64,000 nucleotides of DNA from Escherichia phage KKP 3954. The notes under the pieces were generated by a model, which was not told the DNA's origin, did not search any database, and saw only the letters and a list, made by a program, of their open reading frames with translations. The stretch lies in the sequence record OR067838.1, one strand, 5' to 3'. The position numbers were made by a program, and so were the translations under genes. Numbering within the stretch: position 1 is the first letter of the stretch; each line of letters opens with the position of its first letter. Positions 1-64,000 of this stretch are shown piece after piece.

Positions 1-1100
1 TTTTCGGGCCGTCAGGTCCACGCAGCGACAATTCCCAAATATCATGAGAATGAGAATAATTATCATTCGTATTCAATGACTTATGCAAGGCTCATGCCAA
101 CATAGCGACAAGGTGGCCCACCTGATTATAAATCACACAAACACTTATTTATCAATGGCTTGGCAACTTCATCATATGACGGAACAATGTCAACTGATCC
201 CGCCCATGACAAGCAGACTATTATTTATATGAGAATGATTATTATTTAAACGTTTATTAGCATATAAACTAAAATAAATCAAGAATTTTCTGATTTTATT
301 TACGTTTAAGAGAAGGTGCTCAACATTCCCGCCTGTGGCGGTAACATTTCGCCCCCAAAATTATTGCTTTTTATCTTATTATGTGCATAGTGTGCAATGT
401 ATCGGAATGATGATAATCATCCTCCCATTGCCCCCATAATTATTGCCATGCTAATTGTTTCCTTACGTAATTACCACAATGATTATTGTTATTGCGCTAA
501 TGTTATGATCTTGGTAATTACATATAATGCTAATAATAAGCCAGCGCAATAAGTGTAAGCGTCATTACGCTTGCAATTATTGCAAGCTACGCAGTAACAA
601 GAAATAACCATCACCGATGGTTATGATTGTTGGGGTGTAGTTGGCTTATTATTAGCTCGCTACGTGTCCGGCGTAGCGTGCTAATGATGATCCTTGGAAT
701 GATTCGTTTTGTAATGATTTCATTCAGTCACTATTATGGCAATATACACTATTTTGCTAATAGTTGATCTTTTAATGGTTTCGTTTGTTATTGTTCGTTA
801 GTTGGTTGTTTTGTCGTGTTATCGTTATCTTGTTTAATATTCATCATGGTTTGATTGTTTGTCGTTATCAGTCATCTTGCTATTATTCCTTTGATTATGA
901 TTAGTTTGCTTATTGTTTTATGTTGTTTGTTGGTTAGTTGTTGCGAACTATTATCAACATTATAGTTATGCACTTATATTGAATAGATAATCAATGATAG
1001 ATGATAATGGTTATCATTGCACTAGAAAGGAGGTAAAAGGGTGTTTTTGATGGTTTGTTGTTGGTTGTTGATCGATTTTAACCGCTCTAAATAGCTCTCT
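1..1100. other. Long non-coding AT-rich region with strong T/G skew on the plus strand, short inverted repeats and operator-like palindromes; no ORF of 60 aa or more on either strand
   Basis: ORF track empty before 1120; low-complexity gtt/ttg/tta-rich sequence at 660-1000; hairpin-capable repeats at 540-700. Confidence 0.5.
45..67. promoter_or_regulatory. Palindromic operator-like motif ATGAGAATGAGAATAATTATCATT (Fur-box-like AATGAT-N-ATCATT core); related copies at 231-247, 405-424, 981-1020, 11607-11628, 11667-11685, 11695-11717
   Basis: Repeated near-palindromic motif seen directly in sequence, confined to the non-coding regions flanking the early gene cluster. Confidence 0.3.
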
Positions 1101-1221
1101 AACAGCCTGTTGCCCTGAGATGTATGGTTATTCGTTTAATGGTCGATTAGCTCGATACCGTGATTTATTCAGTTTTGTTCTGTGTCGGTTTTTCATAGGC
1201 GAAAGCTATCAACATTATTCG

Positions 1222-1251
1222 GGCAAAAAGAAAGGGCGCTTGATGCGCCCT
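1222..1251 (-). terminator. Rho-independent terminator (hairpin AGGGCGCATCAAGCGCCCT plus T-run on minus strand); identical copy at 6145-6173
   Basis: GC stem-loop followed by TTTCTTTTT on minus strand, just downstream of the stop of gene 1267..1650. Confidence 0.55.
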
Positions 1252-1266
1252 GGTATGAAATGTTAT

Positions 1267-1650
1267 TTACTGATAAGCCGGATCATTTGTTATATCAATC
1301 CAATGAGATAAATTAATTTTATTTTTTGCTTTCATTTTCTCGATCAAACGTTCGGCTAATGTCTCGGAACGAATATAAACGTTTTCGCTAAAATCTTGCC
1401 CCGTTTCATCGTCGATCATCTCGCGATATTCAATTTTCCCGATAAACGCGTGATTCAGCGCATAAGTTTTACCCGTGTACCAATTATGTAAATGAATCTC
1501 GCATTTATAATCATCGCTATAACCTTCGGTTGTTCTAACTTCAACCAGATCGCCTTTAAACACTGACAAGCACCACATAGGATCACGGTCTACAGCGCCG
1601 TTAAAGTCTTTACCGTTTACAGTCGCTGCCAGGTTGATGATATTGCTCAT
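1267..1650 (-). CDS. Hypothetical early protein
   Basis: ORF track 1267..1725; start moved to ATG at 1650 with AGGAA Shine-Dalgarno (SD); TTGACA-17-TATTAT promoter upstream. Confidence 0.55.
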   Translation of the reverse strand: MSNIINLAATVNGKDFNGAVDRDPMWCLSVFKGDLVEVRTTEGYSDDYKCEIHLHNWYTGKTYALNHAFIGKIEYREMIDDETGQDFSENVYIRSETLAERLIEKMKAKNKINLSHWIDITNDPAYQ

Positions 1651-1696
1651 GGTGATTCCTCGTTTACCGTTTAAAATTGTTTGCCCTACGTGATAA

Positions 1697-1725
1697 ATAA
1701 TAATGTAAGCGTGATCCGGTGTCAA
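1697..1725 (-). promoter_or_regulatory. Sigma70-like early promoter (TTGACA, 17 nt spacer, TATTAT)
   Basis: Consensus -35 and -10 hexamers read on minus strand upstream of gene 1267..1650. Confidence 0.5.
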
Positions 1726-2033
1726 TAGGTAGAATTGTAAAGATTTGATAGTTTATTCCTTTGATGTTTTGTTGTTTGATAGGCATTAGTTATCAATATA
1801 TAGCGGGGTCTTCCGGTGATTATCTTCCCCTGCTTCCAGGTGCCGCCCGTTCAATAAGTATAACAAAAAACAGAACAAAAACAAGTCCTGTTTTTCTTAT
1901 TTTTAAAACCAGTTGCCAACCGTTTCCAATAGGTCACTGACTACCAGGACAACACTGATCAGCACATATTCAACTATGAAGGGGATAAGCGCCAGCGTCG
2001 CTACTATGATCCCCATTGTGATGATTACCTTTC

Positions 2034-2324
2034 TCATTGTTGGCGGCTTACGTAGGCTTTACCGTTTACGGTCATCGGTATGGCCTCAAGGTCTGGATCT
2101 TCCTTAAGGTCGCGTGCAAGCTCACCGCAGCGGATACCCTCGAATCCGTGGTATTCTGTCTCGCCGTCCTTGAAAGTTTTAGCGGCAAGGCATAGGCGAT
2201 AATTAACACCGATCCGGTTTACTGCGTTGATGTCGGTTAGCGTGATAGATTCCGGCAACTCATTAGCCATTGCAGGCGCGTTAATACCAACAACCAGGGC
2301 AACTACTGCGATCATCTTTTTCAT
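2034..2324 (-). CDS. Small secreted or periplasmic protein (N-terminal signal peptide)
   Basis: ORF track; N-terminus MKKMIAVVALVVGINAPAMA is signal-peptide-like; SD present. Confidence 0.6.
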   Translation of the reverse strand: MKKMIAVVALVVGINAPAMANELPESITLTDINAVNRIGVNYRLCLAAKTFKDGETEYHGFEGIRCGELARDLKEDPDLEAIPMTVNGKAYVSRQQ

Positions 2325-2379
2325 GTTGTTTAACCTCTTCCTATTGCGTTTAATGGGGCGTTACCGCCCTGTTTATGGT

Positions 2380-2616
2380 TTATTGATTGATGTTATAATG
2401 AAAATTATTTTCTTCAATAGCTTTTAAAATAAAAGCCGTGATCGCTTTCGTGTCTACTTGTTCGAACGTATCAGAATAGCACCAATAATAATCATCCCCT
2501 ACTTTCGGCGGGTAAACCTGGACAAGGAGATCGCCACCTGGTTGATCTATAAGCTCAACATGCAAGCCGGATGATTCAGCGGTTTTAACGGCGTTTAATA
2601 CTGTTGCAATACTCAT
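2380..2616 (-). CDS. Hypothetical early protein
   Basis: ORF track; ATG start; GC hairpin leader upstream. Confidence 0.55.
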   Translation of the reverse strand: MSIATVLNAVKTAESSGLHVELIDQPGGDLLVQVYPPKVGDDYYWCYSDTFEQVDTKAITAFILKAIEENNFHYNINQ

Positions 2617-2660
2617 AATCTTTCCCTTTCTGATGTGGGGCGTTGCCGCCCCTTTGTTGA

Positions 2661-2960
2661 TTAGATCGCTGTTTCCAGTAGTTCGGCTAACGTCTTACCG
2701 CCTGATAGTTGGTCTAACGTTTGCTCTTCTGGCAAGAAATTAGCTGATATTAAACCGACTTGATTCCCTTTGTGCCAGTTAGCCTGGCGGATGATTCCAT
2801 CCTTTAAGGATTTTACCGCCATTGTGCAACCGTCGCCAAATGATTCATTTTTATGGTCCATCACTTCATAAGCGCCCAGCTTGCTGCTGTTAGGCACCAT
2901 TAACGCGAATACATCACCAACAACCAGTTTTTCTACGGTAACAATAGCGATAGTTTCCAT
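2661..2960 (-). CDS. Hypothetical early protein
   Basis: ORF track; ATG start; promoter and GC hairpin leader at about 2975-3040. Confidence 0.55.
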   Translation of the reverse strand: METIAIVTVEKLVVGDVFALMVPNSSKLGAYEVMDHKNESFGDGCTMAVKSLKDGIIRQANWHKGNQVGLISANFLPEEQTLDQLSGGKTLAELLETAI

Positions 2961-3041
2961 TTTACTTTCCTCATTATCGGCGGCACCATTGCCGCCCTAC
3001 GTGGTAAATATTAGCACACTGGCGATCTGTGTCAATACTTT

Positions 3042-3428
3042 TTATTCAATATAAATCAAATTATCTTCACCAATGTAAGCCGACACGTTCGGCATAAACT
3101 TAGCTGCATTGGTTAGGCGGTTCGCCGTGTTAGTGGTGTATATTTCAGGGCGATCCCAAAAGCCTACGCCGTGACTGTTACGGGTAAAATGTAAATCATT
3201 CCCGATCTGGTTGGCTGTTGCGCCGTCGCTCATTGCCTCAGAGATAGCGGCAAGATTAGCATTAATAAAGGCTGTTACATCCTGGGCGATCCGTTCGTCC
3301 GCGCTAGGAGAAAAATCATAATCGTCTAAGTTATCAATAAAATTACCTTCATGATCCCTTGCTGATTCAGCAAAAATAAAGGCTTCTTTATAACCGTTGA
3401 TGATTTCAATAATGATTTCTGTTTTCAT
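3042..3428 (-). CDS. Hypothetical early protein
   Basis: ORF track 3042..3446; probable ATG at 3428; overlaps upstream gene by about 22 nt. Confidence 0.5.
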   Translation of the reverse strand: MKTEIIIEIINGYKEAFIFAESARDHEGNFIDNLDDYDFSPSADERIAQDVTAFINANLAAISEAMSDGATANQIGNDLHFTRNSHGVGFWDRPEIYTTNTANRLTNAAKFMPNVSAYIGEDNLIYIE

Positions 3429-3642
3429 GCTGTATACGCTCGACAATAATAATAGTTTGCGGGATCTCGTTTTCTACTACTAACAAGGCTTTTTTCTGTG
3501 TGATAGATATTTTAACACGTTGTAAAGTAGCGGTAAAATCTTTCATTTCATTATGCGCGGATTTAGTACAATGCCAGATCTCAGGTTTACCAACTTGCAA
3601 GCCGCGTAAAAATTCCGTTTTACCTGTCTTATTCGTGATCAT
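3406..3642 (-). CDS. Hypothetical early protein
   Basis: ORF track 3406..3651; ATG at 3642. Confidence 0.5.
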   Translation of the reverse strand: MITNKTGKTEFLRGLQVGKPEIWHCTKSAHNEMKDFTATLQRVKISITQKKALLVVENEIPQTIIIVERIQHENRNHY

Positions 3643-3652
3643 TTGTTTCACC

Positions 3653-3757
3653 TTAGCCGATACCGTGGGAAGATAGGATCATGTTAGCCATAGTTGCAAC
3701 CACTCCAACCGATAACGCCAGGCCCACTATTACAACCGTGAAAATTTTCTCTAACAT
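3653..3757 (-). CDS. Hydrophobic micro-protein (34 aa, single predicted TM segment)
   Basis: Not in ORF track (under 60 aa); ATG 3757 behind early promoter and leader; translation MLEKIFTVVIVGLALSVGVVATMANMILSSHGIG. Confidence 0.4.
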   Translation of the reverse strand: MLEKIFTVVIVGLALSVGVVATMANMILSSHGIG

Positions 3758-3838
3758 GATTCTACCCTCATTAATGGGCGTTGCCTTATTGCCCCGCCCT
3801 ACGAAATACATTCTACCCGATTTATAATTGTTGTCAAA

Positions 3839-4108
3839 TTATTTTTTCAAGCTTGACCACTCAAAACACGGGGCGATCTCGTTAAAACTTGTACCCTGTA
3901 AAGCACATAATTTTTTAGCAATAGCCGCCGTAACCTGGCGTTGAACGCGCGGATCTGCTACTGATTGGAGAAAGTAGGCGGTTTTATATGTGATCATGCT
4001 TTCGCCTGTTTCCTTGTTAACATGATGCACTATTTTAGCCTTATCATCTTTTACCAGGATGTAACCGGATTCGATGGCCTTGATTGCAACGTCCAATGAT
4101 ATTTTCAT
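3839..4108 (-). CDS. Hypothetical early protein
   Basis: ORF track; ATG start; hairpin leader upstream. Confidence 0.55.
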   Translation of the reverse strand: MKISLDVAIKAIESGYILVKDDKAKIVHHVNKETGESMITYKTAYFLQSVADPRVQRQVTAAIAKKLCALQGTSFNEIAPCFEWSSLKK

Positions 4109-4154
4109 GATTTACCTCTTTATTGACGGCGGGGATTACTCCCCGCCTCATTAA

Positions 4155-4325
4155 TTACTCTTCATCGTCGCCGTTATAGTATTCAATGCCGTTTTCATCG
4201 GTTACGGTGATATTAACGCCACCGATAGCAACACGATCACGGGCAAACGTCATGGCTTCATTTAAATCTTCAGACCAAAAAATATTGTGACCTTTGCGCG
4301 ATACATAAAACATAGTCGGGATCAT
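4155..4325 (-). CDS. Hypothetical early protein (about 56 aa)
   Basis: ORF track 4155..4409 begins inside the leader hairpin (translated as HIGRRNGP); start moved to ATG 4325. Confidence 0.5.
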   Translation of the reverse strand: MIPTMFYVSRKGHNIFWSEDLNEAMTFARDRVAIGGVNITVTDENGIEYYNGDDEE

Positions 4326-4410
4326 GATTTGTTTCTCTTCTGTTGTGAGCGGTGGACCATTCCGCCGCCCTATGTGGTAAACTTTACTACGTTGTTTGCG
4401 TGCTGTCAAA

Positions 4411-4695
4411 TTATTTTTTAATGTTTTGCCCTACAAAATTAATCATTTCCTTAAGCTGTCTCTCTGTCATGATCGTACCTGGTAATTCCTCTTTAATTTC
4501 TTGCGGTAAATAGATATTACCGTGCCAGGTTAACAAACAACCGTTTTGATCTTCGCAGATAGAATAAGAAAACATCCACTCGCAATCATTTTCAAGCTCC
4601 CAAAAACACAAAAAGTCTTCTTTCCCTAAGTTTTCAACGGTTAAGCATAATCCGCGACGTGCTGCATAATTAGTTAGGCTTTTTGTGATCTTCAT
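4411..4695 (-). CDS. Hypothetical early protein (Cys-rich)
   Basis: ORF track; ATG start; promoter and hairpin leader at 4700-4770. Confidence 0.55.
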   Translation of the reverse strand: MKITKSLTNYAARRGLCLTVENLGKEDFLCFWELENDCEWMFSYSICEDQNGCLLTWHGNIYLPQEIKEELPGTIMTERQLKEMINFVGQNIKK

Positions 4696-4755
4696 GATTT
4701 TTCTCTCTTCTTGTGAGCGGCATCATTGCCGCCCTACGAGATACACTTTACCAGA

Positions 4756-4884
4756 TTAAGCGGACTTGTCAAACTGTTTTTTCTTTTTCTTTGCTTCTAA
4801 CCGTCTAAGGTTACGGCTTGACTTATTGCGCAAGGCGCTTAGATCGTCGTACCCTTTCCATGCTTGCATATCTTTCGGATTCAT
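4756..4884 (-). CDS. Small basic protein (42 aa)
   Basis: Not in ORF track; SD AAGGGGA then ATG 4884; lysine-rich C-terminus. Confidence 0.4.
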   Translation of the reverse strand: MNPKDMQAWKGYDDLSALRNKSSRNLRRLEAKKKKKQFDKSA

Positions 4885-4893
4885 GTTATCCCC

Positions 4894-5055
4894 TTACTTG
4901 TTAGCCGGATTATATGCCAGGACCGCGCCGCTTGCTTTCACGCTTTCCGCTTCATAATTGCGCAAGTCTTCTTCTGTAAGATTGAGCGCGATCACTTCCT
5001 CGATCTCAACGTCAGCGGCAAGGGCGATCTCTTTGATAATGTCTGTTGTTTTCAT
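4894..5055 (-). CDS. Small acidic protein (53 aa)
   Basis: Not in ORF track; SD AAGGTG then ATG 5055; stop lies in the SD of the next gene. Confidence 0.4.
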   Translation of the reverse strand: MKTTDIIKEIALAADVEIEEVIALNLTEEDLRNYEAESVKASGAVLAYNPANK

Positions 5056-5065
5056 GGTATGCACC

Positions 5066-5185
5066 TTATAAGATGATTAATAAGATAGTGACAACGAAAG
5101 CGATTATACTGATGGCAAATGTCATCTTTTTACCTTCGGATACTGCCGGATTTTGTACCGTGTATTCTACTGTGTATTTGCTCAT
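5066..5185 (-). CDS. Hydrophobic micro-protein (39 aa, C-terminal TM segment)
   Basis: Not in ORF track; SD GAGAGGA then ATG 5185; behind promoter and leader at about 5200-5280. Confidence 0.4.
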   Translation of the reverse strand: MSKYTVEYTVQNPAVSEGKKMTFAISIIAFVVTILLIIL

Positions 5186-5283
5186 CGTGTAATCCTCTCG
5201 TTTGCTTTGGGAACTATTCCCGCCGCCCTATGAATTAAATATACACTATCTCAAAATGATTGCAAGCCTTTTTCTAAATTATT

Positions 5284-5568
5284 TTATGCAGTAAACAAAC
5301 CATCATTTACAACGGCGGCGATGATCTCCCGTGCCATTGATTCAGGGAAAGGGGCGCTATAGTCCTGGCTTGTCTCGTTGGTATCAGTGATCCAATGATA
5401 AGCTAACGAGTAAACGCCTTTACTAATTGTTTTCAGTGAGATGATGATCACTCGATTAAGCTTATTGGTGAATGTTGCCGTTAATGTGTTACCCTCCTGC
5501 GTCATGTTAGACAAGTAAGCGGCATCATTAACCAGGGAAAACATTAGCACGGTGTTAGCTTTACTCAT
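5284..5568 (-). CDS. Hypothetical early protein
   Basis: ORF track 5284..5628; start moved to ATG 5568 after leader hairpin; SD GAGGA. Confidence 0.55.
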   Translation of the reverse strand: MSKANTVLMFSLVNDAAYLSNMTQEGNTLTATFTNKLNRVIIISLKTISKGVYSLAYHWITDTNETSQDYSAPFPESMAREIIAAVVNDGLFTA

Positions 5569-5695
5569 GATTTCATCCTCAAAGGGGGCGCGGCACCATT
5601 GCCGCCCTACACGATAACTATAACACAATATAAAGCAGGATCAACTTTTATTTTTCCACGGTGTTAGTTTGTTAATCATTGGTGATAAATAACGT

Positions 5696-5854
5696 TTACC
5701 AACGTAAAACAAGTACGCCAACTGATGCAACGGCGGCGATCTCATGTAAGGAGGAAGGTCGCGCGGTGTCATAGTAGGTACCGATAATAGCAATAGCGGC
5801 AACGGCGGCAATATCGGTAATGATTTTTTCTTGTTTTGTTGTGATAGTGGTCAT
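5696..5854 (-). CDS. Hydrophobic small protein (52 aa)
   Basis: Not in ORF track; ATG 5854 behind promoter and leader at about 5870-5930. Confidence 0.4.
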   Translation of the reverse strand: MTTITTKQEKIITDIAAVAAIAIIGTYYDTARPSSLHEIAAVASVGVLVLRW

Positions 5855-5939
5855 AATGTTTTTCTCTTTTATGTGGTCGGGAACTATTCCCGCCCTATGC
5901 GATACATCTTATCAGACCTGGTTATGGTGTCAACCATTT

Positions 5940-6125
5940 TTAAAGATATTTTATATTAATAACGTTTTCAGGTTTAACCTTGTTGTGATGTGCATCAACA
6001 TAGATCAGACCATCGTCAGAAAAGCCCAGGATCACGCCCTGCGCAATAAAACCGTATTCGTCACGGTAACGCACGGCTATTTTTAATGTTGCGTTGTAGG
6101 CTGTTTTAAGCTCGTTTAAAGTCAT
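5940..6125 (-). CDS. Hypothetical early protein
   Basis: ORF track; ATG 6125 with SD AGGGGAT. Confidence 0.55.
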   Translation of the reverse strand: MTLNELKTAYNATLKIAVRYRDEYGFIAQGVILGFSDDGLIYVDAHHNKVKPENVINIKYL

Positions 6126-6180
6126 CTGTGTTTATCCCCTGCATGTAAAAAGAAAGGGCGCTTGATGCGCCCTTGTTATG

Positions 6181-6327
6181 TTAATCCTCTAAATCCATCC
6201 AATTATATTTGTCACTCTTCCCGCGCTTTGTTTTATTACGCTTATCGCCTTTGCGGATCACTTCCTCGTTCCAGGCCTTGCGGATCTTGGAAGATTGAAT
6301 TTTTTCTGCGCGATTAGATGTATTCAT
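6181..6327 (-). CDS. Small basic protein (48 aa)
   Basis: Not in ORF track; SD GAGGAAACA then ATG 6327; behind promoter and leader at 6340-6400. Confidence 0.4.
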   Translation of the reverse strand: MNTSNRAEKIQSSKIRKAWNEEVIRKGDKRNKTKRGKSDKYNWMDLED

Positions 6328-6406
6328 TTTGTTTCCTCTTCATATGAGCGGCACCATTGCCGCTATATTGTTAATTTAAACTGTTTTGTAAAATTGTCAA
6401 GGTTTA

Positions 6407-6760
6407 TCATTCATAAGAGCAAGCAAGGATCACGCCTGCAATATAAAGCCAATAATTTTCCCTTTCTCGTTGGATTTTATCATCGCTGCTATTCTCTTTA
6501 ATGTATCCCCAGGATGTTAACAAGCGATCAATTTCCCAATATTCGAAAGCGATATTGATATCTGATGGCAAACCTTGTAACCATGATGCAAGTGCTTTAA
6601 CAATACTATAATTAAAACGTGATTGGTTATCAGGGTACCAATACTCGGAATTAAAACGGCGCATCAATTCCGCGATCTTCTCTTTTTCGGTTGTAATACC
6701 GTAATCATTAAAATCGATAGCGGCAAGGATGTACTCTTTAATTGCATTTTGTGCTTTCAT
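6407..6760 (-). CDS. Hypothetical early protein
   Basis: ORF track; ATG 6760; promoter and leader at 6775-6835. Confidence 0.55.
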   Translation of the reverse strand: MKAQNAIKEYILAAIDFNDYGITTEKEKIAELMRRFNSEYWYPDNQSRFNYSIVKALASWLQGLPSDINIAFEYWEIDRLLTSWGYIKENSSDDKIQRERENYWLYIAGVILACSYE

Positions 6761-6850
6761 GGTCTTTCTCTCTTTTTGAGCGGGAACTATTCCCGCCCTA
6801 CGTGTAACAGTTTACTAAAAATTAAATCCGTGTCAAGCCTTATTTTGTTA

Positions 6851-7063
6851 CTACCATTTGGTATACCCTGTCTCAATGTTAGTAAACACTGTTATCCCGT
6901 CCTGGCGTTCACTCATTAACATACAAGGCGCTAACATCCTTTCTACTGCCTTGCACTCATTATAAGCGGCGGTGATGTCTCCTGCTGCCTTGTCTTCTGT
7001 GGTGAATGTATCGTTTACGTAAACCTGACCAGCAACAACGGCGACAATAGCAAAAGTAATCAT
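6851..7063 (-). CDS. Hypothetical early protein (hydrophobic N-terminus)
   Basis: ORF track; ATG 7063; promoter with -10 inside the hairpin loop at 7085-7135. Confidence 0.55.
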   Translation of the reverse strand: MITFAIVAVVAGQVYVNDTFTTEDKAAGDITAAYNECKAVERMLAPCMLMSERQDGITVFTNIETGYTKW

Positions 7064-7137
7064 GATGTTTCCTTGTTAATAGTGGTTTCTCTTCTCTATA
7101 GCGCCCATTATAAGGCGCTATAACGAAAAGTCAACGA

Positions 7138-7305
7138 TTATTTTTTAAGGCTTAAAGTACCTAACTTGTCAGCATGACGCAGACCAGGGAAGATCCATTT
7201 GCCTGATTCATCTTTTACCGGGGCTTTAAACGTTGCGCCCAGGTTGGCGGCGTTAACTTTACGTGCAACGTTGCGAGCGGCTTCACGGGTAGCGAAAGTG
7301 ATCAT
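7138..7305 (-). CDS. Hypothetical early protein (about 55 aa)
   Basis: ORF track 7138..7389; start moved to ATG 7305 with SD GAGGAAACA. Confidence 0.5.
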   Translation of the reverse strand: MITFATREAARNVARKVNAANLGATFKAPVKDESGKWIFPGLRHADKLGTLSLKK

Positions 7306-7395
7306 GATGTTTCCTCTTCTCTTTGTTAGGCGGTGGGCTATTCCACCGCCTTGATGAATACAGTTTACTTTATTTTTGCAGTATTGCAAGCGGTT

Positions 7396-7611
7396 TTATG
7401 AAATAAATGTCAAAGTAAAATCATAATCTTTTGACAGTTTATATTGCACCTTGTTACCGTATATGTCACCTTTACGTAAAGATCCACGGATACCGATAAC
7501 ATCCTTCACGTCTTTTAAATTTTTCACGCCTGTAATGTCTTTGTTGAAATACTCGTCATCTGAAAATAAAACTTGCTTTGCATTTTTTAACAAGGTGCGG
7601 ATATTAGCCAT
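7396..7611 (-). CDS. Hypothetical early protein
   Basis: ORF track; ATG 7611; hairpin leader at about 7630-7660. Confidence 0.55.
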   Translation of the reverse strand: MANIRTLLKNAKQVLFSDDEYFNKDITGVKNLKDVKDVIGIRGSLRKGDIYGNKVQYKLSKDYDFTLTFIS

Positions 7612-7701
7612 CGTGATAATCTCTCTTCTGTTGTGAGCGGCACCATTGCCGCCCTATGTAATATATTCTACTCTTTTTCTTTCCGGTGTCAACAATCTTT
7701 T

Positions 7702-7929
7702 TCAGATTAATTCGTCCAGGCATAACAAGCGATCAACGTTGAGATCGGTTAGGCTAATCGTCGGCACCTGGTAGGATTCGATATACTCAACGCTTGCATA
7801 TTCCCCAAAATTAGCAACAGCCCAGTTATTCAAGATTTCACATACATCATTAATCTTTTTGTTTGTTACAACTGCTACAACCTGGGAATAGCCAACGGTG
7901 CCGGATACGCGAACAATATTGATAGCCAT
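7702..7929 (-). CDS. Hypothetical early protein
   Basis: ORF track; ATG 7929; hairpin leader at 7953-7972. Confidence 0.55.
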   Translation of the reverse strand: MAINIVRVSGTVGYSQVVAVVTNKKINDVCEILNNWAVANFGEYASVEYIESYQVPTISLTDLNVDRLLCLDELI

Positions 7930-7983
7930 AATCTTTAATCTCTCTGTTGTGAGCGGGAAACCATTTCCCGCCCTATGCGATAC

Positions 7984-8011
7984 ATCTTACACTAATTTTA
8001 AACGTTGTCAA
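7984..8011 (-). promoter_or_regulatory. Early promoter of the conserved family (TTGACA, 16 nt spacer, TAAGAT), followed by GC stem-loop leader at 7953-7972
   Basis: Hexamers read on minus strand; same architecture in more than 20 copies. Confidence 0.55.
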
Positions 8012-8020
8012 CTGTTTTTA

Positions 8021-8260
8021 TTACATTCCAACCATCGCGGCACGGATCGCAGTAGTGCTATATTTGAAACCGTCTGGAGTTTTATCTTGTCCAGTTTGTT
8101 CCAGAAAAAGCATCATATCCCGCGCCGCATCATTACGATTAGCATTAGCGTTAATAAAATCCAAGGCCAACCGATACAATGATTCATCGTTATTAATCCA
8201 AAGGCTTACATTCCAATGAGTTTTGTTTTTGTGACCGTTGTAAGTTTTAGTAATAGCCAT
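8021..8260 (-). CDS. Hypothetical early protein
   Basis: ORF track; ATG start; promoter and leader upstream. Confidence 0.55.
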   Translation of the reverse strand: MAITKTYNGHKNKTHWNVSLWINNDESLYRLALDFINANANRNDAARDMMLFLEQTGQDKTPDGFKYSTTAIRAAMVGM

Positions 8261-8349
8261 GATGATAATCTCTCTTTGAATGAGGCGGGAACTATTCCCG
8301 CTCTCTATGTAATACAGTTTACTCTTTTTATTCGTGCTGTCAATGCTTT

Positions 8350-8715
8350 TTATAAATCTTTTTTACGTTTTACATCGCTTGCATGACTGTATACAGTGAT
8401 CCCATTATCACGGCAAAAACGGGAAAGATACGCGCCACGTGAAAACTCTTTACCTTCCATATTAATAACCTTGCTAAATTCTTCCAGGGCGACGGTATCA
8501 AAATGATCACCATAGCCATATTGAAACGGAACGTTAACCACCTCGATCAATTTACCGCCGATCTCAACGTCAACCATTAAAGAAAAATATGTGTTACCGT
8601 AGGACTGTTGAAACCAGCGACGGGCGCTAATATGCACCGCCTCAATGCTGGATAATTCAATTTTAGCCGTGTTAGCCAGGGTAGCATAAGAGGAAACATT
8701 AATATTACTAGCCAT
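8350..8715 (-). CDS. Hypothetical early protein
   Basis: ORF track 8350..8733; ATG 8715 preferred (SD AAGGT); the 8733 ATG abuts the hairpin without an SD. Confidence 0.5.
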   Translation of the reverse strand: MASNINVSSYATLANTAKIELSSIEAVHISARRWFQQSYGNTYFSLMVDVEIGGKLIEVVNVPFQYGYGDHFDTVALEEFSKVINMEGKEFSRGAYLSRFCRDNGITVYSHASDVKRKKDL

Positions 8716-8803
8716 GATGATAACCTTTTTCATTGTTGGCGGGAAACCACTTCCCGCCCTATGTGGTAAACTATACCAGAAGTTTAAACAGTGTCAACCG
8801 TTT

Positions 8804-9166
8804 TTATTCGTAAATTTTACCGCTTTCGGCCCATACCATAACGCGGCGCATACTATCCCAAGTGTTTTGATCCAGGTTTAAGCCGTGCAACTCTTCGGTA
8901 CTTCCCAGACCAGGTACCGCCTTGTTGTAAGTTGCATATAAGCGCCCTTGATACTCATATGCCAGGGTGAGATCCGTTTGAATCATCTTTTTAAGCATAG
9001 CATTAAGCATCATATTAGCGGCATGTTGATCACGTTTTAGCGGTAACATATCAATAAGGGCGCGATAAGCTGAAACATGAATATCAACCGTTTCACGTGG
9101 TAAATTTTTCATATCATCGCGGAAAGATACCAGATTAAACATGATAGTATTGATTTGCTTGCTCAT
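8804..9166 (-). CDS. Hypothetical early protein
   Basis: ORF track; ATG start; leader hairpin at 9188-9209. Confidence 0.55.
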   Translation of the reverse strand: MSKQINTIMFNLVSFRDDMKNLPRETVDIHVSAYRALIDMLPLKRDQHAANMMLNAMLKKMIQTDLTLAYEYQGRLYATYNKAVPGLGSTEELHGLNLDQNTWDSMRRVMVWAESGKIYE

Positions 9167-9220
9167 TGTGTTACCCTTTTTTGTTTTGGCGGGGAAGTAT
9201 TCCGCCGCCCTATGTGATAC

Positions 9221-9248
9221 ATCTTATCAGATTAAAAAACGTTGTCAA
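9221..9248 (-). promoter_or_regulatory. Early promoter of the conserved family (TTGACA, 16 nt spacer, TAAGAT)
   Basis: Hexamers on minus strand, followed by stem-loop 9188-9209 and SD+ATG of gene 8804..9166. Confidence 0.55.
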
Positions 9249-9256
9249 GAATATTT

Positions 9257-9352
9257 TTAGAAAATAATAACCGCTACTACAATCCAAAATGGAACGGCTA
9301 GAATGATACCGTTAATCGTTCCAACCGTCAAGCTATTTTCTTTATTAATCAT
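9257..9352 (-). CDS. Hydrophobic micro-protein (31 aa)
   Basis: Not in ORF track; SD AAGAGG then ATG 9352; translation MINKENSLTVGTINGIILAVPFWIVVAVIIF. Confidence 0.35.
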   Translation of the reverse strand: MINKENSLTVGTINGIILAVPFWIVVAVIIF

Positions 9353-9434
9353 TGTAAGCCTCTTGTATAATTTCACTATGAGCGGCACCATTGCCGCCCT
9401 ACGTGGTAAATATTATGCTAGTGGCGGCGATATG

Positions 9435-10254
9435 TCAAAGACTATTTTCAAAGTTTTCTAGGGCGATCCTTTTTTCTTCCTCTGTCGGCTGATAATCAGG
9501 AAAAGCATCAACACACAACAACGGCGGGATCTCTTCATACTCTTCCTCTTCCGTTGTCTCCTCGTCTTCCTCCTGGGCTATGGCTGCAATTTTGGCTAAT
9601 TTTCTCTCCGCTTGAATCAGTTTACCATCAAATACGTTTTTTGCCATGTTGTAAGCGGTCCAGGTGATGCGCTTACTTTCTAGTGCTTCATCAAGCGCCG
9701 CTATCTTGCTGGGGTATTCATCCAGGACACGAAAAGCCGGATCAACTTTGTATACAAGGGATTATCTTTCGCACCGTCGCTCGCATCTTCCGCACTGGAT
9801 AAATCAGCGTTACCATTTGCCAGCCAACCAGGGCGCACATAACGCGCTTTTACGTTGCCGTTACTACGTGCTAATCTGTTACCTATTTGCTCCCCGCTAT
9901 AGCCCGTGGATTCATCGACAAGATAATCAGGAATGATGCGCGGATCATCTGCTTCATGTTTTACCCAAGACTGGATCACATATTCGCGGCCCATATTAAC
10001 CACCTTTTTTTCAACAATCGGCATACTTTAAAAAGACTTGCTGAATCCTTGCAAGGGTAGAAAGATGTACGATAGTCACGTACGCCAACCTTGCGGATCT
10101 CGATGTTCTCGCATGTTGTTTGATCAAAAATATTTATTTCATCACGCCCCCTTATATAAACATAATGGGGATGTATTAACGCATACTTTGCTAATCTGTA
10201 AAAAGCGTTATCCTTGAACGCGATCACGTGACCTTTTAATTTGATGTAAAACAT
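9435..10254 (-). CDS. Hypothetical early protein with acidic C-terminal domain; one gene split into three track ORFs (9976..10254, 9701..10024, 9435..9647) by two apparent 1-nt deletions (T7 run 10005-10011; GTATAC 9750-9755)
   Basis: Only the first ORF has promoter, leader and SD (ATG 10254); the internal ATGs lack an SD; reading continues without stops after a -1 shift at each junction; C-terminus is Glu/Asp-rich. Confidence 0.5.
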
Positions 10255-10330
10255 TCTACCACCTTACAAATAGCGGGAACTATTCCCGCTTTATGTAACA
10301 TATTAACAAATTATTCGTTAATGTCAAGCC

Positions 10331-10603
10331 TTAAAGCAAAAACGCTACATCTTGCGCTTTTAGTGTAGTATCAACCATTTTTGGGCTTTTATAATCAACA
10401 AAACGCGCGGTTTTTTCAATAGCAAAACCGAGATAATCTTGTTTATTGAATTTACATTCTTTCTTAAATGTTTCCCGCGCCACGGTGATCGCTGCGTCCA
10501 GGGATAAACGCCCGTCAATGTTGATATTTGCGAAAGATCCGCCACCGCTCATAGGTTTACCAGTGGTGCCAGCTACGATCATTGTTGCGCTATATGATGC
10601 CAT
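10331..10603 (-). CDS. Hypothetical early protein
   Basis: ORF track 10331..10663 starts inside the leader hairpin; start moved to ATG 10603. Confidence 0.5.
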   Translation of the reverse strand: MASYSATMIVAGTTGKPMSGGGSFANINIDGRLSLDAAITVARETFKKECKFNKQDYLGFAIEKTARFVDYKSPKMVDTTLKAQDVAFLL

Positions 10604-10626
10604 GATTATAATCTCTCTTCTGTTGT

Positions 10627-10650
10627 GAGCGGCTGGACCATTCCGCCGCC
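10627..10650 (-). other. Conserved GC stem-loop in the 5-prime leader of early transcripts (example copy; family consensus GGCGGCAATGGTGCCGC with compensatory variants)
   Basis: More than 20 copies between promoter -10 and SD; stem changes are compensatory (e.g. CGGGAACTATTCCCG, CGGGAAACCATTTCCCG). Confidence 0.6.
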
Positions 10651-10661
10651 CTATGTGATAC

Positions 10662-10689
10662 ATCTTATCAGGTTGTTGGTTGTTGTCAA
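10662..10689 (-). promoter_or_regulatory. Early promoter of the conserved family (TTGACA, 16 nt spacer, TAAGAT)
   Basis: Hexamers on minus strand upstream of leader hairpin 10627-10650. Confidence 0.55.
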
Positions 10690-10695
10690 TACTTT

Positions 10696-10893
10696 TTATT
10701 CTATTCCTGCAATCTGATTAACGCGTTTGCATTTTGTAGCGTGCTGGTCTTCTGTAATTACTCCCATTTCTAACAGTGAATCAATGAAAGATAAAACCGT
10801 TTCATGATCATCCTGGGGATGACTGAACTCAGTAAAACCGTTTACTACCACGTTTATTTGTCCAGCTTTCGCCACAATGTGCAATGTTGCCAT
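10696..10893 (-). CDS. Hypothetical early protein (about 65 aa)
   Basis: ORF track 10696..10983; start moved to ATG 10893 after the leader hairpin; SD GGAG. Confidence 0.5.
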   Translation of the reverse strand: MATLHIVAKAGQINVVVNGFTEFSHPQDDHETVLSFIDSLLEMGVITEDQHATKCKRVNQIAGIE

Positions 10894-11080
10894 GATCTTA
10901 ACTCCAAATAGTGAGCGGCACCATTGCCGCGCTACGTGGTAAATATTATGCCGCCACCTGGCGAACGTCAACCACTTTTTCAATCTTTTTTATTTTCTTT
11001 TTGCTTGCTATATATAAAGGAAAGGGCTATCATCTTTCTACCGCGCCAACCAGGGCGCACAACAAAGAAAGGGCGACACC

Positions 11081-11347
11081 ATGACAACTACTACATTACA
11101 CCTTATGCACTCATTGGGCTGGCAAGGCGGCACGGTGCACCAGGTAGCAAGCGCAACAGGCTTAAAGGTTGAAACCGTTCTCAACCTGGGCGATCATAAA
11201 GTGGAAGAGATAGAACATTTTGATCCGTTCGCTGATGGTTATTTATGGGCTTGCAGTGGCGGCGGGGAAAGCAAGATCCCGCCAGCGGCGCGGGGCGATA
11301 TGCATTTTTGGTTAGGTGTCCTTTCCTGGCAAGAAAACAAAAAATAA
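11081..11347 (+). CDS. Hypothetical protein in a GC-rich island (atypical composition, possible moron)
   Basis: ORF track; only plus-strand gene in the first 18 kb; local GC clearly above the genome background. Confidence 0.45.
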   Translation: MTTTTLHLMHSLGWQGGTVHQVASATGLKVETVLNLGDHKVEEIEHFDPFADGYLWACSGGGESKIPPAARGDMHFWLGVLSWQENKK

Positions 11348-11349
11348 TC

Positions 11350-11378
11350 TTGACAAGCCCAGGGATCGGGCTTATACT
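11350..11378 (+). promoter_or_regulatory. Near-consensus sigma70 promoter (TTGACA, 17 nt spacer, TATACT) followed by a GC-rich structured segment of about 110 nt
   Basis: Hexamers seen directly; same GGG(A)CTTATACT -10 context recurs at 46759-46787. Confidence 0.5.
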
Positions 11379-11719
11379 GTTTTACATACAGAAGAGGAAG
11401 CGCCACCCCACGGCGTAAAGGCGGGGCTAACATACCAGGGCGCTGGTTGGAAGGTTGATCGCCGGTAGGCTGGGCGCTATATATTTGTAAAGAAATGTAA
11501 AGATAAAATAATCGCTTGCTTTCCTGGCTGGATCTGTTATTCTTATTACATGGCGAGGGGATACGGGAACGCGAGACAAACACCGCCCCTGCGCGTCATT
11601 CTCTAAATGAGAATGATTATCATTTACCTTATTGAATAAGAATCAATCTCATTTATAAACTTAAATGCGAATCATTATCATTTGCATTTCCATATGAGAA
11701 CTCTTCTCATTCTCACCTG

Positions 11720-11960
11720 CATAAATTTTTGTAAACTTTAAATTTTGCTTTTGTATTTTCATTTTTGTAAAAGCAAAAAAACTTTAAATACTGTGGGCGC
11801 GCAAAATTTTTAAAATTTTCCTTGACTTTTGAGTTTTGTTTTGTATCTAACATTTTAAGATAATTTTCCTAAACTTTAAATTTTGGTTTTCAACTTTCAC
11901 TTTTGTAAATTCTTAAAAAGTTTAAATAATTTGAGGAATTTTTGAGATAACAGGTAGTGG
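11720..11960. repeat. AT-rich region with two imperfect direct repeats of about 65 bp (each with AAACTTTAAATTTTG and TTTTGTAAA) and a TTTGAGATAAC direct repeat
   Basis: Repeats read directly in the sequence; no ORFs; lies between the two minus-strand gene clusters. Confidence 0.45.
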
Positions 11961-12060
11961 TAATTTGAGATAACCTTTAATCTTGTTGGTAAACCTTCAG
12001 GAACCCACCTAGATCGAATCCTAGAAAGGTCAACTGAAAAAGACAAGTGTTTGTATAGGA

Positions 12061-12096
12061 CAAAATAATAGGCTCTCTACGGTGCTGTAGGAGCCT
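12061..12096 (-). terminator. Rho-independent terminator downstream of the NADAR gene
   Basis: Hairpin GGCTCTCTAC..GTAGGAGCC followed by T-rich tract on minus strand. Confidence 0.5.
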
Positions 12097-12151
12097 TATT
12101 TCTGTGCTACAAAGTGGCACCTTTGTTCTAAAAATGAAAAAAGTTAAAATA

Positions 12152-12694
12152 TCACAAATATCGTCTTTGCGGTATTTTGTCTGGGAAAAGTATTTCGATC
12201 AGTTTATTATGATATTTGCCTAAAAGATTCTGCCCTTTCCAAGTGGCAGGGTTGAGCACCCCTGGTTCATACATCCCCATTCCAATTCCGTAAACCTTAT
12301 CGTAGGGGCTTGCTTCAACAAACGTTTTGTATTGGTAAAGGTGCAAGTCTGCATACAAATCTGGATTCTGTATATATTTCAAGCATAAACCTCGCATAAC
12401 AATACGCTCACGGTTCTCTTCCCACACGTTGTTATCAAAATCCGACACTGCCCTACCCATACGTTTGTAATAAGCTTGTTTCCTCTCGTTGTCACGTATA
12501 GTCGAGTGATCAAGGATAGCTGCTGCAATCGCATGATCCTTGAACAGCAAAGCCTTACGCCACATCATGTATTGCTCAACACAACAGAAAGTCTCATTGT
12601 AACCTGGTTCGGTTTCTGTAAAGGGTGCAATATACCAATTACTAAAAACATCTTTATGTGAAAAGAAGAATACATATTCGTCAGTTATTCTCAT
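12152..12694 (-). CDS. NADAR-domain (YbiA-like, DUF1768) protein; candidate ADP-ribose-processing enzyme
   Basis: 180 aa; FFF..FSNW..PF, EQ..M..KA.LF and NP.L motifs typical of the YbiA/NADAR fold. Confidence 0.6.
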   Translation of the reverse strand: MRITDEYVFFFSHKDVFSNWYIAPFTETEPGYNETFCCVEQYMMWRKALLFKDHAIAAAILDHSTIRDNERKQAYYKRMGRAVSDFDNNVWEENRERIVMRGLCLKYIQNPDLYADLHLYQYKTFVEASPYDKVYGIGMGMYEPGVLNPATWKGQNLLGKYHNKLIEILFPDKIPQRRYL

Positions 12695-12870
12695 TTTTTC
12701 ATACCTTCTAAGACTTTAGCTTGCCCGTCTTGAAAAGCTTTCATCAGAACTATCTTAAGATTGACTTCCAAACGTTCTTCATCCTCTTTATAACAATCCA
12801 ACACTGCTTTAAGTTCATCATAGTGGTTCAGAATAGGTTTAAAGATTTCATGATCTGCTAAACGTGCCAT
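12691..12870 (-). CDS. Hypothetical protein (about 59 aa)
   Basis: ORF track 12691..12906; start moved to ATG 12870 with SD AAGGAG. Confidence 0.5.
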   Translation of the reverse strand: MARLADHEIFKPILNHYDELKAVLDCYKEDEERLEVNLKIVLMKAFQDGQAKVLEGMKK

Positions 12871-12883
12871 AGTTTCTCCTTTG

Positions 12884-13249
12884 TTAATCCATCCACCAGT
12901 AGCCATAAACTGCGTCTGCGTCGATGAGTTTGTGTTTGTTGTTCCGCATGTAGTCTAAGATAAGTAGACGTTTATTGTATCTAGAGAGATTATGACCCTC
13001 TTTTCCGCCATAGTCAAAATATTTTGCAAGATCTTTACACTCAAACAAAATCAGTTCGGGAGTTTCTTCACACTGGTCTGTCTGGTACACTTGACGAATG
13101 ATCATGTATACATCGTCGTCTTCCGCTAAATGCTCTACTGGTCCACATCCAGCAGGAACAAATTCATAGTCCCATCTGATCAGATGTTTCTCTACTGCTT
13201 CAAAGAAGTCCATTCTTTCGTTGCGCATAATTTGAACGTCAACTAACAT
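12884..13249 (-). CDS. Hypothetical protein
   Basis: ORF track; ATG 13249 with SD AGGAGGA; contains an in-frame GTATAC at 13106-13111 with no break. Confidence 0.55.
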   Translation of the reverse strand: MLVDVQIMRNERMDFFEAVEKHLIRWDYEFVPAGCGPVEHLAEDDDVYMIIRQVYQTDQCEETPELILFECKDLAKYFDYGGKEGHNLSRYNKRLLILDYMRNNKHKLIDADAVYGYWWMD

Positions 13250-14234
13250 GTTTCCTCCTGTAATGTTCCACCATAAAGTTTATAAATGTTTTGTATTGAG
13301 GCCATGCAAGATAACTCTACTGTTTCTGTGTAGCCATCTGGCATAGAATATTTGCTCACTGCTTCCGTGTGAAGGACACGCTTACAACGCTTTTCTGCAT
13401 CTTTGCATTGCTTCACAGTAGGGAAGTGCCACACTTGGCTCTGTTTCATAGTAAACACATTATGACTATTTTGTTCTTTGATACGGCGATCACTACTATT
13501 GGCAATACCAAACTTCAAAGCACAGAGAAGATTTTGTTCATCGTAGATATAGTTGATGTATGCCTGTTGTTGTGTATGCCCTTTACACTGCGGACAACCA
13601 CGCCCCTTATGTAATAAGTGGTCAGCATTCCCTATTTGCTCCCCGTGATCCTTACATCCATATTTAAACTCTCCTGTTGAGGAAGGTTTACTAATCCACT
13701 CCATCCAGATATATCCTTTACTTTCTAAACCTTTTCTCACCTTGTAAGTGATCTGATCTTTTGTGTAACGGTAAACTCTAGTATACAACGACAAGGGATA
13801 ATCCCTTTTTTAAGATCGTTCCCTGCAATGTAAAATTTACCATCACACACTCCTGCTTGTACGTATTCATCATGAGAACAAACAGGACATTCAACCATCC
13901 AGAGAATATGACTCCCTTTACGTTTGCCTGTATTGGTGAAAATAGTACCAGGTTTAAACTTTCCTGTGTTAATGAAATCTTTTATGTGCTGATCGTCTGT
14001 CTTACCTCCTTTCCCAACTCCTTTCCCAATTGCACAGACAGGACAACCAGCACGACCAGTTTTAAAGTTTTTAAATGTTGTAGTGTTCCATTCATGAGCA
14101 TACTGACAACGATTGATCATTTTCGTGTGTTGTCCTGTAAACGGCTCAACAATTCCAATAATCTCAATCCCTTTAGCAGCAGCAATAGGTTGACACTCTT
14201 CAATATATTGTTCAATACTCTTCTTTACTGGCAT
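13243..14234 (-). CDS. Zn-finger plus T5orf172 (MUG113-like) domain protein; split into track ORFs 13737..14243 and 13243..13794 by an apparent 1-nt deletion at GTATAC 13781-13786
   Basis: N-terminal CxxC pairs; C-terminal LKFGIANSSDRRIKEQN resembles the T5orf172 core; the two ORFs join after a -1 shift inside the overlap. Confidence 0.45.
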
Positions 14235-14311
14235 ATCTAACAATTATCTCCCTATTAAACTGAAATCAATATAACAAAACCCGCCGAAGCGGGTTTAATA
14301 AGGGAGCCTTA

Positions 14312-15453
14312 TTAGAACACGCTACCCAGTGTGGTGGAACGTTGTGTTACAGGCTCCAGCACCACTCGCAGAGTGTTACCTGGTGTAGTGCTCGTCACCA
14401 GAATCTTACCACCTTCAATCAGATCACAAGTTAGACCATCACCCGTTGCACATAGATCAATATGTGGATCACCATCTTCGTCCAGGATAACATAACTGTT
14501 GGTTTCCATTGCTTCCACTTCATCATCTTTCAAACTTTGTAGATAGATGTTCAGGGAACAAGCGCCCGACAAAAACTTAGTAGGGGTGAAGTCGTGCCAG
14601 TTATTGATCCAATTCACCTTCAAGGTTTTGCCATTAGCTACGATAGAAGCCACATTCCATTTAGCATCGTTCCCTAAAGAAATACCCATCATTTCAAGAC
14701 ATTCTTTAAAAGTCATTTTTGGATAGAAATTCAATTCTTCTACAATGCCTTGAATAACATCGAAAGACAACTCTGTGCTAACATCCCATAAACGTTGGAA
14801 GTTATCTACGTGCTTTTTATTTACCAAGTTCTTATCCAAGTAATCTAACATAGTTTCACTAGACAGTTTATCGTAATTGAAACTGTAGTAGATACGACTA
14901 GGACGGTTTACAAAATATTCCGAGATATAGCCACTATTTTTAGTGAGGATGTAAAGTTTATTTCCACTTCCTGTTCCATCCAACAAGGTCAACAGTGCTT
15001 CCTGATCTTCTTTCTTAGCGTATACACTTTATCAAACTCGTCAAATAAAACAACAGCACGATCTGTAATTTTACTCATAAATTCTAAGAATCCAGCATCT
15101 GTGTAAGGCTGTGTCACCAAAATGGTTGGAATACCTAAACCTTCTGTGGACATTAGGGACATGCTAATCAGTTTAGCTAACATCGTCTTACCACTGCCCT
15201 TTGTCCCTGTCAGTAACACCCCAGTATTTTTACCTTCTTTACTACGACGAGCAAATGTTTTAATAACATGTGCGGCGCGGTCTTTAGTTTCCCCATAAAG
15301 AGTGTTCGGAAGAGAGAAACTTTCGCCACGCACTAAAGAGTAGTTACCGTGCGGATCGCAGTTGACAACCCAAACTCCAGCAGGAAGTTTATTAGCTTCA
15401 ACACCATATTCCTTATTTACAACAGCCACATCTCCAAAAATAGTGTATTTCAT
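14312..15453 (-). CDS. P-loop NTPase (AAA-type ATPase); split into track ORFs 14989..15507 and 14312..14992 by an apparent 1-nt deletion at GTATAC 15020-15025
   Basis: Walker A GTKGSGKT and Walker B VVLFDEFD; start at ATG 15453 with SD AAGGAG; downstream ORF begins on TTG without an SD and continues in the -1 frame. Confidence 0.55.
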
Positions 15454-15478
15454 TAAAACGTTTCTCCTTTTAAAATAA

Positions 15479-15811
15479 TTACTGTAAACTTTGCAGTTTT
15501 TTCTCACTCTTAATATTCTTGATTAATAAATACTCTCCTCCAGGTGCATCTTTGTATTGTTTAATAGCTACTATTTCATTTTTGCAAGTAGCTATAATCG
15601 AATAAAAAGGACGTTCCGTGTTATCTTCTTTTCCTGTATATGCCTCAACATCTTTGCACTCTTCTAGAACACCATTCCCAGGTGTATAGTAAAACTTGTT
15701 GCCTGTGATCACAACATCTTTACCAATATCCGTTTTAACTGCTACAAATTTTTGAGCGTAAGTGGTGAAGCTTACGGTAGCCAGCAATGTGGCTAAGATT
15801 AATTTTTTCAT
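15479..15811 (-). CDS. Small secreted protein (signal peptide)
   Basis: ORF track 15479..15841; ATG 15811; N-terminus MKKLILATLLATVSFTTYA. Confidence 0.55.
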   Translation of the reverse strand: MKKLILATLLATVSFTTYAQKFVAVKTDIGKDVVITGNKFYYTPGNGVLEECKDVEAYTGKEDNTERPFYSIIATCKNEIVAIKQYKDAPGGEYLLIKNIKSEKKLQSLQ

Positions 15812-15822
15812 AAACTTCCCTC

Positions 15823-15987
15823 CTATTCCCACAACATACAAATCGCAGCGACAAACATATTAGCAATAGCCGCACCAAGAACTATAAACATCGCCAATTC
15901 AGAACAATATTCACCAACCAAAGGGGATACTATTGCACAAAGTAGTCCCAATGTCAAACACAAGTTGATGATGAAGTTTAAAATCAT
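15823..15987 (-). CDS. Hydrophobic small membrane protein (54 aa)
   Basis: Not in ORF track; ATG 15987; two hydrophobic segments; stop abuts the SD of the next gene. Confidence 0.4.
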   Translation of the reverse strand: MILNFIINLCLTLGLLCAIVSPLVGEYCSELAMFIVLGAAIANMFVAAICMLWE

Positions 15988-15996
15988 ATTCTCTCC

Positions 15997-16161
15997 TTAC
16001 AACCAACCCTTTGCCTGATAGCCTTTAGAAAATCCATCTTCCCATTCTTCGAATTCCTTTTTGTGTGTCATTGGACAATATGGATTTACTTTATTAAACA
16101 TACCAAACTTGAACCCTGCGGTATACCCTTTCTTAAAAGCTATTGATTCTAAAGAGATCAT
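15997..16161 (-). CDS. Hypothetical protein (about 54 aa)
   Basis: ORF track 15997..16188; start moved to ATG 16161 with SD AGGAG. Confidence 0.5.
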   Translation of the reverse strand: MISLESIAFKKGYTAGFKFGMFNKVNPYCPMTHKKEFEEWEDGFSKGYQAKGWL

Positions 16162-16174
16162 ATTCTTTCTCCTC

Positions 16175-16426
16175 TTAGAACTCGACAATGATTTTGTCTA
16201 AGTGTTCTGCTTCAACTTGGGATAATGTTAACACCTGCACCAAACCTCTGTCAATACCAATTTTAATGACTTGCAAATAATCACCAAAAAGATCTGATAA
16301 AGAAATAGCATGTTCCGTAACTACAATAACTTCATTACCTTTAGTGTATTCTTTCCACACCCGACCACATTTATAAATGTAATCTTTTTGATCTTCAGTA
16401 ATCATTTTAGGTTTGATACTTAACAT
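16175..16426 (-). CDS. Hypothetical protein
   Basis: ORF track; ATG 16426 overlapping upstream stop (TAATG). Confidence 0.55.
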   Translation of the reverse strand: MLSIKPKMITEDQKDYIYKCGRVWKEYTKGNEVIVVTEHAISLSDLFGDYLQVIKIGIDRGLVQVLTLSQVEAEHLDKIIVEF

Positions 16427-16764
16427 TACATACTCCCGTATTCTGGTTCAATATTATGTTTACGACAAATGGTATCCCAACGTTCATTACCAAAACTTCT
16501 TCCATGTAGAGCGTTAAATGCGAAATGCTCTGCCAACCACAATACTACATCATCAGGATCTGTGTCAAGAGGAATTCTAAACTCTCGATCATAACGCATA
16601 CGCAGAATAAAATCCTTATCATCTTCAAGGAGATACATGTGACTTTTAGCCCGTGATGCCAAATCAAAGAAAGGAGGCTCGTCTTTCCAAACGTGCCGCT
16701 CAACTTCAACACCATGATCAACTACCAGAGTAGCGATCACCTCTCTCATTTCTTTACTAAACAT
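16426..16764 (-). CDS. Hypothetical protein
   Basis: ORF track 16426..16782; start moved to ATG 16764 with SD GGAGGT. Confidence 0.55.
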   Translation of the reverse strand: MFSKEMREVIATLVVDHGVEVERHVWKDEPPFFDLASRAKSHMYLLEDDKDFILRMRYDREFRIPLDTDPDDVVLWLAEHFAFNALHGRSFGNERWDTICRKHNIEPEYGSM

Positions 16765-16774
16765 ATTACCTCCA

Positions 16775-16951
16775 TTAACCAATTAGTTCAACCGATTTGC
16801 AAATGTAGATCCAAACTGGAGTGAGCATAAGAGCTATACCGAATGCACAATTCCACTTAATTCCCATTTCCTCTATTAGAGACATGATTAAGCCAACAGC
16901 ACTAATAATCAGATAGATCCCTAAGAAAGCCATTGTGAAGAATTCAGACAT
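16775..16951 (-). CDS. Small membrane protein (two predicted TM segments)
   Basis: ORF track 16775..16963; ATG 16951 with SD GGAG. Confidence 0.5.
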   Translation of the reverse strand: MSEFFTMAFLGIYLIISAVGLIMSLIEEMGIKWNCAFGIALMLTPVWIYICKSVELIG

Positions 16952-16953
16952 AT

Positions 16954-17310
16954 TTAGCTCCAAAGATTATCAAAATAACTAGCGAATAAAAGACGGCCTT
17001 CTAACCGTGCCTTCCTTTGATCTTCAGCATACACGATTTCTGGATTACCACTATCAATAAAAGCATTCTCCATCTTTTCTAAAATATTTAACCACTCTCT
17101 TCTACCTGTCTCCTCTTCTTCATCTGTATACGGCGCACTTCGATTTGGATACAAAACACGCATCAGTTTAGTGGGGATCATGACAAACGTGCTATTGTTT
17201 GCCTTCTCACGGAAGGCTTTAATTCCTGCATAGATTACCTTCCCCAAAGCTGCATCCAAATCCATCAGGTCACTTTCTTCTATTTGAATTTCATCGTGTA
17301 TAATTTTCAT
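16954..17310 (-). CDS. Hypothetical protein
   Basis: ORF track; ATG overlapping upstream stop (ATGA). Confidence 0.55.
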   Translation of the reverse strand: MKIIHDEIQIEESDLMDLDAALGKVIYAGIKAFREKANNSTFVMIPTKLMRVLYPNRSAPYTDEEEETGRREWLNILEKMENAFIDSGNPEIVYAEDQRKARLEGRLLFASYFDNLWS

Positions 17311-17594
17311 CGTGCCTTCTCCCGATCTGCATCTAATTTCAACAAGAAAGCTGTATACTCTTCCGAACCTTGGTGTAAAAACATGTGATAAGAGCTTACC
17401 AGTTTCTTCGTTGTCGTATAACGTTCCATTTCCCCAACAACACCTCCACCTAGTGTGTAGAGCACAATACCTTCAACTCCAACATGGGTTACTACTTCAA
17501 CCAAATCTGTGTTATCCCAATAGTAGTTAGGTGACACAATAAGATCTCCCACTGCCAGTTTAATGTTTGCTACTTCGTCTTGTGAATAGTACAT
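17307..17594 (-). CDS. Hypothetical protein
   Basis: ORF track; ATG 17594 with SD GAGAGGAG. Confidence 0.55.
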   Translation of the reverse strand: MYYSQDEVANIKLAVGDLIVSPNYYWDNTDLVEVVTHVGVEGIVLYTLGGGVVGEMERYTTTKKLVSSYHMFLHQGSEEYTAFLLKLDADREKAR

Positions 17595-17606
17595 TTTGTT
17601 CTCCTC

Positions 17607-17900
17607 TCACATTAAGACACGTTTTGTATCGATGGGTGCATTATCAAACATGTTAAGAACATTGTCAAGCAGTTTTACTAATTCATTTGTAATTTGTTCT
17701 TTTGAACGGGAGGAAGTGAGCACTTTGCTTTCACCAACGATATGCATAACTTTTATAGGGGCATCTAAAATAATGTTGTGTTGACGATCCTCTTCAAAAG
17801 AAGCCAACCATTTCTCATTGTTACCGTGCAAGGCTACAATCACACCAAAACCGTTAATTGTTTCAGAAATATTCTTAGTTGCTAAAGTAATGTTCATCAT
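17607..17900 (-). CDS. Hypothetical protein (first gene of the leftward 12-18 kb operon)
   Basis: ORF track; ATG 17900 with SD AGAGAGG; divergent promoter region 17901-18014. Confidence 0.55.
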   Translation of the reverse strand: MMNITLATKNISETINGFGVIVALHGNNEKWLASFEEDRQHNIILDAPIKVMHIVGESKVLTSSRSKEQITNELVKLLDNVLNMFDNAPIDTKRVLM

Positions 17901-17956
17901 CTACCTCTCTTGTTAATGTTCATACATGATACCTGAAAATAATTTCAGATCAAGTA

Positions 17957-17984
17957 TTGACATACTTTTTAATCTTGTTAAGAT
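17957..17984 (+). promoter_or_regulatory. Sigma70-like promoter (TTGACA, 16 nt spacer, TAAGAT) at the strand-switch region, driving the plus-strand module
   Basis: Hexamers seen directly, 30 nt upstream of SD+ATG at 18015. Confidence 0.55.
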
Positions 17985-18014
17985 CAACTCCTACCAAACA
18001 AAAGGAGAAAACAA

Positions 18015-18458
18015 ATGCAAAACATCCAAAACATCAAACTGACTTGGCCCGAAGCTAAAGAAGCAATGAAGGAAGGTAGACGTGTTGAGCACCGCCATTT
18101 TTGTGGTGGCGAATGGTTTGAGATGCGAGATGGTGTTATTCTCGACGAACAAGGTTATAACATGGAAACTTGGTTCAGAGGGGAAGCTTGGCAGGAAGAG
18201 GGTTGGTCTGTAATTGAAAAAGAAGACAGTAAGGAAGAAGGCGTGTTGTCTAATGTAGAACGCAAGATGAGGGAAACAAAGATACCTGCTTTGGATTTTG
18301 TATACCTGGAAGAACTTGTGGCAGCATCTTTTGTAGCAGGAAATCTTTGGAATACACCTGTTAGCCGACTGGAGAACCAAAATAACCCATCTGCTCGTAA
18401 TCACAAGCTTTATAAGGGTAAAGGTCACAACAAATTAAAGAAAGGAAAGAAGAAATGA
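18015..18458 (+). CDS. DUF2829-like (Tad2-like) small protein with Lys-rich C-terminal tail
   Basis: N-terminal about 60 aa (W.EA..A.KEGRRV ... GEWFEMRDGVI ... EGWSVIE) resemble the DUF2829 fold; strong SD. Confidence 0.4.
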   Translation: MQNIQNIKLTWPEAKEAMKEGRRVEHRHFCGGEWFEMRDGVILDEQGYNMETWFRGEAWQEEGWSVIEKEDSKEEGVLSNVERKMRETKIPALDFVYLEELVAASFVAGNLWNTPVSRLENQNNPSARNHKLYKGKGHNKLKKGKKK

Positions 18459-18601
18459 TCTACAAAAACAAGTTCACTGGTTGTCTCCGTAAATTTATCG
18501 ATAAGAAAGGGTATGTTTCTCTTGACAACGGGGTTACATGGACAGAGAATGGCACTTCAGAACAGCTGATCAAAGCTTTGCCTTACTACGAGGAGGTTTA
18601 A
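18455..18601 (+). CDS. Small hypothetical protein (48 aa)
   Basis: Not in ORF track; ATGA and TAAATG coupling with both neighbours. Confidence 0.4.
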   Translation: MIYKNKFTGCLRKFIDKKGYVSLDNGVTWTENGTSEQLIKALPYYEEV

Positions 18602-18925
18602 ATGTCAAACAGTTTGTTTAGCGTGTCAATTGCACCACGTGTCAACATCCGTTGTCAGTTTGTTACTTTACCTGGTGTAACGCATATCACATTAGAATAC
18701 GATCCTCGCTCACGAGACAACCCAATCACAGGGAAAATTGATTGTGCTTATGGAGACTTTGTTATGGATCACCAAACCCTCTTATGCTGTGTGCAACGCT
18801 TACAGGCAGGATCTTTATACATCTTTAAGAAAACAGTGTTCCAAGAGATTGCTCAAGCAGTTGAAAGCGGTATGGAGACTCTTAACGTTATGATTGAAGC
18901 AGCCAACCAGAAGGAGGTTTTATGA
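18602..18925 (+). CDS. Hypothetical protein
   Basis: ORF track; SD GAGGAGG. Confidence 0.55.
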   Translation: MSNSLFSVSIAPRVNIRCQFVTLPGVTHITLEYDPRSRDNPITGKIDCAYGDFVMDHQTLLCCVQRLQAGSLYIFKKTVFQEIAQAVESGMETLNVMIEAANQKEVL

Positions 18926-19179
18926 CACTTTATCACGTAACCACTGAAGGCGATACCGAAGGTCGTACTACGAAAGATTTAGGGTATGTTGAAGCAGATT
19001 CCCCTGAACACGCAATTAAGTATTTGCATTCCATCGGTAAATATGCGACTTATGAATATACTATCTACAAGGTTGAAGTTAGCCCTATACAAGTGGCAAC
19101 TCCTATGGTAGAGTTGAAACATCTTAAGGCAAAAGTAAGCCCTGGTATAGTGTCCGATTACAAAGGGGAAGTAAAGTGA
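18922..19179 (+). CDS. Hypothetical protein
   Basis: ORF track; SD AAGGAGG. Confidence 0.55.
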   Translation: MTLYHVTTEGDTEGRTTKDLGYVEADSPEHAIKYLHSIGKYATYEYTIYKVEVSPIQVATPMVELKHLKAKVSPGIVSDYKGEVK

Positions 19180-19388
19180 GTGGATGGATTAAAGTATCTG
19201 GTACCGAGGATGTTCCTATCGGAGAGTGGCTTGTAATCATGGCAAACGGTAAGAAGGGATTCTGTGAAGTTAACAAAACACGCAATGGCACGATAGTTGT
19301 TATCAATGGTCATTTTTATTTTGACTTGGCACCTGTGATCGCATACCATGCACTACCAACATATGAAGAGGAGATTAACAATGGCTAA
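19176..19388 (+). CDS. Hypothetical protein
   Basis: ORF track; GTG start overlapping upstream stop. Confidence 0.5.
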   Translation: MSGWIKVSGTEDVPIGEWLVIMANGKKGFCEVNKTRNGTIVVINGHFYFDLAPVIAYHALPTYEEEINNG

Positions 19389-19704
19389 CAAAGAACCACA
19401 TGTATACACTGCACTGGTAAAGCACTTGAACAAAGAACGTAACAAGATCATTGCAGATTATCGTAAATTTAAACGTAGTAGTCTAAATCGTAAATACATG
19501 CCACATGCAGCTTTTGACGCTACACGTGCAGTATTTCGTGCAAAGATTGCGGAAATGGATAATCTGCTTAAGCTTGCACGATTATCTATTCAGGCATCCA
19601 AAGTAACAGGGGTCACTCACTTCTTTGACTTCGATACTAAAGCACTATATGCACCAGAAGCAGGTGAACAATTGATTTCTCTACTTACCAAAAATAAGTG
19701 TTGA
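19381..19704 (+). CDS. Hypothetical protein (basic)
   Basis: ORF track 19348..19704; ATG 19381 with SD GAGGAG. Confidence 0.55.
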   Translation: MANKEPHVYTALVKHLNKERNKIIADYRKFKRSSLNRKYMPHAAFDATRAVFRAKIAEMDNLLKLARLSIQASKVTGVTHFFDFDTKALYAPEAGEQLISLLTKNKC

Positions 19705-19873
19705 CTTTTTTCAAAAAATATGCTACCCTAACCCCGAAGGGTCGAGCGATAGCGAGTATAGATTATGTAATAGATTAATCTCTATCGTTAGATGTTCGAA
19801 GAACAGAGATTTAAGTATTTGTTCTTATCGGTAGATGATTGTAAGATCAAGAACAATAATAGGAGAGTGTGTT

Positions 19874-20076
19874 ATGTTAGTCAGTGAAATACTACCTGAC
19901 TCTAATGGTAATCAGATCACTGTTGATTGGTTTCCTGGTATTAATGGTATACACTAGATCTAACTGCTGAATGGTCTGGTGATATTTATGGAGAAGGTGT
20001 ATTATCATTGTCTACAGAACAAATGATCATCCTTCGTGACTTCTTAATTAGTTTAGATCTAGGAGAAAACAAATGA
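19874..20076 (+). CDS. Small hypothetical protein, apparently interrupted by a 1-nt deletion at GTATAC 19947-19952
   Basis: ATG 19874 with SD AGGAGAG; frame stops at 19955 while the -1 frame runs to a TGA overlapping the next ATG; break window 19945-19954. Confidence 0.4.
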
Positions 20077-20342
20077 GTAAAACTTCTGTTGAGTTTATCG
20101 AGAAATCCCCTGTTCCAAAGTTATACCGTTTATCTGAAATTGAACCTATGTCTGTTTTCTACTATTACATTGCAGAAGTAGATGAACAAGAACGGGAATA
20201 CTATTTGGCTACAGATACAGGTGCAGTTTGCTTAACAGGCTCTCGTGCAGGAGAATACATTGTGAATAGTCGTTTTAATGAAGCAGACTCCTGTTGGGCT
20301 AAGGTTGAAACTAAGATTGTCATCAACATCACCAATCATTAA
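20073..20342 (+). CDS. Hypothetical protein
   Basis: ORF track; SD AGGAGAAAA. Confidence 0.55.
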   Translation: MSKTSVEFIEKSPVPKLYRLSEIEPMSVFYYYIAEVDEQEREYYLATDTGAVCLTGSRAGEYIVNSRFNEADSCWAKVETKIVINITNH

Positions 20343-20364
20343 GACTAATCTGATAAAGAGCTAC

Positions 20365-20394
20365 TTGACATGTGCAAAGCTCTTTGTGTAGAAT
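20365..20394 (+). promoter_or_regulatory. Sigma70-like promoter (TTGACA, 18 nt spacer, TAGAAT) with the -35 inside an AAAGAGCT/AGCTCTTT inverted repeat
   Basis: Hexamers and flanking inverted repeat seen directly. Confidence 0.45.
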
Positions 20395-20424
20395 AAAGAT
20401 TCACTTACTAAGGAGATTTTATAA

Positions 20425-20622
20425 ATGGCTACAAAGAAACAGAAAATGAAATGTCTTACTCTCACTGAACTGGGTCAAGCTTCCAACTGCGTTACTGTTG
20501 GTAAGATTTATTCTACAGTTCTTGATAAAGACAACAACAGTTTTACTTTCAAAGATGATAACGGAAACCCTCAAGTTGGGATCTACCCTTCCTGTGCTTT
20601 TGGTATTTGGGAAAAAGTGTAA
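20425..20622 (+). CDS. Hypothetical protein
   Basis: ORF track; SD AAGGAG. Confidence 0.55.
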   Translation: MATKKQKMKCLTLTELGQASNCVTVGKIYSTVLDKDNNSFTFKDDNGNPQVGIYPSCAFGIWEKV

Positions 20623-20665
20623 CTAATTAGAGGGTATACTTGTAAACAAGATTAAGGAGGCATTT

Positions 20666-20839
20666 ATGGGAGATAAACAAAGTAACATCCGTTACGCGCT
20701 TTATGGAAGAATGGGTGCAGATTGTGAATGGATGCTTCTGTCGCAACGTATACCCTCTTACAAAGAGGCTCTTGAAAAAAGAGACTATTATAAACAAACA
20801 TGGCGTTTTGTCATTTGTAAACACTATTTGGAGGCGTGA
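20666..20839 (+). CDS. Small hypothetical protein (57 aa)
   Basis: Not in ORF track; SD AAGGAGG then ATG 20666; TGATG coupling with next gene; preferred over track ORF 20703..20927. Confidence 0.45.
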   Translation: MGDKQSNIRYALYGRMGADCEWMLLSQRIPSYKEALEKRDYYKQTWRFVICKHYLEA

Positions 20840-21147
20840 TGAGTACATTATCATTAGCAGTTACGGTGCACCAGTATTACGAAGAAGCTGTAAAAGATTC
20901 AGAAAATCCATCTACATTAGTATTTGAAGATCGGACTGGTCTTAAATGGGTAGAATCTTGTGGTGAACTTTACTTTTGGTATCCACAAGGTTGCACAAGT
21001 AATTCTAATTTGTATAGTTATGAATTGGAGTATCGTGCGCCTGTAGATGAAGATGATAATTACATCATGTATTATGTTAATAATGGTTGCGGTGAAATGT
21101 TTAATGTAGTATTCTCTAAAGCCTTGAAGTCCGACGAGGAGATGTGA
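20839..21147 (+). CDS. Hypothetical protein
   Basis: ORF track 20836..21147; ATG 20839. Confidence 0.55.
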   Translation: MSTLSLAVTVHQYYEEAVKDSENPSTLVFEDRTGLKWVESCGELYFWYPQGCTSNSNLYSYELEYRAPVDEDDNYIMYYVNNGCGEMFNVVFSKALKSDEEM

Positions 21148-21506
21148 TGAGAAAAGTGCTGTTTGCCTTGCTGTTATTAGCCTCTGCTGGTGTTTTTGCT
21201 CGTGACGGCTTTAAGGTTGGGGCAGATCGCACTAAATTCTTCACATGGTTCGGAGGTGAAGCACTTTACCAAGATGGTAAAGATAAAATAAAATGTAAGT
21301 ATGTAGAAACATTAAAAGGTGTGGATGATTGGGGTGATGCTTATCGAGCAACAGGCTTCTCTTGTAAGAAACACCTTTACATTGTAGTAAAAGAGTTTCA
21401 AGATATAAATAAACAACTTTTTATTTTAGTAGATCCTAGTAAATTTAATGAACGGACAGCTTATGAAGTTGACATGTTCTTAGAATACAAGAAGGAGGAA
21501 AAATGA
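21147..21506 (+). CDS. Secreted protein (signal peptide)
   Basis: ORF track 21144..21506; N-terminus MRKVLFALLLLASAGVFA; SD GAGGAG. Confidence 0.55.
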   Translation: MRKVLFALLLLASAGVFARDGFKVGADRTKFFTWFGGEALYQDGKDKIKCKYVETLKGVDDWGDAYRATGFSCKKHLYIVVKEFQDINKQLFILVDPSKFNERTAYEVDMFLEYKKEEK

Positions 21507-21865
21507 GAGAAACGATTGTAGATGTTGTTATTAATGGTCAACGTTATGTACCTGTTGTAGAGAAAGCTGAACCAGACGCTTTAGATGTTGTTTTTGAAGA
21601 CGATGATCTTGGCACTGTTACTGTGCGTGAATATTTCAGACGACTGCTCTCTACACTTTGGGAAGAAGAAGATAGTTTCAGTGGAAAACGCCCTTTCGGT
21701 AACTCTTGCTGGCAGTTCGATTTGATTATTGGTTTGATCGATGCTGGGTACCTGGAAGGTAAAGTTTATCGTGACGAAGATGGTGGTATAGAAGATACCG
21801 ACTATGATCGTGAAGAAGCAGATAAACTCATCCAGGGTCTGATCGCACGTATGTGTTTAGGTTAA
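21503..21865 (+). CDS. Hypothetical protein (acidic)
   Basis: ORF track; ATGA overlap. Confidence 0.55.
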   Translation: MRETIVDVVINGQRYVPVVEKAEPDALDVVFEDDDLGTVTVREYFRRLLSTLWEEEDSFSGKRPFGNSCWQFDLIIGLIDAGYLEGKVYRDEDGGIEDTDYDREEADKLIQGLIARMCLG

Positions 21866-21869
21866 TATT

Positions 21870-22412
21870 GTGGACATAAAAGAACAACTGTTTTATGCTT
21901 ACTACGCAGGTTGCATAGATTGTGATGGGTCTATTATAAGCAGAAACAGGGAGACTTCAGACTCCTACACAGTAAACCTTACACAACACGAGAGATCGGC
22001 AGAAGAAATGACCGATTTGGCTAAAGAGTTGGAAAGTTATGGATATACTGTCTCTTTCACATCGCGCGTAGCTTGGGCTGAAAAATATGATAATTTGATG
22101 TATAATATCAATGTTAGCAGCAGAGAAAGTGTGATAAGATTGCTTGAGAATTTAATCCCTTATCTCCGTTTCAAAAAAGAGAAAGCGGAAGAGGCTGTCA
22201 GATTGCTAAAAGTGATGGATGTAAAGCAACCTATCATGTATGGTGTGGATGATAGACAAGCTAAACGCCGCTACTGGACAGAGGAAGAAGACCAGATTCT
22301 TGAAAAGTTAAATAGTGAAGGGTATAGTCATGCAGGGATTGGTAAGGTTCTAAACAGATCTCGCAACTCTGTATCCCACAGGTTAATGCGAAATAAGGTC
22401 AACACAAAATAA
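21870..22412 (+). CDS. LAGLIDADG-family homing endonuclease-like protein with C-terminal helix-turn-helix-like region
   Basis: Single motif YAGCIDCDGSI close to the I-CreI-type LAGLIDADG block; C-terminal WTEEEDQIL...GIGKVLNRSRNSV resembles an HTH; GTG start. Confidence 0.55.
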   Translation: MDIKEQLFYAYYAGCIDCDGSIISRNRETSDSYTVNLTQHERSAEEMTDLAKELESYGYTVSFTSRVAWAEKYDNLMYNINVSSRESVIRLLENLIPYLRFKKEKAEEAVRLLKVMDVKQPIMYGVDDRQAKRRYWTEEEDQILEKLNSEGYSHAGIGKVLNRSRNSVSHRLMRNKVNTK

Positions 22413-22424
22413 GAGGAGAATTTT

Positions 22425-22778
22425 TTGAAAAATATTATTGATGTAGATGTGTTTGGTATCACAACACTACAAGACAAACAAGCAACACTGTATTATCATA
22501 AAAAAGAGGACCAAGCTTACATCTACATCGGGGCAGAAAAGTTTGGTGTTGGAGATATGGTTTTAAATGTTGAAGGAGATCTTCCTTTAGAACAAAAGTT
22601 GAAAGTTTTTCGTTTCACAGGAGATGTTAAACTAGACGGCGTTATCGCAATCCTACAAGAAGACCATTATTACATGGTAACTTTCGTTACTCCTGCTTTC
22701 TCTGGCCTTAATGGAGAAGAAGCTCTTAACGATGTTATTATCTTAAAGATTGGTAATGCTCTAAACGATGTAAACTAA
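22425..22778 (+). CDS. Hypothetical protein
   Basis: ORF track; TTG start with SD AAGAGGAG. Confidence 0.5.
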   Translation: MKNIIDVDVFGITTLQDKQATLYYHKKEDQAYIYIGAEKFGVGDMVLNVEGDLPLEQKLKVFRFTGDVKLDGVIAILQEDHYYMVTFVTPAFSGLNGEEALNDVIILKIGNALNDVN

Positions 22779-22791
22779 AGGGGGAGTGAGT

Positions 22792-23301
22792 ATGTTCTTT
22801 GATGCAAATTCTCTTTTTGTATCTACAGCAGGGCAGTCTGCTGTTAATGCAGAATTTGAGGAAAGAGAAGAATGGATTGATAATCACAACTACGATCCAA
22901 GTAATTTAAACTGGTGCAGTTTGGATGTTGGTAATCTTAGTAGAGATAATGCACTTAGAGCATACTACTCTGTATATACTGTTGACAATCTTTATCAATA
23001 CTACGTGTTTCGTAGTCTTATTGTTAATCTTAATTTAGCTGGACGTTTAAAGAACAATAAGGCATTCACATTGGGACATTATATTCCCTTCCGTAAAGGT
23101 GGTGTGCATTTTCCATGTAATTGGATTATTCAAACACGAAAAGAAAATAGTTTAGCAGGAGACACCATGCCAAGATTTAAAGATAAATGGACATGGGAAA
23201 AACAAATGGGGTATATTAATGCACATTTGCCACCTAATCTAAAAGAACCTTATGCCAGCAGAGCTAAGGAAATGATGAGGATTGTCAAGAGTTTTTATTA
23301 A
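22792..23301 (+). CDS. Hypothetical protein
   Basis: ORF track 22786..23301; ATG 22792 with SD AGGGGGAG. Confidence 0.55.
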   Translation: MFFDANSLFVSTAGQSAVNAEFEEREEWIDNHNYDPSNLNWCSLDVGNLSRDNALRAYYSVYTVDNLYQYYVFRSLIVNLNLAGRLKNNKAFTLGHYIPFRKGGVHFPCNWIIQTRKENSLAGDTMPRFKDKWTWEKQMGYINAHLPPNLKEPYASRAKEMMRIVKSFY

Positions 23302-23315
23302 GAGAGGAGAAATAC

Positions 23316-24908
23316 GTGTCTACACAATTGAGTTTTACACCTACCGAGGAACAATACGCTATTGAAAGCGGGTATAAAGAAAATCGTTTCGTTACAATTC
23401 AAGCTAAATCTGGATCAGGTAAAACGTCAACACTGTATATGTTGGCTAATGGCACAAATGATAGTATTCTATACTTGGCGTTTAACAAAAGTATGGCAGA
23501 GGAAGCTCGACGTAAAATGCCGCCTAATGTTATGTGCCGAACGCTACATTCTATCTGCTACCAGCGTCTTCCACAAAACCTTCGACACAAATTGTCTCGT
23601 CCAGAAGGTCAATATGTTAACGTAGCTGGAACTGGTAGTGAGATTGCTAAAAAATTCAAGATTCAGAACTTGATCGATAAGAATGGTAAAGTGCTACTGA
23701 CTCGTGCAATGATCGGGTTAATGGTAAAACAAACTTTAGCTAAATACGAGTTTTCTGACGATGAACATATTGGACATAAACATTTTCCTAAAGTGCATAT
23801 GTCAGATCTTAAACGTAAGAACATCAACGAACAAAAACTTATTAACGAAGTTGTTAAATATGCGAAGCAACTTTGGCGTGAGCGTATTGATCCTAAATCA
23901 GAAACCATTATGACTCATGACACCTATGTGAAACTCTTTGAATTGAGTAAAGAAGATTTAGGATATGATATTATTTTTGGAGATGAATTCCAGGATGTTA
24001 ACCCTGCATTCCTGTCTATCCTTCGCAATGCTAAATCGGCTAAACGTATTGTTGTTGTGGGTGATGAGTTTCAGAGTATTTATCAGTTCCGTGGAAGCCA
24101 GAACATGATGAAGCAAACGGCTACATATGGGGTTGAGTTGCCTCTGACAGCTTGTTTTCGCTTTGGTCCTAAAGTTGCGGACATTGCTAATGCGATCCTT
24201 TCTGATCGCTCACCTCTGAAGCATCCGCTGGTAGGGAAAGGTTATGATACTGTCACTGGAAGTTTTCATTCTGATGTGGTAGATTATAGTAAACCTTACA
24301 CCATTATTTTCCGTAAGAATTTGACCCTGTTGCTCGAAGCTATGGACCGAATCGCTAACGGAGAAGAGATTATTATTAACGTAGATACCAAAGATTTCAT
24401 TTCTATGGTTGATAGTGTTAATGCTTTACGTAGAGGTGATTTGGACAAAGTTAAGCATGAGACAGTTCTACCTTACACTTCTTGGGAAGAATTTGTAGAG
24501 TGTGCAGAATCAGATCCTGATGCAAAACGACTTTTAAACATTGTTGTTTCTGGTAAAGCTAATAATATTGCATACACTTTACGTATGCACCGTAACTCTC
24601 CAACGGCTAAAGTTACTTTAACTACAGCCCACAAATCAAAAGGTTTGGAATGGGATCAGGTTATTGTTGCAAATGACTTCCCTTCTAATTACGATAAGAA
24701 GGGTGAGTGGGTAGGTCTTGAAGAATCAGAACGAAATCTTCTGTATGTTGCACATACACGTTGTATTAAATGTCTGCAATGGAACCGAACTGTTCAAGAG
24801 ATTTTAGACATGCATCGTTTAGGTAAGAGCACGGCTCCTGTATCTGAAGAAGATAAGCTTATAGCTGCCCTTGCTCGTAAGATTAATCAAATCAGAGAGG
24901 ATCGTTAA
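23316..24908 (+). CDS. Superfamily 1 DNA helicase (UvrD/Rep/Dda-like)
   Basis: Walker A AKSGSGKT, motif II GDEFQDVN, motif III VVGDEFQSIYQFRG, C-terminal TAHKSKGLEWD. Confidence 0.8.
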   Translation: MSTQLSFTPTEEQYAIESGYKENRFVTIQAKSGSGKTSTLYMLANGTNDSILYLAFNKSMAEEARRKMPPNVMCRTLHSICYQRLPQNLRHKLSRPEGQYVNVAGTGSEIAKKFKIQNLIDKNGKVLLTRAMIGLMVKQTLAKYEFSDDEHIGHKHFPKVHMSDLKRKNINEQKLINEVVKYAKQLWRERIDPKSETIMTHDTYVKLFELSKEDLGYDIIFGDEFQDVNPAFLSILRNAKSAKRIVVVGDEFQSIYQFRGSQNMMKQTATYGVELPLTACFRFGPKVADIANAILSDRSPLKHPLVGKGYDTVTGSFHSDVVDYSKPYTIIFRKNLTLLLEAMDRIANGEEIIINVDTKDFISMVDSVNALRRGDLDKVKHETVLPYTSWEEFVECAESDPDAKRLLNIVVSGKANNIAYTLRMHRNSPTAKVTLTTAHKSKGLEWDQVIVANDFPSNYDKKGEWVGLEESERNLLYVAHTRCIKCLQWNRTVQEILDMHRLGKSTAPVSEEDKLIAALARKINQIREDR

Positions 24909-25160
24909 ATGGCAGGGTATCACATAACAGACATTAAGAAACAACCTTATGGCAGCATAGAAAAGATTAAAGAGGAAGTAGAAGAACTTTTTGATGCTGT
25001 TGAGCAGGATTGCAAAATAATGCAACTTGTTGAATTGTCAGATATTATAGGGGCTGTCGAGGGAGTTTTAGAACAACAGTTCCCAGATATGACTTTACAA
25101 GATTTAATCATTATGTCCAACATTACTAAACGCGCTTTCCGCACAGGAGGAAGGTCATGA
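24909..25160 (+). CDS. Hypothetical protein
   Basis: ORF track. Confidence 0.5.
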   Translation: MAGYHITDIKKQPYGSIEKIKEEVEELFDAVEQDCKIMQLVELSDIIGAVEGVLEQQFPDMTLQDLIIMSNITKRAFRTGGRS

Positions 25161-25714
25161 ACACAGGTGTGATTGCCGAAGCCATCCAGAGTTATGGACG
25201 CTTTGCTGAAATGTTAGATGTTCCTTATTTAGTGGATGCAGATATTTTGGCATTCACACTGCCACCTGGCAAAGAAGATGCTCCTTTGGGGCATCCTAAT
25301 GGGAAGTTTTATGTTGCCAGTGCCGAGCAATCATTCTTGCAAATGGAAAAGGATGGCTACGAGTTTATCGCTGGTCATCCCTACATGGCCCTGACACCAT
25401 GTTACCGCACAGAGGAAGTGTTGGATGATTCTCACTTCAACATCTTCTTGAAGCTGGAGTTGATTGAGTTCTATCCCAGCTTTGGTGAAGTGAAAGAGTA
25501 TGCCGAAGAAATGCGATACTTCTTCTGGACCTACTACAAAGTCCAAACAAGAATTGTAGAAACAGAAATAGGGCTTGACGTGGAAGACATGAATGGTTTA
25601 GAATTAGGGTCATTCGGAACAAGATTGTCCCCACAAGGTCATCCATATATTTATGCAACAGCCATAGCCGAACCTCGTGCATCTATGGCAATTAACAGGA
25701 GGAATCATGATTAA
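25157..25714 (+). CDS. Hypothetical protein
   Basis: ORF track; SD AGGAGGAAGG. Confidence 0.55.
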   Translation: MNTGVIAEAIQSYGRFAEMLDVPYLVDADILAFTLPPGKEDAPLGHPNGKFYVASAEQSFLQMEKDGYEFIAGHPYMALTPCYRTEEVLDDSHFNIFLKLELIEFYPSFGEVKEYAEEMRYFFWTYYKVQTRIVETEIGLDVEDMNGLELGSFGTRLSPQGHPYIYATAIAEPRASMAINRRNHD

Positions 25715-27092
25715 TAAATTTGCCCGTAAACAGGAAGTTGCTGAAGCAGCACGTCGCGCTGGTGTGTATGACAAATTGTGTGAAGGTATTGTGAAGGTGT
25801 ATGGCTGGGAGGGAGAAGATGATCCAACCTGTTCAGGTGATTTTGCAATGAACGATATGACCTTCCCATATATTTCCTACAATGCCTCCACTGGTGAAAT
25901 AAACGGTGCAACCAGCACCAGTGTTGATCGTTATCCAGACGCAGAACAAACCACAGGAGGTTACATGTTAGATTTGATTCTTAAGAAATCAGGGTTATTG
26001 GGAATCGAAGACGTTTTCGTAGATGCAGATAGTTTATCATTAGGAGATGTTGTTAAACTACTGGTAGACTTTAGATTTGCAACAGGTAAAAGCTTCTGGA
26101 AGCCAGAAGATGCTGAACGTTTGAAGACAATCGATCCAAGTATGTATGAACTGCCACAATATAAAGATAAACAATTCCGCAAGGTTATCTTCTTTGATCG
26201 TCAAGCAGGCTTAGATGCAATGCATATTGAAGTTGGGGATTTACCACGCCCACACTCTGCTGCTACTGGTGATCGCGGCCTTGTAGAAGTCACGGCTCAA
26301 GAATTTAAAAATATGTTTGCTGCGAAATACGATGAAGCTGCGCCTGTGCCAAGTATTGAGGAGCAAGAGGAAGAACAGTTTGTAGCGGAAGATACTGCAT
26401 TTGAATATCTGCCGAACACAGGTGTTATGCCTTCGGAAGATTTCGTGCAGGTTCGCTTCAACAATGGTCAAACAGATGTTGCTAAGGGAACAGTATTCAC
26501 TTGGAATATCGACAATCTGGAAGAGTGGGCGATTAAAGAATACTTCATTCTCCCGCGCACGGCAAAATACAACTATAATAATGGTGGACACCGCCCTTGT
26601 GGTGGTCACGTAGAAGTTCTCTTTCGTGACGGAACTACGGATAGTGGATCGGCTACGCATTTCACTTGGGGTCATGTTGGATATGATCGGGATATTGTTG
26701 GTTGGCTTCCAACTAACAACCCTAAACCACGTTACCGTAAGCCTCGTAAGAAGCCTCCGGTAGGTAAGAAGAGTGTCGTTCGTGTCCTCTACACTACGCA
26801 ACAGACCTACACATTTAAAAATGTGGTAGACGTGCAAGTAACCGAGGAGCGAGTTTATATCCAATATGATCGTGAAGTTACAGAGGGTATCAAAGAATCG
26901 GTTACTACCGAAATTGAAAATAAGCTTGTTATGGCAATCATTGTGGAAGAAAGTAAAGTAGAGAACGGTAAAGCCTATACTGTTCGTGATAGCTTCTTGC
27001 GTAATATCGATGGAACCTGGGATTACAATGGACACGATGGGACCGCTGTGAAGAACGGTAAGATCATGGGAAGACAATTCCTCTCCAAATGA
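25707..27092 (+). CDS. Hypothetical protein (461 aa)
   Basis: ORF track 25677..27092; ATG 25707 with SD AGGAGG; antisense ORF 26241..27077 judged spurious. Confidence 0.6.
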   Translation: MINKFARKQEVAEAARRAGVYDKLCEGIVKVYGWEGEDDPTCSGDFAMNDMTFPYISYNASTGEINGATSTSVDRYPDAEQTTGGYMLDLILKKSGLLGIEDVFVDADSLSLGDVVKLLVDFRFATGKSFWKPEDAERLKTIDPSMYELPQYKDKQFRKVIFFDRQAGLDAMHIEVGDLPRPHSAATGDRGLVEVTAQEFKNMFAAKYDEAAPVPSIEEQEEEQFVAEDTAFEYLPNTGVMPSEDFVQVRFNNGQTDVAKGTVFTWNIDNLEEWAIKEYFILPRTAKYNYNNGGHRPCGGHVEVLFRDGTTDSGSATHFTWGHVGYDRDIVGWLPTNNPKPRYRKPRKKPPVGKKSVVRVLYTTQQTYTFKNVVDVQVTEERVYIQYDREVTEGIKESVTTEIENKLVMAIIVEESKVENGKAYTVRDSFLRNIDGTWDYNGHDGTAVKNGKIMGRQFLSK

Positions 27093-27100
27093 TAAAACTT

Positions 27101-27127
27101 AAAGGCGCACTTTGCGCCTTTTTTGAT
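27101..27127 (+). terminator. Rho-independent terminator
   Basis: AAAGGCGCACTTTGCGCCTTTTTTGA hairpin plus T-run. Confidence 0.65.
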
Positions 27128-27195
27128 TTCCCTCAAAGCTTTTTTCGGTTGAAAGAGGTAGAATAATAGTTCTACTCACAAAATAAGGATTAATA

Positions 27196-29010
27196 ATGAA
27201 AGATTTATACCAAGATGTTTTTTCTTTTTTAGATCGCACTTCAGAAACATACACTAGAGAGAATGCAAACAAACCTTCCCACCTTGTTAACACGCACAGG
27301 GATCTCTTGGCGGGGATTTTAAGCAAACATATGGCAATGACACAGATACTGCCAAAAAACTTGTCAGAATGGCATACAGAAGGTTTTGGACATATTCACG
27401 ACTTGGATTATCTGCTCTCTCCTCTTACAAACTGTTGTCTTGTTAATTATCAAGATATGTTAGAGAATGGTTTTAAGATCGGTGCTGCACAGATAGAAAA
27501 ACCAAAATCTATTGGAGTAGCTACTACAGTGCTAACTCAAATCATCCAAGCTGTTGCCTCCAGTCAGTATGGAGGTCAGACGTGTGCGCACATTGATAAA
27601 GGTCTTAGTCCTTATGTTGAAGCCAGTTTCCTTAAAAACATGGAGATAACCAAACGTCGCTACGGTTGTTATGCAAGGAAAGAAGCCCTAGAAATGACCG
27701 AACAAGATGTATATGACGCTATGCAAACTCTTTTGTATCAGGTTAACACTTTAATGAGTGTTAATGGACAATCTCCTTTTATTACAATCAGTATGGGTCT
27801 GGATACCTCTGTTTTTGGCAGAATGATCACAGCTAACTATCTTAAAGTGCATAGTAACGGTCTAGGTAAAGATCATGTAACGCCTGTATTCCCTAAAGTT
27901 ATTTTCTTTTTACAAGAAGGTGTTAACATGAAACCTAGTGATCCTAACTACGACCTTAAGCAACAAGCTTTGGCATGTTGTGCTGATCGTATTTATCCAG
28001 ATTTTATTTCTGTTCCTTTGAACAAAGAAGTTACGGGATCAGCAGATGGTACCGTTACGAGTATGGGTTGTCGTTCCTTTTTGTCATACTATGCCACCGA
28101 ACAAGGAGAAAAATATGATGGACGATTCAACCTTGGAGTAGTTTCTATCAACTTGCCTCTGATTGCTGCGGAAGCGAGAAGTAAAGGAGAATCTTTCACC
28201 GATCTTCTTAATAAACATATGGAGATAGCCTACGATGCTCACATGCTACGTGTAAACCGTATCAGACATACCAAAGCATCTGAAAACCCTATTCTTTTCA
28301 TGGAAGGGGCTTTAGCGCGTTTAAATGCCAACGATGAAATTGGTGCTTTGTTTGAAGGTGGTTATGCTTCTATTAGTATTGGTTATGTAGGTCTTGCCGA
28401 AGCTTTGGAAATCCTTTATCCAGAGGAAAAAGATAAAAAGGAACTAGGTAAAAACATTCTGCAACATATGAAAGATATGTGTGCTGTGTTTAAAGAACGA
28501 TCTAAGTTGGCATTTAGTCTTTATGGAACTCCAGCAGAATCCTTGTGCTATAAATTTGCAACAGCTTTAAATGAAAAATATCCAGGTCTGGTAGAAAGAG
28601 ACTATCTTACTAATTCTTTTCATCAACCTGTATGGTTGGTAACAAATCCTTTTGAAAAATGGGATTATGAAGCAGGTTTTGCACAGATTAGCAATGGTGG
28701 TAACATAAGTTATGTCGAAACACCAAACTTAAAGAATAACTTAGAAGCTTTGGAGACTTTAGTAGACTACGCTTATGAACATATTCACTATTTTGGTATT
28801 AATCAGCCCGTGGATCAATGCTTTAAGTGTGGTTTTCATGGAGAATTTAAGGCAACGGCTAAAGGGTTTGAGTGTCCTAATTGTGGCAACCATGAAGAAG
28901 AAACTATTTCTGTAGTTAGACGTGTATCAGGGTATCTTTCTGCCCCTAATTCACGGCCTTATAACAAAGGTAAAATGCAGGAAGTTTTGCAAAGGGAGAA
29001 ACATCTTTGA
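27196..29010 (+). CDS. nrdD: Anaerobic ribonucleoside-triphosphate reductase (class III RNR large subunit)
   Basis: 604 aa; C-terminal Zn ribbon CFKCGF..CPNCGNHE and glycyl-radical motif RRVSGYLS. Confidence 0.85.
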   Translation: MKDLYQDVFSFLDRTSETYTRENANKPSHLVNTHRDLLAGILSKHMAMTQILPKNLSEWHTEGFGHIHDLDYLLSPLTNCCLVNYQDMLENGFKIGAAQIEKPKSIGVATTVLTQIIQAVASSQYGGQTCAHIDKGLSPYVEASFLKNMEITKRRYGCYARKEALEMTEQDVYDAMQTLLYQVNTLMSVNGQSPFITISMGLDTSVFGRMITANYLKVHSNGLGKDHVTPVFPKVIFFLQEGVNMKPSDPNYDLKQQALACCADRIYPDFISVPLNKEVTGSADGTVTSMGCRSFLSYYATEQGEKYDGRFNLGVVSINLPLIAAEARSKGESFTDLLNKHMEIAYDAHMLRVNRIRHTKASENPILFMEGALARLNANDEIGALFEGGYASISIGYVGLAEALEILYPEEKDKKELGKNILQHMKDMCAVFKERSKLAFSLYGTPAESLCYKFATALNEKYPGLVERDYLTNSFHQPVWLVTNPFEKWDYEAGFAQISNGGNISYVETPNLKNNLEALETLVDYAYEHIHYFGINQPVDQCFKCGFHGEFKATAKGFECPNCGNHEEETISVVRRVSGYLSAPNSRPYNKGKMQEVLQREKHL

Positions 29011-29477
29011 ATTTTGCAGGATATGAACCTGTAGATCTTATTAATGGTGAGGGAGTTAGGTGCTCCCTCTGGGTTAGTGGTTGTAGCCACGGTTGTCGTG
29101 GCTGTTTTAACCAGAAAGCCTGGTCTTATTCTTATGGGAAACCGTTCACTAACGAAAATGTAGAGCAAGTTTTAAAAGATTTGTCAAGACCGTTTGTAAA
29201 AGGTTTAACAATTTTAGGAGGAGAACCATTAGATCCGCAGAATATTTACAATGTTAAAAACCTTATAGAAAAGGTTAGAGACGTTTATGGGTCAAGCAAA
29301 GATATAATGGTGTATACAGGATATACTTTTGAGGAAGTGCCTTTGTATATTAAAAATCTTGTTGACATTATTGTAGACGGAAAGTATGAAATAAACAATC
29401 CAACCACAAAACCTTTCAGAGGGTCAGATAATCAAAGATTATGGACCAAAACGGCGAGTGGTTGGCAATCAGATTAG
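29007..29477 (+). CDS. nrdG: Anaerobic RNR activating protein (radical SAM)
   Basis: 156 aa; CSHGCRGC radical-SAM cluster motif; TGYTFEE and GSDNQRLW blocks as in T4 NrdG; TTG start overlapping nrdD stop. Confidence 0.8.
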   Translation: MNFAGYEPVDLINGEGVRCSLWVSGCSHGCRGCFNQKAWSYSYGKPFTNENVEQVLKDLSRPFVKGLTILGGEPLDPQNIYNVKNLIEKVRDVYGSSKDIMVYTGYTFEEVPLYIKNLVDIIVDGKYEINNPTTKPFRGSDNQRLWTKTASGWQSD

Positions 29478-29490
29478 CGTAGGAGGTTTT

Positions 29491-29682
29491 ATGGTTACAT
29501 ATTTTGCTGTAGGAGATAGGGTAGGGACGGCAGGAGAACTTTTGAAGAACAGTGATCGGGACGTTAAGGACATTCTTGCAACCCTTGTGGATATTTTACA
29601 AAGAAAAGAGTTGCTTTCTGATCGAGATGTTGCTAAATTACTTGATATCGGAGGAGATGAACTTCAAAGACTTCCATTTTAA
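29491..29682 (+). CDS. Small hypothetical protein
   Basis: ORF track 29458..29682; ATG 29491 with SD AGGAGG. Confidence 0.45.
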   Translation: MVTYFAVGDRVGTAGELLKNSDRDVKDILATLVDILQRKELLSDRDVAKLLDIGGDELQRLPF

Positions 29683-29697
29683 GTGAGGAGATAAGTA

Positions 29698-30303
29698 ATG
29701 CAACATAGTGTAGTAGTCAACATGCCGAATAGTGGGGATAAATCTTTTGGTGTCCCTGCTAAAAAAGTGTGGAAAGCCCATTTTCATCTTACTTTATCTA
29801 ACGTTAGTTCTGAAGAGTTGATGAAAGCAGCTAAGATCATTGGTGCCAAATGCACAACAATTGATTTACATCGGGATACAAAGTCTCAACGTGATCGTAT
29901 GTTAACAAAGTATCAAAGCGATCTCGACACTACGTTAATGTTGCAATGTGTAGAAAAACTTGAGAATGCAGGTTTCAATGTTGTTCGTTACAAACTAGAA
30001 CGAATGTTCAAACATGTTGCCTGTGTTCTTTTCATGGATCTAAGCAAAGAAAATTACGGAGAAGTTCACATTAAAACTTCAGCAAGTGATCCTGAAGTAG
30101 AAACAAACTTCTTCCGTATTTCTTCTAATGCTGAAGAACTTGATTACCGATTTTACAATGCTCGCTTATATTCCGCAGAAGATAAGTTGCGTTTCAATGA
30201 AGCATATGATATGCTCTTGAACAGTGGGATACAGATAAAAGGCTACCACATAGAACAAGTTGTGGTAGACAGTAACTTAAATCTTGATGCATGGTGGGCC
30301 TAA
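29698..30303 (+). CDS. Hypothetical protein, first gene of the Ter-like cluster
   Basis: ORF track; SD GAGGAG. Confidence 0.55.
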   Translation: MQHSVVVNMPNSGDKSFGVPAKKVWKAHFHLTLSNVSSEELMKAAKIIGAKCTTIDLHRDTKSQRDRMLTKYQSDLDTTLMLQCVEKLENAGFNVVRYKLERMFKHVACVLFMDLSKENYGEVHIKTSASDPEVETNFFRISSNAEELDYRFYNARLYSAEDKLRFNEAYDMLLNSGIQIKGYHIEQVVVDSNLNLDAWWA

Positions 30304-30304
30304 T

Positions 30305-30961
30305 ATGACAATAAAACATATCTCTTTTGATGTATGGAATACTCTTATTTCTGCCAATCAAAACTATGCAGATGCACGTACGCACACTATTGCCACATAT
30401 GGTAGAATGTCTGAACGTGCCGCAAAAGAAGCATATAAAGATGCCAAAGAAATTATGGATAATGCTGCACTAAATGGGTGTGCAGAAGGTGTAGCATATG
30501 CATGGAATATGTTGGGAAGAAAGATAGGTTTAACCCCTGTAGAATCTGCACAAATGCGTTTTGAGTGTGAGCAATGGTTTCTTAAATTTCCTCCACATAT
30601 TGCTTTAGATTTGCCAGTTTGTTTGCTATACTTGTCTGGTAAATATGATCTTAGTATTAAAAGCAATACTAATTTTATATCTGGGGATATTTTGCGTCGT
30701 GCTTGCATGTTTGATAGTTGGAATTGTTTTGAATTTATGCATTTTTCAGACGAACATTTGTTGTGTAAACCAGATCCTAGATTCTTTGTTAGGACCGCAA
30801 CATATTCAAGCATTCCTTTGAAGGCTGAAGAGATTTTACATGTTGGGGACAGCGAAGAATTTGATGGAAAATGTGTTGACATAGGGATTAACTTCTGTCA
30901 TATTAAGAACCCTAACGACTTACTAGAGAAACTTAAAAGAGGAGAAATTGTAAATGCGTAA
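30305..30961 (+). CDS. HAD-superfamily hydrolase-like protein
   Basis: N-terminal ISFDVWNTL (HAD motif I variant) and later HVGDS; ORF track 30284..30961 trimmed to ATG 30305. Confidence 0.45.
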   Translation: MTIKHISFDVWNTLISANQNYADARTHTIATYGRMSERAAKEAYKDAKEIMDNAALNGCAEGVAYAWNMLGRKIGLTPVESAQMRFECEQWFLKFPPHIALDLPVCLLYLSGKYDLSIKSNTNFISGDILRRACMFDSWNCFEFMHFSDEHLLCKPDPRFFVRTATYSSIPLKAEEILHVGDSEEFDGKCVDIGINFCHIKNPNDLLEKLKRGEIVNA

Positions 30962-30990
30962 TCAAACTCAAATTTTTGCAAATAAATTTG

Positions 30991-31782
30991 ATGACACTGG
31001 AAACTGCTACTTTTGATATCAAAGATTATTCAAAATTGAAATTTGGTAGTAACCAAGCTGCGCGTCGTATGGGTAAAGAATTGGCACTTCAGTTTTTTGC
31101 TCAAGTGGCAATGAAACATATTGGGGAACAATTTGTTATCATTCCTTCTCCTTATAACCATGTGCATAATGCTGCAACAATGATGACAGATCATTTTATT
31201 AATTACTTTAATATGTTGCAAGCACAATATGATCAAGGTCGTTCAGCAGAACTGGATATTATTCATCGTAAAGTTAGCTATATCAACGATTATGGTTTCT
31301 TGGATAAAGCTAGTCGTAAGAAACTTATTGATGGGGATACATTCTACTGCAACAAAGAATTCTGGGGTGATAAGAAGCTTGTGTTCATTGATGATGTAAA
31401 TATCACTGGAACTCATGAAGACAAACTAATTGAGATTCTTGATGAAAATCAAGTTAAAAATGATGTTTACTTCTTGTATTTTGCAAAATATGAAGGTAAT
31501 CAAGCAGATACCGAAGCTAAGCTGAATTTTAACTATATTAATACACCAGAAGCGTTTGTTAAAATGATTAATGAAGAACGTGATGCACAGTGTCTTGTTC
31601 GTCCTATTAAGTATCTTATGGGCCAAAATCATGAAGACTTCAAAATCATTCTTAGCCAATTGCCACACTACTATGTGGAACAACTTTTCTTCGGCTGTTT
31701 AGCTGAAGGCTACAATCGAATTGCAAAGTATGCTGAAAACTTTGAGTTCTTGGATCGCTACACAAAACAACATATTCTGTAA
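30991..31782 (+). CDS. Phosphoribosyltransferase (PRTase type I)-like protein
   Basis: PRPP-binding motif KKLVFIDDVNITGTHEDKL; start ATG 30991 or TTG 30976. Confidence 0.5.
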   Translation: MTLETATFDIKDYSKLKFGSNQAARRMGKELALQFFAQVAMKHIGEQFVIIPSPYNHVHNAATMMTDHFINYFNMLQAQYDQGRSAELDIIHRKVSYINDYGFLDKASRKKLIDGDTFYCNKEFWGDKKLVFIDDVNITGTHEDKLIEILDENQVKNDVYFLYFAKYEGNQADTEAKLNFNYINTPEAFVKMINEERDAQCLVRPIKYLMGQNHEDFKIILSQLPHYYVEQLFFGCLAEGYNRIAKYAENFEFLDRYTKQHIL

Positions 31783-31795
31783 TAAGGAGCTAAAA

Positions 31796-32269
31796 ATGCT
31801 TAAAATGAAAACAGGTAATCTTATTGATGCCGCTAAAGCAGGTGAAGTAACTGTTATCGCTCATTGTTGCAATTGTATGTGTAATATGGGGGCAGGTATT
31901 GCCCCACAAATCAAACGAGCATTTCCTTACGCATATGCAGCAGACTTAGACACAATGGCTGGTGATCAAAGTAAACTAGGTTGTTTTAGTTTAGGGGTGC
32001 CAGACGAACAATCAGACCCTTTGGTATATAATCTATACGGGCAATACCGTTACGGATACAATGCTAAAGGTCGTCAGTTGGACTATGATGCACTTTACGA
32101 TGCACTAATAGCTATGGCTAATGATTTGCTTCTCCGTGACCAAAAATGTAAGATCGGCTTACCTATGATTGGCGCTGGACATGCTGGAGGTAATTGGGCT
32201 ATCATCCAAGTGATGATTGAAGAAACTTTAGTAAAAACAGGTCACGATGTGACTATTTATAAACTTTAA
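31796..32269 (+). CDS. Macro-domain protein (ADP-ribose binding/processing)
   Basis: VIAHCCNCMCNMGAGIA and GLPMIGAGHAGGNW blocks fit the macro-domain Gly-rich loops; SD AAGGAG. Confidence 0.55.
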   Translation: MLKMKTGNLIDAAKAGEVTVIAHCCNCMCNMGAGIAPQIKRAFPYAYAADLDTMAGDQSKLGCFSLGVPDEQSDPLVYNLYGQYRYGYNAKGRQLDYDALYDALIAMANDLLLRDQKCKIGLPMIGAGHAGGNWAIIQVMIEETLVKTGHDVTIYKL

Positions 32270-32281
32270 GAGGAGATTAGT

Positions 32282-32503
32282 ATGGGTGTTTTTGCAGGTA
32301 TTGTTGCAGTGGTAAGCTTTTTTGTTATTGCTTTTATGCTTAGTTTGATTCCAGCTTGGTTATTGTTGCTGGCTTACAACTATGTTGCTGAAGTTATGGG
32401 TCATGCAGATATCACTGTCCCAGTAACCTTCTGGACCGTGGTTTGTGTTTCGTTTATTCTGGCTGTATTACGAGGAATCTTTTCCTCTCATTCAACAAAA
32501 TAA
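32282..32503 (+). CDS. Small membrane protein (two TM helices)
   Basis: ORF track; hydrophobic throughout. Confidence 0.5.
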   Translation: MGVFAGIVAVVSFFVIAFMLSLIPAWLLLLAYNYVAEVMGHADITVPVTFWTVVCVSFILAVLRGIFSSHSTK

Positions 32504-32506
32504 GTG

Positions 32507-32534
32507 TTGACATAGTTCTTAAAAAGAGTAAGAT
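32507..32534 (+). promoter_or_regulatory. Early-family promoter (TTGACA, 16 nt spacer, TAAGAT) with GC stem-loop leader (32546-32564) upstream of the TerC gene
   Basis: Same promoter-leader architecture as the left-end early genes, here on the plus strand. Confidence 0.5.
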
Positions 32535-32584
32535 ATATCACATGAAGCGGGGAATAGTTCCCCGCAAAGAGAAAGGAGAAAATA

Positions 32585-33559
32585 ATGCAACTTGGTTTCC
32601 CAATCATTGATGTAGTTGTTTTAGTTGGTATTTTAGCATTGTCTATTGGTATCGATTTCTTTGGTCATAAAGAGAATAAAGAAATTGGAATTAAATCTGC
32701 TTTGCTTTGGTCTGTTTTTTGGATTGCTTTAGCTTTAGGATATTACGCATTCATTTGGGTAGAACATGGTAAAGAGTTTGCCGCGCTTTTCCTAAGTGGC
32801 TATGTGTTGGAAAAGAGTCTTTCTGTAGATAACCTAATGGTGTTCATGGCAATTTTTGCAAGCTTTGGAATTAAGAGCACACATCTCCAACATAAGATTT
32901 TACTTTGGGGGATTGCAGGAGCCATTGTCTTCCGAGGTATTTTTGTTGCAGCAGGCACCGCTTTGTTTAACCTTCATTGGTCGGTCCAAGTGTTGTTCGG
33001 TTTGATTGTAGCTTGGTCTGCCGTGGCTATCATCAAAGGTGGTGATGAAGAAGAGGATATCGATTACTCTAAACATTGGGCTGTTCGTTTAGTAGGTAAA
33101 GTTCTGCCTGTGCACAATGCACTGGATGGTGAAAAGTTCATCACCATTAAGAATGGTATTAAATATGCAACTCCTGCTCTTCTTTGTGTGTTTGTTATTG
33201 AGCTTACAGATATTGTCTTCTCTTTTGATTCAGTTCCGGCTGTGATCGGTGTGACACAAGAACCTGTGCTAGTTTATTCTGCAATGCTGATGGCTGTTCT
33301 TGGTTTACGTGCACTTTTCTTTGTGTTAAGTGTAGCTGTGAAATATCTGGTTCACTTAGAGAAAGCTGTTGCTGTGGTTCTGGTGTTTGTTGGTGCTAAA
33401 CTTATGTATCACCCGTTCGGTGAAACACTTCATGCCAAGTGGTCATTCCTCCCGCATGATATTTCCCCTAACGTAAGTCTGATGATTGTTCTAGGCACAT
33501 TAGCTCTTGGTGTTATTGCAAGCTTTATCTTCCCTGAAAAAGAAGAAGCTGCTGTTTAA
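32585..33559 (+). CDS. terC: TerC-family integral membrane protein
   Basis: 324 aa, multi-TM; conserved LSVDNLMVFMAIF and ELTDIVFSFDSVPAV blocks. Confidence 0.7.
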   Translation: MQLGFPIIDVVVLVGILALSIGIDFFGHKENKEIGIKSALLWSVFWIALALGYYAFIWVEHGKEFAALFLSGYVLEKSLSVDNLMVFMAIFASFGIKSTHLQHKILLWGIAGAIVFRGIFVAAGTALFNLHWSVQVLFGLIVAWSAVAIIKGGDEEEDIDYSKHWAVRLVGKVLPVHNALDGEKFITIKNGIKYATPALLCVFVIELTDIVFSFDSVPAVIGVTQEPVLVYSAMLMAVLGLRALFFVLSVAVKYLVHLEKAVAVVLVFVGAKLMYHPFGETLHAKWSFLPHDISPNVSLMIVLGTLALGVIASFIFPEKEEAAV

Positions 33560-33565
33560 TAGATG

Positions 33566-33590
33566 AGCCTCCTTCGGGAGGCTATTTTTA
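33566..33590 (+). terminator. Rho-independent terminator after the TerC gene
   Basis: AGCCTCCTTCGGGAGGCT hairpin plus T-run. Confidence 0.65.
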
Positions 33591-33602
33591 TAGGAGAGAC
33601 TT

Positions 33603-33953
33603 ATGAGCAATTTTGATGAAATTCAAAAACTTGTTTGGGATTTACCTGGTGATGTTGATTACGTTTCAGATTATCTTTCAAAAGTTTACCTTGGGGTAAG
33701 CGTTATGATTGTGACCAAAGATCCAATTAACCTTCCTCCTAATGTAGTAGCTTGTTGTGGAAGTGGTTCAGGAGAGGTAGAACCTGTATCTCGTTGGGAA
33801 TTAACCAAGGCTGTTTCAAAACGAAACGGCGAAGTTTTGAATATTGATATCGAACAAATCTGGACTTCTCCAGCCGCCAAGTGGAATGATCCTAATGGTT
33901 GGGATTTGTTCTTCTGGGATAATGAAACTGATGATGAGGTATTTTTAAAATGA
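33603..33953 (+). CDS. Hypothetical protein
   Basis: ORF track; SD GGAGAGA. Confidence 0.55.
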   Translation: MSNFDEIQKLVWDLPGDVDYVSDYLSKVYLGVSVMIVTKDPINLPPNVVACCGSGSGEVEPVSRWELTKAVSKRNGEVLNIDIEQIWTSPAAKWNDPNGWDLFFWDNETDDEVFLK

Positions 33954-34195
33954 AATACTTGTTGGTTGTGTTTGAAAATATTTGTTTTGCAATAGGGTTG
34001 TTTGTTGTAATTTTTGTATTGACAAGCGTAATCAACGGCAGTAAAGTGAGTTTATACCGAGATGGAGAGCAGCTTTATTGCTTCTCTGGAGATTTCAAAC
34101 ACAGATGTATTAATAGTCAAAACGAGGAAAGCAAATATGAAAAAACTAGCCCTGATTTTAATTGGTTGTATCTTTTTAACAGCTTGCGAGGATGA
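33950..34195 (+). CDS. Small membrane protein (single TM); 3-prime end overlaps the lipoprotein gene in another frame
   Basis: ORF track; the true end is uncertain. Confidence 0.35.
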   Translation: MKYLLVVFENICFAIGLFVVIFVLTSVINGSKVSLYRDGEQLYCFSGDFKHRCINSQNEESKYEKTSPDFNWLYLFNSLRG

Positions 34196-34574
34196 AACAA
34201 ATCCTACACAATATCAACAACCTCCTCAACAATACGCTCAACAAGGATCTGACGGAGATACAACTATTATCAACAATGGTGGCGGTTCTAGTAGTAGCGG
34301 TGTTGGTGAGTTTGCTACAGGTATGTTGTTAGGACATATGATGAGCGGTGGTAGTAATCGTAGCGGCGGGGATTATAACGATAACAGAACGATTATTAAT
34401 AAACATTATAACACACCTAAACCGAAAACTAATTTTTATGGTAAGCCTAAACAAGAGATAAAAACTTATGAAAAGCCAAGACAAACTTTTAAAACAAATA
34501 GCAGCTATACAACTCGTAAATCTTACAATAGCCCTTTAAGTAAAAAGAGTTCATCTCGTAGCAAGCGACGTTAA
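34137..34574 (+). CDS. Lipoprotein (signal peptide with LTAC lipobox; Gly/Ser/Asn-rich; basic C-terminus)
   Basis: ATG 34137 with SD GAGGAAAG; N-terminus MKKLALILIGCIFLTAC. Confidence 0.55.
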   Translation: MKKLALILIGCIFLTACEDETNPTQYQQPPQQYAQQGSDGDTTIINNGGGSSSSGVGEFATGMLLGHMMSGGSNRSGGDYNDNRTIINKHYNTPKPKTNFYGKPKQEIKTYEKPRQTFKTNSSYTTRKSYNSPLSKKSSSRSKRR

Positions 34575-34588
34575 TAAGGAGAAAAATA

Positions 34589-35182
34589 ATGACAATTTCT
34601 ATTCGTACTTCCATCGTAGGTGTTAAAAGGTTGCCTAATGCTTTGCAAATCACACGTGCTTTGAGGGATACGTTCTCTGCTGTGGATGAGCATAAGATGC
34701 TTGATAATCTGTCAAATTGGCCCTATTTTCATTATTTTAAAAATGAAGACGACGAGTTTATAGATGCTGTTTCTTATGGTTATGATTTCGGTAAGGAGGT
34801 TTCTCCTGAAGAATTTGTAGCTACGGTATTCCCAAATGGTTTCCCTACTCGCAGTAAACGTAAAAAAGGACCAAAAAACAAGAAACGTGCTACTAATAAA
34901 GCTACCATTTTCTTTACTGATGGGACACAGTATACGATTAAAGATTTTGAAGAAGTATCTTATACAGCAGGTGGGAATCTTTCTTTCTACACCATCAAAA
35001 AACAAAACTCTACGTTCAGCCATGTTTCTAACATGATTGAAATGTTAGTAGAAGATATTGAAAGCGTGGCTGTGTTAGGTATGCATAAAAGCTTTTTAAT
35101 TACAAATATTTCAGATTTCAGTGCACGTTTATCTGGCCCTGATTTTGAAGCCACGACCACGCATTTCACTTTTAAGGTGTAA
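34589..35182 (+). CDS. Hypothetical protein
   Basis: ORF track; SD AAGGAG; in-frame GTATAC at 34930 with no break. Confidence 0.55.
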   Translation: MTISIRTSIVGVKRLPNALQITRALRDTFSAVDEHKMLDNLSNWPYFHYFKNEDDEFIDAVSYGYDFGKEVSPEEFVATVFPNGFPTRSKRKKGPKNKKRATNKATIFFTDGTQYTIKDFEEVSYTAGGNLSFYTIKKQNSTFSHVSNMIEMLVEDIESVAVLGMHKSFLITNISDFSARLSGPDFEATTTHFTFKV

Positions 35183-35185
35183 GTT

Positions 35186-35776
35186 ATGTATACCGAGAGA
35201 GACTTGCAACTCTTGTGGTGGGAAGTGATGCAGGAAATAAAAGAAGATTTTCCTGTTTACTACAACATGTTACGTGAAGCAGGATATAAAGCTTGTGTTA
35301 GAAACAAAGTGAATAACTCTTTCGGTTGGTGCAACTACCGAGATAAAATTGTTGTTGTAAATTGGCACTTGCATAAGAACTCTACAAGAGATATGATCGT
35401 GGATACAATGAAGCACGAAATTGCTCATGCTATTGATGGTTGTATGGGTAAGTTTAGTCGGCACGGTGCTCATTGGCAAAAACTGGCAGCAGAATTAGGG
35501 GCTAATCCTAAAGCCACTTCCAAAGAGCCGTTGAACCACGAATATAAATATGTTCTTGTTCTGGTAGATAGGTTTGCGACAAGATGTGTTAGAGGTTATA
35601 ATCGTAAACCTAATCGCATGTACCCAGGTAAGCAACCTAATATGTGGTTGAAATCAGATAAAGAAGGGACCGAAGGAAAATTATGGTTGTATAAATGGGA
35701 CGATTGGGTTAAAGTAGCTAAAGAATACGGTGTTTCACCATATATAAGAGATGCAGAAGAGGAGAATGAAGAATGA
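35186..35776 (+). CDS. SprT-like zinc metalloprotease-domain protein
   Basis: HEIAHAI (HExxH) followed by HGAHW, as in SprT-like domains. Confidence 0.55.
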   Translation: MYTERDLQLLWWEVMQEIKEDFPVYYNMLREAGYKACVRNKVNNSFGWCNYRDKIVVVNWHLHKNSTRDMIVDTMKHEIAHAIDGCMGKFSRHGAHWQKLAAELGANPKATSKEPLNHEYKYVLVLVDRFATRCVRGYNRKPNRMYPGKQPNMWLKSDKEGTEGKLWLYKWDDWVKVAKEYGVSPYIRDAEEENEE

Positions 35777-36885
35777 CAAGTCCATTTTTAAAAGCAGCTA
35801 CTGGTGGTCAGAAGAAGCCTGAAATGAGCGTATTTGCTGCAACAACAGATGCAAGTAAATCTGTATTCGCTCCAAGCGTGTTAGATGCCAGTCCTGTTTA
35901 TGCACCAGCGGCACCGCAAGAAGTTCCAGTTTTGCCTTCTATGACCCGACAAGAGATCGAAGAGATTGGGGCAGAGGCAGGAACAACCTTGCGTTCCTTG
36001 AATGCCGAGGTATTAAAACATCAACGTAGTAATCAAGGAGATCAGATGAGTGAACGACTCACAGCTTTGATTAAACAGGCAAAACAACTTGATCCAAACT
36101 CTATTAAACAAAGCAAAGGTATTACTAAACTCATTAAAAAAGTTATGGGTATGAAAGAAGACCTGTTTGGGGAGTTTGATAATGTTAATAACCGTATTGA
36201 AGAGTTGGTAAAGAACCTTCAAATGGATATTCGCAAAGAAGAAGATTCCTTGGTATATCTTGAAAAGCTACATCAAGCTATTGGACAATATGCCGCAAGT
36301 TTGAACCGAGATATGCAGCTTCTAACAGCAACCTACGAAAAAGAAGAACAAGCTTTGGCTGCTCTTCCAGAAGATGCGGTAGAACAGCGACAAGTGATCC
36401 GAGATACTTTGGATCTTCTGGAGATTCGTATTGCGGATTTAAAAGCATTGCGCCTACTGTGTGTCCAAATGGGACCACGTGTGCAAGGTATGCAAAAAGT
36501 TTCTGCAAGCTTAATGCGATCTGCGCGTAACATAGTAAATAATGTTATTCCTGCTTACTCTGCTAACTTCTCAATGTATATTGAGAGCTTGCGTCAAATG
36601 AAAGCCGCAGAGACGCAGAATAACGTTCTTGATGAATTTAACCTGGCAATTAAACTGGGTAGCGATCTTGCCACACAGAATCAGATCGAAGCAGCAGCAC
36701 TGGCTAACCGTCAAGTGTTGGATATTGAAACTCTGCGTCACGATCAGGAAAACTTGGTTAAGATGTTGGAAGAAACTAACCGCATCAATACGGAAGCCCG
36801 TGCTGCTCGTGTTGATTATATTAATGAAGTTCAATCTCTGGAAGACGGGATGGTAGCTGCTGTGAAACGAGGGCTTGGTAAATGA
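35773..36885 (+). CDS. TelA-like (toxic anion resistance family) protein
   Basis: 370 aa, long predicted coiled coils; size and Ter-cluster context fit TelA; assignment from context and composition rather than a sharp motif. Confidence 0.45.
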   Translation: MTSPFLKAATGGQKKPEMSVFAATTDASKSVFAPSVLDASPVYAPAAPQEVPVLPSMTRQEIEEIGAEAGTTLRSLNAEVLKHQRSNQGDQMSERLTALIKQAKQLDPNSIKQSKGITKLIKKVMGMKEDLFGEFDNVNNRIEELVKNLQMDIRKEEDSLVYLEKLHQAIGQYAASLNRDMQLLTATYEKEEQALAALPEDAVEQRQVIRDTLDLLEIRIADLKALRLLCVQMGPRVQGMQKVSASLMRSARNIVNNVIPAYSANFSMYIESLRQMKAAETQNNVLDEFNLAIKLGSDLATQNQIEAAALANRQVLDIETLRHDQENLVKMLEETNRINTEARAARVDYINEVQSLEDGMVAAVKRGLGK

Positions 36886-37077
36886 GAATCCGTATCTATA
36901 TAATTGATGAAGACATTGGTGTCCGTTATGATGACGAAAAACGATTCGCACCGATGGGAGGCATATACCCCCAAGTGTTCTAGCAGTTTGTCGTGATTGT
37001 TATATTTATGAAGGTTGTCGTAACTTCCGTAAATTCGAACTCCTTGCAGATATTGACTTCAATGAGGAGGAGGAGTA
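36882..37077 (+). CDS. Small Zn-ribbon-like protein, apparently interrupted by a 1-nt deletion in a C5 run (36968-36972)
   Basis: ATGA coupling at both ends; 33-codon ORF stops at 36981 while the -1 frame encodes CRDCYIYEGC..EEEE up to a stop abutting the next ATG. Confidence 0.35.
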
Positions 37078-37251
37078 ATGAAAATATTACGAGTGAATAT
37101 TGAAACTGCTTGGTGTGGATGTAATGAGGTTGTGGATATCGAAATTGAAGATGATATGTCTCAAGAGGATATAGAAGATCTTGCGCACGAAACCTTTCAG
37201 GACTATTGTAATTACGGGTTCCATATTTTAGAGGAGGAAGAGGATGTTTAA
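37078..37251 (+). CDS. Small acidic Cys-containing protein (57 aa)
   Basis: Not in ORF track; SD GAGGAGGAGGAG then ATG 37078. Confidence 0.4.
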   Translation: MKILRVNIETAWCGCNEVVDIEIEDDMSQEDIEDLAHETFQDYCNYGFHILEEEEDV

Positions 37252-37447
37252 CTACGATAACGATCCTAATATTATCCAGTTAACCCGACAAGAACTGATC
37301 ACAATCATTGAAGATGCTTTTATTGATGGCTGGAATACACAAGATAATGACTGGGGTGGACCTGAAGCTTTTCTAGAACATCATAAAGCGTATGGAGAAT
37401 TTTGCGAAACCACTGTAGCTCTTGATAATCTGAAGGAGGGTTTGTAA
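37244..37447 (+). CDS. Hypothetical protein
   Basis: ORF track. Confidence 0.5.
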   Translation: MFNYDNDPNIIQLTRQELITIIEDAFIDGWNTQDNDWGGPEAFLEHHKAYGEFCETTVALDNLKEGL

Positions 37448-38010
37448 TGGGTTGTTTTAGTTTTTTGTGTAAGGAATCGGGCAAAGCTGCCCTTTCTACT
37501 TCTTTCGACGGATCACCTTGCTATCTCTTTCTTTTGAAGGATGGTGTTGTTATTGAAGAGATGTATGGCAACTATGATAGTTATGGTTGTGTTTTCTCTG
37601 GAAAGGAGGATGAAAATGGCGTTCGTGAGCGGTTCGAATGGGCTATGGATTGGGGTAAGGTTTGTGATTTAATGCATTCCTCGAATCCAAGGGACGGTAT
37701 CGCTATGGTGCTGGAAGAGTATTTTACAGGCGAGATCCCTACAGAACAATCTGACGGAGATCCTAATCAAGGTTGGGGTGATGGGGAAGAAGATCCAGAT
37801 TGTTTTTTCAGCACAGAAAAGAATAAGTTTAAACGTGTTGACAACCCTTATCACAAAGTGCATAATACTCTCATTGAAACAGAAGATAACAAGATGGAAA
37901 TTGAAGAAGATGATCCTCTTGTAACACTTCCTATAAGCGAGTTGCAAAAGATCACTAAAGAAGCTTACGATTTGGGCTTCAAAATTGGTAAAGGAGGTAT
38001 ACGTGTTTAG
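37447..38010 (+). CDS. Hypothetical protein (acidic)
   Basis: ORF track. Confidence 0.55.
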   Translation: MGCFSFLCKESGKAALSTSFDGSPCYLFLLKDGVVIEEMYGNYDSYGCVFSGKEDENGVRERFEWAMDWGKVCDLMHSSNPRDGIAMVLEEYFTGEIPTEQSDGDPNQGWGDGEEDPDCFFSTEKNKFKRVDNPYHKVHNTLIETEDNKMEIEEDDPLVTLPISELQKITKEAYDLGFKIGKGGIRV

Positions 38011-38281
38011 ATTCAATATTCAAGAAGAAAAGTGCCAGGATTTACCTATTGCTTTCGAAGATCTTGGCATAGGGGCCACATTCATGTATTATGATGCCTA
38101 TGAAGACGCAGGGTTGGATACCTACCGTAACTTGGTGTTCATTAAAAATTCCACAAACAGTGCGATCTGTATTAATGGATCACTAGCACAACGAGGCTAT
38201 ACTCATTGCATCCCACCAGATACAAATATGGTGGAAGTAGATTTAGAAGTTACCAATATTACACTTAAGAAGGAGAAATAA
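38003..38281 (+). CDS. Small protein, paralog of 39305..39574
   Basis: GTG 38003 with SD AAAGGAGG; shared blocks with its paralog (DL.IG.TF.Y, GLD, EV.L.VT.ITLK). Confidence 0.5.
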   Translation: MFRFNIQEEKCQDLPIAFEDLGIGATFMYYDAYEDAGLDTYRNLVFIKNSTNSAICINGSLAQRGYTHCIPPDTNMVEVDLEVTNITLKKEK

Positions 38282-38282
38282 T

Positions 38283-39079
38283 ATGTCCGAGAAAATCAGC
38301 CTGAAAAAACGTCAAGAAAACCTTGCTTTCTCTCTGAAAAAGAATAAGAACCTGAACGAAGGTAAGATTGTTCTTCGTGTAGCATGTGCTCTAGATATTT
38401 CTGGTAGTATGCATGGTCTATATACTCGTGGGGTAGTGAGTGATTTTGTAGGTAAACTGCTTCCTTTTGGTATGCTGTTCGACGATAATGAACAAATTGA
38501 CATGTGGGCCTTCAATACGAGTTCTCAAGAGCTTACTCCAGCAACAGCAGACGTTTACGATGACTACGTTGGTAAATGTATGCGTAATGTTCGTATCGGA
38601 GGTGGAACAAATTACGCCCCTGTAATGGCAGATATCTACGATGAGTATTTTGGCACTGTTACCAAATATGTTACCACTAAACAAGTGGTATACAAGAGGA
38701 GGCTCCAAAGAAAGGCTTCTTTAATCGTCTGCTTGGTAAAACTGAAACAGTATCGGTAGAGCGTGAAAAAGTTGTAGCTGTATCTGAACCAGGTGCTGAT
38801 GTTACTCCTGGCGTTGTATTCTTCCAGACAGACGGTGAGAATGGTGATCCTAGTGCTGTTCGTCGTCTTATTGAAGAGAATAAGAATAAGCCTATCTATT
38901 GGTTCATGGTTGGCGTTGGTAATGAGAAGTTCAGCTTCCTGAAAGAACTGGCAAATGCTTATGACAATGTTGGTTTTATTGGCATTAAAGATTTAGACTT
39001 GACAGATTCAGAGCTTTATGACAAACTCTTATCTGAAGAGTTCGGAGAGTGGGTTGTTAAAGTAGGTGCTAAAAAATGA
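38283..39079 (+). CDS. von Willebrand factor A (vWA) domain protein, TerY-like; split by an apparent 1-nt deletion at GTATAC 38688-38693
   Basis: MIDAS motif DISGSM in the N-terminal part (track ORF 38283..38759); vWA C-terminal half (VVFFQTDGENGD...WFMVGVGNEKF) continues in the -1 frame to a stop at 39077-39079. Confidence 0.6.
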
Positions 39080-39324
39080 TCGACGAGCTTGCCTCTCAAG
39101 TCGTAGAAAATTATTGGCGCGAGAGAGAAGCTTTCATTATGCGCAGTCTCAAAGAATATTTCATTGGGACTGTGAGGATGGAAGATATTGTAAGTAGAGT
39201 AGAGATTCATGTATGGCCTGATTATGAAGAATGGGTTGACAAAGAAAATGAAAATGCTATAATTCTTCGTATATACAAACCGGAGATAACATTAGGAGGA
39301 AGAAGTGTTAAACTTCGAAATTGA
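39076..39324 (+). CDS. Hypothetical protein
   Basis: ORF track; ATGA coupling. Confidence 0.5.
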   Translation: MIDELASQVVENYWREREAFIMRSLKEYFIGTVRMEDIVSRVEIHVWPDYEEWVDKENENAIILRIYKPEITLGGRSVKLRN

Positions 39325-39574
39325 TGAGCAAAAAGTAAATAAACGATGCCTTACCATTAAAGATTTGGATGTAGGAGATACTTTCGTCTATGAAAATGCA
39401 TTTGACGAAAATGGTTTAGACCTTAGTGAAGTAATTGTTTATTTAAAAGTAGATGATGGGGAAAATGATTATTCTGCTGTAGAACTAAACCATCATGCAC
39501 AATTAGTAGCAATCCAAAACACATCTAAGCTTTTGGAAGTAGAATTGACTGTAACTGGTATTACACTTAAATAA
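39305..39574 (+). CDS. Small protein, paralog of 38003..38281
   Basis: GTG start with SD GGAGGAAGAA; paralogous to the gene preceding the vWA gene. Confidence 0.5.
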   Translation: MLNFEIDEQKVNKRCLTIKDLDVGDTFVYENAFDENGLDLSEVIVYLKVDDGENDYSAVELNHHAQLVAIQNTSKLLEVELTVTGITLK

Positions 39575-39589
39575 TAGAGGAGACAAAAG

Positions 39590-40192
39590 ATGACTGATAA
39601 AATTTCCCTGAAAAAAGGCTCTAGCGAAAAAATTTCCCTGAAGAAAGTTGCTCCGGCTCTGAAAGAACTGCGCCTGGAATTCTCTTGGAAATCTGATTCT
39701 AAACTGGATCTGGATGTAAGTGCACTGGTTTGTCGTCATAATGCCGCTGGCAATCCTGAAATGCTGTCTGCACGTCATCTGGTTTGCTATGCTAACAAGT
39801 TTGATCCTGAACGTTCTACCTTCGCTGGTGACGATGTTCGTGATGGAACTGGCAGCATGGAGCAGATTGATATTACTCTGGCTAAAATCTCTCCTGATGC
39901 ACAAGAGATTGCCTTTGTTCTGACCATTGATGATGATACAGGTCTGAAACGTTTTGGTCATGCTTCTGAAGGTATGCTTAAAATCTTCGACTCCGAGCGC
40001 AATGTGGAAATTCTGGATTTTGACTTCCTGGCTCCTGAAGTAGCTGGCAACACAATCTGCCACGTGGCTTCCTTGGTTCGTGAAGATGGGGAATGGAAAC
40101 TGAAAGCATATGGTGTAGGTAAAGCTGGTCTGGATATTTGCGATGTGGTGATGGCCTTCGGTGGTAAAAAAGAATGGTATGAATGTCCATAA
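39590..40192 (+). CDS. terD: TerD-domain protein
   Basis: 200 aa; N-terminal ISLKKG..ISLKK and LDLDVSAL blocks and overall pattern match the TerD/TerE/TerZ family. Confidence 0.75.
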   Translation: MTDKISLKKGSSEKISLKKVAPALKELRLEFSWKSDSKLDLDVSALVCRHNAAGNPEMLSARHLVCYANKFDPERSTFAGDDVRDGTGSMEQIDITLAKISPDAQEIAFVLTIDDDTGLKRFGHASEGMLKIFDSERNVEILDFDFLAPEVAGNTICHVASLVREDGEWKLKAYGVGKAGLDICDVVMAFGGKKEWYECP

Positions 40193-40210
40193 TAATTAAC
40201 AAATGATTTT

Positions 40211-40230
40211 GAGGGGGAGAAATCCCCCTC
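40211..40230 (+). terminator. GC hairpin after the TerD gene (possible weak terminator; no clear T-run)
   Basis: GAGGGGGAGAAATCCCCCTC inverted repeat. Confidence 0.3.
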
Positions 40231-40291
40231 TTGCAATAAAGCCTCTATCGTGTTATACTAGAAGTTCGTTAACTTAAAAAGGAGGCAAAAT

Positions 40292-40813
40292 TTGCTGATA
40301 AAAAACTTTGTAACAGTTGCGTTACTATCCTTAACTGCTTTTACATTTACACCTGTTGTGGCGAAAGCCGAAGCTGCAAACGTAAAAACCGCTAAAGTAG
40401 TTCACAAATATACAAAGCAATATAATGATAAAATTCTATTAGCTTGTGCAATTTACGCAGAAGGTCGCGGTCTGGGTAAAAAGGGAATGAATGCCGTTGG
40501 GAATGTGGTAATCAATAGAAGAAATGATGCCTACTTTCCTAACACAGTCAGAGGAGTCTTGTTCCAGAAAGGGCAATTCTCATATGCGAAAACTTTTAAC
40601 GTAACAGAGAAAGATAAGTGGCAGGAAGCAAAAGCAATAGCGGAGCGTTTACTTTATTTAGAGAAACATTTTCCTGAATTGCGGTCTGTTTTAGATGTTA
40701 CTAAAGGTGCTCTATACTTCAAGAAGCGGAATATAAAGACACACTGGGAGCGTGATATGCGTCTTGTTTATCGAGATAAAGTGCATGGTTTCTATCTACC
40801 AAAGGGGAGTTAA
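40292..40813 (+). CDS. Secreted cell-wall hydrolase, SleB/Hydrolase_2-like (lysin candidate)
   Basis: Signal peptide; ILLACAIYAEGRG..GMNAVGNVVINR..FPNTVRGVLFQKGQFS matches the cell-wall hydrolase fold. Confidence 0.6.
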   Translation: MLIKNFVTVALLSLTAFTFTPVVAKAEAANVKTAKVVHKYTKQYNDKILLACAIYAEGRGLGKKGMNAVGNVVINRRNDAYFPNTVRGVLFQKGQFSYAKTFNVTEKDKWQEAKAIAERLLYLEKHFPELRSVLDVTKGALYFKKRNIKTHWERDMRLVYRDKVHGFYLPKGS

Positions 40814-40814
40814 A

Positions 40815-41099
40815 ATGCAAGAAGATAATACTGTTGTTGTAGCAAGTTACCTGGTTGTCGGTCTTACCGAAGAGGACGTATACTACACCCGTAAGCATTT
40901 GGAAGCATACGCTACTTTGTTTATGGAAGATGAAAAGGATGTAGATAAATACAGTATTGATATGATCAACGACAGTATTTATCCTTGTATGGTTCTTAAA
41001 GTAGATGCTGTGTTGTGGGAGCGTTTTGCAAGGACTCATGATGCTGTAGAATGCTCCGCAGTAATGTCTCAAAACAACATTTTAGGGGAGATTCACTGA
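40815..41099 (+). CDS. Hypothetical protein
   Basis: ORF track 40752..41099 trimmed to ATG 40815; in-frame GTATAC at 40878 with no break. Confidence 0.5.
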   Translation: MQEDNTVVVASYLVVGLTEEDVYYTRKHLEAYATLFMEDEKDVDKYSIDMINDSIYPCMVLKVDAVLWERFARTHDAVECSAVMSQNNILGEIH

Positions 41100-41329
41100 T
41101 GGGAGAAGTCATTGAAGTCAATTTTCGCACTAAACAAAAAGTGCAAAAATATGTCGTTATTAAAAACATTTGCGTTGTCTGCTTCAATACTGTAATATAC
41201 GATTCACGACGCGGAGAAAACGAAAATGAACCTTACATTGAAATTTCTAAGAACAAAGGTCAATGTATTTGTAAGAACTGTGCAGTAGCTATTAAGGAGG
41301 TTGTAAATGAAAACGCTTGGGACCAATGA
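41099..41329 (+). CDS. Small Zn-ribbon protein
   Basis: ORF track 41051..41329 trimmed to ATG 41099; CVVCF...CKNC. Confidence 0.5.
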   Translation: MGEVIEVNFRTKQKVQKYVVIKNICVVCFNTVIYDSRRGENENEPYIEISKNKGQCICKNCAVAIKEVVNENAWDQ

Positions 41330-41498
41330 AACTGGCGAGATCTCTCTTCAAGAAGTGACAAACGACAAACTGATTAAACTACGGGATGTAGCTCGTGACC
41401 ATCTCCAAGAATCTTTTAAAGAATATATGGAAGCACGAGATCGTGTCATCCAAATCCAACAAGAAATGATTAAACGTGGGATTGTAGCTGACAGTTAA
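41307..41498 (+). CDS. Hypothetical protein
   Basis: ORF track; SD AAGGAGG. Confidence 0.5.
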   Translation: MKTLGTNETGEISLQEVTNDKLIKLRDVARDHLQESFKEYMEARDRVIQIQQEMIKRGIVADS

Positions 41499-41514
41499 TA
41501 TAACGGAGGGGAGA

Positions 41515-42078
41515 ATGATTTATTATATTACTCCCTATCTGACAGGAAATATCGGCAAGGCTATCAATGAAGCTATTGCCGTTCTTCCAGATGATAGTTG
41601 GGTGTGTTTAAGAGATACCGATACGATGTTCCTCCTACCTGATCAACCATCTATGCTTGAAGAGCTTGTTATGTCAAACCCGCCTTTTGATGTAATAGGT
41701 GCAACTTGTAACAGGTTAGGTAGTGGTTATCAGCTTTTCTCTAACCAAATTAACGATGATCCAGATATTCTAAACCATATAGAATATGCTAAGATTGCAA
41801 GAGAATATCATAAAGTGAGTGTTGAAGAAGTTCCTTTTGGAACACCTCTGGCAGGTTTCTTTTTGCTTTTTAGAAAATCATTGTGGAATGAAATTCCTTT
41901 CGAAGAAAAATCTATCCAATTTGACTTAATTTTCTCTCGCACTTTACATGAAAAAGGAAAGAGGTTAGGATTGATGCGGGGAATGTATCTGTTTCACATT
42001 TACAGATTAGGTCAAACAAATCCTCAACGGTCTATACATCATTTATTACACTGTCACGATCACAGTAAAACTATTTAG
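41515..42078 (+). CDS. Hypothetical protein, possible glycosyltransferase-like
   Basis: ORF track; DTD motif and cluster context only; weak assignment. Confidence 0.35.
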   Translation: MIYYITPYLTGNIGKAINEAIAVLPDDSWVCLRDTDTMFLLPDQPSMLEELVMSNPPFDVIGATCNRLGSGYQLFSNQINDDPDILNHIEYAKIAREYHKVSVEEVPFGTPLAGFFLLFRKSLWNEIPFEEKSIQFDLIFSRTLHEKGKRLGLMRGMYLFHIYRLGQTNPQRSIHHLLHCHDHSKTI

Positions 42079-42086
42079 GAGAGAAA

Positions 42087-42770
42087 ATGGAAAATATTAA
42101 AATCGGAGTGGGTGTTATCACTGTAGGTGTCCGTCCACTTAAAGACTACCTTGTAACAGATCCACATGCAGATTTTCGAGTATTCAACGATCCAGATCGT
42201 AAAGGTGTAGCTTACGCCAGGAATGAACTTATGCACCAGTTTTATGAAGAAGGTTATGATTATTGGTTTATTTTTGACGACGATTGCTACCCAATCATGG
42301 AGGGATGGGAAACATATTTTGTAGATCAAGCTGTCTCTGGAGGATGGGATTTCTTTGGTATGCCGGAGTATTTCAAAGATAAAGTTGTTGGGAGTAAAGG
42401 AGAAGTTATTCTCTGGGAACTTGCAATGTGTCAATTTGCAATGTATTCTCGTGCCGTTGTTGAGAAGATGGGTTATTTCCGCCCTTACACTCACGGCTAT
42501 GGTTTTGAAGATGCTGAATGGGTACACCGTTTGAAAGCTGCTGGTTTGAATCAGGGTATTCAGGCAATACCTTGTCCACTTCGTATCATGGCTTATATCC
42601 ACCCAGACGATGTTTTTGGAAACAATCCTATGCCTTTTGCTAATCTGACAAAAGAAGAGAAAGAAGCTGCTATTGGCATTAACTGGGAAGAATATAAAGC
42701 GTCTTTAGAAGATATTAAAAATGGGAAAATCCGAATTTCTTATGAGGAGGCACTGGCACATGTCAAATAA
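42087..42770 (+). CDS. Glycosyltransferase, GT-A fold (family 2-like)
   Basis: DxD-type motif FIFDDDCYP and GYGFEDAEW block. Confidence 0.55.
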   Translation: MENIKIGVGVITVGVRPLKDYLVTDPHADFRVFNDPDRKGVAYARNELMHQFYEEGYDYWFIFDDDCYPIMEGWETYFVDQAVSGGWDFFGMPEYFKDKVVGSKGEVILWELAMCQFAMYSRAVVEKMGYFRPYTHGYGFEDAEWVHRLKAAGLNQGIQAIPCPLRIMAYIHPDDVFGNNPMPFANLTKEEKEAAIGINWEEYKASLEDIKNGKIRISYEEALAHVK

Positions 42771-43707
42771 AAAATGGACTAAACTGAAAATTGATGCAAA
42801 ACCTCACAGTGGTTGTGATTATCATCGTATTGTTATACCATTTAACAACAATAATTTTCAGCCTAAGAAAGATGTTGTCGTGTTTAACCGTATTCATTCT
42901 AAAGGGGCAGAATATGTTCTGTCCCTGAAACGTCAAGGTGTTAAGATTATTGTAGATTTAGATGATTTCTACCAACTTAATCCAGAACATTATTTAGCAA
43001 GTTTATATGAGTCAAACACTCATGCTATTGTAGCTATGGTTAAGCTTGCCGATGTGGTCATTGTGACTACGGAATATTTGGCATATAAGATCCGTCACTT
43101 AAATAGGAATGTTGTTGTGATCCGAAATGCACTTCCTTTTGATAGCGGACAATTCACTTTGTCAAATGATCGTTCATCCGGTACCCCTGTTGTATGGGCT
43201 GGCGGTGCTAGTCACGAACCCGATTTACGACTAGTCTCTAATACTTTCGATGATGAACTTCTTACTATTGCAGGATATGAAGCATCGCAGAGTATCACGG
43301 GGCAAGAGTGGATTAAGATCCGTAGAAATTTACCAAACGCCAAATATAAAGCTGCTGTAAAAGATTTAGATAATTACATGAGTGTTTACGAAAGTCATGC
43401 TATTGCTATAGCTCCTTTGGTAGACAATGATTTTAATAATTGTAAAAGTAATCTCAAAATCCTTGAAGCTGGGGCAAAAGGTATTCCGATTGTTTGTTCT
43501 AAGGTATTACCTTATTTTAACCCTGTGGATGCTCGCGCTGTTGCTTACGCAGAGAATAAAGCAGAATGGCATTACGAAATTGTTAAACTTCTTCGCAATC
43601 CGAACTATCGGGAAGATCGCGGCTTGTTCTTAGCGGAACATGTTCGAACACATTATAATCTGGCAGATGCAAACGAATTGCGACGCCAGGTTATTGAAAG
43701 CTTGTAG
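42760..43707 (+). CDS. Glycosyltransferase-like protein, tandem paralog A
   Basis: Shares NNCKSNLKILEAGAKGIPIVCS and other blocks with 43715..44659; ATG 42760 with SD GAGGAGG. Confidence 0.5.
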   Translation: MSNKKWTKLKIDAKPHSGCDYHRIVIPFNNNNFQPKKDVVVFNRIHSKGAEYVLSLKRQGVKIIVDLDDFYQLNPEHYLASLYESNTHAIVAMVKLADVVIVTTEYLAYKIRHLNRNVVVIRNALPFDSGQFTLSNDRSSGTPVVWAGGASHEPDLRLVSNTFDDELLTIAGYEASQSITGQEWIKIRRNLPNAKYKAAVKDLDNYMSVYESHAIAIAPLVDNDFNNCKSNLKILEAGAKGIPIVCSKVLPYFNPVDARAVAYAENKAEWHYEIVKLLRNPNYREDRGLFLAEHVRTHYNLADANELRRQVIESL

Positions 43708-43714
43708 GTGAAGT

Positions 43715-44659
43715 ATGGGACAAATAATTCTTGACAATCGTAACGGAATCAATTATAGTGTCTGCGATTTCCATAGGGTAGTGCTGCCTTACTCAAGGCA
43801 GTTCTCTTCACAACCTAAACACAACGTTTTCGTTTTTAACGGAGTGCCAACAAAAGGTAAAGAGGGCTTTTTAGCCCTTAAAAACCTAGGCTTTAAAATG
43901 GTTATGGATTTGGATGACTCTTTAGTTATTCCAAAAGGACACATGTTAGAAGGTATTTTTGAATCCGGTATTCGTGAACATTTAAAATGGTTTTTAGAGC
44001 ACAGTGATCTTGTTACAACTACGACACCTGCCTTGCAAGTTGAACTTTCACAATACAATGATAATGTGCACATAATCCCTAATGGACTTCCTTATGATGA
44101 AGGTCAATTTGTGTTGACCCGTGATCGCTACTCCAAAACTCCATTAGTCTGGGCTGGAAGTGAAACACATAAACAAGATTTGGCTATCTTACCCGATTTT
44201 GGTAAAGATCTTACAATATGTGGTTTTCGTAGGGATTCTGAAGTTTTAAGTAGTCGTGAATGGTCTTTAATCAGAGAAAATGTAGCACCAACTTGTGTTT
44301 ATGAAGGTGTAAGACCATATGCCAACTACATGGAATCTTACGATGGTCATCAAATCAGTCTTGCACCATTGATCGATAACGTGTTTAATAATGCAAAAAG
44401 CAATCTTAAAATTCTTGAGGCAGGTGCTAAGGGTTTACCTTTAATCTGCTCTCCTCGTGAGAATTATCATACACAAGAGTTTAAAGATTTGTTATTCTTT
44501 GCTGAAACACCTTCCGAGTGGAAAGATATTACGGAATACTTATTAAGTGCTCCCGATGTTTGCATGGAGAAAGGATTAGCATTAGCTAAGTATGTCAGGA
44601 CTCATTATCACATTGATGTGTTGAATGAGCGTCGTAGACTTTTATTTGAGGAGCTATAA
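43715..44659 (+). CDS. Glycosyltransferase-like protein, tandem paralog B
   Basis: About 35-40 percent identical to the preceding gene by eye (NNAKSNLKILEAGAKGLPLICS). Confidence 0.5.
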   Translation: MGQIILDNRNGINYSVCDFHRVVLPYSRQFSSQPKHNVFVFNGVPTKGKEGFLALKNLGFKMVMDLDDSLVIPKGHMLEGIFESGIREHLKWFLEHSDLVTTTTPALQVELSQYNDNVHIIPNGLPYDEGQFVLTRDRYSKTPLVWAGSETHKQDLAILPDFGKDLTICGFRRDSEVLSSREWSLIRENVAPTCVYEGVRPYANYMESYDGHQISLAPLIDNVFNNAKSNLKILEAGAKGLPLICSPRENYHTQEFKDLLFFAETPSEWKDITEYLLSAPDVCMEKGLALAKYVRTHYHIDVLNERRRLLFEEL

Positions 44660-44937
44660 TGATTAACACTTTTGATTTTGAATACACCACTCGTAACGGG
44701 AAAGCCTTGGTCGTGGAGGTGGATTACTATTATGAAGAACCTAATCCACTTTCTCGTGAAAGTGATTGGGATTACCACGGAGGGCTTTTAATTGACGGTA
44801 TTCGTTTTTATGAAGGATCTACAGAAGTTTTTGAAAAAGATTTAAATGTAACTGTAGCAGAAATTGCTTTCCAATTTAGAAAGCACATGGAAGAACTAGA
44901 AGCAGAATATATGATGGAGACTAACGAACCATTTTAA
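44659..44937 (+). CDS. Hypothetical protein
   Basis: ORF track; SD GAGGAG. Confidence 0.55.
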   Translation: MINTFDFEYTTRNGKALVVEVDYYYEEPNPLSRESDWDYHGGLLIDGIRFYEGSTEVFEKDLNVTVAEIAFQFRKHMEELEAEYMMETNEPF

Positions 44938-44949
44938 CAGGAGAACAAA

Positions 44950-46728
44950 GTGTCGCACATTATAACTAAATATGGATTTGATGTTGATCTTAGCAAGGAA
45001 GGACATACAGGTTGTCCGCGCTGCATGAAAAATGGCAAGGATCGCTCTCGTAATAACCTGATGGTTTACGGATTAGATTCTAATGGAGAGCATAAAGGTG
45101 CTAAGTGCTTTGCGTGTGAATACACTATTCCTAGCGTAGAATGGTTACGAGAAAATGGTGAAGTTTTAGAAGAAGAGGAGGAGATTGTGGGTTCGGAATT
45201 TAATAAACAGATTCATCGTAAAATTGTTCAAGAAACATCAACCAACCCACGTGGTTATCGAGGCATTAAAGAAAAAGTTTCATCTTTCTATGGTGTTCGT
45301 TATGAATACCGTCAGGAAGGGGATCAGATGGTAGTAGAAAGTTGTTTATATCCGACTACCATCGGTAAAGAATTGGTTGGTTTTAAGCGTCGTATTCATC
45401 CTAAAGATTTCAGTAAACCTATTGGTCAAGTAGGTAAAGATGTAGATCTTTTTGGACAAATTCGTTTTGCAGACCGTTCTCATACTGTTGTAATTACAGG
45501 TGGTGAACACGATGCTCTGGCAGCTTATCAAATGCTATCTGAAAACTTGGACAGTAAATATGAGCTTCCAGCCGTAGTAAGTGGCACAACTGGTGAAACC
45601 AGTATGTATAAACAAGTTCAGGCACAATATCCTTTCTTTGAAAAATTTAAGAAGATTATTGTTTGCATGGATAACGACAAAGCAGGTAATGAGGCATTTG
45701 AAAATATTGTTAAGGTGCTGCCTCGTAACAAAGTCTACCGTATGCAGATGGATCTTAAGGATGCCAATCAGTATCTGGAAGAAGGCCGTGCAAAAGATTT
45801 CGTAAAAGCTTTTTGGAGTGCTCGTCTATACACCCCAGCAGGTGTTTATGCTTCTAATGTCTTGTATGAAGCTGCATTGGAATGCTTGGAATCCAAGATG
45901 ATTACCTTGCCTCCTTTTATGCGTGTTGCTGCAAACATGTTGGGTGGTGGTTTAGTAGAAGAAGAGATTACAGTCATCCTGGCAAAGACCAGTATCGGTA
46001 AAACTTTGATGGTGAACGAGATCACCAAACATATTATTGTTGCACACCCAGAACATACCCTAGGTATTCTGTCCTTGGAAGCGACTTATAAAAAGTATTC
46101 TCGTAACCTGTTATCCTCTTTCCTACACATTCCTCTACACAGGAAAACACCGGAAGAGAAATTTCAAATCTTGGAAGAGAATAAAGAAAAAATCCTAGAT
46201 TTTTACGAAAGAGAAGATGGATCACCACGTTTTTACGTGTGTGATGATCGTGGAGCAGATGTGGAGTCTATCAAAGAAAAAGTTTTGGAGATGATCATCT
46301 ATTTTGGAGTAACAATTCTTGTTATCGACCCTTATTCTGATTTGCTTTCTGGTATGGATGTTCAAGCCCAGGAAGAGTTAGCAACATGGTTGAAGCGAAT
46401 CATGAAAGAGTATGCTATAACTATTATCGTCATCTCACACGTTAAGAAGTCAGCTAATGGTGGCAATGAGCACTTAACAGAGGACGATGCAATGGGTAGT
46501 AGTTTCTTGGCTAAAGGTGCTGGTATTACCTTGGCTTTGGAACGAGATAAGGCTGCTGAAGATCCTGTAGAACGTAATACAACTCATTGCTTTATCCTAA
46601 AAAACCGTGAGTTCTCGGAGACTGGTCCAGCAGGGCAGTTTTACTATGACATTAGAACTGCAACTCTTCACGACAAAGAGCAGTATTTTAACAACCCTGC
46701 TAACTTACCTACGGATAGCAACTACTAA
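44950..46728 (+). CDS. Bifunctional DNA primase-helicase (T7 gp4-like: Zn ribbon, TOPRIM, DnaB-like helicase)
   Basis: CPRC..C..C zinc ribbon, TOPRIM blocks VVITGGEHD and DNDKAG, Walker A AKTSIGKT, Walker B ILVIDPYSD. Confidence 0.8.
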   Translation: MSHIITKYGFDVDLSKEGHTGCPRCMKNGKDRSRNNLMVYGLDSNGEHKGAKCFACEYTIPSVEWLRENGEVLEEEEEIVGSEFNKQIHRKIVQETSTNPRGYRGIKEKVSSFYGVRYEYRQEGDQMVVESCLYPTTIGKELVGFKRRIHPKDFSKPIGQVGKDVDLFGQIRFADRSHTVVITGGEHDALAAYQMLSENLDSKYELPAVVSGTTGETSMYKQVQAQYPFFEKFKKIIVCMDNDKAGNEAFENIVKVLPRNKVYRMQMDLKDANQYLEEGRAKDFVKAFWSARLYTPAGVYASNVLYEAALECLESKMITLPPFMRVAANMLGGGLVEEEITVILAKTSIGKTLMVNEITKHIIVAHPEHTLGILSLEATYKKYSRNLLSSFLHIPLHRKTPEEKFQILEENKEKILDFYEREDGSPRFYVCDDRGADVESIKEKVLEMIIYFGVTILVIDPYSDLLSGMDVQAQEELATWLKRIMKEYAITIIVISHVKKSANGGNEHLTEDDAMGSSFLAKGAGITLALERDKAAEDPVERNTTHCFILKNREFSETGPAGQFYYDIRTATLHDKEQYFNNPANLPTDSNY

Positions 46729-46748
46729 GGGCTTCGGCCCTTTTATTA
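46727..46748 (+). terminator. Rho-independent terminator after the primase-helicase gene
   Basis: AAGGGCTTCGGCCCTT hairpin plus TTTATT. Confidence 0.65.
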
Positions 46749-46758
46749 AAAATACCTG

Positions 46759-46787
46759 TTGACAACTTTGCGGAAGGGACTTATACT
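46759..46787 (+). promoter_or_regulatory. Sigma70-like promoter (TTGACA, 17 nt spacer, TATACT)
   Basis: Hexamers seen directly; -10 context GGGACTTATACT as at 11350-11378. Confidence 0.55.
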
Positions 46788-46820
46788 TGTCTCATCAACC
46801 AAACAAGAGGAGAAGTAAAA

Positions 46821-47252
46821 ATGCGTATGACAATCGATCTGAATGCAAAAGTTAAAGCTGCTGGTGCTCTGGGTGCTGGTGTTATTAAACACAAACAAGC
46901 GTTGGCATTTGCCATCCCACACATGATTGTTGAGGATCATCCTGAAGAGTTTGCTGTAAAAGTTGTTGAGAACAATGTCTCTGTTATTGAACATCTTCCA
47001 ACTGGACGTTCTTACCGTGTTGTTTCTTCTAAAGGTTTTCGTTTCGATGTAAGCCCTTCTTTCACAAAAGGTGCTGGTCGTAGTAAAGTGGGTATTCTTT
47101 CTTACAAATATTATATCGATAAAGTTGCAGATGGTGTTGCATTCTGTCGTGTAAGTGAAGGTAAAGTAGATATCATCTTTAAAAATACCAAAAACATGGT
47201 TATTTCTGATGATGGTAAAGTGGACCTCACTATTGAGTTCGCTAACAACTAA
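46821..47252 (+). CDS. Hypothetical protein
   Basis: ORF track; SD AGAGGAGAAG. Confidence 0.55.
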   Translation: MRMTIDLNAKVKAAGALGAGVIKHKQALAFAIPHMIVEDHPEEFAVKVVENNVSVIEHLPTGRSYRVVSSKGFRFDVSPSFTKGAGRSKVGILSYKYYIDKVADGVAFCRVSEGKVDIIFKNTKNMVISDDGKVDLTIEFANN

Positions 47253-47261
47253 GGAGGACTA

Positions 47262-48056
47262 TTGAGCAAGTTGAACACACTTGATCAATATTACACTAAC
47301 CCCGCTTATGCGGGGTTCTTATGTGATAAGATCAAAGAAATTTTTGGAGAGGAAGCTAACTACGTAGAACCATCTGCGGGAGAAGGAGCTTTCTCTTCTT
47401 GTTTTAAAAACATAACTTCTTTTGATATTGACCCTAAGTTTGAAGATTGTATTGAGGCAGATTTTTTAGCTCAATCTGTTGAGTCTGTTGGTAGTGTAAC
47501 TGCTTTTGTCGGTAATCCTCCATTTGGAAAAAATGCTAGTCTTGCCATTAAATTCTTTAACCATTGTGCTGAAATGCTGGATAACGAAGGTGGTATTTGT
47601 TTTATCTTGCCTCGCACATTTCAAAAAATCTTTTTTGCACACAAACTAAATCCCCATATGCATCTTCTTTACGAAGAAGAATGTCCAAAAGGATCTTTTA
47701 TTCTTCATGGAGAACCTTGGGATGTTCCTTGTGTATTCCAGATATGGATTAAACGCAACGAGAAGCGTTCTCCCGTTGTTTTAGGAGAGAATCGACTATT
47801 CGTATTAGGTAACAGTAAAGACTACGATATAGCCGTTAGGAGAGCGGGAGCAAGTGCAGGTAAAGTGTTATCAGAAGAAGATTCTTTATCTGAAGCATCT
47901 ACCTATTTTTTAAAAGCCTTGACTTCTGATCTTAAAACGCGTATCATTGAGGCTTACCCGTTACTTAAAGCTGAAGCTAGTAAAACTGCGGGAGTAAGAA
48001 GTTTAAGTTTAAAAGAACTTCAGTGGGTTCTGGAGAACATTAGAAAGGAGGAATAG
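47262..48056 (+). CDS. DNA N6-adenine methyltransferase (gamma-class-like)
   Basis: Motif I-like VEPSAGEGAF followed by motif IV GNPPFGKN; TTG start with SD AAGGAGG. Confidence 0.65.
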   Translation: MSKLNTLDQYYTNPAYAGFLCDKIKEIFGEEANYVEPSAGEGAFSSCFKNITSFDIDPKFEDCIEADFLAQSVESVGSVTAFVGNPPFGKNASLAIKFFNHCAEMLDNEGGICFILPRTFQKIFFAHKLNPHMHLLYEEECPKGSFILHGEPWDVPCVFQIWIKRNEKRSPVVLGENRLFVLGNSKDYDIAVRRAGASAGKVLSEEDSLSEASTYFLKALTSDLKTRIIEAYPLLKAEASKTAGVRSLSLKELQWVLENIRKEE

Positions 48057-50653
48057 TGAGTAAGTTTACATGGGATATTGAAGCAAACGGATTGTTGAAT
48101 AATGACACTATTGATTATTTAGCTAGTCCTTATCGTCTCAAAGACACATTTCAAATGCACTGTATTGTCTTAGAGAACCATGAAACAGGAGAAATAGTAG
48201 CTTTCCACGATGGCCCTAAATACATCTTTGATGGGCGTCCTTATGAAGAGTCAGATGGTAAATACACATATGTTCTTAAAGAGTATGTGGCGCAAGATTA
48301 CACACATTTTCAACTAAAAGATTTCCCAGACTTTATTAATCATGAAGGTTATTTTAAAGATAAGCCTGAATATCTGGTTGAAATGGCTGTGGCTCACAAC
48401 GGTATCAACTATGACTGGTTGGCTACAAAACTGTTTTATGGTTTAGATTACAGTGTTAAATATAATACGTGGGGCAAAAATAAGGTAAAACTTATTGACT
48501 CCTTGATTTTGAGTAAAGTGTTAAACCCAGATCGAAAGATTGAGGGCAAATCAGGACATAGTTTGGCAGCACTTTCTCGAAAGGCAGGGGGTGATGTAAA
48601 AATAGATTTCCGTAAAGAGATTCCAGAAGAAGATCGATTTAAGACTTTTGCTGCTGATATGCTTTATTACTGTATCTATGACAACAAAGCCAATACGAGC
48701 GTATATAATTACCTTATGGAAGAATGGGGTGATTATGATAAATGGGAAGGTCCATTTGAACTTGAACAACGTGTAGCAGACATTATTACACGCCAGGAAC
48801 ACCGTGGGTTTGCTTTTAACATGAAGCAAGCAGAAGAGAACCTTGCTTTTTTGGATGCAGAAATGGAGCGTCTTCGTTTACTCGTTGAGCCTATTTTGCC
48901 ACCTAAACCAGCAACAAAAGGTTATCTTAAGGCTTTTATTCCACCTAAGTTGCAAATTAAAAAGAACTTAGAGCCAACTAACCATATGATCAATTTTGCT
49001 AAGAAACATGATGGTCATTTGGAAGAGAGGGATGGAGATTGGTGGTTAGTGATGTTGGGGAAAGAATGGAAACTGCCAGTTGCAGCAGATGAGCCTTTGT
49101 GTGATCCTAATATCCCTGCAACATTGAACGATACTACCCATATTAAAAACTGGCTTGTAGGATTAGGTTGGGTACCGTCTGAATATAAAGATAAAGACTT
49201 GACTCTTAAATCTGGCACCAAGATTAAAAAGAGCGAGGAAGAACTTCAGAAAGGTATTCGAGCTTACGTTGAGCAAACTCTATCTTCTAATTTTTGTCAG
49301 GATCGTTGTGATCATCTGGAGTGCACACCGGAAACCTTGGAGAGGAAGATTCAAGAGCGTATAGCAAAAGGTAAAGGTCGCGGTCTTAAAGTATTGACTA
49401 ACCCATGTTTTACCAAAGGTCAGGAAAAAGAAATTTGTCCTAACCTGCAAGCTTTGGGTGAGAAATTTCCTTATGCTACACAGATTGTAGAATACTTAAC
49501 GTATAAACACCGTAGGAACTCTATTTTAGGTGGTGGTGCCGATTGGGAAGAAGACGAAGAAGATCAAGAATACGATAAAGGTTTCTTAGCCGCAGTAAGG
49601 GCGGATGGTCGTATTCCTACCCCAGCCGCTACATGTGATGCTGCAACCTCTCGTATGAAGCATAGATCTGTAGCTAATATTCCTCGTGTCACATCTTTGT
49701 TTGGATGGGAGATGCGTAACTTGTTTGGTGTAGAGGTTCCTAAATACTTCCAGATTGGCTACGACTTCGACTCTTTGGAAGCAAAAATTGAATCACACTA
49801 CTGTTGGCGGTACGAGCCGGAGCCACACGAATATTGTAACGCTCTGTTGTTAGAGAAACCTAACGATGTTCACACAATGATGGCAAAACGTATCACTGAA
49901 ACTATTGGACGTAAATTTGAACGTAGTCCTGCTAAATCTGTTAAGTATGGTATTACCTATGGTGCACAAGCCGACAAGGTTGCTAAAACAATTGGTAGCG
50001 ATAAGTTTACAGGTCAGTTGGTGTTCGATGCTTTCTGGGAAGCTGCCTTCCCACTGGCACGTCTTAAAGAACGTTTAAACGATTTCTGGGTTAAAACTGG
50101 TAAACAATATGTTTTGGGTATTGACGGTCGTAAGGTTCCTACTCGTTCTGCTCACGCGATTCTTAACTCTTTGTTCCAAAGCGGTGGGGTTATCTGTGCT
50201 AAACGTGCAATGGTTATTTATGACGACATGATCGAAGAAGAAGGGCTAAGTGTTGACTTCTTTAAAGATGACTGGAAGAATAAAGACTTCGTGCAACAAA
50301 TGATTGCATACCACGATGAAGCCCAGCTTGAAGTTTCTCGTAACCTTGTAGAATTCAAATGGTTTTCACCTGAATCATTAGGTTGGAAGAAAGTAGACGA
50401 TCCTGAAGAACAAAAGAAAATTGATAAAGAATGCCTTGCTAAAGTCGAAGAATGGAAGCATAATAAGGAAAAAGAGACAGGGCAAATTTGGGCTAACATT
50501 CATGAATCTCCCAAAGGTGGATGGTTTACAGCCTATAGTCGGGCAGGTGAACTTGCTGCTTTAGCTGTTACTAAGGCTGGAGAATTTTACAATCTTAACG
50601 TTCAGCTTACTGCCGGATATGATGTGGGTAATTCTTGGGCGTCCTGTCACTAG
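48056..50653 (+). CDS. DNA polymerase, family A, with N-terminal 3-5 exonuclease domain
   Basis: 865 aa; Exo I WDIEANGL; motif A DFDSLEAKI; motif B RSPAKSVKYGITYG; motif C YHDEAQLE. Confidence 0.85.
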   Translation: MSKFTWDIEANGLLNNDTIDYLASPYRLKDTFQMHCIVLENHETGEIVAFHDGPKYIFDGRPYEESDGKYTYVLKEYVAQDYTHFQLKDFPDFINHEGYFKDKPEYLVEMAVAHNGINYDWLATKLFYGLDYSVKYNTWGKNKVKLIDSLILSKVLNPDRKIEGKSGHSLAALSRKAGGDVKIDFRKEIPEEDRFKTFAADMLYYCIYDNKANTSVYNYLMEEWGDYDKWEGPFELEQRVADIITRQEHRGFAFNMKQAEENLAFLDAEMERLRLLVEPILPPKPATKGYLKAFIPPKLQIKKNLEPTNHMINFAKKHDGHLEERDGDWWLVMLGKEWKLPVAADEPLCDPNIPATLNDTTHIKNWLVGLGWVPSEYKDKDLTLKSGTKIKKSEEELQKGIRAYVEQTLSSNFCQDRCDHLECTPETLERKIQERIAKGKGRGLKVLTNPCFTKGQEKEICPNLQALGEKFPYATQIVEYLTYKHRRNSILGGGADWEEDEEDQEYDKGFLAAVRADGRIPTPAATCDAATSRMKHRSVANIPRVTSLFGWEMRNLFGVEVPKYFQIGYDFDSLEAKIESHYCWRYEPEPHEYCNALLLEKPNDVHTMMAKRITETIGRKFERSPAKSVKYGITYGAQADKVAKTIGSDKFTGQLVFDAFWEAAFPLARLKERLNDFWVKTGKQYVLGIDGRKVPTRSAHAILNSLFQSGGVICAKRAMVIYDDMIEEEGLSVDFFKDDWKNKDFVQQMIAYHDEAQLEVSRNLVEFKWFSPESLGWKKVDDPEEQKKIDKECLAKVEEWKHNKEKETGQIWANIHESPKGGWFTAYSRAGELAALAVTKAGEFYNLNVQLTAGYDVGNSWASCH

Positions 50654-50670
50654 TTAACTTATTGTTTTAT

Positions 50671-50692
50671 AAGGGGCTTCTGCCCCTTTATA
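50671..50692 (+). terminator. Rho-independent terminator after the DNA polymerase gene
   Basis: AAGGGGCTTCTGCCCCTTTAT hairpin. Confidence 0.6.
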
Positions 50693-50701
50693 GGAGGAGA
50701 T

Positions 50702-50893
50702 ATGCATTACGATTTAGATTGTTTTGGTATGCCTTACCTACCAGATGAATTTGAAGGTGAAGAAGAACGTGAATGGGATGATGGGGATATCCGTTGTTGG
50801 TCTTGTGGTAAAGATATGTCTTACGAACAACATATGCACAATGATGGTTTCTGCATACATTGTTATAATGAAATTGATCTGGAGGAAGATTAA
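50702..50893 (+). CDS. Small Zn-finger protein
   Basis: ORF track; CWSCGK...CIHCY; SD GGAGGAG. Confidence 0.5.
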   Translation: MHYDLDCFGMPYLPDEFEGEEEREWDDGDIRCWSCGKDMSYEQHMHNDGFCIHCYNEIDLEED

Positions 50894-51060
50894 TGGGAAA
50901 TGGTATCATGATTTGCTATAAAATTGTGCGTATTGTCGGAGACGAAGTTACCACTCGGTATTTTATGATAGAGTCTCAAGCCGATGAGGTTTACAATGAC
51001 TGGCTTGAAAAAGGTGGATACGATTTTGTATCTAAAGAAACTTTCCGTTTAGAAGTATAA
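50893..51060 (+). CDS. Small hypothetical protein (55 aa)
   Basis: Not in ORF track; SD GGAGGAAG; TAATG coupling. Confidence 0.4.
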   Translation: MGNGIMICYKIVRIVGDEVTTRYFMIESQADEVYNDWLEKGGYDFVSKETFRLEV

Positions 51061-51070
51061 GGAGAAAACA

Positions 51071-51289
51071 ATGCGTAAATTAGTGAGCTTTAATGTTTCA
51101 ATTCTTGTTGATGAACAAAATGAAGATGTTATTAAAGGTCTTGCAAATAAGATTGCAGGTGGAATGACGGAAGCTGAAGTGTGGGAAGAATGTGCTCGAC
51201 TTTATGAGGAAGGTGTTATTGAGGTCTTGGGGGATGAGATTAATATGGACGATGTTGTAAAAGTAACTGTGGAGCGTATCAATGACTAA
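51071..51289 (+). CDS. Hypothetical protein (acidic)
   Basis: ORF track; SD AAGGAG. Confidence 0.55.
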   Translation: MRKLVSFNVSILVDEQNEDVIKGLANKIAGGMTEAEVWEECARLYEEGVIEVLGDEINMDDVVKVTVERIND

Positions 51290-51875
51290 ATCAAAACAAA
51301 TCAATATTGCCAAAGAGATTCTTACCGTATTAAAGATCGCTGATCCTAATTCTGTCTTGGCTGGCGGTGCTGTTCGTGATTGGCGTATTCTTGATATTGC
51401 TGGACGTGATCTGGATTTCTACACATCCCTTCCTGCACATCGATCAGAAGAGCAAATACAAGAATTGATTGCATCTGCTTTGATGGGAACTAATGTTCGT
51501 AAACTAGGAAACAAAGAGGCTTCTGACAATTATGAGGGTGTTACTGGTCTTAAACACGTTTTTGAGTTTGAACGTGATGGTCAGCTTTGCAACCTTATGA
51601 TTATGGAACCAAGCGTAATGACAACCTTTCTAAATGAGTTTGATCTGTCCATCTGCCAGGCTGCATTTGATGGGAAGGATTGCTATTATTCTAAAGATTT
51701 TGAAACAACCTTGGAAACAGGGATCTGCTTCTTGCACAAAGATGTTAGAGAAGATGCCAAACACGTTATTAAAATTGCTACACGTTTCCCATATCTTCGT
51801 TTTGTGAAAGAGGTTAAGGTTCCACGTCCACCTCAAGTAGATACCAGATTAGAAGAAGATGATATTCCTTGGTAA
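51282..51875 (+). CDS. Nucleotidyltransferase-like protein (CCA-adding enzyme / poly(A) polymerase head-domain-like)
   Basis: LAGGAVRDWRI ... RDLDFYT resembles the GGxVRD ... DxD nucleotidyltransferase signature. Confidence 0.45.
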   Translation: MTKSKQINIAKEILTVLKIADPNSVLAGGAVRDWRILDIAGRDLDFYTSLPAHRSEEQIQELIASALMGTNVRKLGNKEASDNYEGVTGLKHVFEFERDGQLCNLMIMEPSVMTTFLNEFDLSICQAAFDGKDCYYSKDFETTLETGICFLHKDVREDAKHVIKIATRFPYLRFVKEVKVPRPPQVDTRLEEDDIPW

Positions 51876-51920
51876 TTAAAGCTTGACAATATTAAACATT
51901 TTATGATAGGATAGCATTCA

Positions 51921-52313
51921 ATGACTGAACGTTCTAAGATAGCTGTTGAAACTGTTTATGGAAACTATACCAGTTTAACACTAGTTGAGAAAAATGTTGT
52001 AGGTCTTGACAACTCTTTTTATTTTCAGATTTTGGTTATTCAAGGTGGAAACAAGAAGCTAACTGCTCGTGTTGAAGCATCTGAAATAATTGAAACCACT
52101 GTTACAAACAAAGAATTCATTTCACTGCAAGATACAATCCGAAACGTTATAGACGAAGAAGGCAAAGCTGCCACAATTAAACTCGGAGGTTTTCCAGTGC
52201 AAATAGTTCATTTCCCTAATGGTGAAATTGGAGTTGGAATAGGTAAAGGTAAATACCTGTTAGAGCAAGATGATATGGAAAGACTCCGCTCTTTCTGTGC
52301 AAAATTAATGTAA
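51921..52313 (+). CDS. Hypothetical protein
   Basis: ORF track; promoter-like TTGACA at 51883; no obvious SD. Confidence 0.45.
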   Translation: MTERSKIAVETVYGNYTSLTLVEKNVVGLDNSFYFQILVIQGGNKKLTARVEASEIIETTVTNKEFISLQDTIRNVIDEEGKAATIKLGGFPVQIVHFPNGEIGVGIGKGKYLLEQDDMERLRSFCAKLM

Positions 52314-52329
52314 TGTAGAGGAGATAATA

Positions 52330-53217
52330 ATGTCCGTAATTAATACTGAAACTGATCGTAAAGGCAAAACCGTAACTTATGCAACTGGTATCGTAGACTA
52401 CGTTAAACTGGATAAATTCGCCGAACCTAAAACTTTTCATTGGGAAGGAAAAACGATTGTTTCAACTCACCGAGCTTCTCTTGTTCTGAAAGAGAAAGGT
52501 GCTAAACCAGATGAGAAAGGTGTTTGGATTTCTCTTGGTGACATTGAACTGAAAGAAGGTTATGAAAACCTGCAAGTCAAAGAAGGTGATAACTGGATCA
52601 CTATTGAAAAAGGTGTAGAAGTAAGTATTGATATTGATCGCGTTGATAATAAAGGCGGTAAAACTTACTACAATACTAAAAAATCTCGTATTACAGTATT
52701 GTCTACCGATGGTGTTCAGAAGTCTAACAAATCTTCTGGCAATAAGGGTTCCAACGATGCTGCTCCTAAGCAGTCCTATAAAAAACGTGATACTGTAGGT
52801 CTGGAAACTGGTCACGCAGTAAATGGTGCACTGGAACTGATTCGTAATGGTGTTAAAGGCGATGCTTTCGATATCGCTGGGGTTGTTCAATCTGCAACTG
52901 TCACACTGAAATCGGAAATTGCTGAATCTCGTGGCGTTGATATTAATGATTATGATCTTGGGGCATCTGTTGGTCACGCTATCCTCAATGCTTGTAAAGA
53001 CCATACCGTTAAGACTGTATCTGTAGAAGATCTGATTGATTCTGCTCGTAAAGTTCTGGCTCTGTCTGATAAAGTTGCTGCTGCCATTCGTGGTTCCGCA
53101 GAACAGCCTAAGAAAGAAGAGAAGAAAGAAGTTAAGAAACCTGAACCACAACCAGAACCAACTCCAAGTAATCAAGAAGAACCTCCAATGGACTTCGACG
53201 ATGATATTCCATTCTGA
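52330..53217 (+). CDS. ssb: Single-stranded DNA-binding protein with host-SSB-like acidic C-terminal tail
   Basis: C-terminus ends MDFDDDIPF, the protein-interaction tail of bacterial SSB; Pro/Glu/Lys-rich linker before it. Confidence 0.65.
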   Translation: MSVINTETDRKGKTVTYATGIVDYVKLDKFAEPKTFHWEGKTIVSTHRASLVLKEKGAKPDEKGVWISLGDIELKEGYENLQVKEGDNWITIEKGVEVSIDIDRVDNKGGKTYYNTKKSRITVLSTDGVQKSNKSSGNKGSNDAAPKQSYKKRDTVGLETGHAVNGALELIRNGVKGDAFDIAGVVQSATVTLKSEIAESRGVDINDYDLGASVGHAILNACKDHTVKTVSVEDLIDSARKVLALSDKVAAAIRGSAEQPKKEEKKEVKKPEPQPEPTPSNQEEPPMDFDDDIPF

Positions 53218-53248
53218 TCTTATTGATTTATAAAGAGTTTTTATAAAA

Positions 53249-53279
53249 GAAAAGGGAACCCGCAAAGGTTCCCTTTTTT
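53249..53279. terminator. Bidirectional rho-independent terminator at the convergent junction between the replication module and the tail genes
   Basis: AAAAGGGAACC..GGTTCCCTTTTTT hairpin flanked by A-run and T-run. Confidence 0.65.
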
Positions 53280-53280
53280 A

Positions 53281-55956
53281 TTAGTCGTAATATTTCAAAC
53301 CTGTAATGAACTTCGATCCCCAATCCGCACTTGCGGCGGTGAACGTCAACATCCAAGTTGTAGCTGTACCAGTGAAGACCTCTCGTTGCACAATACCATC
53401 AGTGTGGTAAATGTCCACGCCAGTATGTCCATTCTTAGGAATAGTGAAGGTAACAGCACTGGTAGTGTCTCGTGCATAAGAACAAACAAATGGTGTCCCC
53501 GCCCAAACTGGATTTGTCATATCCCCCATCTCAAGCTGTGGAACCCAAGCAATAAGACCTGCCATACCATCTCCTGCGAAAGTGTCTGATCCACTTGCAT
53601 TCAAAGCTATAATCTCATAGGTTATAGATGCTTGTTTGGCAACTGTCACTTTGTGTAGAATTACACGATACCAACCATTCCCCATATCGATTATGTTTGC
53701 ATCTGCACCTGTAAATGTTCCAGCTACAAGATCATAAGTCCCTTCGTTAATCTCATCTCCTGAAGTCAATTTGAGTTTCACTTTAGTGATCCCATCTGGC
53801 TTCAAGAATACGGATGCCGCCCAGTGCTTACCTGCTGTAATATCAGAAGCTGTATTCACTGCTGATAAAATATGTTGTCCTGAAGTTGTAGAAGGTGTTA
53901 ACTTGTAAGTGTTAGCCGTAGTTCCAACCGGAGAGTTGATTGTTGATGCTGTGACTGTCAAGTTCGTCTTCAACCACGGGGAAGCTGTTGTCAAGTTATT
54001 GTTGATAAAGATATGTATACGGTTGGCTGCTACAACACGTCTACCTTGTGGAGTTGTACCAACATATTCTAAAGGTGCTACGGGAGCAGAACTCTCTGTA
54101 GGTACAAGGATATCTCCAGAAGCCCTGGCATAACGGTTACTCCTGTTGACCTTTACATCCGCCGGAATAGTTTCTTGCGTCAAATCATAGTCCATCACAA
54201 TCACCACAGCATTCACTGCGAGATAAGAACTATCTTCGGCAGTTACCACACCTTGATAAGTTGCTCTACAACCGATACGACAATCCCCATCAGCAACCGC
54301 TGTAATAACGCCTGTAACGGGGTCAACTGTTGCTACCGTAGGATCATTAGAGAAATACTCAACAACCATACCAGGTAAGCTTGCTGCCCCTGTTGGCGTT
54401 ATTTCTGCTACCATTGTTTGTGTTGTTCCTACATCCATCGCAGATAAGCTAGGAGTGTAAACGCTCAATGTTGAAGCATATCCTCCAGAGGTATCTGATA
54501 AAGTTGTTCCTTCAGCGTTTAAGGCTGTCATACCTGCATCAAAACCACCTTCTGCATGGAAAGTCATTAAACCAGTAGATGATATTGTCATGTTTGCAGG
54601 GGCAGAAGAAGTGTATTTAATATTGAAAAGTTTACCTCCTTCTGGGCTAACAGAATGTGTCAACTGTTTAGTTCCACCTACAATACAAATTCCTAAAGAA
54701 TCTGTAGTTAAGCCAGTTGCCAGAACATCACCCGTAATCACGGAGCTTGCTATTGGTGTGAATTTATTATAGTTTAGACCACTATTGAACAGATACGAAG
54801 CTTTCCCATCTTTCCAAATACCGGAATAATACATATCTCCATTATAAACGAAAAAGGTTCCTTGATAACCTAATTGGTTAGTAACATCCATATTCAGCGT
54901 ATGAACGCTTGTGAGCTTGTTTATATCCCAAGAACCCACTCCTTCAGGTTTAACTGGTTTTCCCACTTGGAGTGGATCTCCGCTCGCAGAATCATACCCC
55001 AAACCTAAGTTTGCAGTGTAGTTCTTACCAATAGCCCACAAGGAATTATTGATCCCAACGAAAAAAGAGTGGCGGCTTGGTGGAAACTTCCATGTTGAGA
55101 AACCTGCTGCAAAGGTATCCAGTTTAGTGTAGGTTGTTTCTGTATTAGATCTAACATATAAGTAGTTTACCATACCCGTGCCACCGGAGGTATCTCCTAC
55201 AACTATTGTCTGGGAAACTGTATTGATGTAATCTTTGACATACACTGTTTCAGTAGCGGATATCTTGGCATTGACAAAAGCTGTTGTTGTGTTATTATTA
55301 CCTGCTAAACCTTTACTAGCTCCACAAACACGCAAGGTTCCCACATTGTTGACATAAGAGCATTGGTTGTAACCTGCATCAAAAGCAACTGCTGCACTCG
55401 TTATTTGACGAGGAGTAGAAACTTCGTTAGTAGTACTTGCACCTAAACTGCCTACTGTGTTTTGACCCGATCCATAAAGAACGCCACTATTCATTAACCA
55501 GAGAGTGTTATTATATCCTCCCTTAACCTCTTTAAGATTGGCTAAAGAGATAGTCCCCGTTATTACAGATGGAAAGCTGGTCCAAGTAGTTACACATGCA
55601 TCCATACCACCTGCTGCTATAGATCCTACCAACCCTGCTGTCAATCCTGAATATTGCCATCCCCCACTATTAGTTTTAATAATAAAACAACGATCTGCGG
55701 TAAACACATCCGCTACTACAGTAGAAGCTAAGTAGAAATTATTGAATCGTGCACTACGAGTTCCATCTGCAATCTCACCAAAAAGGTTTGCACCTTGAGT
55801 AAACAATCTACCATCGTTAAGCAAAATTGCTAAACTACTGTTAGAATTACCAGCATTGTCTGGGTAATCTAAAGTGATTACTTTTTTAACAATACCCGCT
55901 GGCAGAGGAACGACACCAGTACTGGTCATAATAGTAAATATTGGAATTGGAAACAT
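53281..55956 (-). CDS. Large tail fiber / receptor-binding protein (891 aa)
   Basis: ORF track; Gly/Thr/Ser/Asn/Val-rich beta-rich composition; tail-gene context; SD GGAGGG; in-frame GTATAC at 54015 with no break. Confidence 0.55.
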   Translation of the reverse strand: MFPIPIFTIMTSTGVVPLPAGIVKKVITLDYPDNAGNSNSSLAILLNDGRLFTQGANLFGEIADGTRSARFNNFYLASTVVADVFTADRCFIIKTNSGGWQYSGLTAGLVGSIAAGGMDACVTTWTSFPSVITGTISLANLKEVKGGYNNTLWLMNSGVLYGSGQNTVGSLGASTTNEVSTPRQITSAAVAFDAGYNQCSYVNNVGTLRVCGASKGLAGNNNTTTAFVNAKISATETVYVKDYINTVSQTIVVGDTSGGTGMVNYLYVRSNTETTYTKLDTFAAGFSTWKFPPSRHSFFVGINNSLWAIGKNYTANLGLGYDSASGDPLQVGKPVKPEGVGSWDINKLTSVHTLNMDVTNQLGYQGTFFVYNGDMYYSGIWKDGKASYLFNSGLNYNKFTPIASSVITGDVLATGLTTDSLGICIVGGTKQLTHSVSPEGGKLFNIKYTSSAPANMTISSTGLMTFHAEGGFDAGMTALNAEGTTLSDTSGGYASTLSVYTPSLSAMDVGTTQTMVAEITPTGAASLPGMVVEYFSNDPTVATVDPVTGVITAVADGDCRIGCRATYQGVVTAEDSSYLAVNAVVIVMDYDLTQETIPADVKVNRSNRYARASGDILVPTESSAPVAPLEYVGTTPQGRRVVAANRIHIFINNNLTTASPWLKTNLTVTASTINSPVGTTANTYKLTPSTTSGQHILSAVNTASDITAGKHWAASVFLKPDGITKVKLKLTSGDEINEGTYDLVAGTFTGADANIIDMGNGWYRVILHKVTVAKQASITYEIIALNASGSDTFAGDGMAGLIAWVPQLEMGDMTNPVWAGTPFVCSYARDTTSAVTFTIPKNGHTGVDIYHTDGIVQREVFTGTATTWMLTFTAASADWGSKFITGLKYYD

Positions 55957-55972
55957 TTAAACCCTCCATAAA

Positions 55973-55997
55973 AAGAAAGCCCCTTTCGGGGCTTCTG
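55973..55997 (-). terminator. Rho-independent terminator/attenuator between the two fiber genes
   Basis: AGAAGCCCCGAAAGGGGCTTTCT hairpin plus T-run on minus strand. Confidence 0.55.
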
Positions 55998-58022
55998 CTA
56001 TCGTGTTACAACAACCATGTCCACGATATCACCCACACCAGGATACGTTAATTGCAAAATTGTTACTGCGTTAGCAGTAGTTGCTATTTCTGTATCATTC
56101 AGTGCTCCATAAGACGCATCTAGTGTAACCGTGTGTCCCGTTGTATCTTGAATCAAATAAATCATTGCTGAAAACGCTTTAGGTTTTGTAGAGCCAGTGA
56201 CACCAGGCCATGCTCCAACTGTCAGAGCGTCAGTTACTGTAACAACATACATATTGGAAGTTCCAGAAGGAGTCCAAGATGCTCCAGAGTTGGTAGTAGT
56301 TGTTTCAAGTTCCATGAAACCTGCTGTAACTCTAGTTGGTGTTATAGCTTCCGTAGGATCTGATCCTGATATTTCGATCCAGTTTCCATCAGAACGACCA
56401 TACGTCAAGCCGTCTTGAGGGGCTTCTGGTATACTAGGAAGAGTTCCTATAAGTGTCCACGTAGAAGAATCTGTTTTCTTAAACACTGCTCCAGTGGTAG
56501 TATTGAAGGCGTAATCATTGATAACACCGTCTCCTGCGACTGGATTAGTTGTTGCTACAAACCACTGTGCGCCGTCCTTACCGTTGGTCCCATCAATACC
56601 GTTGGTTCCGTTTGTTCCAGGATCACCCTTATCTCCTTTATCCCCTTTTTCACCTTTGTCGCCTTTAATACTTCCCATGTCAACAAAAGATGCGGAATTG
56701 GTGTCTTGATCGTAGGTATAGATGTAAAGATTACTAGTGTCTTCAGTTAAGTAGGCATCGCCATAGTTATTGTAAACAGGTAGAGCTTCACTGTTCGGAA
56801 CATGACCTTTAGCTGTAATTGATGTTCCTCCAAGACTACCAACATTCATCCATTCCGTAGCATCTTGAACCCAAACATACAAATCATTATTAATTTTATA
56901 TGCGTCACCTACTTCTCCAGTCGGAGGAAGTTCAGCTTCGCTGTTCAGAACCCCGATAATCTCTAAACCTGATCCTGTTGCACCCACTGGTCCTTGTGGA
57001 CCTAATTCGCCTTGTGGTCCTCGTTCTCCTTGCTCTCCCTTGTCTCCTTTTGGACCTTTAAGCGAGGCAATAAAATCTACTTCTGTCCCTTCATTACCAG
57101 CATCCAGCCAACTTTGATATGCAGATTTCCCTTCATCTCCATCTGTTCCATCTAGACCGTCTTTACCTGCCTCACCTTGTGGACCTTGAGGACCAACAAT
57201 ATTACCCATGTTGACCCAAGCTGTCCCATTGGAGACATAAAGATTACCACTGATAGAATAAGCTTGGCTTACGTTTTCAGAGTTAGGTTGTGGTAAGTTA
57301 CTTGTAGAAGGCAAATCCCCACGATAATCAAAACCATTAGCGTTGACACCAGGTGCACCCTGTGGACCTGTAGGACCAACGTCTCCTTTATCACCTTTTA
57401 TAGAGGCAAGAAAGTCATAAACAGATCCTGTATTACCATCTGCCAACCATACCTCGTAAGCTGATTTCCCTTCTGGTCCAAGAGAAGAAATAAGTTTCCA
57501 AACAGAACCGTCCCAAGCGTAAATCACATCACCTACGATATAACCATCCCCTGCAACGTTACCTGTAGATGGTAGTTCACTAGTGCTTGCTAATGATCCT
57601 TTAATATTAAGTTGAGCACCAGTATCCCCTTTCAAAGAAGCAAGCCATTGTGCTTCTGTTCCAACAAAACCATTATCAAGTGCGATCTGATAAGCCGATT
57701 TACCAGCTTCAGGTATTGCTTCTGACAAATCATCGATCTGTTGTTGCACTGCCGTAAACTTGGCATTGATAATTGCTATATCATCAGCGGTCCCAACACT
57801 TTGCCATGCAAGGGAAGAAATACCACCTGTGGTGGCTGGCGTAGAGTTTGCTGGAACTACTTTAGGAAAAGTTCCTTTCCATTGGTAATAATTCCCTTCT
57901 GCCGCTAACAGCAAAACTTCACGGGAATTACGTAATGTAAAACCTGCCTCAAAGCTGCGACGTTTTCGATAAGTAGCTTCTACCAGATCGGCTATCGCAC
58001 TATTAGGTCTTGTTAAATTCAT
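55998..58022 (-). CDS. Tail fiber protein with collagen-like Gly-X-Y repeat segments
   Basis: ORF track; several Gly-X-Y runs (GDKGDVGPTGPQGAPG; GPQGPQGEAGKDGLDGTDGDEG; GPKGDKGEQGERGPQGELGPQGPVGATG; GDKGEKGDKGDKGDPGTNGTNGIDGTNGKDG). Confidence 0.65.
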   Translation of the reverse strand: MNLTRPNSAIADLVEATYRKRRSFEAGFTLRNSREVLLLAAEGNYYQWKGTFPKVVPANSTPATTGGISSLAWQSVGTADDIAIINAKFTAVQQQIDDLSEAIPEAGKSAYQIALDNGFVGTEAQWLASLKGDTGAQLNIKGSLASTSELPSTGNVAGDGYIVGDVIYAWDGSVWKLISSLGPEGKSAYEVWLADGNTGSVYDFLASIKGDKGDVGPTGPQGAPGVNANGFDYRGDLPSTSNLPQPNSENVSQAYSISGNLYVSNGTAWVNMGNIVGPQGPQGEAGKDGLDGTDGDEGKSAYQSWLDAGNEGTEVDFIASLKGPKGDKGEQGERGPQGELGPQGPVGATGSGLEIIGVLNSEAELPPTGEVGDAYKINNDLYVWVQDATEWMNVGSLGGTSITAKGHVPNSEALPVYNNYGDAYLTEDTSNLYIYTYDQDTNSASFVDMGSIKGDKGEKGDKGDKGDPGTNGTNGIDGTNGKDGAQWFVATTNPVAGDGVINDYAFNTTTGAVFKKTDSSTWTLIGTLPSIPEAPQDGLTYGRSDGNWIEISGSDPTEAITPTRVTAGFMELETTTTNSGASWTPSGTSNMYVVTVTDALTVGAWPGVTGSTKPKAFSAMIYLIQDTTGHTVTLDASYGALNDTEIATTANAVTILQLTYPGVGDIVDMVVVTR

Positions 58023-58083
58023 TTATCTCTCCTATCATTAGACCATTCTATTGGAAGAAGAGGGGGAATCCCCCTCTATTCCA

Positions 58084-61000
58084 TTAGGTTGTTGGCACAT
58101 CTACTACTGGCGTTGGGCGAATAACCGCAGTATTACCTACAGAAACATTACTGGAATCATTAGGTATGGTTTTAATTCTAACTCCAGCACTTGTAGGCGT
58201 TACAATTGGATCTGCAATGTCTATTTTAACTGGGTTAGTCCACGTATCATTATCTTGATAAGGTGCACGAGTAATAACTGTGTCCAAATCTGCTCCACCT
58301 ACGCCAGCACCAGGAATACGGATACGTGTCCCTGCTGACAGAGGGTAATGATACAACCAAGAAGCATTTGTTGCTGTCCCGTTAGGAGTCAAGTTCTGTG
58401 TCAGGAAGGTATCTCCTGCCTGTGTAGCTCGAATACCGAAAGCTGGGATATCTGGAATATATGCCCCACTTGTTGTTACAAGGAAGAACGTATTATCCGC
58501 CTTGACTATCATATCACCTTTGTCAAACTCTTTCCCTGTTGGGAAATGCATTCCATCAATGTTTCGACTAGGATTAGGCTCTAAGTAATAAACTTTGCCC
58601 GTTGTCCCTACAATAGCTCCAATACCACCTGCGATATTGGTATACATATTAGCTTCAACATTACAGTTGACACGATGAATATCCGAGTAACGGCAACGGC
58701 TCCACTGTGGACGACCAGTAACCATCGTCTTGCCATCTGGGTAACAGTTTACGTTAACCATTTCAAGAACAGATTTTTCTCTACGGAAGAATCCATCATA
58801 AAATGTCCCTGGACCAGATTCAGGTTGACCAACACAATCGAAGATATTACAGGTAATGTTAGACATTGAAAGCCAAGAAGCTATACCGAACAACTGCAAT
58901 GCAGCGCAACGAATATTTTCAAAGCTAACTCTGTTTTCATAACCTGGACCAGCGGAAACTCCCGCAAAAACACGCCCAGTTTTGGTGTGAATGTTACGAA
59001 CAGAATAGTTAAAGCATGGATTTGAAGGTCTGCCCTGTGCCGGAACTACCGGATTACCTTCTTCGTCCAGAACTGCGTTAGTTCCCCACTCCAAATAAAT
59101 CATACGGATATTACTTGCAAGTGTGCTACCGTCTGTTTTAGGCTCTCCATAAACACCGTCAATCGTAAAATCTTTACTTCCATACATTACAACTGCGCCA
59201 GTTGCCAAACCTGTCCCAACAGATACAGTCTGGTCTGGATCGCCATGAATGTTTTCGATAGAGATATTACGACCAACTTCTACATGGACAATCTGACGAC
59301 AACGTTTTGCAAAAACGTTACGAATTGTAATATTCTTGCAATATTGATCATCAGGGATTCCGTAACCATATGGTCCTTTACCAGCTACACCGATACCGAT
59401 ACCCCAGTTGGACAGAGGAATAGGAGCGTTAGTCCCATCGATATTAGACAGGTAAATATTCTCAATCACACAACCATCGTCATAATGTTTATTGATGACG
59501 TTCAGTTCTATTGCATCACCTTGCATGTCCATGAAGGTAAGGTTACGGAAGACACCACGTGTTACTGGTTCCCCTGTTCCTTGTTGAAGGATGCCATACA
59601 ACCCGTTTTTAAAAATACAGTTATCAATTTCAAAAATACCTGATATTGGGTTGCCTTGGAATACCAAGCTACCAACTTGACCTGCGCGAGGAGCACCGTC
59701 CCACAAACAATCGAACATGCGCACAGCACCACCCCAATACATAACACGAGAGTTACGGAAAGTTGTGCCTTCTACTGTAGCATTTTGCACACGATAGTCG
59801 CGTTGACCACGGAACACACCCCCACGCAAAGTGATACCTTGAATATCAAAAGAGCTTGTCGTGAAAGTCATATCGCAACCGTAAGCATCGAGAATCTTGC
59901 TTTTCGAAGCTTTTGCTGCTAACAGTGCCGCTTGGAAAGCTGCTTCTGGTGTGGTATATGTTGTTGTGTTGTTAGCAAATTCTGACAAGTAGACAACATC
60001 GAATAAATCGTTGTATGTTCCACCACGAGGGGTTAACAGTCCTTCTGTATTGGTCAGAACCCATGCATTTGGACCTAATCCACCGCTTGTCTCCAATGTA
60101 TCAGAGGCCAAAATACTTTTTGGTAAACTTCCAGCCCAACGATAACGACCAGCACCACGTCCAATCGTCTGATTTTTAGCTGTCAGAGTTACGTTATTAC
60201 CAAAGCTTGTAGGCAAATGAACAAACTGTCCACGTTCAACAGCTAGTGCAGAAAGATCTACAGACCCCCCAGAATAAGTCATTACTCCAGAAACAGACAA
60301 GGATGTTAAAGTTCCTGTGATGTTAGGAGGTAATGTGTAGGAAGACTGTGCTACTGGATCATACAGAGCTTTAATCCCTGTTAACGATTGACCTGCTGTT
60401 GCGTAAGCCACCTCATCATCTAACAAACCATATTTACGAGCAATAGTTTGCAGAGGGACTTTATCCATGCTTTCTGTTAGTTCTTCCGTTTTTGTTTCTA
60501 AACTAACAAGACGGTTCTCTAGATTAGGATCTGTATCTGCTGAAGCTACGATTTTACCAATATAAGCAAAAAGCTTGTTTGGTAGTCCTGTTGCAGGATC
60601 GTGTCCCAAAGGTTCAGATAAGATGATCTTACTATCTTCTATACGGAAAGCTTCTCCCAGAACCTGAATAACACCGTTGATAGTAACAATAGCACTGTCA
60701 AAAATATAAGGAGGACTAATTACTGTTTCATAACCCGTTGCACCAGAATATACCCACGGGGTGACTTCTGTTGCTAATTGTTCTGTTTTCAGTCCCCACA
60801 ATACCCAGTTATTATCCCCTACTGGAGAATACCTTGCATAGGGATTGGGTTTACCAATGTAGCATTAGGAGCATAATAATAACCGCTCAATACCCCATTC
60901 TGGAAATAACGCAGTTGGTTAAAAACCGTTTCATTTGTGCCTTGCGCCCAATCCAATGGACTTTTAAAGAAAAAGTTGTCAACAAGGGCTTTTCTCAGGG

Positions 61001-61139
61001 TTGGTATCAACCCTGATTCTGTTTCAATACTCTCTGTAGCACTTCCATTAATAACATCATGGAGTTGGTTAGACGAGAAAATAACCAGATCTACGCCCTG
61101 TTCAAGAGACGTTGCTGGATATGTTGGGAATGTTGCCAT
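58084..61139 (-). CDS. Tailspike-like protein (probable beta-helix body), annotated as one gene from track ORFs 60819..61139 (106 aa) and 58084..60801 (905 aa)
   Basis: The 106-aa ORF has SD+ATG; the 905-aa ORF begins on TTG with no SD, 17 nt after the TAG and in the -1 frame, which is open back to 60864; composition fits tailspike/depolymerase proteins. Confidence 0.45.
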
Positions 61140-61142
61140 TAA

Positions 61143-61478
61143 TTACCCCTTATTCTGTATACGTTTAACTATGTCATCTAGCATCATTTGAATAGTAGCA
61201 TTCTTGAGGTCCATAATCTTTTCAATCTTTTGCTCAAGAGTGTTATTATTTGCCATTAATGTAGAGTTAATTTGATTTAGCATCTGGGTAAGTTCGGCTT
61301 TAGTTGCATAAGTTGATTCAACAAAGACCAACTTCTTCTCTAGCTCTCGACTTTTCTCCTCCATTTCCTCAAGATCAGAGCCGAATTTATCCATTTTTTG
61401 TTTGAAAAAGAACCAGATGACTCCGATTAAAGGGATGATTGCATCCTTTGCAAGTCCCCATGCTTCTTGAAATTCCAT
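61143..61478 (-). CDS. Small protein with N-terminal TM segment and coiled coil (tail-associated)
   Basis: ORF track; hydrophobic AIIPLIGVIWFFF then heptad-like region. Confidence 0.5.
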   Translation of the reverse strand: MEFQEAWGLAKDAIIPLIGVIWFFFKQKMDKFGSDLEEMEEKSRELEKKLVFVESTYATKAELTQMLNQINSTLMANNNTLEQKIEKIMDLKNATIQMMLDDIVKRIQNKG

Positions 61479-61487
61479 AGTGATCCC

Positions 61488-62033
61488 TTATTCCGTCGGT
61501 AATGTAGGCCAATCTATAGCGTAAGGATAGTTTTTTTGAAGCGGAACACGGTTTAGTTTAACCACATAAACTTGAAGATTTTTAAGATAAGTTAATTCAT
61601 CTTCAGTAGCCATTTCTAAATCTTTAGCATATTGTAAAGGTGTTATAAGTGCTACCGCTGTTTCTTGTAAAGAGCGAATCTTTGCACTAGCTTGTGTCAT
61701 CAACTCTTCACGGGAATACTCTTTATCCTTAAGAGTTAAGGTTTCTAAATCCAAAACCTTGTTCCTAATATCCTCAAAAGTATCTATATTAAAGTCTACT
61801 TGTGCTATAGAAAGATCTTCAGGGCAAAGTAGTGTAGGATCAGTATTCCAAAACACAATACGATTTTGATCATCAAAAACGACTTTCATTTTGTCGTTAT
61901 TGAATTCTGTGCTACGTAAATCATACCAATCGTAACCTTGATCACAACGAAGGAAAAGAATGTTCTCTGCTTCTACCAATTCTTTTAGTTCAGGATCTTC
62001 AGGAATATACTTTTTAAAATTTGTAAATATCAT
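61488..62033 (-). CDS. Hypothetical tail-associated protein
   Basis: ORF track; tail-module context. Confidence 0.5.
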   Translation of the reverse strand: MIFTNFKKYIPEDPELKELVEAENILFLRCDQGYDWYDLRSTEFNNDKMKVVFDDQNRIVFWNTDPTLLCPEDLSIAQVDFNIDTFEDIRNKVLDLETLTLKDKEYSREELMTQASAKIRSLQETAVALITPLQYAKDLEMATEDELTYLKNLQVYVVKLNRVPLQKNYPYAIDWPTLPTE

Positions 62034-63095
62034 TTAGCCTCCAATATCATACCAGTTTCCGTTAACGTTGCGCTGGAGGCGTTTGAAGTAAACCCCACCA
62101 ATGTTATCCGCAGAACTACGACCTGTTTCCTGAACAATAATACCAGAAAGAACATAACCAGAAGAACAGATATAAGTCCAAGAAACTTCGTTCCCTGGTG
62201 GATAATACACACCTTGGCTAGTATAACGAATATCTCTTACAAAGGTTCCATTAGCATAGTTGTAGTTATTTGTAATCTGATTTTGATGATTACTTTCTAC
62301 ATTGTTTATACGGGAAGAGAGGTTGCTGTTAACACTATTCAGGTTGTTTTGAACAGTGTTAATATTCGTCTGCAATGTGTTCTGAAGAGAAGTCAAACGA
62401 GAATTCAGATAATCTAAGCGAACCAAGGCATTTCCGTTAGAAGTGTCTTGTCCATTGTTTGATCTTGGATTATCTATTAGAACATAACCTGCATCATATA
62501 AACGAACACCTGCGGCTACACTACCTGTGCTAGGATTTCTACGATAAATATAAAGCTGACCTCCACTTTGGTATTCGGCAGAAATCTCACCATTAGTCTG
62601 TCCTGCAAAGTTCTTGAAAAACAGGGTTGCAGGATCTGTTGTGGAAATACCATTAACATAAACATCACCACCATAAATAGCACCACCTGCATCACGTTTT
62701 ACCAACACATTTGGTGTTACTATTGAACTAGTAGCATCTGTAATGTTTGCCGATAAGTGATTATGACTGTTGTCTTGAACTTGGATAGATAAAGTAACTT
62801 CTTTATTACCATTCCAAGTAGCTTCACCAGTAGCATCACCTGCCATTGTAATCTTAGTTCCAACTAAAGGCAAGTAAGTATCAGGTAAAGTTGGAAGAAA
62901 GTCATCCACCAAATAGCGAATCCATAAACCGATATTATTAAGAATCCAGTTCATTTCTTCGCAAGTCATGATTTGACCATAATCCATACCAACTGTGCGG
63001 ATGGTTTCTTTAGGTCTAATTTTGTTTGTGTTTAAAGTTCCTGGGAGCGTTACAGTTTGTGTAGCCCAGTCAGGATAATATATTGGCTTCGCCAT
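62034..63095 (-). CDS. Tail fiber / baseplate-associated fiber protein (353 aa)
   Basis: ORF track; Asn/Ser/Thr-rich with coiled-coil segment (LDYLNSRLTSLQNTLQTNINTVQNNL). Confidence 0.55.
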   Translation of the reverse strand: MAKPIYYPDWATQTVTLPGTLNTNKIRPKETIRTVGMDYGQIMTCEEMNWILNNIGLWIRYLVDDFLPTLPDTYLPLVGTKITMAGDATGEATWNGNKEVTLSIQVQDNSHNHLSANITDATSSIVTPNVLVKRDAGGAIYGGDVYVNGISTTDPATLFFKNFAGQTNGEISAEYQSGGQLYIYRRNPSTGSVAAGVRLYDAGYVLIDNPRSNNGQDTSNGNALVRLDYLNSRLTSLQNTLQTNINTVQNNLNSVNSNLSSRINNVESNHQNQITNNYNYANGTFVRDIRYTSQGVYYPPGNEVSWTYICSSGYVLSGIIVQETGRSSADNIGGVYFKRLQRNVNGNWYDIGG

Positions 63096-63104
63096 TTAAA
63101 CTCC

Positions 63105-63734
63105 TTAATCTATTTGCTTGAGAAGCGTATACATGCGTCCTGTTTCATCCCCAGTAGATTCCATGTATAGGGAACCTAAACCACCAATACCATGAGGCGG
63201 TTTGGTAGCATAATAAGAACTAAAACCAAAAGCTGATCCTGCTTTTGCTCCAAGACGGTAGCTACTAATAATAGGGAAAACACTTAGCAACTGTTCTAAA
63301 GCTTGATCAGATTGAAGACACAGGTTGTAGAAAAACACATCAAAGGTTTTATTCAAACCTACGTAAGTATTAAGCGTTTCACGCTCTGTTCCTGTGAAAC
63401 GGGCGAAGATATCAATTATGTCACCACGAGTCCCCGATGAGGCTACGCGGTAAGCCCTGATTTTTAATATTGTTCTATACTCTTCATCATCAGAGCCATT
63501 ACGTTCGATCCCCATTTCTTCTCCTAAGATATCTAGGTATTTGCCTGTGGCTGTGGAGATCAAGCGGTGTTTAGCAAGATAGATCATTGCCTGATCTATC
63601 TTTTGCTTTTCACTGGATACGATGTAGAGGAGCTTGACAATGTTAGGAGAAGATTTAAAATCTTCAATCAGAAGGTTTTTAACGTCTTCATTGATACTGG
63701 CCCAAGTTGTTACATGGTCAACACTCACTGCCAT
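63105..63734 (-). CDS. Tail/baseplate structural protein (hypothetical)
   Basis: ORF track; tail-module context. Confidence 0.5.
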   Translation of the reverse strand: MAVSVDHVTTWASINEDVKNLLIEDFKSSPNIVKLLYIVSSEKQKIDQAMIYLAKHRLISTATGKYLDILGEEMGIERNGSDDEEYRTILKIRAYRVASSGTRGDIIDIFARFTGTERETLNTYVGLNKTFDVFFYNLCLQSDQALEQLLSVFPIISSYRLGAKAGSAFGFSSYYATKPPHGIGGLGSLYMESTGDETGRMYTLLKQID

Positions 63735-63736
63735 TT

Positions 63737-64000
63737 TTACACTCCATACTCGTAAGAAATGTTATCAAGGTCAAAAGAAGGGACAACATTATAAGCAGGA
63801 ACTATATTATTCTCTGTATATTTACTGTCATCCTCAGTATTAAGTTTAACATAAACACGAAGAGAAGTCAAGCGTCCAAAAGCAAGTGCTGCATAAATAA
63901 CACCTTTGATTTGATCGTTCGTTACTGAAGAACCTAATTCAAAGTAAGCTTGCAGGTTTTGTAAAGCTTCTACAATGTTTTGTTTTTCTGTTCCACTTAA
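63737..64000 (-). CDS. C-terminal part of a minus-strand gene continuing beyond the window end (partial)
   Basis: Frame checked by hand as open from the stop at 63737-63739 to position 64000; absent from ORF track because it has no start inside the window. Confidence 0.45.
   Translation of the reverse strand, partial: LSGTEKQNIVEALQNLQAYFELGSSVTNDQIKGVIYAALAFGRLTSLRVYVKLNTEDDSKYTENNIVPAYNVVPSFDLDNISYEYGV

Follow-up and report, generated by a model that had tools for sequence, protein, structure and literature searches.

A likely orphan DNA adenine methyltransferase gene in a Phapecoctavirus genome and probable long-read errors at GTAC sites

The DNA analyzed here, a stretch of 64,000 nucleotides from Escherichia phage KKP 3954 that we call the window, carries a gene resembling those of adenine methyltransferases together with frame breaks that cluster on the palindrome GTATAC, and this raises the question of what the enzyme acts on and whether it has anything to do with the breaks. 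An earlier note made from the sequence had proposed that this enzyme, or a host one, methylates GTATAC and thereby perturbs base-calling. We favor an explanation in two parts, to which we give a probability of roughly 0.6: the enzyme is an orphan of the gamma class, and the frame breaks are long-read errors at another motif, GTAC, which is modified most likely by the host.

The window belongs to the genome of a phAPEC8-like Phapecoctavirus (Stephanstirmvirinae). It shows about 98% identity to some 64 phage records, and its gene order is that of phAPEC8 and vB_EcoM_DE16 (DE16). The methyltransferase ORF (Table 1) is a genuine gene, with homology far beyond chance. It lies within the replication module, flanked by a primase-helicase gene on one side and the DNA polymerase gene on the other, and its TAG stop codon overlaps the GTG start of the polymerase gene at 48056. 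The gene is already known: its homolog phAPEC8 gp078 (YP_007348556.1), which is found in the same position with a 143-aa ORF and DNA polymerase I as its neighbors, is publicly annotated as a "putative DNA N6-adenine methyltransferase." The window enzyme is identical to the DE16 and DIJ07P1 proteins and one residue apart from the phAPEC8 protein, and it is 99 to 100% identical in about 64 phage records (Phapecoctavirus) and about 54% identical to the rV5-like orthologs (Vequintavirus). Between the window gene and gp078 with its Phapecoctavirus and Vequintavirus orthologs, there is no difference of substance, a putative methyltransferase being encoded in both. A MAG contig (L021) gives a "100%" match at the protein level, while its DNA is only 97.7% identical.

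A search of a large protein collection gave 2465 homologs (best E value of 1e-174), most of them 250 to 290 aa long and mostly unnamed or called "predicted RNA methylase" (JGI). PHROG 5172 matches the enzyme at 1.7e-110, with the entry listed as "unknown function." In an alignment of 67 homologs, conservation extended over the full length of the protein, and the invariant residues were those of motif I, D55, NPPF, and the C-terminal part. The assignment of this ORF to the N6-adenine type of methyltransferases, made in the earlier note from motifs I and IV, is supported; EPSAGEGAF and NPPF lie in invariant columns. The Pfam family of Eco57I methylases (PF07669) matched residues 90 to 130 only, at 15.6 bits (E = 0.017), which is below the gathering threshold of 25.3 bits. 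Searching NCBIfam with the enzyme gave no match, and a Pfam scan of the homologs that carry PF26055 in a precomputed table did not recover PF26055.

The AlphaFold model of the enzyme (pLDDT of 94) has a class I Rossmann fold like that of solved DNA adenine methylases. Its top Foldseek matches in PDB were M.BseCI, the M subunit (HsdM) of the type I system StySJI, M.TaqI, and CamA, with E values of about 1e-7, modest TM-scores of 0.4 to 0.57, and sequence identities of 12 to 20%. The catalytic (D/N)PP(Y/F/W) tetrapeptide of the gamma N6-adenine methylases is present as NPPF, and, in the order typical of the gamma class, motif I precedes motif IV and both precede a conserved C-terminal domain of some 100 aa. 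Common to the enzyme, M.TaqI, M.BseCI, CamA, and the HsdM catalytic domain are the Rossmann fold and the succession of motif I, motif IV (NPPF/Y), and a C-terminal recognition domain. The enzyme differs from this class in its size, with 264 aa against 380 to 550 aa, and in a C-terminal domain that is without a recognizable counterpart.

RNA methylases are not far away in these searches. A profile search of PDB sequences gave only Ta1320 (1.5e-5) and METTL5 (1e-3), tRNA and rRNA methylases came close behind in the Foldseek list, with TrmN and KsgA among the fold matches, and some of the homologs bear the JGI name given above. All of this would fit an RNA methyltransferase (a METTL5-like enzyme making m6A in rRNA) or a protein methyltransferase, with phage or host RNA as the substrate. 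We find such an activity very unlikely, as the matches to Ta1320 and METTL5 (residues 4 to 128) span the shared catalytic domain only, DNA adenine methylases head the fold matches, the phage gene is located in the replication module, and bacterial homologs are paired in an operon with a protein resembling PD-(D/E)XK endonucleases. Taken alone, the sequence and fold data make a DNA substrate likely, though not certain.

The pairing with an endonuclease-like protein was found in a survey of relatives, with one genome per species, that covered 79 loci, 78 of them bacterial. At 17 of the 78 bacterial loci, which include Paracoccaceae, Sphingomonadales, a Verrucomicrobiae genome, and Poseidonibacter, a conserved ORF of 200 to 220 aa lies about 18 nt downstream of the methylase homolog on the same strand; in Poseidonibacter, the pair adjoins a type I HsdM/HsdS pair. 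This partner had no match in Pfam, NCBIfam, or PDB sequences, and every one of its 288 relatives is called "hypothetical." Its model (pLDDT of 94) has a predicted fold matching PD-(D/E)XK restriction endonucleases, and the structural likeness is mostly to endonucleases that cut blunt. The presence of such a partner beside the bacterial homologs suggests that the family descends from a type II restriction-modification cassette, of which it would represent the methylase half, with the phage gene as a presumed orphan copy. An orphan copy of a type II methylase also fits the place of the gene in the replication module. The partner linkage is new evidence by which the assignment as a DNA methylase is strengthened, and we hold it to be highly probable that the ORF encodes a DNA adenine methyltransferase. 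Linkage to a cognate restriction endonuclease is seen for bacterial homologs only, with no endonuclease partner beside the phage gene, so the activity of the phage copy on DNA is presumptive.

The enzyme would accordingly be pictured as a small monomeric SAM-dependent N6-adenine DNA methyltransferase of the gamma class. Its N-terminal Rossmann domain would bind AdoMet via EPSAGxG and D55, the flipped base would be taken into the NPPF pocket, and recognition of the DNA sequence would fall to the conserved C-terminal domain (about 100 aa). Translational coupling to the polymerase gene and the location in the replication module may point to an action on replicating phage DNA.

Table 1. Positions in the window of the methyltransferase gene, its motifs, and the insertions at former GTAC sites
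Feature	Position	Strand	Remarks
Orphan SAM-dependent DNA methyltransferase gene (putative), phAPEC8 gp078 homolog	47262..48056	+	264 aa, TTG start
Ribosome-binding site AAGGAGG (read from sequence)	47251..47257	+	4 nt 5' of the methyltransferase TTG start
Motif I EPSAGEGAF, residues 36-44, AdoMet-binding loop	47367..47393	+	E36, P37, A39, G40, and G42 invariant in the alignment
Motif IV NPPF, residues 85-88, flipped-base catalytic pocket	47514..47525	+	N85, P86, and P87 invariant, F88 nearly so, in the alignment
C-terminal domain, about residues 166-264, presumed target-recognition domain	47757..48053	+	R194, G196, G200, G244, and S247 invariant
GTATAC from GTAC plus 2 bases, at a gene junction	3432..3437		C terminus of a small ORF changed
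GTATAC from GTAC plus 2 bases	6861..6866		C terminus of a small ORF changed
GTATAC from GTAC plus 2 bases	9750..9755		195-aa minus-strand ORF split
GTATAC from GTAC plus 2 bases	15020..15025		ATPase gene (phAPEC8 gp014) split into 172-aa and 226-aa ORFs; insertion also in BI-EHEC
GTATAC from GTAC plus 2 bases	19947..19952		With a second damaged GTAC at 19938, truncates a 79-aa ORF
GTATAC from GTAC plus 2 bases	38688..38693		264-aa ORF (gp063-like) shortened to 158 aa
GAATAC, AA inserted at 60828-60829	60827..60832		1017-aa colanic-acid-degrading tail-fiber gene split into 905-aa and 106-aa ORFs

With regard to the frame breaks, the earlier note was right that they sit on GTATAC: relative to related phages, two-base insertions fall exactly in six GTATAC sites (Table 1), and deleting the inserted TA restores the 397-aa ATPase and ORFs of 264, 195, and 79 aa. 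In a seventh event, the sequence aligned to GAGTACC in phAPEC8 and DE16 (GAGTCCC in PNJ1809-36) reads GAGAATACC at 60828 in the window. GTATAC is also overrepresented, with 26 sites in the window where 11.9 are expected and a count of 26 reached in 0 of 100 shuffles, and both this excess and its coincidence with the breaks speak for a methylated GTATAC. The excess is, however, fully accounted for by shared sites, insertions into GTAC, and substitutions: 12 of the 26 sites are common to relatives, 6 come from insertion of TA into GTAC, 3 (54015, 61157, and 63127) result from an overlapping GTAC in which C became T or G became A, 4 are ordinary substitutions, and 1 is unaligned. Genuine GTATAC is retained in the window (9 of 14) and in BI-EHEC, a second assembly with damaged GTAC sites (9 of 11), as it is in the DE16 control (10 of 12), about as expected for any 6-mer at such divergence, and in phAPEC8 it is not depleted (28 observed against 21.6 expected). 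It is extremely unlikely that the enzyme methylates GTATAC, and the proposal of the earlier note that this is the methylated motif falls away: GTATAC is what a two-base insertion makes of GTAC.

GTAC itself is severely affected in the window. Only 22 of the 71 phAPEC8 GTAC sites that could be aligned are kept; 34 show a change of the outer C to T on either strand, giving ATAC, GTAT, and once ATAT, and 7 carry insertions. Among the 4-mers, GTAC is the only poorly retained one (0.31, where the next lowest is 0.76 and the overall retention is 0.88). In the tail-fiber region, five relatives have 18 to 19 GTAC sites each and the window has 5, and 12 of the 100 changes private to the window fall within GTAC, compared with 0 of the 26 to 61 private changes of each relative. 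The window-private changes in the tail region have a nonsynonymous-to-synonymous ratio of 10:2 in GTAC versus 13:66 elsewhere (Fisher P = 8.6e-6), indicating that the GTAC changes have not been filtered by selection. Among them are Thr>Ile, Thr>Met, and Cys>Tyr replacements in conserved structural proteins, and the change is C>T even at sites that a synonymous inner substitution would have abolished.

One other Phapecoctavirus record, BI-EHEC (OL505078), shows the same syndrome, with 58 of 141 GTAC sites kept genome-wide and 12 of 41 in the region that was analyzed first. Its changed sites read ATAC (30) or GTAT (27), with GTATAC, GCATAC, GTATGC, AATAC, and GTATC in addition. The ranking of flanking bases is alike in the window and in BI-EHEC, AGTAC being the worst and GGTAC the best context, and four sites that read ATAC in BI-EHEC read GTAT in the window. 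The BI-EHEC assembly is Nanopore only, made with Guppy 4.0.11 HAC, Flye, and Medaka (PMC8686590). A milder form of the syndrome is seen in the rV5-like phage vB_Eco_Alma (OV101294), an assembly with many homopolymer indels and split genes in which a 1-base insertion at GTACAC splits the thymidylate synthase gene. Insertions at GTACA(C) recur in the window, BI-EHEC, and Alma, and eight other assemblies keep 69 to 89% of their GTAC sites and have 0 insertions.

Errors of this kind have been described for Nanopore sequencing. The passages on modified motifs in Lohde et al. 2024 (PMC11610573) and Chiou et al. 2023 (PMC10687267) report that modification motifs on which the base-caller was not trained give strand-specific transitions clustered on the motif, and their motif-confined, strand-dependent purine/purine or pyrimidine/pyrimidine miscalls are the same as those seen here. 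The errors in those passages survive polishing and differ between isolates, in which they also resemble the errors of the window, but what is described there are substitutions, while the window, BI-EHEC, and Alma have 1- to 2-base insertions at GTACA(C) as well. With the same syndrome in a Nanopore-only assembly, the errors in the window look like base-calling artifacts at modified GTAC, and we consider that the GTAC changes in the window are very probably artifacts. The idea in the earlier note that DNA modification perturbs base-calling thus gives the best reading of the breaks, though with GTAC as the affected motif. The frame breaks would be consensus errors of a presumably long-read-only assembly, the GTAC modification being absent from the training of the base-caller; depending on the strand that was read, a T called in place of the outer C would yield GTAT or ATAC, and a consensus that merges GTAT and ATAC reads could write GTATAC.

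If the changes were instead real mutations, they would have arisen under strong GTAC-specific restriction, either as scars of a G^TAC cut that was filled in and religated or by deamination of a methylated C. A filled-in G^TAC cut yields exactly GTATAC, the whole lineage strongly avoids GTAC, and one insertion is common to the window and BI-EHEC. We nevertheless judge real mutation to be highly improbable. The lack of a selection filter is apparent both from the 10:2 ratio and from frameshifts in the ATPase and 1017-aa tail-fiber genes, the changes are always C>T despite the available synonymous inner change, and the window and BI-EHEC disagree at the four sites mentioned above. In addition, GAATAC, GTATGC, AATAC, and GATAC variants are incompatible with fill-in, and the quality of the assemblies points the same way, BI-EHEC being Nanopore only and Alma carrying homopolymer indels and split genes, in contrast to the insertion-free eight. 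The restriction-scar idea was rejected on account of the variant products and the absence of selection.

We prefer, then, to read the GTAC changes as base-calling artifacts at a modified motif, and the question becomes which enzyme modifies it. The methyltransferase gene is found in all assemblies that show the syndrome, namely, the window, BI-EHEC, and Alma. The most informative control is DW-EC, a Phapecoctavirus that came from the same laboratory as BI-EHEC and went through the same Nanopore pipeline (PMC8752677). This phage encodes an intact copy of the enzyme in which only two nonconserved residues differ (T6I and L136F), yet 22 of its 26 GTAC sites are retained and insertions are absent (a single control genome, 40.8 kb). 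Presence of the enzyme is not accompanied by GTAC-specific Nanopore errors in DW-EC, so the enzyme is not sufficient for the syndrome and is probably not the GTAC modifier. What does differ is the propagation host, which was an EHEC strain for BI-EHEC and an ETEC strain for DW-EC. The modifier is most likely a putative methyltransferase of the propagation host (host-controlled modification), and the most economical explanation would be that some E. coli strains have a GTAC-specific system. The earlier note had left room for either this enzyme or a host one as the cause of the frame breaks; DW-EC contradicts the former and leaves the host as the likelier source. Our literature search found nothing on GTAC in connection with rV5 or RsaI, on vB_Eco_Alma, or on ETEC-TG.

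RsaI cuts GT^AC, and M.CviQI, M.PabI, and M.HpyAXII are GTAC-specific adenine methylases (GTm6AC). As adenine methylases of a 4-base palindrome, the latter three would be in keeping with the size of the phage enzyme and with the motif at which the assemblies are damaged, but the endonuclease-like partner of the family resembles PD-(D/E)XK enzymes and not the half-pipe fold of PabI, and the DW-EC control argues against a GTAC target. Could the phage enzyme still methylate GTAC to GTm6AC and cause the base-calling errors, with DW-EC as an exception due to, e.g., poor expression or a different library preparation? The NPPF motif, the conserved target-recognition domain, and the type II descent would allow it, the gene is in all syndrome assemblies, and the partner resembles mostly blunt cutters, as RsaI is. 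We think this unlikely, since DW-EC has a near-identical intact enzyme and no syndrome under the same pipeline, it is C and not A that is miscalled, and GTAC is the most avoided 4-mer, which is unexpected under self-protection. That GTAC is the target of this enzyme seems quite unlikely to us. Comparing site avoidance between bacterial loci that have the partner and those that lack it revealed nothing about the recognition sequence of the cassette (for GTAC, O/E of 0.76 versus 0.81). There is a similarly slim chance that the enzyme is a GTAC modifier (GTm6AC) active only under some infection conditions; if so, Phapecoctavirus and Vequintavirus would both avoid and conditionally mask GTAC, and a new GTAC-specific type II restriction-modification family would be formed by the enzyme and the PD-(D/E)XK partner found beside its bacterial relatives.

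Other phage methyltransferases were also considered. Two more methyltransferase-like core genes of phAPEC8 lie outside the window, gp194 with C5-cytosine motifs and gp177 with NPPF, and one of the core enzymes might modify GTAC, with gp194, a small C5-cytosine-like protein that would produce GTA(m5C), as the main candidate. It has the motifs FDGSG, PPC, and ENP and matches phrog_757 at 1.8e-84, and the C-as-T miscalls fall at exactly the C where 5-methylcytosine would be expected to cause them. Its involvement is nonetheless highly doubtful, as DW-EC is of the same genus, presumably with the same core genes, and has no errors; gp194 has no match in Pfam or NCBIfam and only about 25 aa at the position of the target-recognition domain; and phAPEC8 is without a deamination signature (O/E of 1.02 for GTAT/ATAC). 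As for accessory methyltransferases, the DNA unique to BI-EHEC contains no ORF with methyltransferase motifs, the unique segments of the window encode a LAGLIDADG-like homing endonuclease together with small unknown proteins, and the extra C5-methylase of Alma has no Phapecoctavirus among its best 60 matches. An accessory methyltransferase may lie elsewhere in the genome, the window being 64 kb of about 150 kb. A host methyltransferase thus remains our preferred source of the modification.

The avoidance of GTAC extends beyond the affected assemblies. In the cleanly sequenced phAPEC8, it is the most avoided of the 256 4-mers, with an O/E of 0.35, followed by GGCC, CCGG, and CTAG, and it is also the lowest motif in the rV5-like phage slur16 (O/E of 0.52). 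Judged by this composition, the depletion in phAPEC8 looks like restriction avoidance, a further point in favor of a host source of the modification. Decay of GTAC through deamination was rejected as its cause, because GTAT and ATAC show no excess.

In conclusion, the apparent pseudogenes of the window (the ATPase, the 1017-aa tail fiber, and several small ORFs) are probably spurious, as probably are about 34 of its substitutions, and the GTAC sites need to be corrected before annotation, phylogeny, or host-range inference from this assembly. At least one public Nanopore-only record (BI-EHEC, OL505078) is affected by the syndrome, and a second one (vB_Eco_Alma, OV101294) probably is as well. 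For the enzyme, the link to a PD-(D/E)XK partner gives a direct route to its specificity. Phage DNA appears to be GTAC modified after growth on some hosts, and this apparent modification, together with the avoidance of GTAC in broad-host-range coliphages, suggests that GTAC-specific restriction-modification exists in E. coli populations, where it would be a barrier to biocontrol phages.

The error syndrome at GTAC, in which sites are changed by C>T substitutions or by insertions of 1 to 2 bases and which we read as long-read base-calling errors at modified GTAC, also affects public records. It was found, together with numerous split genes, in the deposited genomes of the Nanopore-only assembly BI-EHEC (OL505078) and the rV5-like phage vB_Eco_Alma (OV101294), and only 58 of 141 GTAC sites are retained in BI-EHEC. 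The small indels that are left over in the window (see the table) are mostly intergenic or at gene ends, and several lie within short homopolymer runs; the one at 30996 falls within a 268-aa ORF, some 20 nt past its start.

Besides the putative N6-adenine methyltransferase, phAPEC8 has two more small methyltransferase-like core genes, gp194 and gp177, both outside the window, and searches against Pfam and NCBIfam gave no match for either. The additional C5-cytosine methyltransferase of vB_Eco_Alma was found in only four rV5-like records and not in slur16. The genome that carries the row of glycosyltransferase-annotated genes also encodes dTDP-rhamnose synthesis (phAPEC8 gp166-169, outside the window).

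Features by position
Feature	Location	Strand	Length	Remarks
Four glycosyltransferase-annotated genes in a row	window 41515-44659	+		just upstream of primase-helicase gene
Partner protein of methylase homologues	L058 4791-5447; L072 4800-5456; L007 8805-9404			examples among the bacterial loci
gp194	phAPEC8 NC_020079 26117-26800		227 aa	C5-cytosine motifs; target-recognition region almost missing
gp177	phAPEC8 NC_020079 33211-33720		169 aa	NPPF motif
Additional C5-cytosine methyltransferase gene	L100 (vB_Eco_Alma) 14647-15501		284 aa	adjoins HNH endonuclease gene
Leftover indels vs phAPEC8 and/or DE16	window 15504, 22421, 22780, 30996, 31796, 33589, 36968, 50652, 53214		1-2 bases	
ORF	window 21870-22412	+	180 aa	LAGLIDADG-like motif (YYAGCIDCDGSI); helix-turn-helix-like C-terminal region

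The window's 180-aa ORF was not found in any relative compared, and its LAGLIDADG-like motif and helix-turn-helix-like C-terminal region point to a probable insertion of a homing endonuclease. In anhysbys, EF1-1, and vB_EcoM_01, the match to window positions 46000-50000 is about 735 bases longer and split in two pieces, which suggests an insertion in or near the polymerase region (48056-50653), possibly an intron or a homing-endonuclease gene, that the window itself does not have.

Immediately downstream of bacterial methylase homologues is an unannotated conserved protein of 200 to 220 aa, belonging to a family of 288 members, every one of which is named hypothetical. Its predicted fold resembles that of PD-(D/E)XK restriction endonucleases, and the family is probably an uncharacterised group of type II restriction enzymes.

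The under-representation of GTAC concerns the whole window and also the phAPEC8 loci L002, L004, L005, and L020. GTAC has the lowest observed/expected ratio (O/E) of all 256 tetranucleotides in the cleanly sequenced phAPEC8 (0.35), followed by GGCC (0.36), CCGG (0.44), and CTAG (0.52), and its ratio is likewise the lowest in the rV5-like phage slur16 (0.52). This scarcity suggests that 4-base palindromes have been under restriction pressure over the long term.

Follow-up and report, generated by a model that had tools for sequence, protein, structure and literature searches.

A predicted stand-alone class II nucleotidyltransferase head domain with an SSB-like C-terminal tail among the replication genes of phAPEC8-like Escherichia phages

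Class II tRNA nucleotidyltransferases, represented by the structures 1miv, 3h37, 4wby, and 3wfo, are proteins of about 370 to 450 aa that combine a nucleotidyltransferase head with a neck and with the body and tail domains that measure and hold the tRNA. Homologs of the Escherichia coli enzyme, Cca, carry the domains PF01743, PF12627, and PF01966 across about 412 aa. E. coli poly(A) polymerase I (PcnB; 3aql), of about 465 aa, has a C-terminal RNA-binding region in addition to its head. A stand-alone head is encoded by Streptococcus pneumoniae (NP_344798.1; 2la3, 191 aa); this protein is cellular and has no known SSB-like tail or replication context. In phages, short genes of PHROG 10174 and PHROG 1614 (PP47 gp28, Q19 gp24, phi92 gp158, and ICP1 ORF223) belong to the same family as the gene described here or are its immediate structural neighbors. 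They share with it a product of about 170 to 230 aa, a phage-only distribution, a location in the replication (middle) region, and annotation by homology only. The Pectobacterium Autographiviridae representatives (PP47 gp28 and Q19 gp24) have been discussed as "tRNA nucleotidyltransferases" on homology and modeling grounds only (PMC7693777). A literature search for biochemical or genetic characterization of family members recovered homology-based annotation only (PMC7693777).

The window analyzed here, a stretch of 64,000 nucleotides, derives from a Phapecoctavirus (phAPEC8-like, Stephanstirmvirinae) E. coli myophage. On its plus strand, an ATG-initiated open reading frame (ORF) at positions 51282 to 51875, stop codon included, encodes a 197-aa stand-alone head domain of the class II nucleotidyltransferase type, as predicted from the sequence and a structural model (see below). 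A ribosome-binding site, GGAG, can be read directly from the sequence 7 nt 5' of the start codon (51271 to 51274, plus strand). The start of the gene overlaps the stop of an upstream 72-aa ORF (51071 to 51289), which suggests that the two are translationally coupled. Matches to sigma-70 promoters near the gene numbered 18, with 17.6 expected by chance. The surrounding 2.7-kb region is 97 to 98% identical to dozens of phAPEC8-like genomes, and the protein is 96 to 100% identical to annotated gene products of about 64 Phapecoctavirus genomes. These copies are labeled "putative tRNA nucleotidyl transferase / poly(A) polymerase" or "nucleotidyltransferase" in GenBank. Given the annotated counterparts, a match to PHROG 10174 ("nucleotidyltransferase"; E = 3.3e-63), and the 281 groups of relatives described below, the ORF is a genuine gene and not a chance reading frame; a second match was to PHROG 1614, which bears the same name (E = 2.9e-11). 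The gene and its homology-based label are already public. A preliminary description of this DNA had overlooked both the existing GenBank annotation and the SSB-like C-terminal tail of the product.

Relatives found with HMMER in a library of 1.84 billion proteins fell into 281 clusters at 50% identity, nearly all of them 175 to 230 aa long. As lengths of about 200 aa are typical of the entire family, the phage protein is short by design and not truncated. It retains the family core, namely, Q6, A10, L14, L17, AGGA[PV]RDW, DxDxY, Y84, F120, F140, K164, and FP169-170. Ten longer relatives (283 to 416 aa) were scanned for domain fusions and contained no relevant domain; for one longer relative, P0141, the sole match was a weak, sub-threshold one to PF23202 (ZNF598 PAH). 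Among 185,579 bacterial and archaeal species, each represented by one genome, only eight loci were detected, all of them on MAG contigs, and BFVD contains many similar phage proteins of 167 to 230 aa, including proteins of Autographiviridae. On the basis of these MAG-contig loci and BFVD phage proteins, the family is phage restricted, and it is accessory. No record named rV5 or PVP-SE1 was among the tblastn matches listed.

The fold of the protein was evaluated with an AlphaFold model built from a 114-sequence alignment; an earlier input of 11 close homologs had given a pLDDT of 64. The highest fold comparison scores were obtained for E. coli poly(A) polymerase (3aql; 11.9), the Aquifex aeolicus A-adding enzyme (4wby; 11.2), the Thermotoga maritima CCA-adding enzyme (3h37; 10.8), a "Poly A polymerase; tRNA processing enzyme" (3wfo; 10.3), and the Bacillus stearothermophilus CCA-adding enzyme (1miv; 10.3). 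The isolated "CCA-adding enzyme head domain" of S. pneumoniae (2la3), which is 13% identical in sequence to the phage protein, scored 9.3 with a root mean square deviation of 3.0 Å, and family X polymerases, TUTases, and MenT1 scored 7 to 9. Foldseek concurred with this class II ranking. Structure prediction, which the preliminary description had named as a way to overturn its assignment, thus places the protein closest to class II enzymes rather than in an unrelated fold. The model and the family alignment together identify the protein as a class II (CCA-adding/poly(A) polymerase type) Pol-beta head domain, a call that holds because the GG and DxD signatures are invariant in 114 relatives. 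Defense-type nucleotidyltransferases (MenT, MNT-HEPN, and CD-NTases) gave no defense-profile match and no fold match closer than class II, and PADLOC returned no match for the nucleotidyltransferase or its two downstream neighbors. Plant PYL1 receptors, which appeared in a single-sequence search of the PDB, were rejected as spurious weak matches (E = 0.16).

Beyond the head, the model contains only one helix (residues 160 to 168) and a short strand. The preliminary description was therefore right that body and tail domains are absent: the protein stops at residue 197, and it has no neck past the first helix. Its similarity to CCA-adding enzymes also stays below the membership thresholds of profile databases. 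The PolyA_pol profile of Pfam (PF01743) scored 15.5 bits against a cutoff of 23 and aligned over profile positions 3 to 51 of 126, that is, over motif A only, and the NCBIfam CCA equivalog TIGR02692 scored 12.2 against a threshold of 438.8. Unlike class II tRNA nucleotidyltransferases, the phage protein is thus a sub-threshold match to these profiles, is encoded amid replication genes, and bears an SSB-like tail; unlike PcnB, it is a head only.

Conservation was examined in 114 relatives of 20 to 83% identity. Both parts of the GGAVRD ... DLD signature, on which the preliminary description of the 197-aa ORF was based, are present in the translation, as G28 to D33 and D43-L44-D45. The first half of motif A, the NTP-binding glycine turn G28-G29-A30-V31-R32-D33 (51363 to 51380, plus strand), includes two invariant glycines, G28 and G29, and A27, A30, R32, D33, W34, and K164 are each conserved in more than 90% of relatives. 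The second half, D43-L44-D45 (51408 to 51416, plus strand), supplies two putative metal-binding carboxylates, D43 and D45, both invariant. A probable third catalytic carboxylate, E95 (51564 to 51566, plus strand), lies on the strand formed by residues 90 to 98; its assignment follows from the fold and not from superposition, and an acidic residue (E or D) occupies position 95 in 76 of the 114 family members. Taken together, the fold matches and the conserved catalytic residues indicate that the protein, with its class II head, is very probably a catalytically competent nucleotidyltransferase.

The remaining class II motifs are less easily recognized. When the family profile was compared with CCA enzymes in the PDB, motif A was the sole stretch that aligned by sequence (E = 3e-4). 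In a profile-profile comparison with E. coli Cca (hhalign), motif A alone was aligned, with a probability of 34%, and Smith-Waterman alignments to the same enzyme were no better than shuffles (z scores of 0.9 and 1.9). For the E. coli Cca side, the seeded homolog search returned enterobacterial sequences alone (at least 87% identity) and so yielded no diverse CCA profile. Because neither type of alignment was significant, equivalences for motifs B to D were assigned by eye, from order and spacing. The RRD tripeptide (motif B, ribose 2'-OH recognition) occurs nowhere in the 197 residues; its by-eye counterpart is E119-F120-D121, of which F120 is found in 98 and D121 in 35 of the 114 relatives. 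In class II enzymes, motif D (EDxxR) is the amino acid template by which CTP or ATP is selected. A motif-D-like stretch, E157-D158-A-K-H161-V-I-K164-I-A-T-R168-F169 (51750 to 51788, plus strand), contains the helix predicted for residues 160 to 168 and resembles by eye the motif D of E. coli Cca (EDPLRVLRVARF), although the local alignment (z score of 1.9) is not significant. Relative to the class II pattern EDxxRxxRxxRF, H161 would stand where the templating R is expected. Within the family, K164 is kept in 109, H or Y at position 161 in 108, and F169 in 97 of the 114 sequences, and E157 and D158 are not conserved. The phage protein departs from class II tRNA nucleotidyltransferases in lacking RRD and, by this visual alignment, in having H (H or Y in the family) at the position of the templating R of motif D; its family does not conserve the ED pair.

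The gene is embedded in a rightward replication operon. This operon includes a primase/helicase gene (44950 to 46728, plus strand), identified from the GenBank annotation of a 98%-identical phage and by iterated search, as well as a gene for a family A DNA polymerase (48056 to 50653, plus strand; Pfam DNA_pol_A, E = 1.4e-13; PHROG 17, E = 3e-111), which precedes the nucleotidyltransferase by four genes. Downstream follow genes for a 130-aa protein of unknown function (51921 to 52313, plus strand; PHROG 16560) and for a 295-aa SSB-like protein (52330 to 53217, plus strand). A strong hairpin terminator (53250 to 53277, minus strand) closes the operon against the convergent tail fiber genes. In Stephanstirmvirinae-type loci, the 130-aa protein is always encoded between the nucleotidyltransferase and the SSB-like gene (position +1 in loci L006, L008, L009, and L016). 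The order of polymerase, nucleotidyltransferase, 130-aa protein, and SSB-like protein is retained in phi92, despite an identity of only 37% between the enzymes.

A similar context recurs across the family. We sampled 80 IMG/VR loci, representing 38 lineages (<55% identity), and scanned 135 neighboring proteins of at least 120 aa encoded within four genes of the nucleotidyltransferase. The families encountered most often were 13 DNA primase/helicases, 11 or 12 DNA polymerases (PHROG 17 and Pfam DNA_pol_A), 10 or 11 DnaB-like helicases, and 7 Toprim proteins, along with HNH endonucleases and a 5'-3' exonuclease; the tRNA-related or RNA-repair proteins among them were one aminoacyl-tRNA synthetase and one Thg1. 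Iterated profile searches of the full 6-kb flanks detected a family A polymerase in 17 and a primase-helicase in 23 of the 38 lineages. One or both were present within 6 kb in 25 lineages and directly adjacent to the nucleotidyltransferase in 7. The family thus recurs as an accessory of T7-type replication modules, which pair a family A polymerase with a gp4-like primase-helicase. As a pointer to function, this position in the replication operon is circumstantial, since phage nucleic acid metabolism genes of all kinds cluster there.

In bacteria, the C-terminal tip of SSB is a docking element for SSB-interacting proteins, and in phage T7 both gp2.5 and gp4 dock on the polymerase through acidic tails that end in Phe. 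The phage nucleotidyltransferase ends in a tail of this kind, ...RLEEDDIPW-COOH, which resembles the SSB tip DDDIPF. Conservation and the model delimit an SSB-C-terminus-like acidic tip, E191-E-D-D-I-P-W197 (51852 to 51872, plus strand), and the mean pLDDT values of the last two ten-residue blocks (78 and 59) mark a lower-confidence linker and tip. With E. coli SSB (...MDFDDDIPF) and the T7 gp2.5 and gp4 tails, it shares a disordered linker, acidic residues, and a terminal aromatic residue; with the SSB tip, it also shares the Ile-Pro that precedes this residue. In contrast to SSB, the final residue is Trp rather than Phe, and the tail is carried by an enzyme and not by an OB-fold single-stranded DNA (ssDNA) binder. 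The C terminus of the 295-aa SSB-like protein, EPPMDFDDDIPF, is identical to that of E. coli SSB. Of the 381 ORFs of at least 40 aa obtained when the window was read in all six frames, only two, those of the nucleotidyltransferase and the SSB-like protein, encode an acidic tail that terminates in an aromatic residue.

The DDIPW tip is kept in relatives of 59 to 100% identity (as DDSFPW in one), and the linker varies in length and sequence. Compared with the other PHROG 10174 and PHROG 1614 phage genes, the Phapecoctavirus branch is distinguished by this conserved tip and by its place directly upstream of an SSB-like gene, with the 130-aa gene in between. Across the wider family, the last three residues fit [ILVM]P[FWY] in 8 of 148 clusters, compared with 6 of 751 neighboring genes (odds ratio, 7; Fisher p = 6e-4). 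The tip-bearing clusters are 22 to 35% identical to each other and end in, e.g., DDIPW, NDIPW, DGIPF, DTIPF, YIPF, PIPF, or SIPY. Of the six matching neighbors, at least four are accounted for by the SSB-like gene (at +2 of the enzyme) and by a primase-helicase-like protein (L082, +2); the six include two proteins to which no identity was assigned (L029, -6, and L079, -4). Under a stricter definition, an acidic tail plus a terminal aromatic residue, the feature was found in only 4 of the 38 IMG/VR lineages, which makes it a lineage-specific rather than a family-wide addition. The SSB-like tip is a recurrent but minority add-on, present in about 5% of family lineages, and therefore cannot define the core function of the family.

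From these observations, we infer that the phage nucleotidyltransferase is not a bona fide CCA-adding enzyme. The missing domains, the replication neighbors, and the SSB-like tail argue for a job at the replication machinery rather than in tRNA repair. The reading that we tentatively prefer, with somewhat less than even confidence, is that the protein transfers nucleotides to 3' ends independently of a template, in concert with the phage replication/recombination machinery, and is recruited, in this branch, by its mimic of the SSB tip. Such an enzyme would add nucleotides, with no template, to the 3'-OH of a single-stranded nucleic acid end. The acceptor might be a DNA or an RNA primer end at replication or recombination intermediates, and the tip could dock on sites that receive SSB tails, either on the phage polymerase/helicase or on host SSB partners. 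This is in line with the fallback offered in the preliminary description, a minimal nucleotidyltransferase acting on another substrate, which fits the evidence better than tRNA repair does. To our knowledge, however, all characterized class II enzymes act on RNA 3' ends and none acts on DNA, which counts against the preferred reading. Two details of the protein also sit uneasily with it: residue 95 is acidic in only two-thirds of relatives (76 of 114), and the tail ends in Trp in place of the canonical Phe.

Restoration of tRNA 3' ends, the first proposal of the preliminary description and the function implied by the GenBank label, is a weakly supported alternative that we consider unlikely. 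Under this explanation, tRNAs of the phage or its host that had been trimmed by host nucleases would have C, C, or A added back by the enzyme, so that translation could continue during infection. It draws on the fact that tRNA CCA-, CC-, or A-adding enzymes and poly(A) polymerase make up all of the nearest structures, on a by-eye resemblance of D121-L-S-I-C-Q and E157-D-A-K-H to degenerate motifs B and D, and on small nucleotidyltransferases such as MenT, which modify tRNA ends with no additional domains (PMC11541572). The absence of the body and tail domains and of RRD, the unconserved ED of motif D, and scores under the Pfam and NCBIfam cutoffs speak against it, as does the SSB-like tail, which has no obvious role in tRNA repair. 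As the preliminary description had noted, the window holds no tRNA genes (none were detected by ARAGORN in the 64 kb). It had also suggested looking elsewhere in the genome, and the related complete genome of phAPEC8 does carry 11 tRNA genes, at positions 59,143 to 61,148, about 41 kb from the nucleotidyltransferase gene. The presence of these genes in this phage type counts in favor of the tRNA explanation, but reading of each 3' end showed that CCA is genomically encoded in all 11, so that these tRNAs need no de novo CCA synthesis, and the host E. coli has its own Cca for tRNA repair. Moreover, Vibrio phage 1.264.O (47.7 kb) encodes a family member (E = 7e-14) and has no tRNA genes in its whole record; tRNA genes lie within 6 kb of the family nucleotidyltransferase in only 4 of the 38 lineages; and RNA-repair neighbors are nearly absent (the single Thg1 and aminoacyl-tRNA synthetase among 135 proteins). 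Thus, of the interpretation given in the preliminary description, the head-type nucleotidyltransferase is supported and the repair of tRNA 3' (CCA) ends is not.

A role in RNA tailing appears less probable still. Here the protein would be a minimal poly(A) or poly(N) polymerase that acts on host or early phage transcripts, or on replication primers, and alters their stability as PAP I does. Against this, the phage protein has no C-terminal RNA-binding region, the 38 neighborhoods show no link to RNA-decay genes, and an SSB-like tail suits ssDNA-bound complexes and not mRNA. Least probable of the explanations considered is a nonpolymerase function, either nucleotidylylation of a protein or small molecule (e.g., a host SSB partner or a defense signal) or action as a decoy whose tip blocks host SSB-interacting enzymes, since the GGxxRD-type motif A and the best overall matches are specific to class II enzymes of RNA 3' ends, the catalytic residues are invariant (against a pure decoy), PADLOC found no match, and about 95% of family lineages have no SSB-like tail.

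What appears to be new here is the failure of the protein to qualify as a CCA enzyme, the quantified linkage of its family to family A polymerases and primase-helicases, and the SSB-like tip. In hundreds of phage genomes, a short protein is called "tRNA nucleotidyltransferase" purely on motif A homology, and this label is undercut by the missing domains and motifs of CCA enzymes and by neighbors that belong to replication and not to tRNA metabolism or RNA repair. If the tRNA-repair explanation were nevertheless true of a head-only protein, it would inform the minimal requirements of tRNA 3'-end recognition. If instead the preferred reading of a replisome-tethered terminal transferase is true, T7-type replisomes would gain a new accessory activity, and the enzyme could bear on how phages tolerate nuclease-damaged DNA. 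PhiKMV phages have been described to use a ligase-dependent, NHEJ-like repair (preprint 10.64898/2026.09.21.753257); a functional link between that pathway and the nucleotidyltransferase is speculation on our part, as the preprint never mentions a nucleotidyltransferase. The most specific form of the preferred reading, which we regard as unlikely in its full extent, is that of a terminal transferase that consists of a head alone, is tethered by its SSB-like tip, and extends or caps the 3' ends of ssDNA or RNA primers; among class II (CCA/PAP-type) nucleotidyltransferases, it would be the first to act at a DNA replication fork. An enzyme of this kind could heal nuclease-damaged ends, prime end joining, or block host 3' exonucleases, and the T7-type modules in which the family recurs would then contain a replisome accessory factor that had so far gone unrecognized.

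The family A polymerase encoded upstream of the nucleotidyltransferase (48056-50653, + strand; GTG start) comprises 865 aa, compared with 1104 to 1110 aa in close relatives, namely, locus L006 (2039-5368), whose nucleotidyltransferase is 98% identical to that of KKP 3954, and phi92 (L003, 2522-5836). The coordinates of the PHROG matches imply that the polymerases of these two relatives carry a mid-protein insertion of approximately 245 aa, which is possibly an intein or a homing-endonuclease insert. The neighborhoods of the nucleotidyltransferase gene very often contain HNH endonucleases. The polymerase ORF is abutted by a 264-aa ORF with a TTG start (47262-48056, + strand), the end of which coincides with the polymerase start at position 48056 and which is labeled "DarB-like anti-restriction" in one GenBank record; it could encode a separate subunit or be part of a split gene.

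The nucleotidyltransferase homolog of Vibrio phage ICP1 (ORF223; L004, 4956-5550) is annotated as only 137 aa, matches residues 4 to 127 of the query, and is followed by an unannotated gap of 180 bp. The short ORF may reflect a split or frameshifted gene or a truncation past the beta-sheet of the head domain. PHROG 10174, the phage family matched by the enzyme, is likewise only 137 positions long.

Outside the window, phAPEC8 encodes a cluster of 11 tRNA genes (59143-61148, i.e., L088 9143-11148) for Met, Arg, Ser, Tyr, Asn, Thr, Gly, Gln, Pro, and Ile plus a second tRNA with a CAT anticodon, all 11 with a genomically encoded 3' CCA. A gap of approximately 1.5 kb without annotated genes is kept in two relatives, phAPEC8 (L002, 5512-7022) and phAPEC8_ev052 (L087, 6185-7728), and could harbor a noncoding RNA or an origin-like region; ARAGORN, run on L002 alone, detected no tRNA in it.

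Downstream of the nucleotidyltransferase lies a gene for a 130-aa protein (51921-52313, + strand; PHROG 16560) that had no match in Pfam, PDB, NCBIfam, or PADLOC. Synteny is strict in four lineages (L006, L008, L009, and L016), in which the gene is flanked by those for the nucleotidyltransferase and the SSB-like protein. In the phi92 record, the protein is described as similar to one of PVP-SE1; the matches listed for the nucleotidyltransferase included no record of PVP-SE1. At the operon end, a GC-rich hairpin with a 12-bp stem flanked by A- and T-runs (53250-53277) separates the plus-strand replication genes from the convergent minus-strand tail-fiber genes, and is likely a bidirectional terminator.

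The 295-aa SSB-like protein (52330-53217, + strand) is annotated as an SSB in relatives. Its SSB family matches are confined to the last ~40 residues, the final 12 of which (EPPMDFDDDIPF) are identical to the Escherichia coli SSB C terminus. Because the N-terminal 250 residues match solely PHROG 4477 (unknown function), with no OB-fold family match found, the protein may combine a tail that the phage copied from the host SSB with an ssDNA-binding body that is either unrelated or highly diverged. SSB-type tips also occur on further proteins in replication neighborhoods of unrelated phages: a 223-aa protein (gene -6 of L029, counted from the nucleotidyltransferase gene) ends in DKDIPW, and a 280-aa primase-helicase-like protein (gene +2 of L082) ends in DDRVPF. 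The recurrence of such tips suggests that an acidic stretch followed by I/V-P-aromatic serves as a docking code common to several replisome components.

Follow-up and report, generated by a model that had tools for sequence, protein, structure and literature searches.

The window analysed here is a 64,000-nucleotide stretch of the sequence record (OR067838.1) of Escherichia phage KKP 3954, a phAPEC8-like coliphage of the genus Phapecoctavirus. On its minus strand lies a gene that the deposited record annotates as two hypothetical proteins, encoded by ORF1 and ORF2 (Table 1). The TAG of ORF1 occupies positions 60821-60819 and the TTG of ORF2 begins at 60801, leaving a gap of 17 nt between them. 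ORF2 is read in the -1 frame relative to ORF1, and this frame is open back to 60864. The sequence 5′ of the TTG reads TAGGGGATAATAACTGGGTA. Since its GGGG run is 13 nt away, which is too distant, and its TGGG, 3 nt away, is weak, the TTG has no credible Shine-Dalgarno sequence. No independent translation signals were found for ORF2, which has a TTG start and its nearest G-run 13 nt upstream. These observations, made by direct sequence reading and frame translation, bear out the original prediction for this locus with regard to the sizes of the two ORFs, the TTG start, the 17-nt gap, the absent Shine-Dalgarno sequence, and the frame of ORF2 with its upstream extent.

Table 1. Coordinates of the tailspike gene, its parts and altered sites, and of a candidate methyltransferase gene in the window.
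Feature	Position	Strand	Details
Whole colanic-acid-degrading tailspike gene (predicted)	58084..61139	-	3056 nt here; 3054 nt / 1017 aa in relatives
ORF1, 106 aa, WLW41405.1	60819..61139	-	ATG start; tailspike N-terminal anchor-type domain
ORF2, 905 aa, WLW41404.1	58084..60801	-	TTG start; equals residues 113-1017 of the intact tailspike
Shine-Dalgarno sequence AAGGGG of the intact gene	61146..61151	-	6 nt 5′ of the ATG at 61139; direct sequence reading
Apparent 17-nt spacer	60802..60818	-	In the ORF2 frame; with the bases back to the insertion encodes the conserved PVGDNNWV
2-nt insertion	60828..60829	-	TT on the gene strand, AA on the + strand; alignments to relatives
Two further GTAC sites of the gene	59615..59639	-	ATAC on the + strand; G→A at 59615 and 59636
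Candidate NPPF-motif methyltransferase, 264 aa	47262-48053		PHROG 799; a 169-aa paralogue exists

In all the relatives studied, phAPEC8_ev052, Ro121c4YLVW, and ESCO13 among them, the locus is occupied by one single CDS of 3054 nt encoding 1017 aa. The locus belongs to the lateral tail-fibre cluster, and its gene order is the same in these three genomes and in the phi92-like phage PD114. A tblastn search with a merged junction construct returned a single unbroken HSP in 70 records, and the corresponding 90% cluster has 169 members, nearly all of which, among those read, are 1017 aa long. Deletion of 2 nt from the window gene likewise gives a translation of 1017 aa with zero internal stops. As deposited, the record does not encode anchor and enzyme on one polypeptide owing to the frameshift at 60828-60829; it does so after removal of the 2 nt. 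The original prediction had proposed a comparison with the tailspike N-terminal domains of related phages, and this comparison yields a single 1017-aa protein, in support of the one-gene reading. The closest named counterpart is the “colanic acid-degrading protein” of phAPEC8 and other Phapecoctavirus members (AFU62749.1, AVZ45312.1; 1017 aa), which shares with the window gene its locus and its neighbours, namely a tail fibre assembly protein, an upstream 111-aa lipoprotein-like ORF, and a downstream collagen-like tail fibre. When the 2 nt are removed and two changes at GTAC sites are reverted, the window protein is 100% identical to the phAPEC8 allele; in the KKP 3954 record the gene is broken by two extra nucleotides.

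The lesion can be placed exactly by alignment to the relatives. At this point the window has GGTATTCTCC, against GGTACTCC in its closest relatives, and the 2 extra nt cause the frameshift. They lie within the minus-strand hexamer GTATTC (60832-60827), which aligns with GTAC in the closest relatives; in the junction segment these are DIJ07P1 and phAPEC8_ev052, both of which have GTAC at the insertion site. Residues 1-103 of ORF1 are authentic, whereas its final three residues (ILQ) and its stop codon are products of the frameshift. Across the spacer segment, the relatives read MQGTPVGDNNWVLW, and in the alignment the conserved motif NPIPMQG-TPVGDNNW spans the break uninterrupted; the pattern NPxxMGxxPxxDxNW is kept even in distant homologues. 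The insertion was found in none of the 42 records matched by megablast with the 201-nt junction, since every match (42 of 42) covers 199 nt rather than 201. A search of IMG/VR and the JGI metagenomes gave no match to the insertion allele, while the wild-type junction allele has one match in IMG/VR. The view that both ORFs belong to a single tailspike, headed by an N-terminal anchor domain and interrupted by a short indel within 60822-60864, thus stands, with the correction that the lesion is a 2-nt insertion and not a 1-nt deletion. It had also been stated that this segment contains no GTATAC. This is literally true, but it overlooked that the site is GTAC in relatives and GTATTC here. Because the junction site is GTAC in relatives, it forms part of a genome-wide GTAC anomaly that produces GTATAC elsewhere in the window.

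Profile and structure matches indicate what the intact product would do. The N-terminal domain, corresponding to ORF1, matches PHROG 4549 (“tail fiber protein”, E=3e-22). Its homologues were collected by an exhaustive HMMER search, as a word-indexed search with the 106-aa ORF gave only two short metagenomic fragments. HMMER returned 353 homologue clusters. Among those listed, long fibre or spike proteins always carry the domain at their very N-terminal end, at residues ~1-104; 116 of 149 cluster representatives are at least 500 aa long and 5 of 149 are shorter than 130 aa. ORF2 contains a Pfam Tail_spike_N match and a match to PHROG 6117 (“colanic acid degradation”, E=4e-281). In the intact protein, residues 226-372 match CBA120 TSP and G7C gp63.1, and residues 426-1000 match the beta-helix domain of phi92 gp150 (PDB 6e0v, E=1.4e-79). 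On the basis of sequence similarity, the two ORFs are one ordinary, known gene for a predicted colanic-acid-degrading tailspike of the phi92 gp150 type, and the intact product, of ~110 kDa, is the orthologue of phi92 gp150. Residues 1 to ~115 comprise the domain common to many tail-fibre and tailspike proteins, which would dock the trimer on the baseplate or on the network of fibres. A linker connects this domain to the tailspike N-terminal domains of CBA120/G7C type at residues ~226-372, and residues ~426-1000 would form a right-handed beta-helix glycanase that cuts the colanic-acid capsule, opening the way to the outer membrane. Depolymerase activity is known for phi92 gp150 only, through the literature cited in PMC13450770, according to which gp150 (PDB 6E0V/6E0W) cuts the beta-1,4 Glc-Fuc bond of colanic acid. 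The catalytic beta-helix domains are homologous, and phi92-like phages show 78% identity over the N-terminal 200 residues. The phi92-type protein, at ~804 aa, lacks part of the middle region that the Phapecoctavirus version has.

A functional reason for two ORFs is very unlikely, whether it is sought in a split gene or in recoding. In a two-gene layout, ORF1 would encode a stand-alone 106-aa adaptor and the tailspike would start from the atypical TTG, as the original prediction had offered as an alternative. Branched adaptor-plus-spike systems are known elsewhere (G7C, Ackermannviridae), and the 905-aa ORF has domains of such systems: residues 226-372 of the intact protein match the N-terminal domains of the spikes in the G7C gp63.1/gp66 and CBA120 TSP1-4 assemblies. 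In G7C and CBA120, however, the attachment modules belong to conserved genes of their own, whereas here the anchor is covalently joined to the spike in every relative. The split recurs neither in the 70 tblastn records nor in the 42 junction matches, and the N-terminal domain heads long proteins in 116 of 149 homologue clusters, the few short ones resembling fragments. Moreover, the conserved motif is encoded straight through the stop codon and the 17-nt spacer, the last three residues of ORF1 are frameshift-derived, and the TTG lacks a Shine-Dalgarno sequence. The adaptor alternative fails on the position of the domain in long proteins, the absence of a split relative, and the continuation of coding through the spacer, and its probability is very low. 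Programmed -1 ribosomal frameshifting, or another form of recoding that fuses the two ORFs in translation, is scarcely credible at all. The overlap does contain a formal X_XXY_YYZ heptamer, A_AAC_CCA, at 60852-60846 in the frame of ORF1, but this weak heptamer also occurs in intact relatives that need no frameshift, and slippage on it would swap out eight conserved residues. The need for a frameshift is unique to the KKP 3954 record, the two-frame arrangement being found in no relative. Downstream RNA structure shows nothing unusual (fold z = -0.93), and there is no homopolymer able to support transcriptional slippage.

The junction is one of three GTAC sites in the gene, and all three are altered in the window. 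The changes at 59615 and 59636 produce T501I and T508I, which, once the 2 nt are removed, are the sole amino-acid differences from the commonest wild-type allele, P0004 (106 contigs, phAPEC8 among them). Eleven substitutions in the gene are found in the window only; nine are synonymous and two are non-synonymous, and both of the latter are at GTAC sites. The 59615 allele is absent from all 63 records examined. The 59636 allele is absent from 62 of the 63 and is shared with BI-EHEC alone.

The same tetramer is affected across the window. ESCO13, 536P1, and DIJ07P1 have 40 conserved GTAC sites, only 14 of which survive in the window. The 65% of sites that are changed compare with a median of 3.9% over all tetramers and with 14% for the second most affected tetramer. 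Nearly every change is either a G→A or C→T substitution or an insertion of 2 nt that yields GTATAC. The forms replacing GTAC are ATAC (15), GTAT (7-9), and GTATAC (3-4). A general mutation of TAC or GTA contexts, or a Dam or Dcm effect, was rejected because only the complete GTAC tetramer is affected: the rates are 3.1% for Dam, 7.9% for Dcm, 2.8% for NTAC with a first base other than G, and 2.4% for GTAN with a last base other than C. The changes are blind to coding consequences. Substitutions at GTAC sites are non-synonymous and synonymous in a ratio of 18:13, compared with 292:840 in the background (Fisher p=2.4e-4), and ACN→ATN and TGT→TAT occur although a synonymous xGT→xGC would likewise abolish GTAC. 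Six further GTAC→GTATAC insertions are located at 3433, 6862, 9751, 15021, 19948, and 38689. Several GTATAC insertions truncate ORFs, and multiple other genes are split.

An independent assembly displays the same anomaly. BI-EHEC, another Phapecoctavirus, was assembled with Guppy, Flye, and Medaka without short reads and is therefore Nanopore-only (PMC8686590). Here, too, GTAC is the most-changed tetramer (4 of 13, against a median of 1.9%), and four of its altered sites share the alleles of the window. Shared ancestry was rejected as the source of these alleles because the flanks of BI-EHEC at the shared alleles are no closer to the window than those of ESCO13. The private indels of BI-EHEC number only two, both of them 1-nt insertions immediately 3′ of GTAC.

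Because GTAC sites are corrupted throughout the genome record, the split of the tailspike gene is most likely a read-out error, that is, an artefact of base-calling at GTAC, a motif that is probably modified. The two extra bases would then be absent from the real phage DNA. GTAC would have been miscalled as ATAC, GTAT, GTATAC or, at the junction, GTATTC, through one motif-specific, record-wide error, as expected from a palindromic base-modified motif in the nanopore signal when two strands are merged into a consensus. We infer that KKP 3954 was read on a modification-sensitive platform, that its GTAC sites bear a modification, and that an intact spike of 1017 aa is made by the real phage. A literature search on KKP 3954 found no paper, read set, or platform statement. 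Nanopore consensus errors are known to cluster in methylation motifs (PMC6591954). Those at Dcm CCWGG sites (Wick et al., 2019; PMC6591954) resemble the changes in the window in being motif-specific and mostly C→T or, on the other strand, G→A, and the likeness extends to the disregard of coding and the recurrence in an independent Nanopore-only assembly. Unlike in the Dcm precedent, the motif in the window is GTAC, which has no documented modification in these phages, and the errors include 2-nt insertions at a palindrome. An artefact predicts an excess at one motif, and GTAC is changed at 65% of sites against the 3.9% median; it also predicts the same errors in an independent modification-sensitive assembly and their absence from other records, as found with BI-EHEC. 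The original prediction had called for resequencing without weighing a technical artefact. That the junction insertion gives GTATTC, as opposed to GTATAC at the six other insertion sites, speaks against the artefact.

The insertion might also be real, in which case KKP 3954 would carry a frameshift mutation in its colanidase tailspike gene that arose in nature or in the laboratory. The deposited sequence has the insertion and two annotated proteins. In such a mutant, the 103-residue anchor stub could still fill the docking site, while the 905-aa catalytic part, deprived of its anchor, would be poorly made, with termination-reinitiation at the TTG as the best route open to it, and would not enter virions. 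Colanic-acid degradation would be lost, which would be dispensable on non-mucoid laboratory hosts. Capsule tailspikes are dispensable on K-12-type hosts, and according to work on the BASEL collection, ECA and LPS core are what these phages use on K-12 itself (PMC8594841). Lethality does not argue against a real origin either, because every gene with a 2-nt insertion is either accessory or without a known function. The tailspike gene is fragmented in the EP57 record too, at different positions; an explanation of EP57 as a second break at a GTAC site was rejected, as its fragments stop near residue 170 and resume at 536, away from GTAC sites. Against a real mutation, the lesion and the only two amino-acid changes of the gene coincide with GTAC sites, and an identical class of change affects 65% of the GTAC sites of the window with coding ignored. 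The same alleles are present in the Nanopore-only BI-EHEC without common flanking ancestry, and the gene bears no sign of further decay, with 9 synonymous and 0 non-synonymous changes outside its GTAC sites. A frameshift mutant is therefore considered unlikely. It is quite improbable that all GTAC changes, the frameshift included, are real and that GTAC is being purged, rapidly and irrespective of coding, from the KKP 3954 lineage and, to a weaker degree, from BI-EHEC. In that event, a restriction enzyme specific for GTAC or a site-directed DNA-damaging defence would drive the purge. It would proceed through G→A transitions and 2-nt duplications of the sort that fill-in of a G^TAC cut should leave, and the colanidase tailspike and several accessory genes would have been lost as collateral damage.

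With a base-calling artefact as the most likely origin of the split, resequencing would be needed before the locus is taken for a host-range mutation, a site of recoding, or a novel adaptor-plus-spike architecture. An intact gene would give virion peptides spanning NPIPMQGTPVGDNNW. The remaining split genes associated with GTATAC in the window probably share the same cause. The KKP 3954 record, and to a lesser extent that of BI-EHEC, would thus carry systematic errors at GTAC sites in the form of false frameshifts and false T→I and C→Y changes, the latter in tail-fibre and other genes. Such errors would pass on to annotation, to comparisons of receptor-binding proteins, and to depolymerase catalogues built on these records.

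A GTAC-specific modification would fit with the artefact. Candidate DNA methyltransferases of NPPF type are encoded in this phage group, and the modification is possibly made by one of these, either the 264-aa protein listed in Table 1 or its 169-aa paralogue. For the 264-aa candidate, searches of Pfam, NCBIfam, and PDB gave no match, and its assignment comes from PHROG 799 only. A literature search on GTAC methylation in Phapecoctavirus found nothing. As a by-product, the error pattern provides indirect evidence for base-modified GTAC in Phapecoctavirus DNA, and it may reveal an undescribed GTAC-specific base modification in these phages.

ORF1 (106 aa) and ORF2 (905 aa), both annotated as hypothetical proteins, are arranged as originally described: the ORF coordinates confirm a gap of 17 nt between the TAG stop of ORF1 (60821-60819) and the TTG of ORF2 (60801), with the frame of ORF2 at -1 relative to ORF1 and open back to 60864. 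AAGGGG, a good Shine-Dalgarno sequence, lies 6 nt upstream of ORF1, and inspection of the sequence upstream of the ORF2 TTG revealed none at a usable distance. Protein accessions were assigned by exact look-up, each protein being found on one contig (149,856 bp). The window shares ~98% DNA identity with Phapecoctavirus genomes such as ESCO13, Ro121c4YLVW, and 536P1, and the relatives have one 3054-nt CDS (1017 aa) here, annotated as a colanic acid-degrading protein. A construct joining ORF1 and ORF2 across the junction gave one uninterrupted alignment in 70 records (tblastn), including phi92-like phages at 78% identity, and the 90%-identity cluster containing both ORFs has 169 members, with a length of 1017 aa in almost all of those inspected. 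The original prediction of one tailspike with an N-terminal anchor domain was right in kind though not in its details, and the gene is an already known one.

Features of the tailspike region and altered GTAC sites in the window
Feature	Position	Strand	Assignment or basis
ORF1, 106 aa, ATG start	60819-61139	minus	WLW41405.1, hypothetical protein
ORF2, 905 aa, TTG start	58084-60801	minus	WLW41404.1, hypothetical protein
2-nt insertion	60828-60829	AA on + strand	Alignment to relatives
Match to solved phi92 gp150 colanidase	Residues 426-1000 of intact protein		6e0v, E=1.4e-79
Match to N-terminal domains of CBA120 tailspikes and G7C gp63.1	Residues 226-372		Pfam Tail_spike_N
674-aa collagen-repeat tail fibre	55998-58022	minus	PHROG 15437
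353-aa Mu GpS-like short tail fibre	62034-63095	minus	PHROG 4465
Assembly chaperone of the 353-aa fibre	61488-62033		PHROG 136
Candidate methyltransferase, 264-aa ORF	47262-48053	plus	PHROG 799, DNA methyltransferase, E=1e-10
ATAC at relatives' GTAC (examples)	6641, 7783, 9537, 9632, 27207, 28086, 35725, 40410, 53393, 53564, 54017, 55172, 55604, 56596, 59615, 59636, 61159, 62049, 62647		
GTAT at relatives' GTAC (examples)	2151, 5057, 5174, 11753, 12370, 17298, 19815, 19938, 20603, 63127, 63165		
GTAC to GTATAC, 2-nt insertions (six besides tailspike)	3433-3434, 6862-6863, 9751-9752, 15021-15022, 19948-19949, 38689-38690		

ORF2 matches PHROG 6117 (colanic acid degradation, E=4e-281) and ORF1 matches PHROG 4549 (tail fiber protein). 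Cleavage of the beta-1,4 Glc-Fuc bond of colanic acid by phi92 gp150 has been demonstrated, according to work cited in PMC13450770. An exhaustive HMMER search returned 353 clusters of ORF1 homologues, and in all of the best 149 the ORF1 domain occupies residues ~1-104; these 149 proteins are at least 500 aa long in 116 cases and shorter than 130 aa in only five. The conserved motif NPxxMGxxPxxDxNW runs on through the window's stop codon and the 17-nt "spacer." Since the domain is N-terminal in homologues and the motif is continuous across the stop, ORF1 is, as judged by homology, the N-terminal module of the spike and not a stand-alone adaptor. This module may serve in attachment, since it is conserved on variable distal parts. 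The alternative of a functional adaptor-plus-spike pair, raised originally as a separate small adaptor, is contradicted by this domain position, by the joined alignment in 70 records, and by 42 junction matches that lack the insertion described below.

The disruption falls within 60822-60864, where a 1-nt deletion had been proposed, but alignment to relatives identifies it as a 2-nt insertion. Relatives read ATG CAA GGT(/GGG) ACT CCA GTA GGA GAT AAC AAC TGG (MQGTPVGDNNW), whereas the window reads ATGCAAGGTA-TT-CTCCAGTAGGGG, two bases more. None of the 42 records matching the 201-nt junction carries the insertion, because all match over 199 nt, and the insertion allele had no match in IMG/VR or JGI metagenomes. 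In DIJ07P1 and phAPEC8_ev052, the window's closest relatives over this segment, a GTAC occupies the precise position of the insertion. None of the three GTAC sites in the tailspike gene is preserved in the window: one, with the two added bases, reads GTATTC, and the other two read GTAT. Window-specific substitutions in the gene comprise nine synonymous and two non-synonymous changes, the latter (T501I and T508I) both at the two GTAT-altered sites; once the two bases are removed, these alone separate the protein from the most frequent wild-type allele (P0004, found on 106 contigs, phAPEC8 among them). Compared with ESCO13 over the surrounding 25 kb, the insertion is the only coding indel, the other three lying in intergenic G/C runs at 40213 (G5 vs. 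G6), 41508 (G4 vs. G5), and 58070 (C5 vs. C7). The last is in a GAGGGGGAAT-CCCCCTC hairpin that separates the tailspike gene from the collagen-like fibre gene, and these shortened runs may reflect either under-called homopolymers or natural variation. The same tailspike gene is also in pieces in another deposited Phapecoctavirus record, vB_EcoM_EP57 (fragments P0006 and P0011; residues 1-170 and 536-1017), with breakpoints that are not at GTAC sites.

Alteration of GTAC extends across the window. Only 14 of the 40 GTAC sites conserved in ESCO13, 536P1, and DIJ07P1 are still GTAC (65% changed), the remainder having become ATAC (15), GTAT (7), GTATAC (3), or one other sequence. Across all tetramers, the median changed is 3.9% and the next highest after GTAC is 14%, while Dam GATC (3.1%), Dcm CCWGG (7.9%), non-G NTAC (2.8%), and non-C GTAN (2.4%) are at background. 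The window contains 37 GTAC and 26 GTATAC, compared with 63-71 and 14-18 in relatives. GTAC-site changes disregard coding: 18 are non-synonymous and 13 synonymous, vs. 292 and 840 among the remaining differences (p=2.4e-4), and T-to-I and C-to-Y changes are seen where a synonymous xGT-to-xGC change would also remove the site. Several of the six further GTATAC insertions interrupt or shorten reading frames that are whole in relatives, including a 379-aa Walker-A/B ATPase-like gene (at 15021; 172 and 226 aa), a 264-aa gene encoding a DxSGS (vWA-like) motif (at 38689; 158 aa), and a 188-aa gene (at 9751; 107 aa). All six probably arose in the same way as the tailspike split. Several T-to-I and C-to-Y residues in the neighbouring fibre proteins are GTAC-site changes as well and should not be taken as receptor-binding variation.

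A real 2-bp insertion would leave an anchor stub and an unanchored, hardly translated enzyme, with colanidase lost from the virion; such a loss would be tolerable on non-mucoid hosts, though we consider this explanation unlikely. Programmed frameshifting fails for want of conservation, adequate slippery-site quality, and supporting structure. Most of the question of artefact or mutation is settled by phage BI-EHEC (OL505078.1), the only record among 63 with one of the tailspike's two GTAC-site alleles, which was assembled from Nanopore reads alone with Guppy 4.0.11, Flye, and Medaka (PMC8686590). In its 25 kb of homology to 39001-64000, the most-changed tetramer is again GTAC (4/13, vs. a median of 1.9%), and at four altered sites the BI-EHEC alleles are identical to those of the window. 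In the ±200-nt flanks of the shared sites, BI-EHEC is no nearer to the window than ESCO13 is. Just two indels are private to BI-EHEC, each a single base added directly behind GTAC (CCGTAC[T]CACC), and they would put its 891-aa tail-fibre gene out of frame.

Identical, ancestry-independent changes at one palindromic motif, shared with a nanopore-only assembly, have the pattern expected when a base caller errs deterministically on a modified motif, as documented at Dcm sites (PMC6591954). If C were read as T on each strand separately, the palindrome would come out as GTAT on one and as ATAC on the other; we infer that a consensus of the two could produce GTATAC-type insertions. The phage itself thus most probably has no split tailspike gene, and the KKP 3954 record would contain systematic GTAC-site errors, other false frameshifts included.

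GTAC is also ~three-fold under-represented in clean relatives, with 137 GTAC vs. 434 CATG, 446 ACGT, and 785 TGCA in the 149-kb 536P1 genome, a deficit suggesting that these phages have long been avoiding GTAC-specific restriction. The group encodes NPPF-motif proteins that are candidates for phage-encoded DNA modification: the 264-aa ORF directly upstream of the DNA polymerase gene, which contains methyltransferase motifs I (EPSAGEGAF) and IV (VGNPPFG) and lacks matches in Pfam, NCBIfam, and PDB, and a 169-aa paralogue-like ORF (PHROG 799, E=3e-59) located outside the window in relatives. The error pattern hints at a modification of GTAC in the DNA of Phapecoctavirus.
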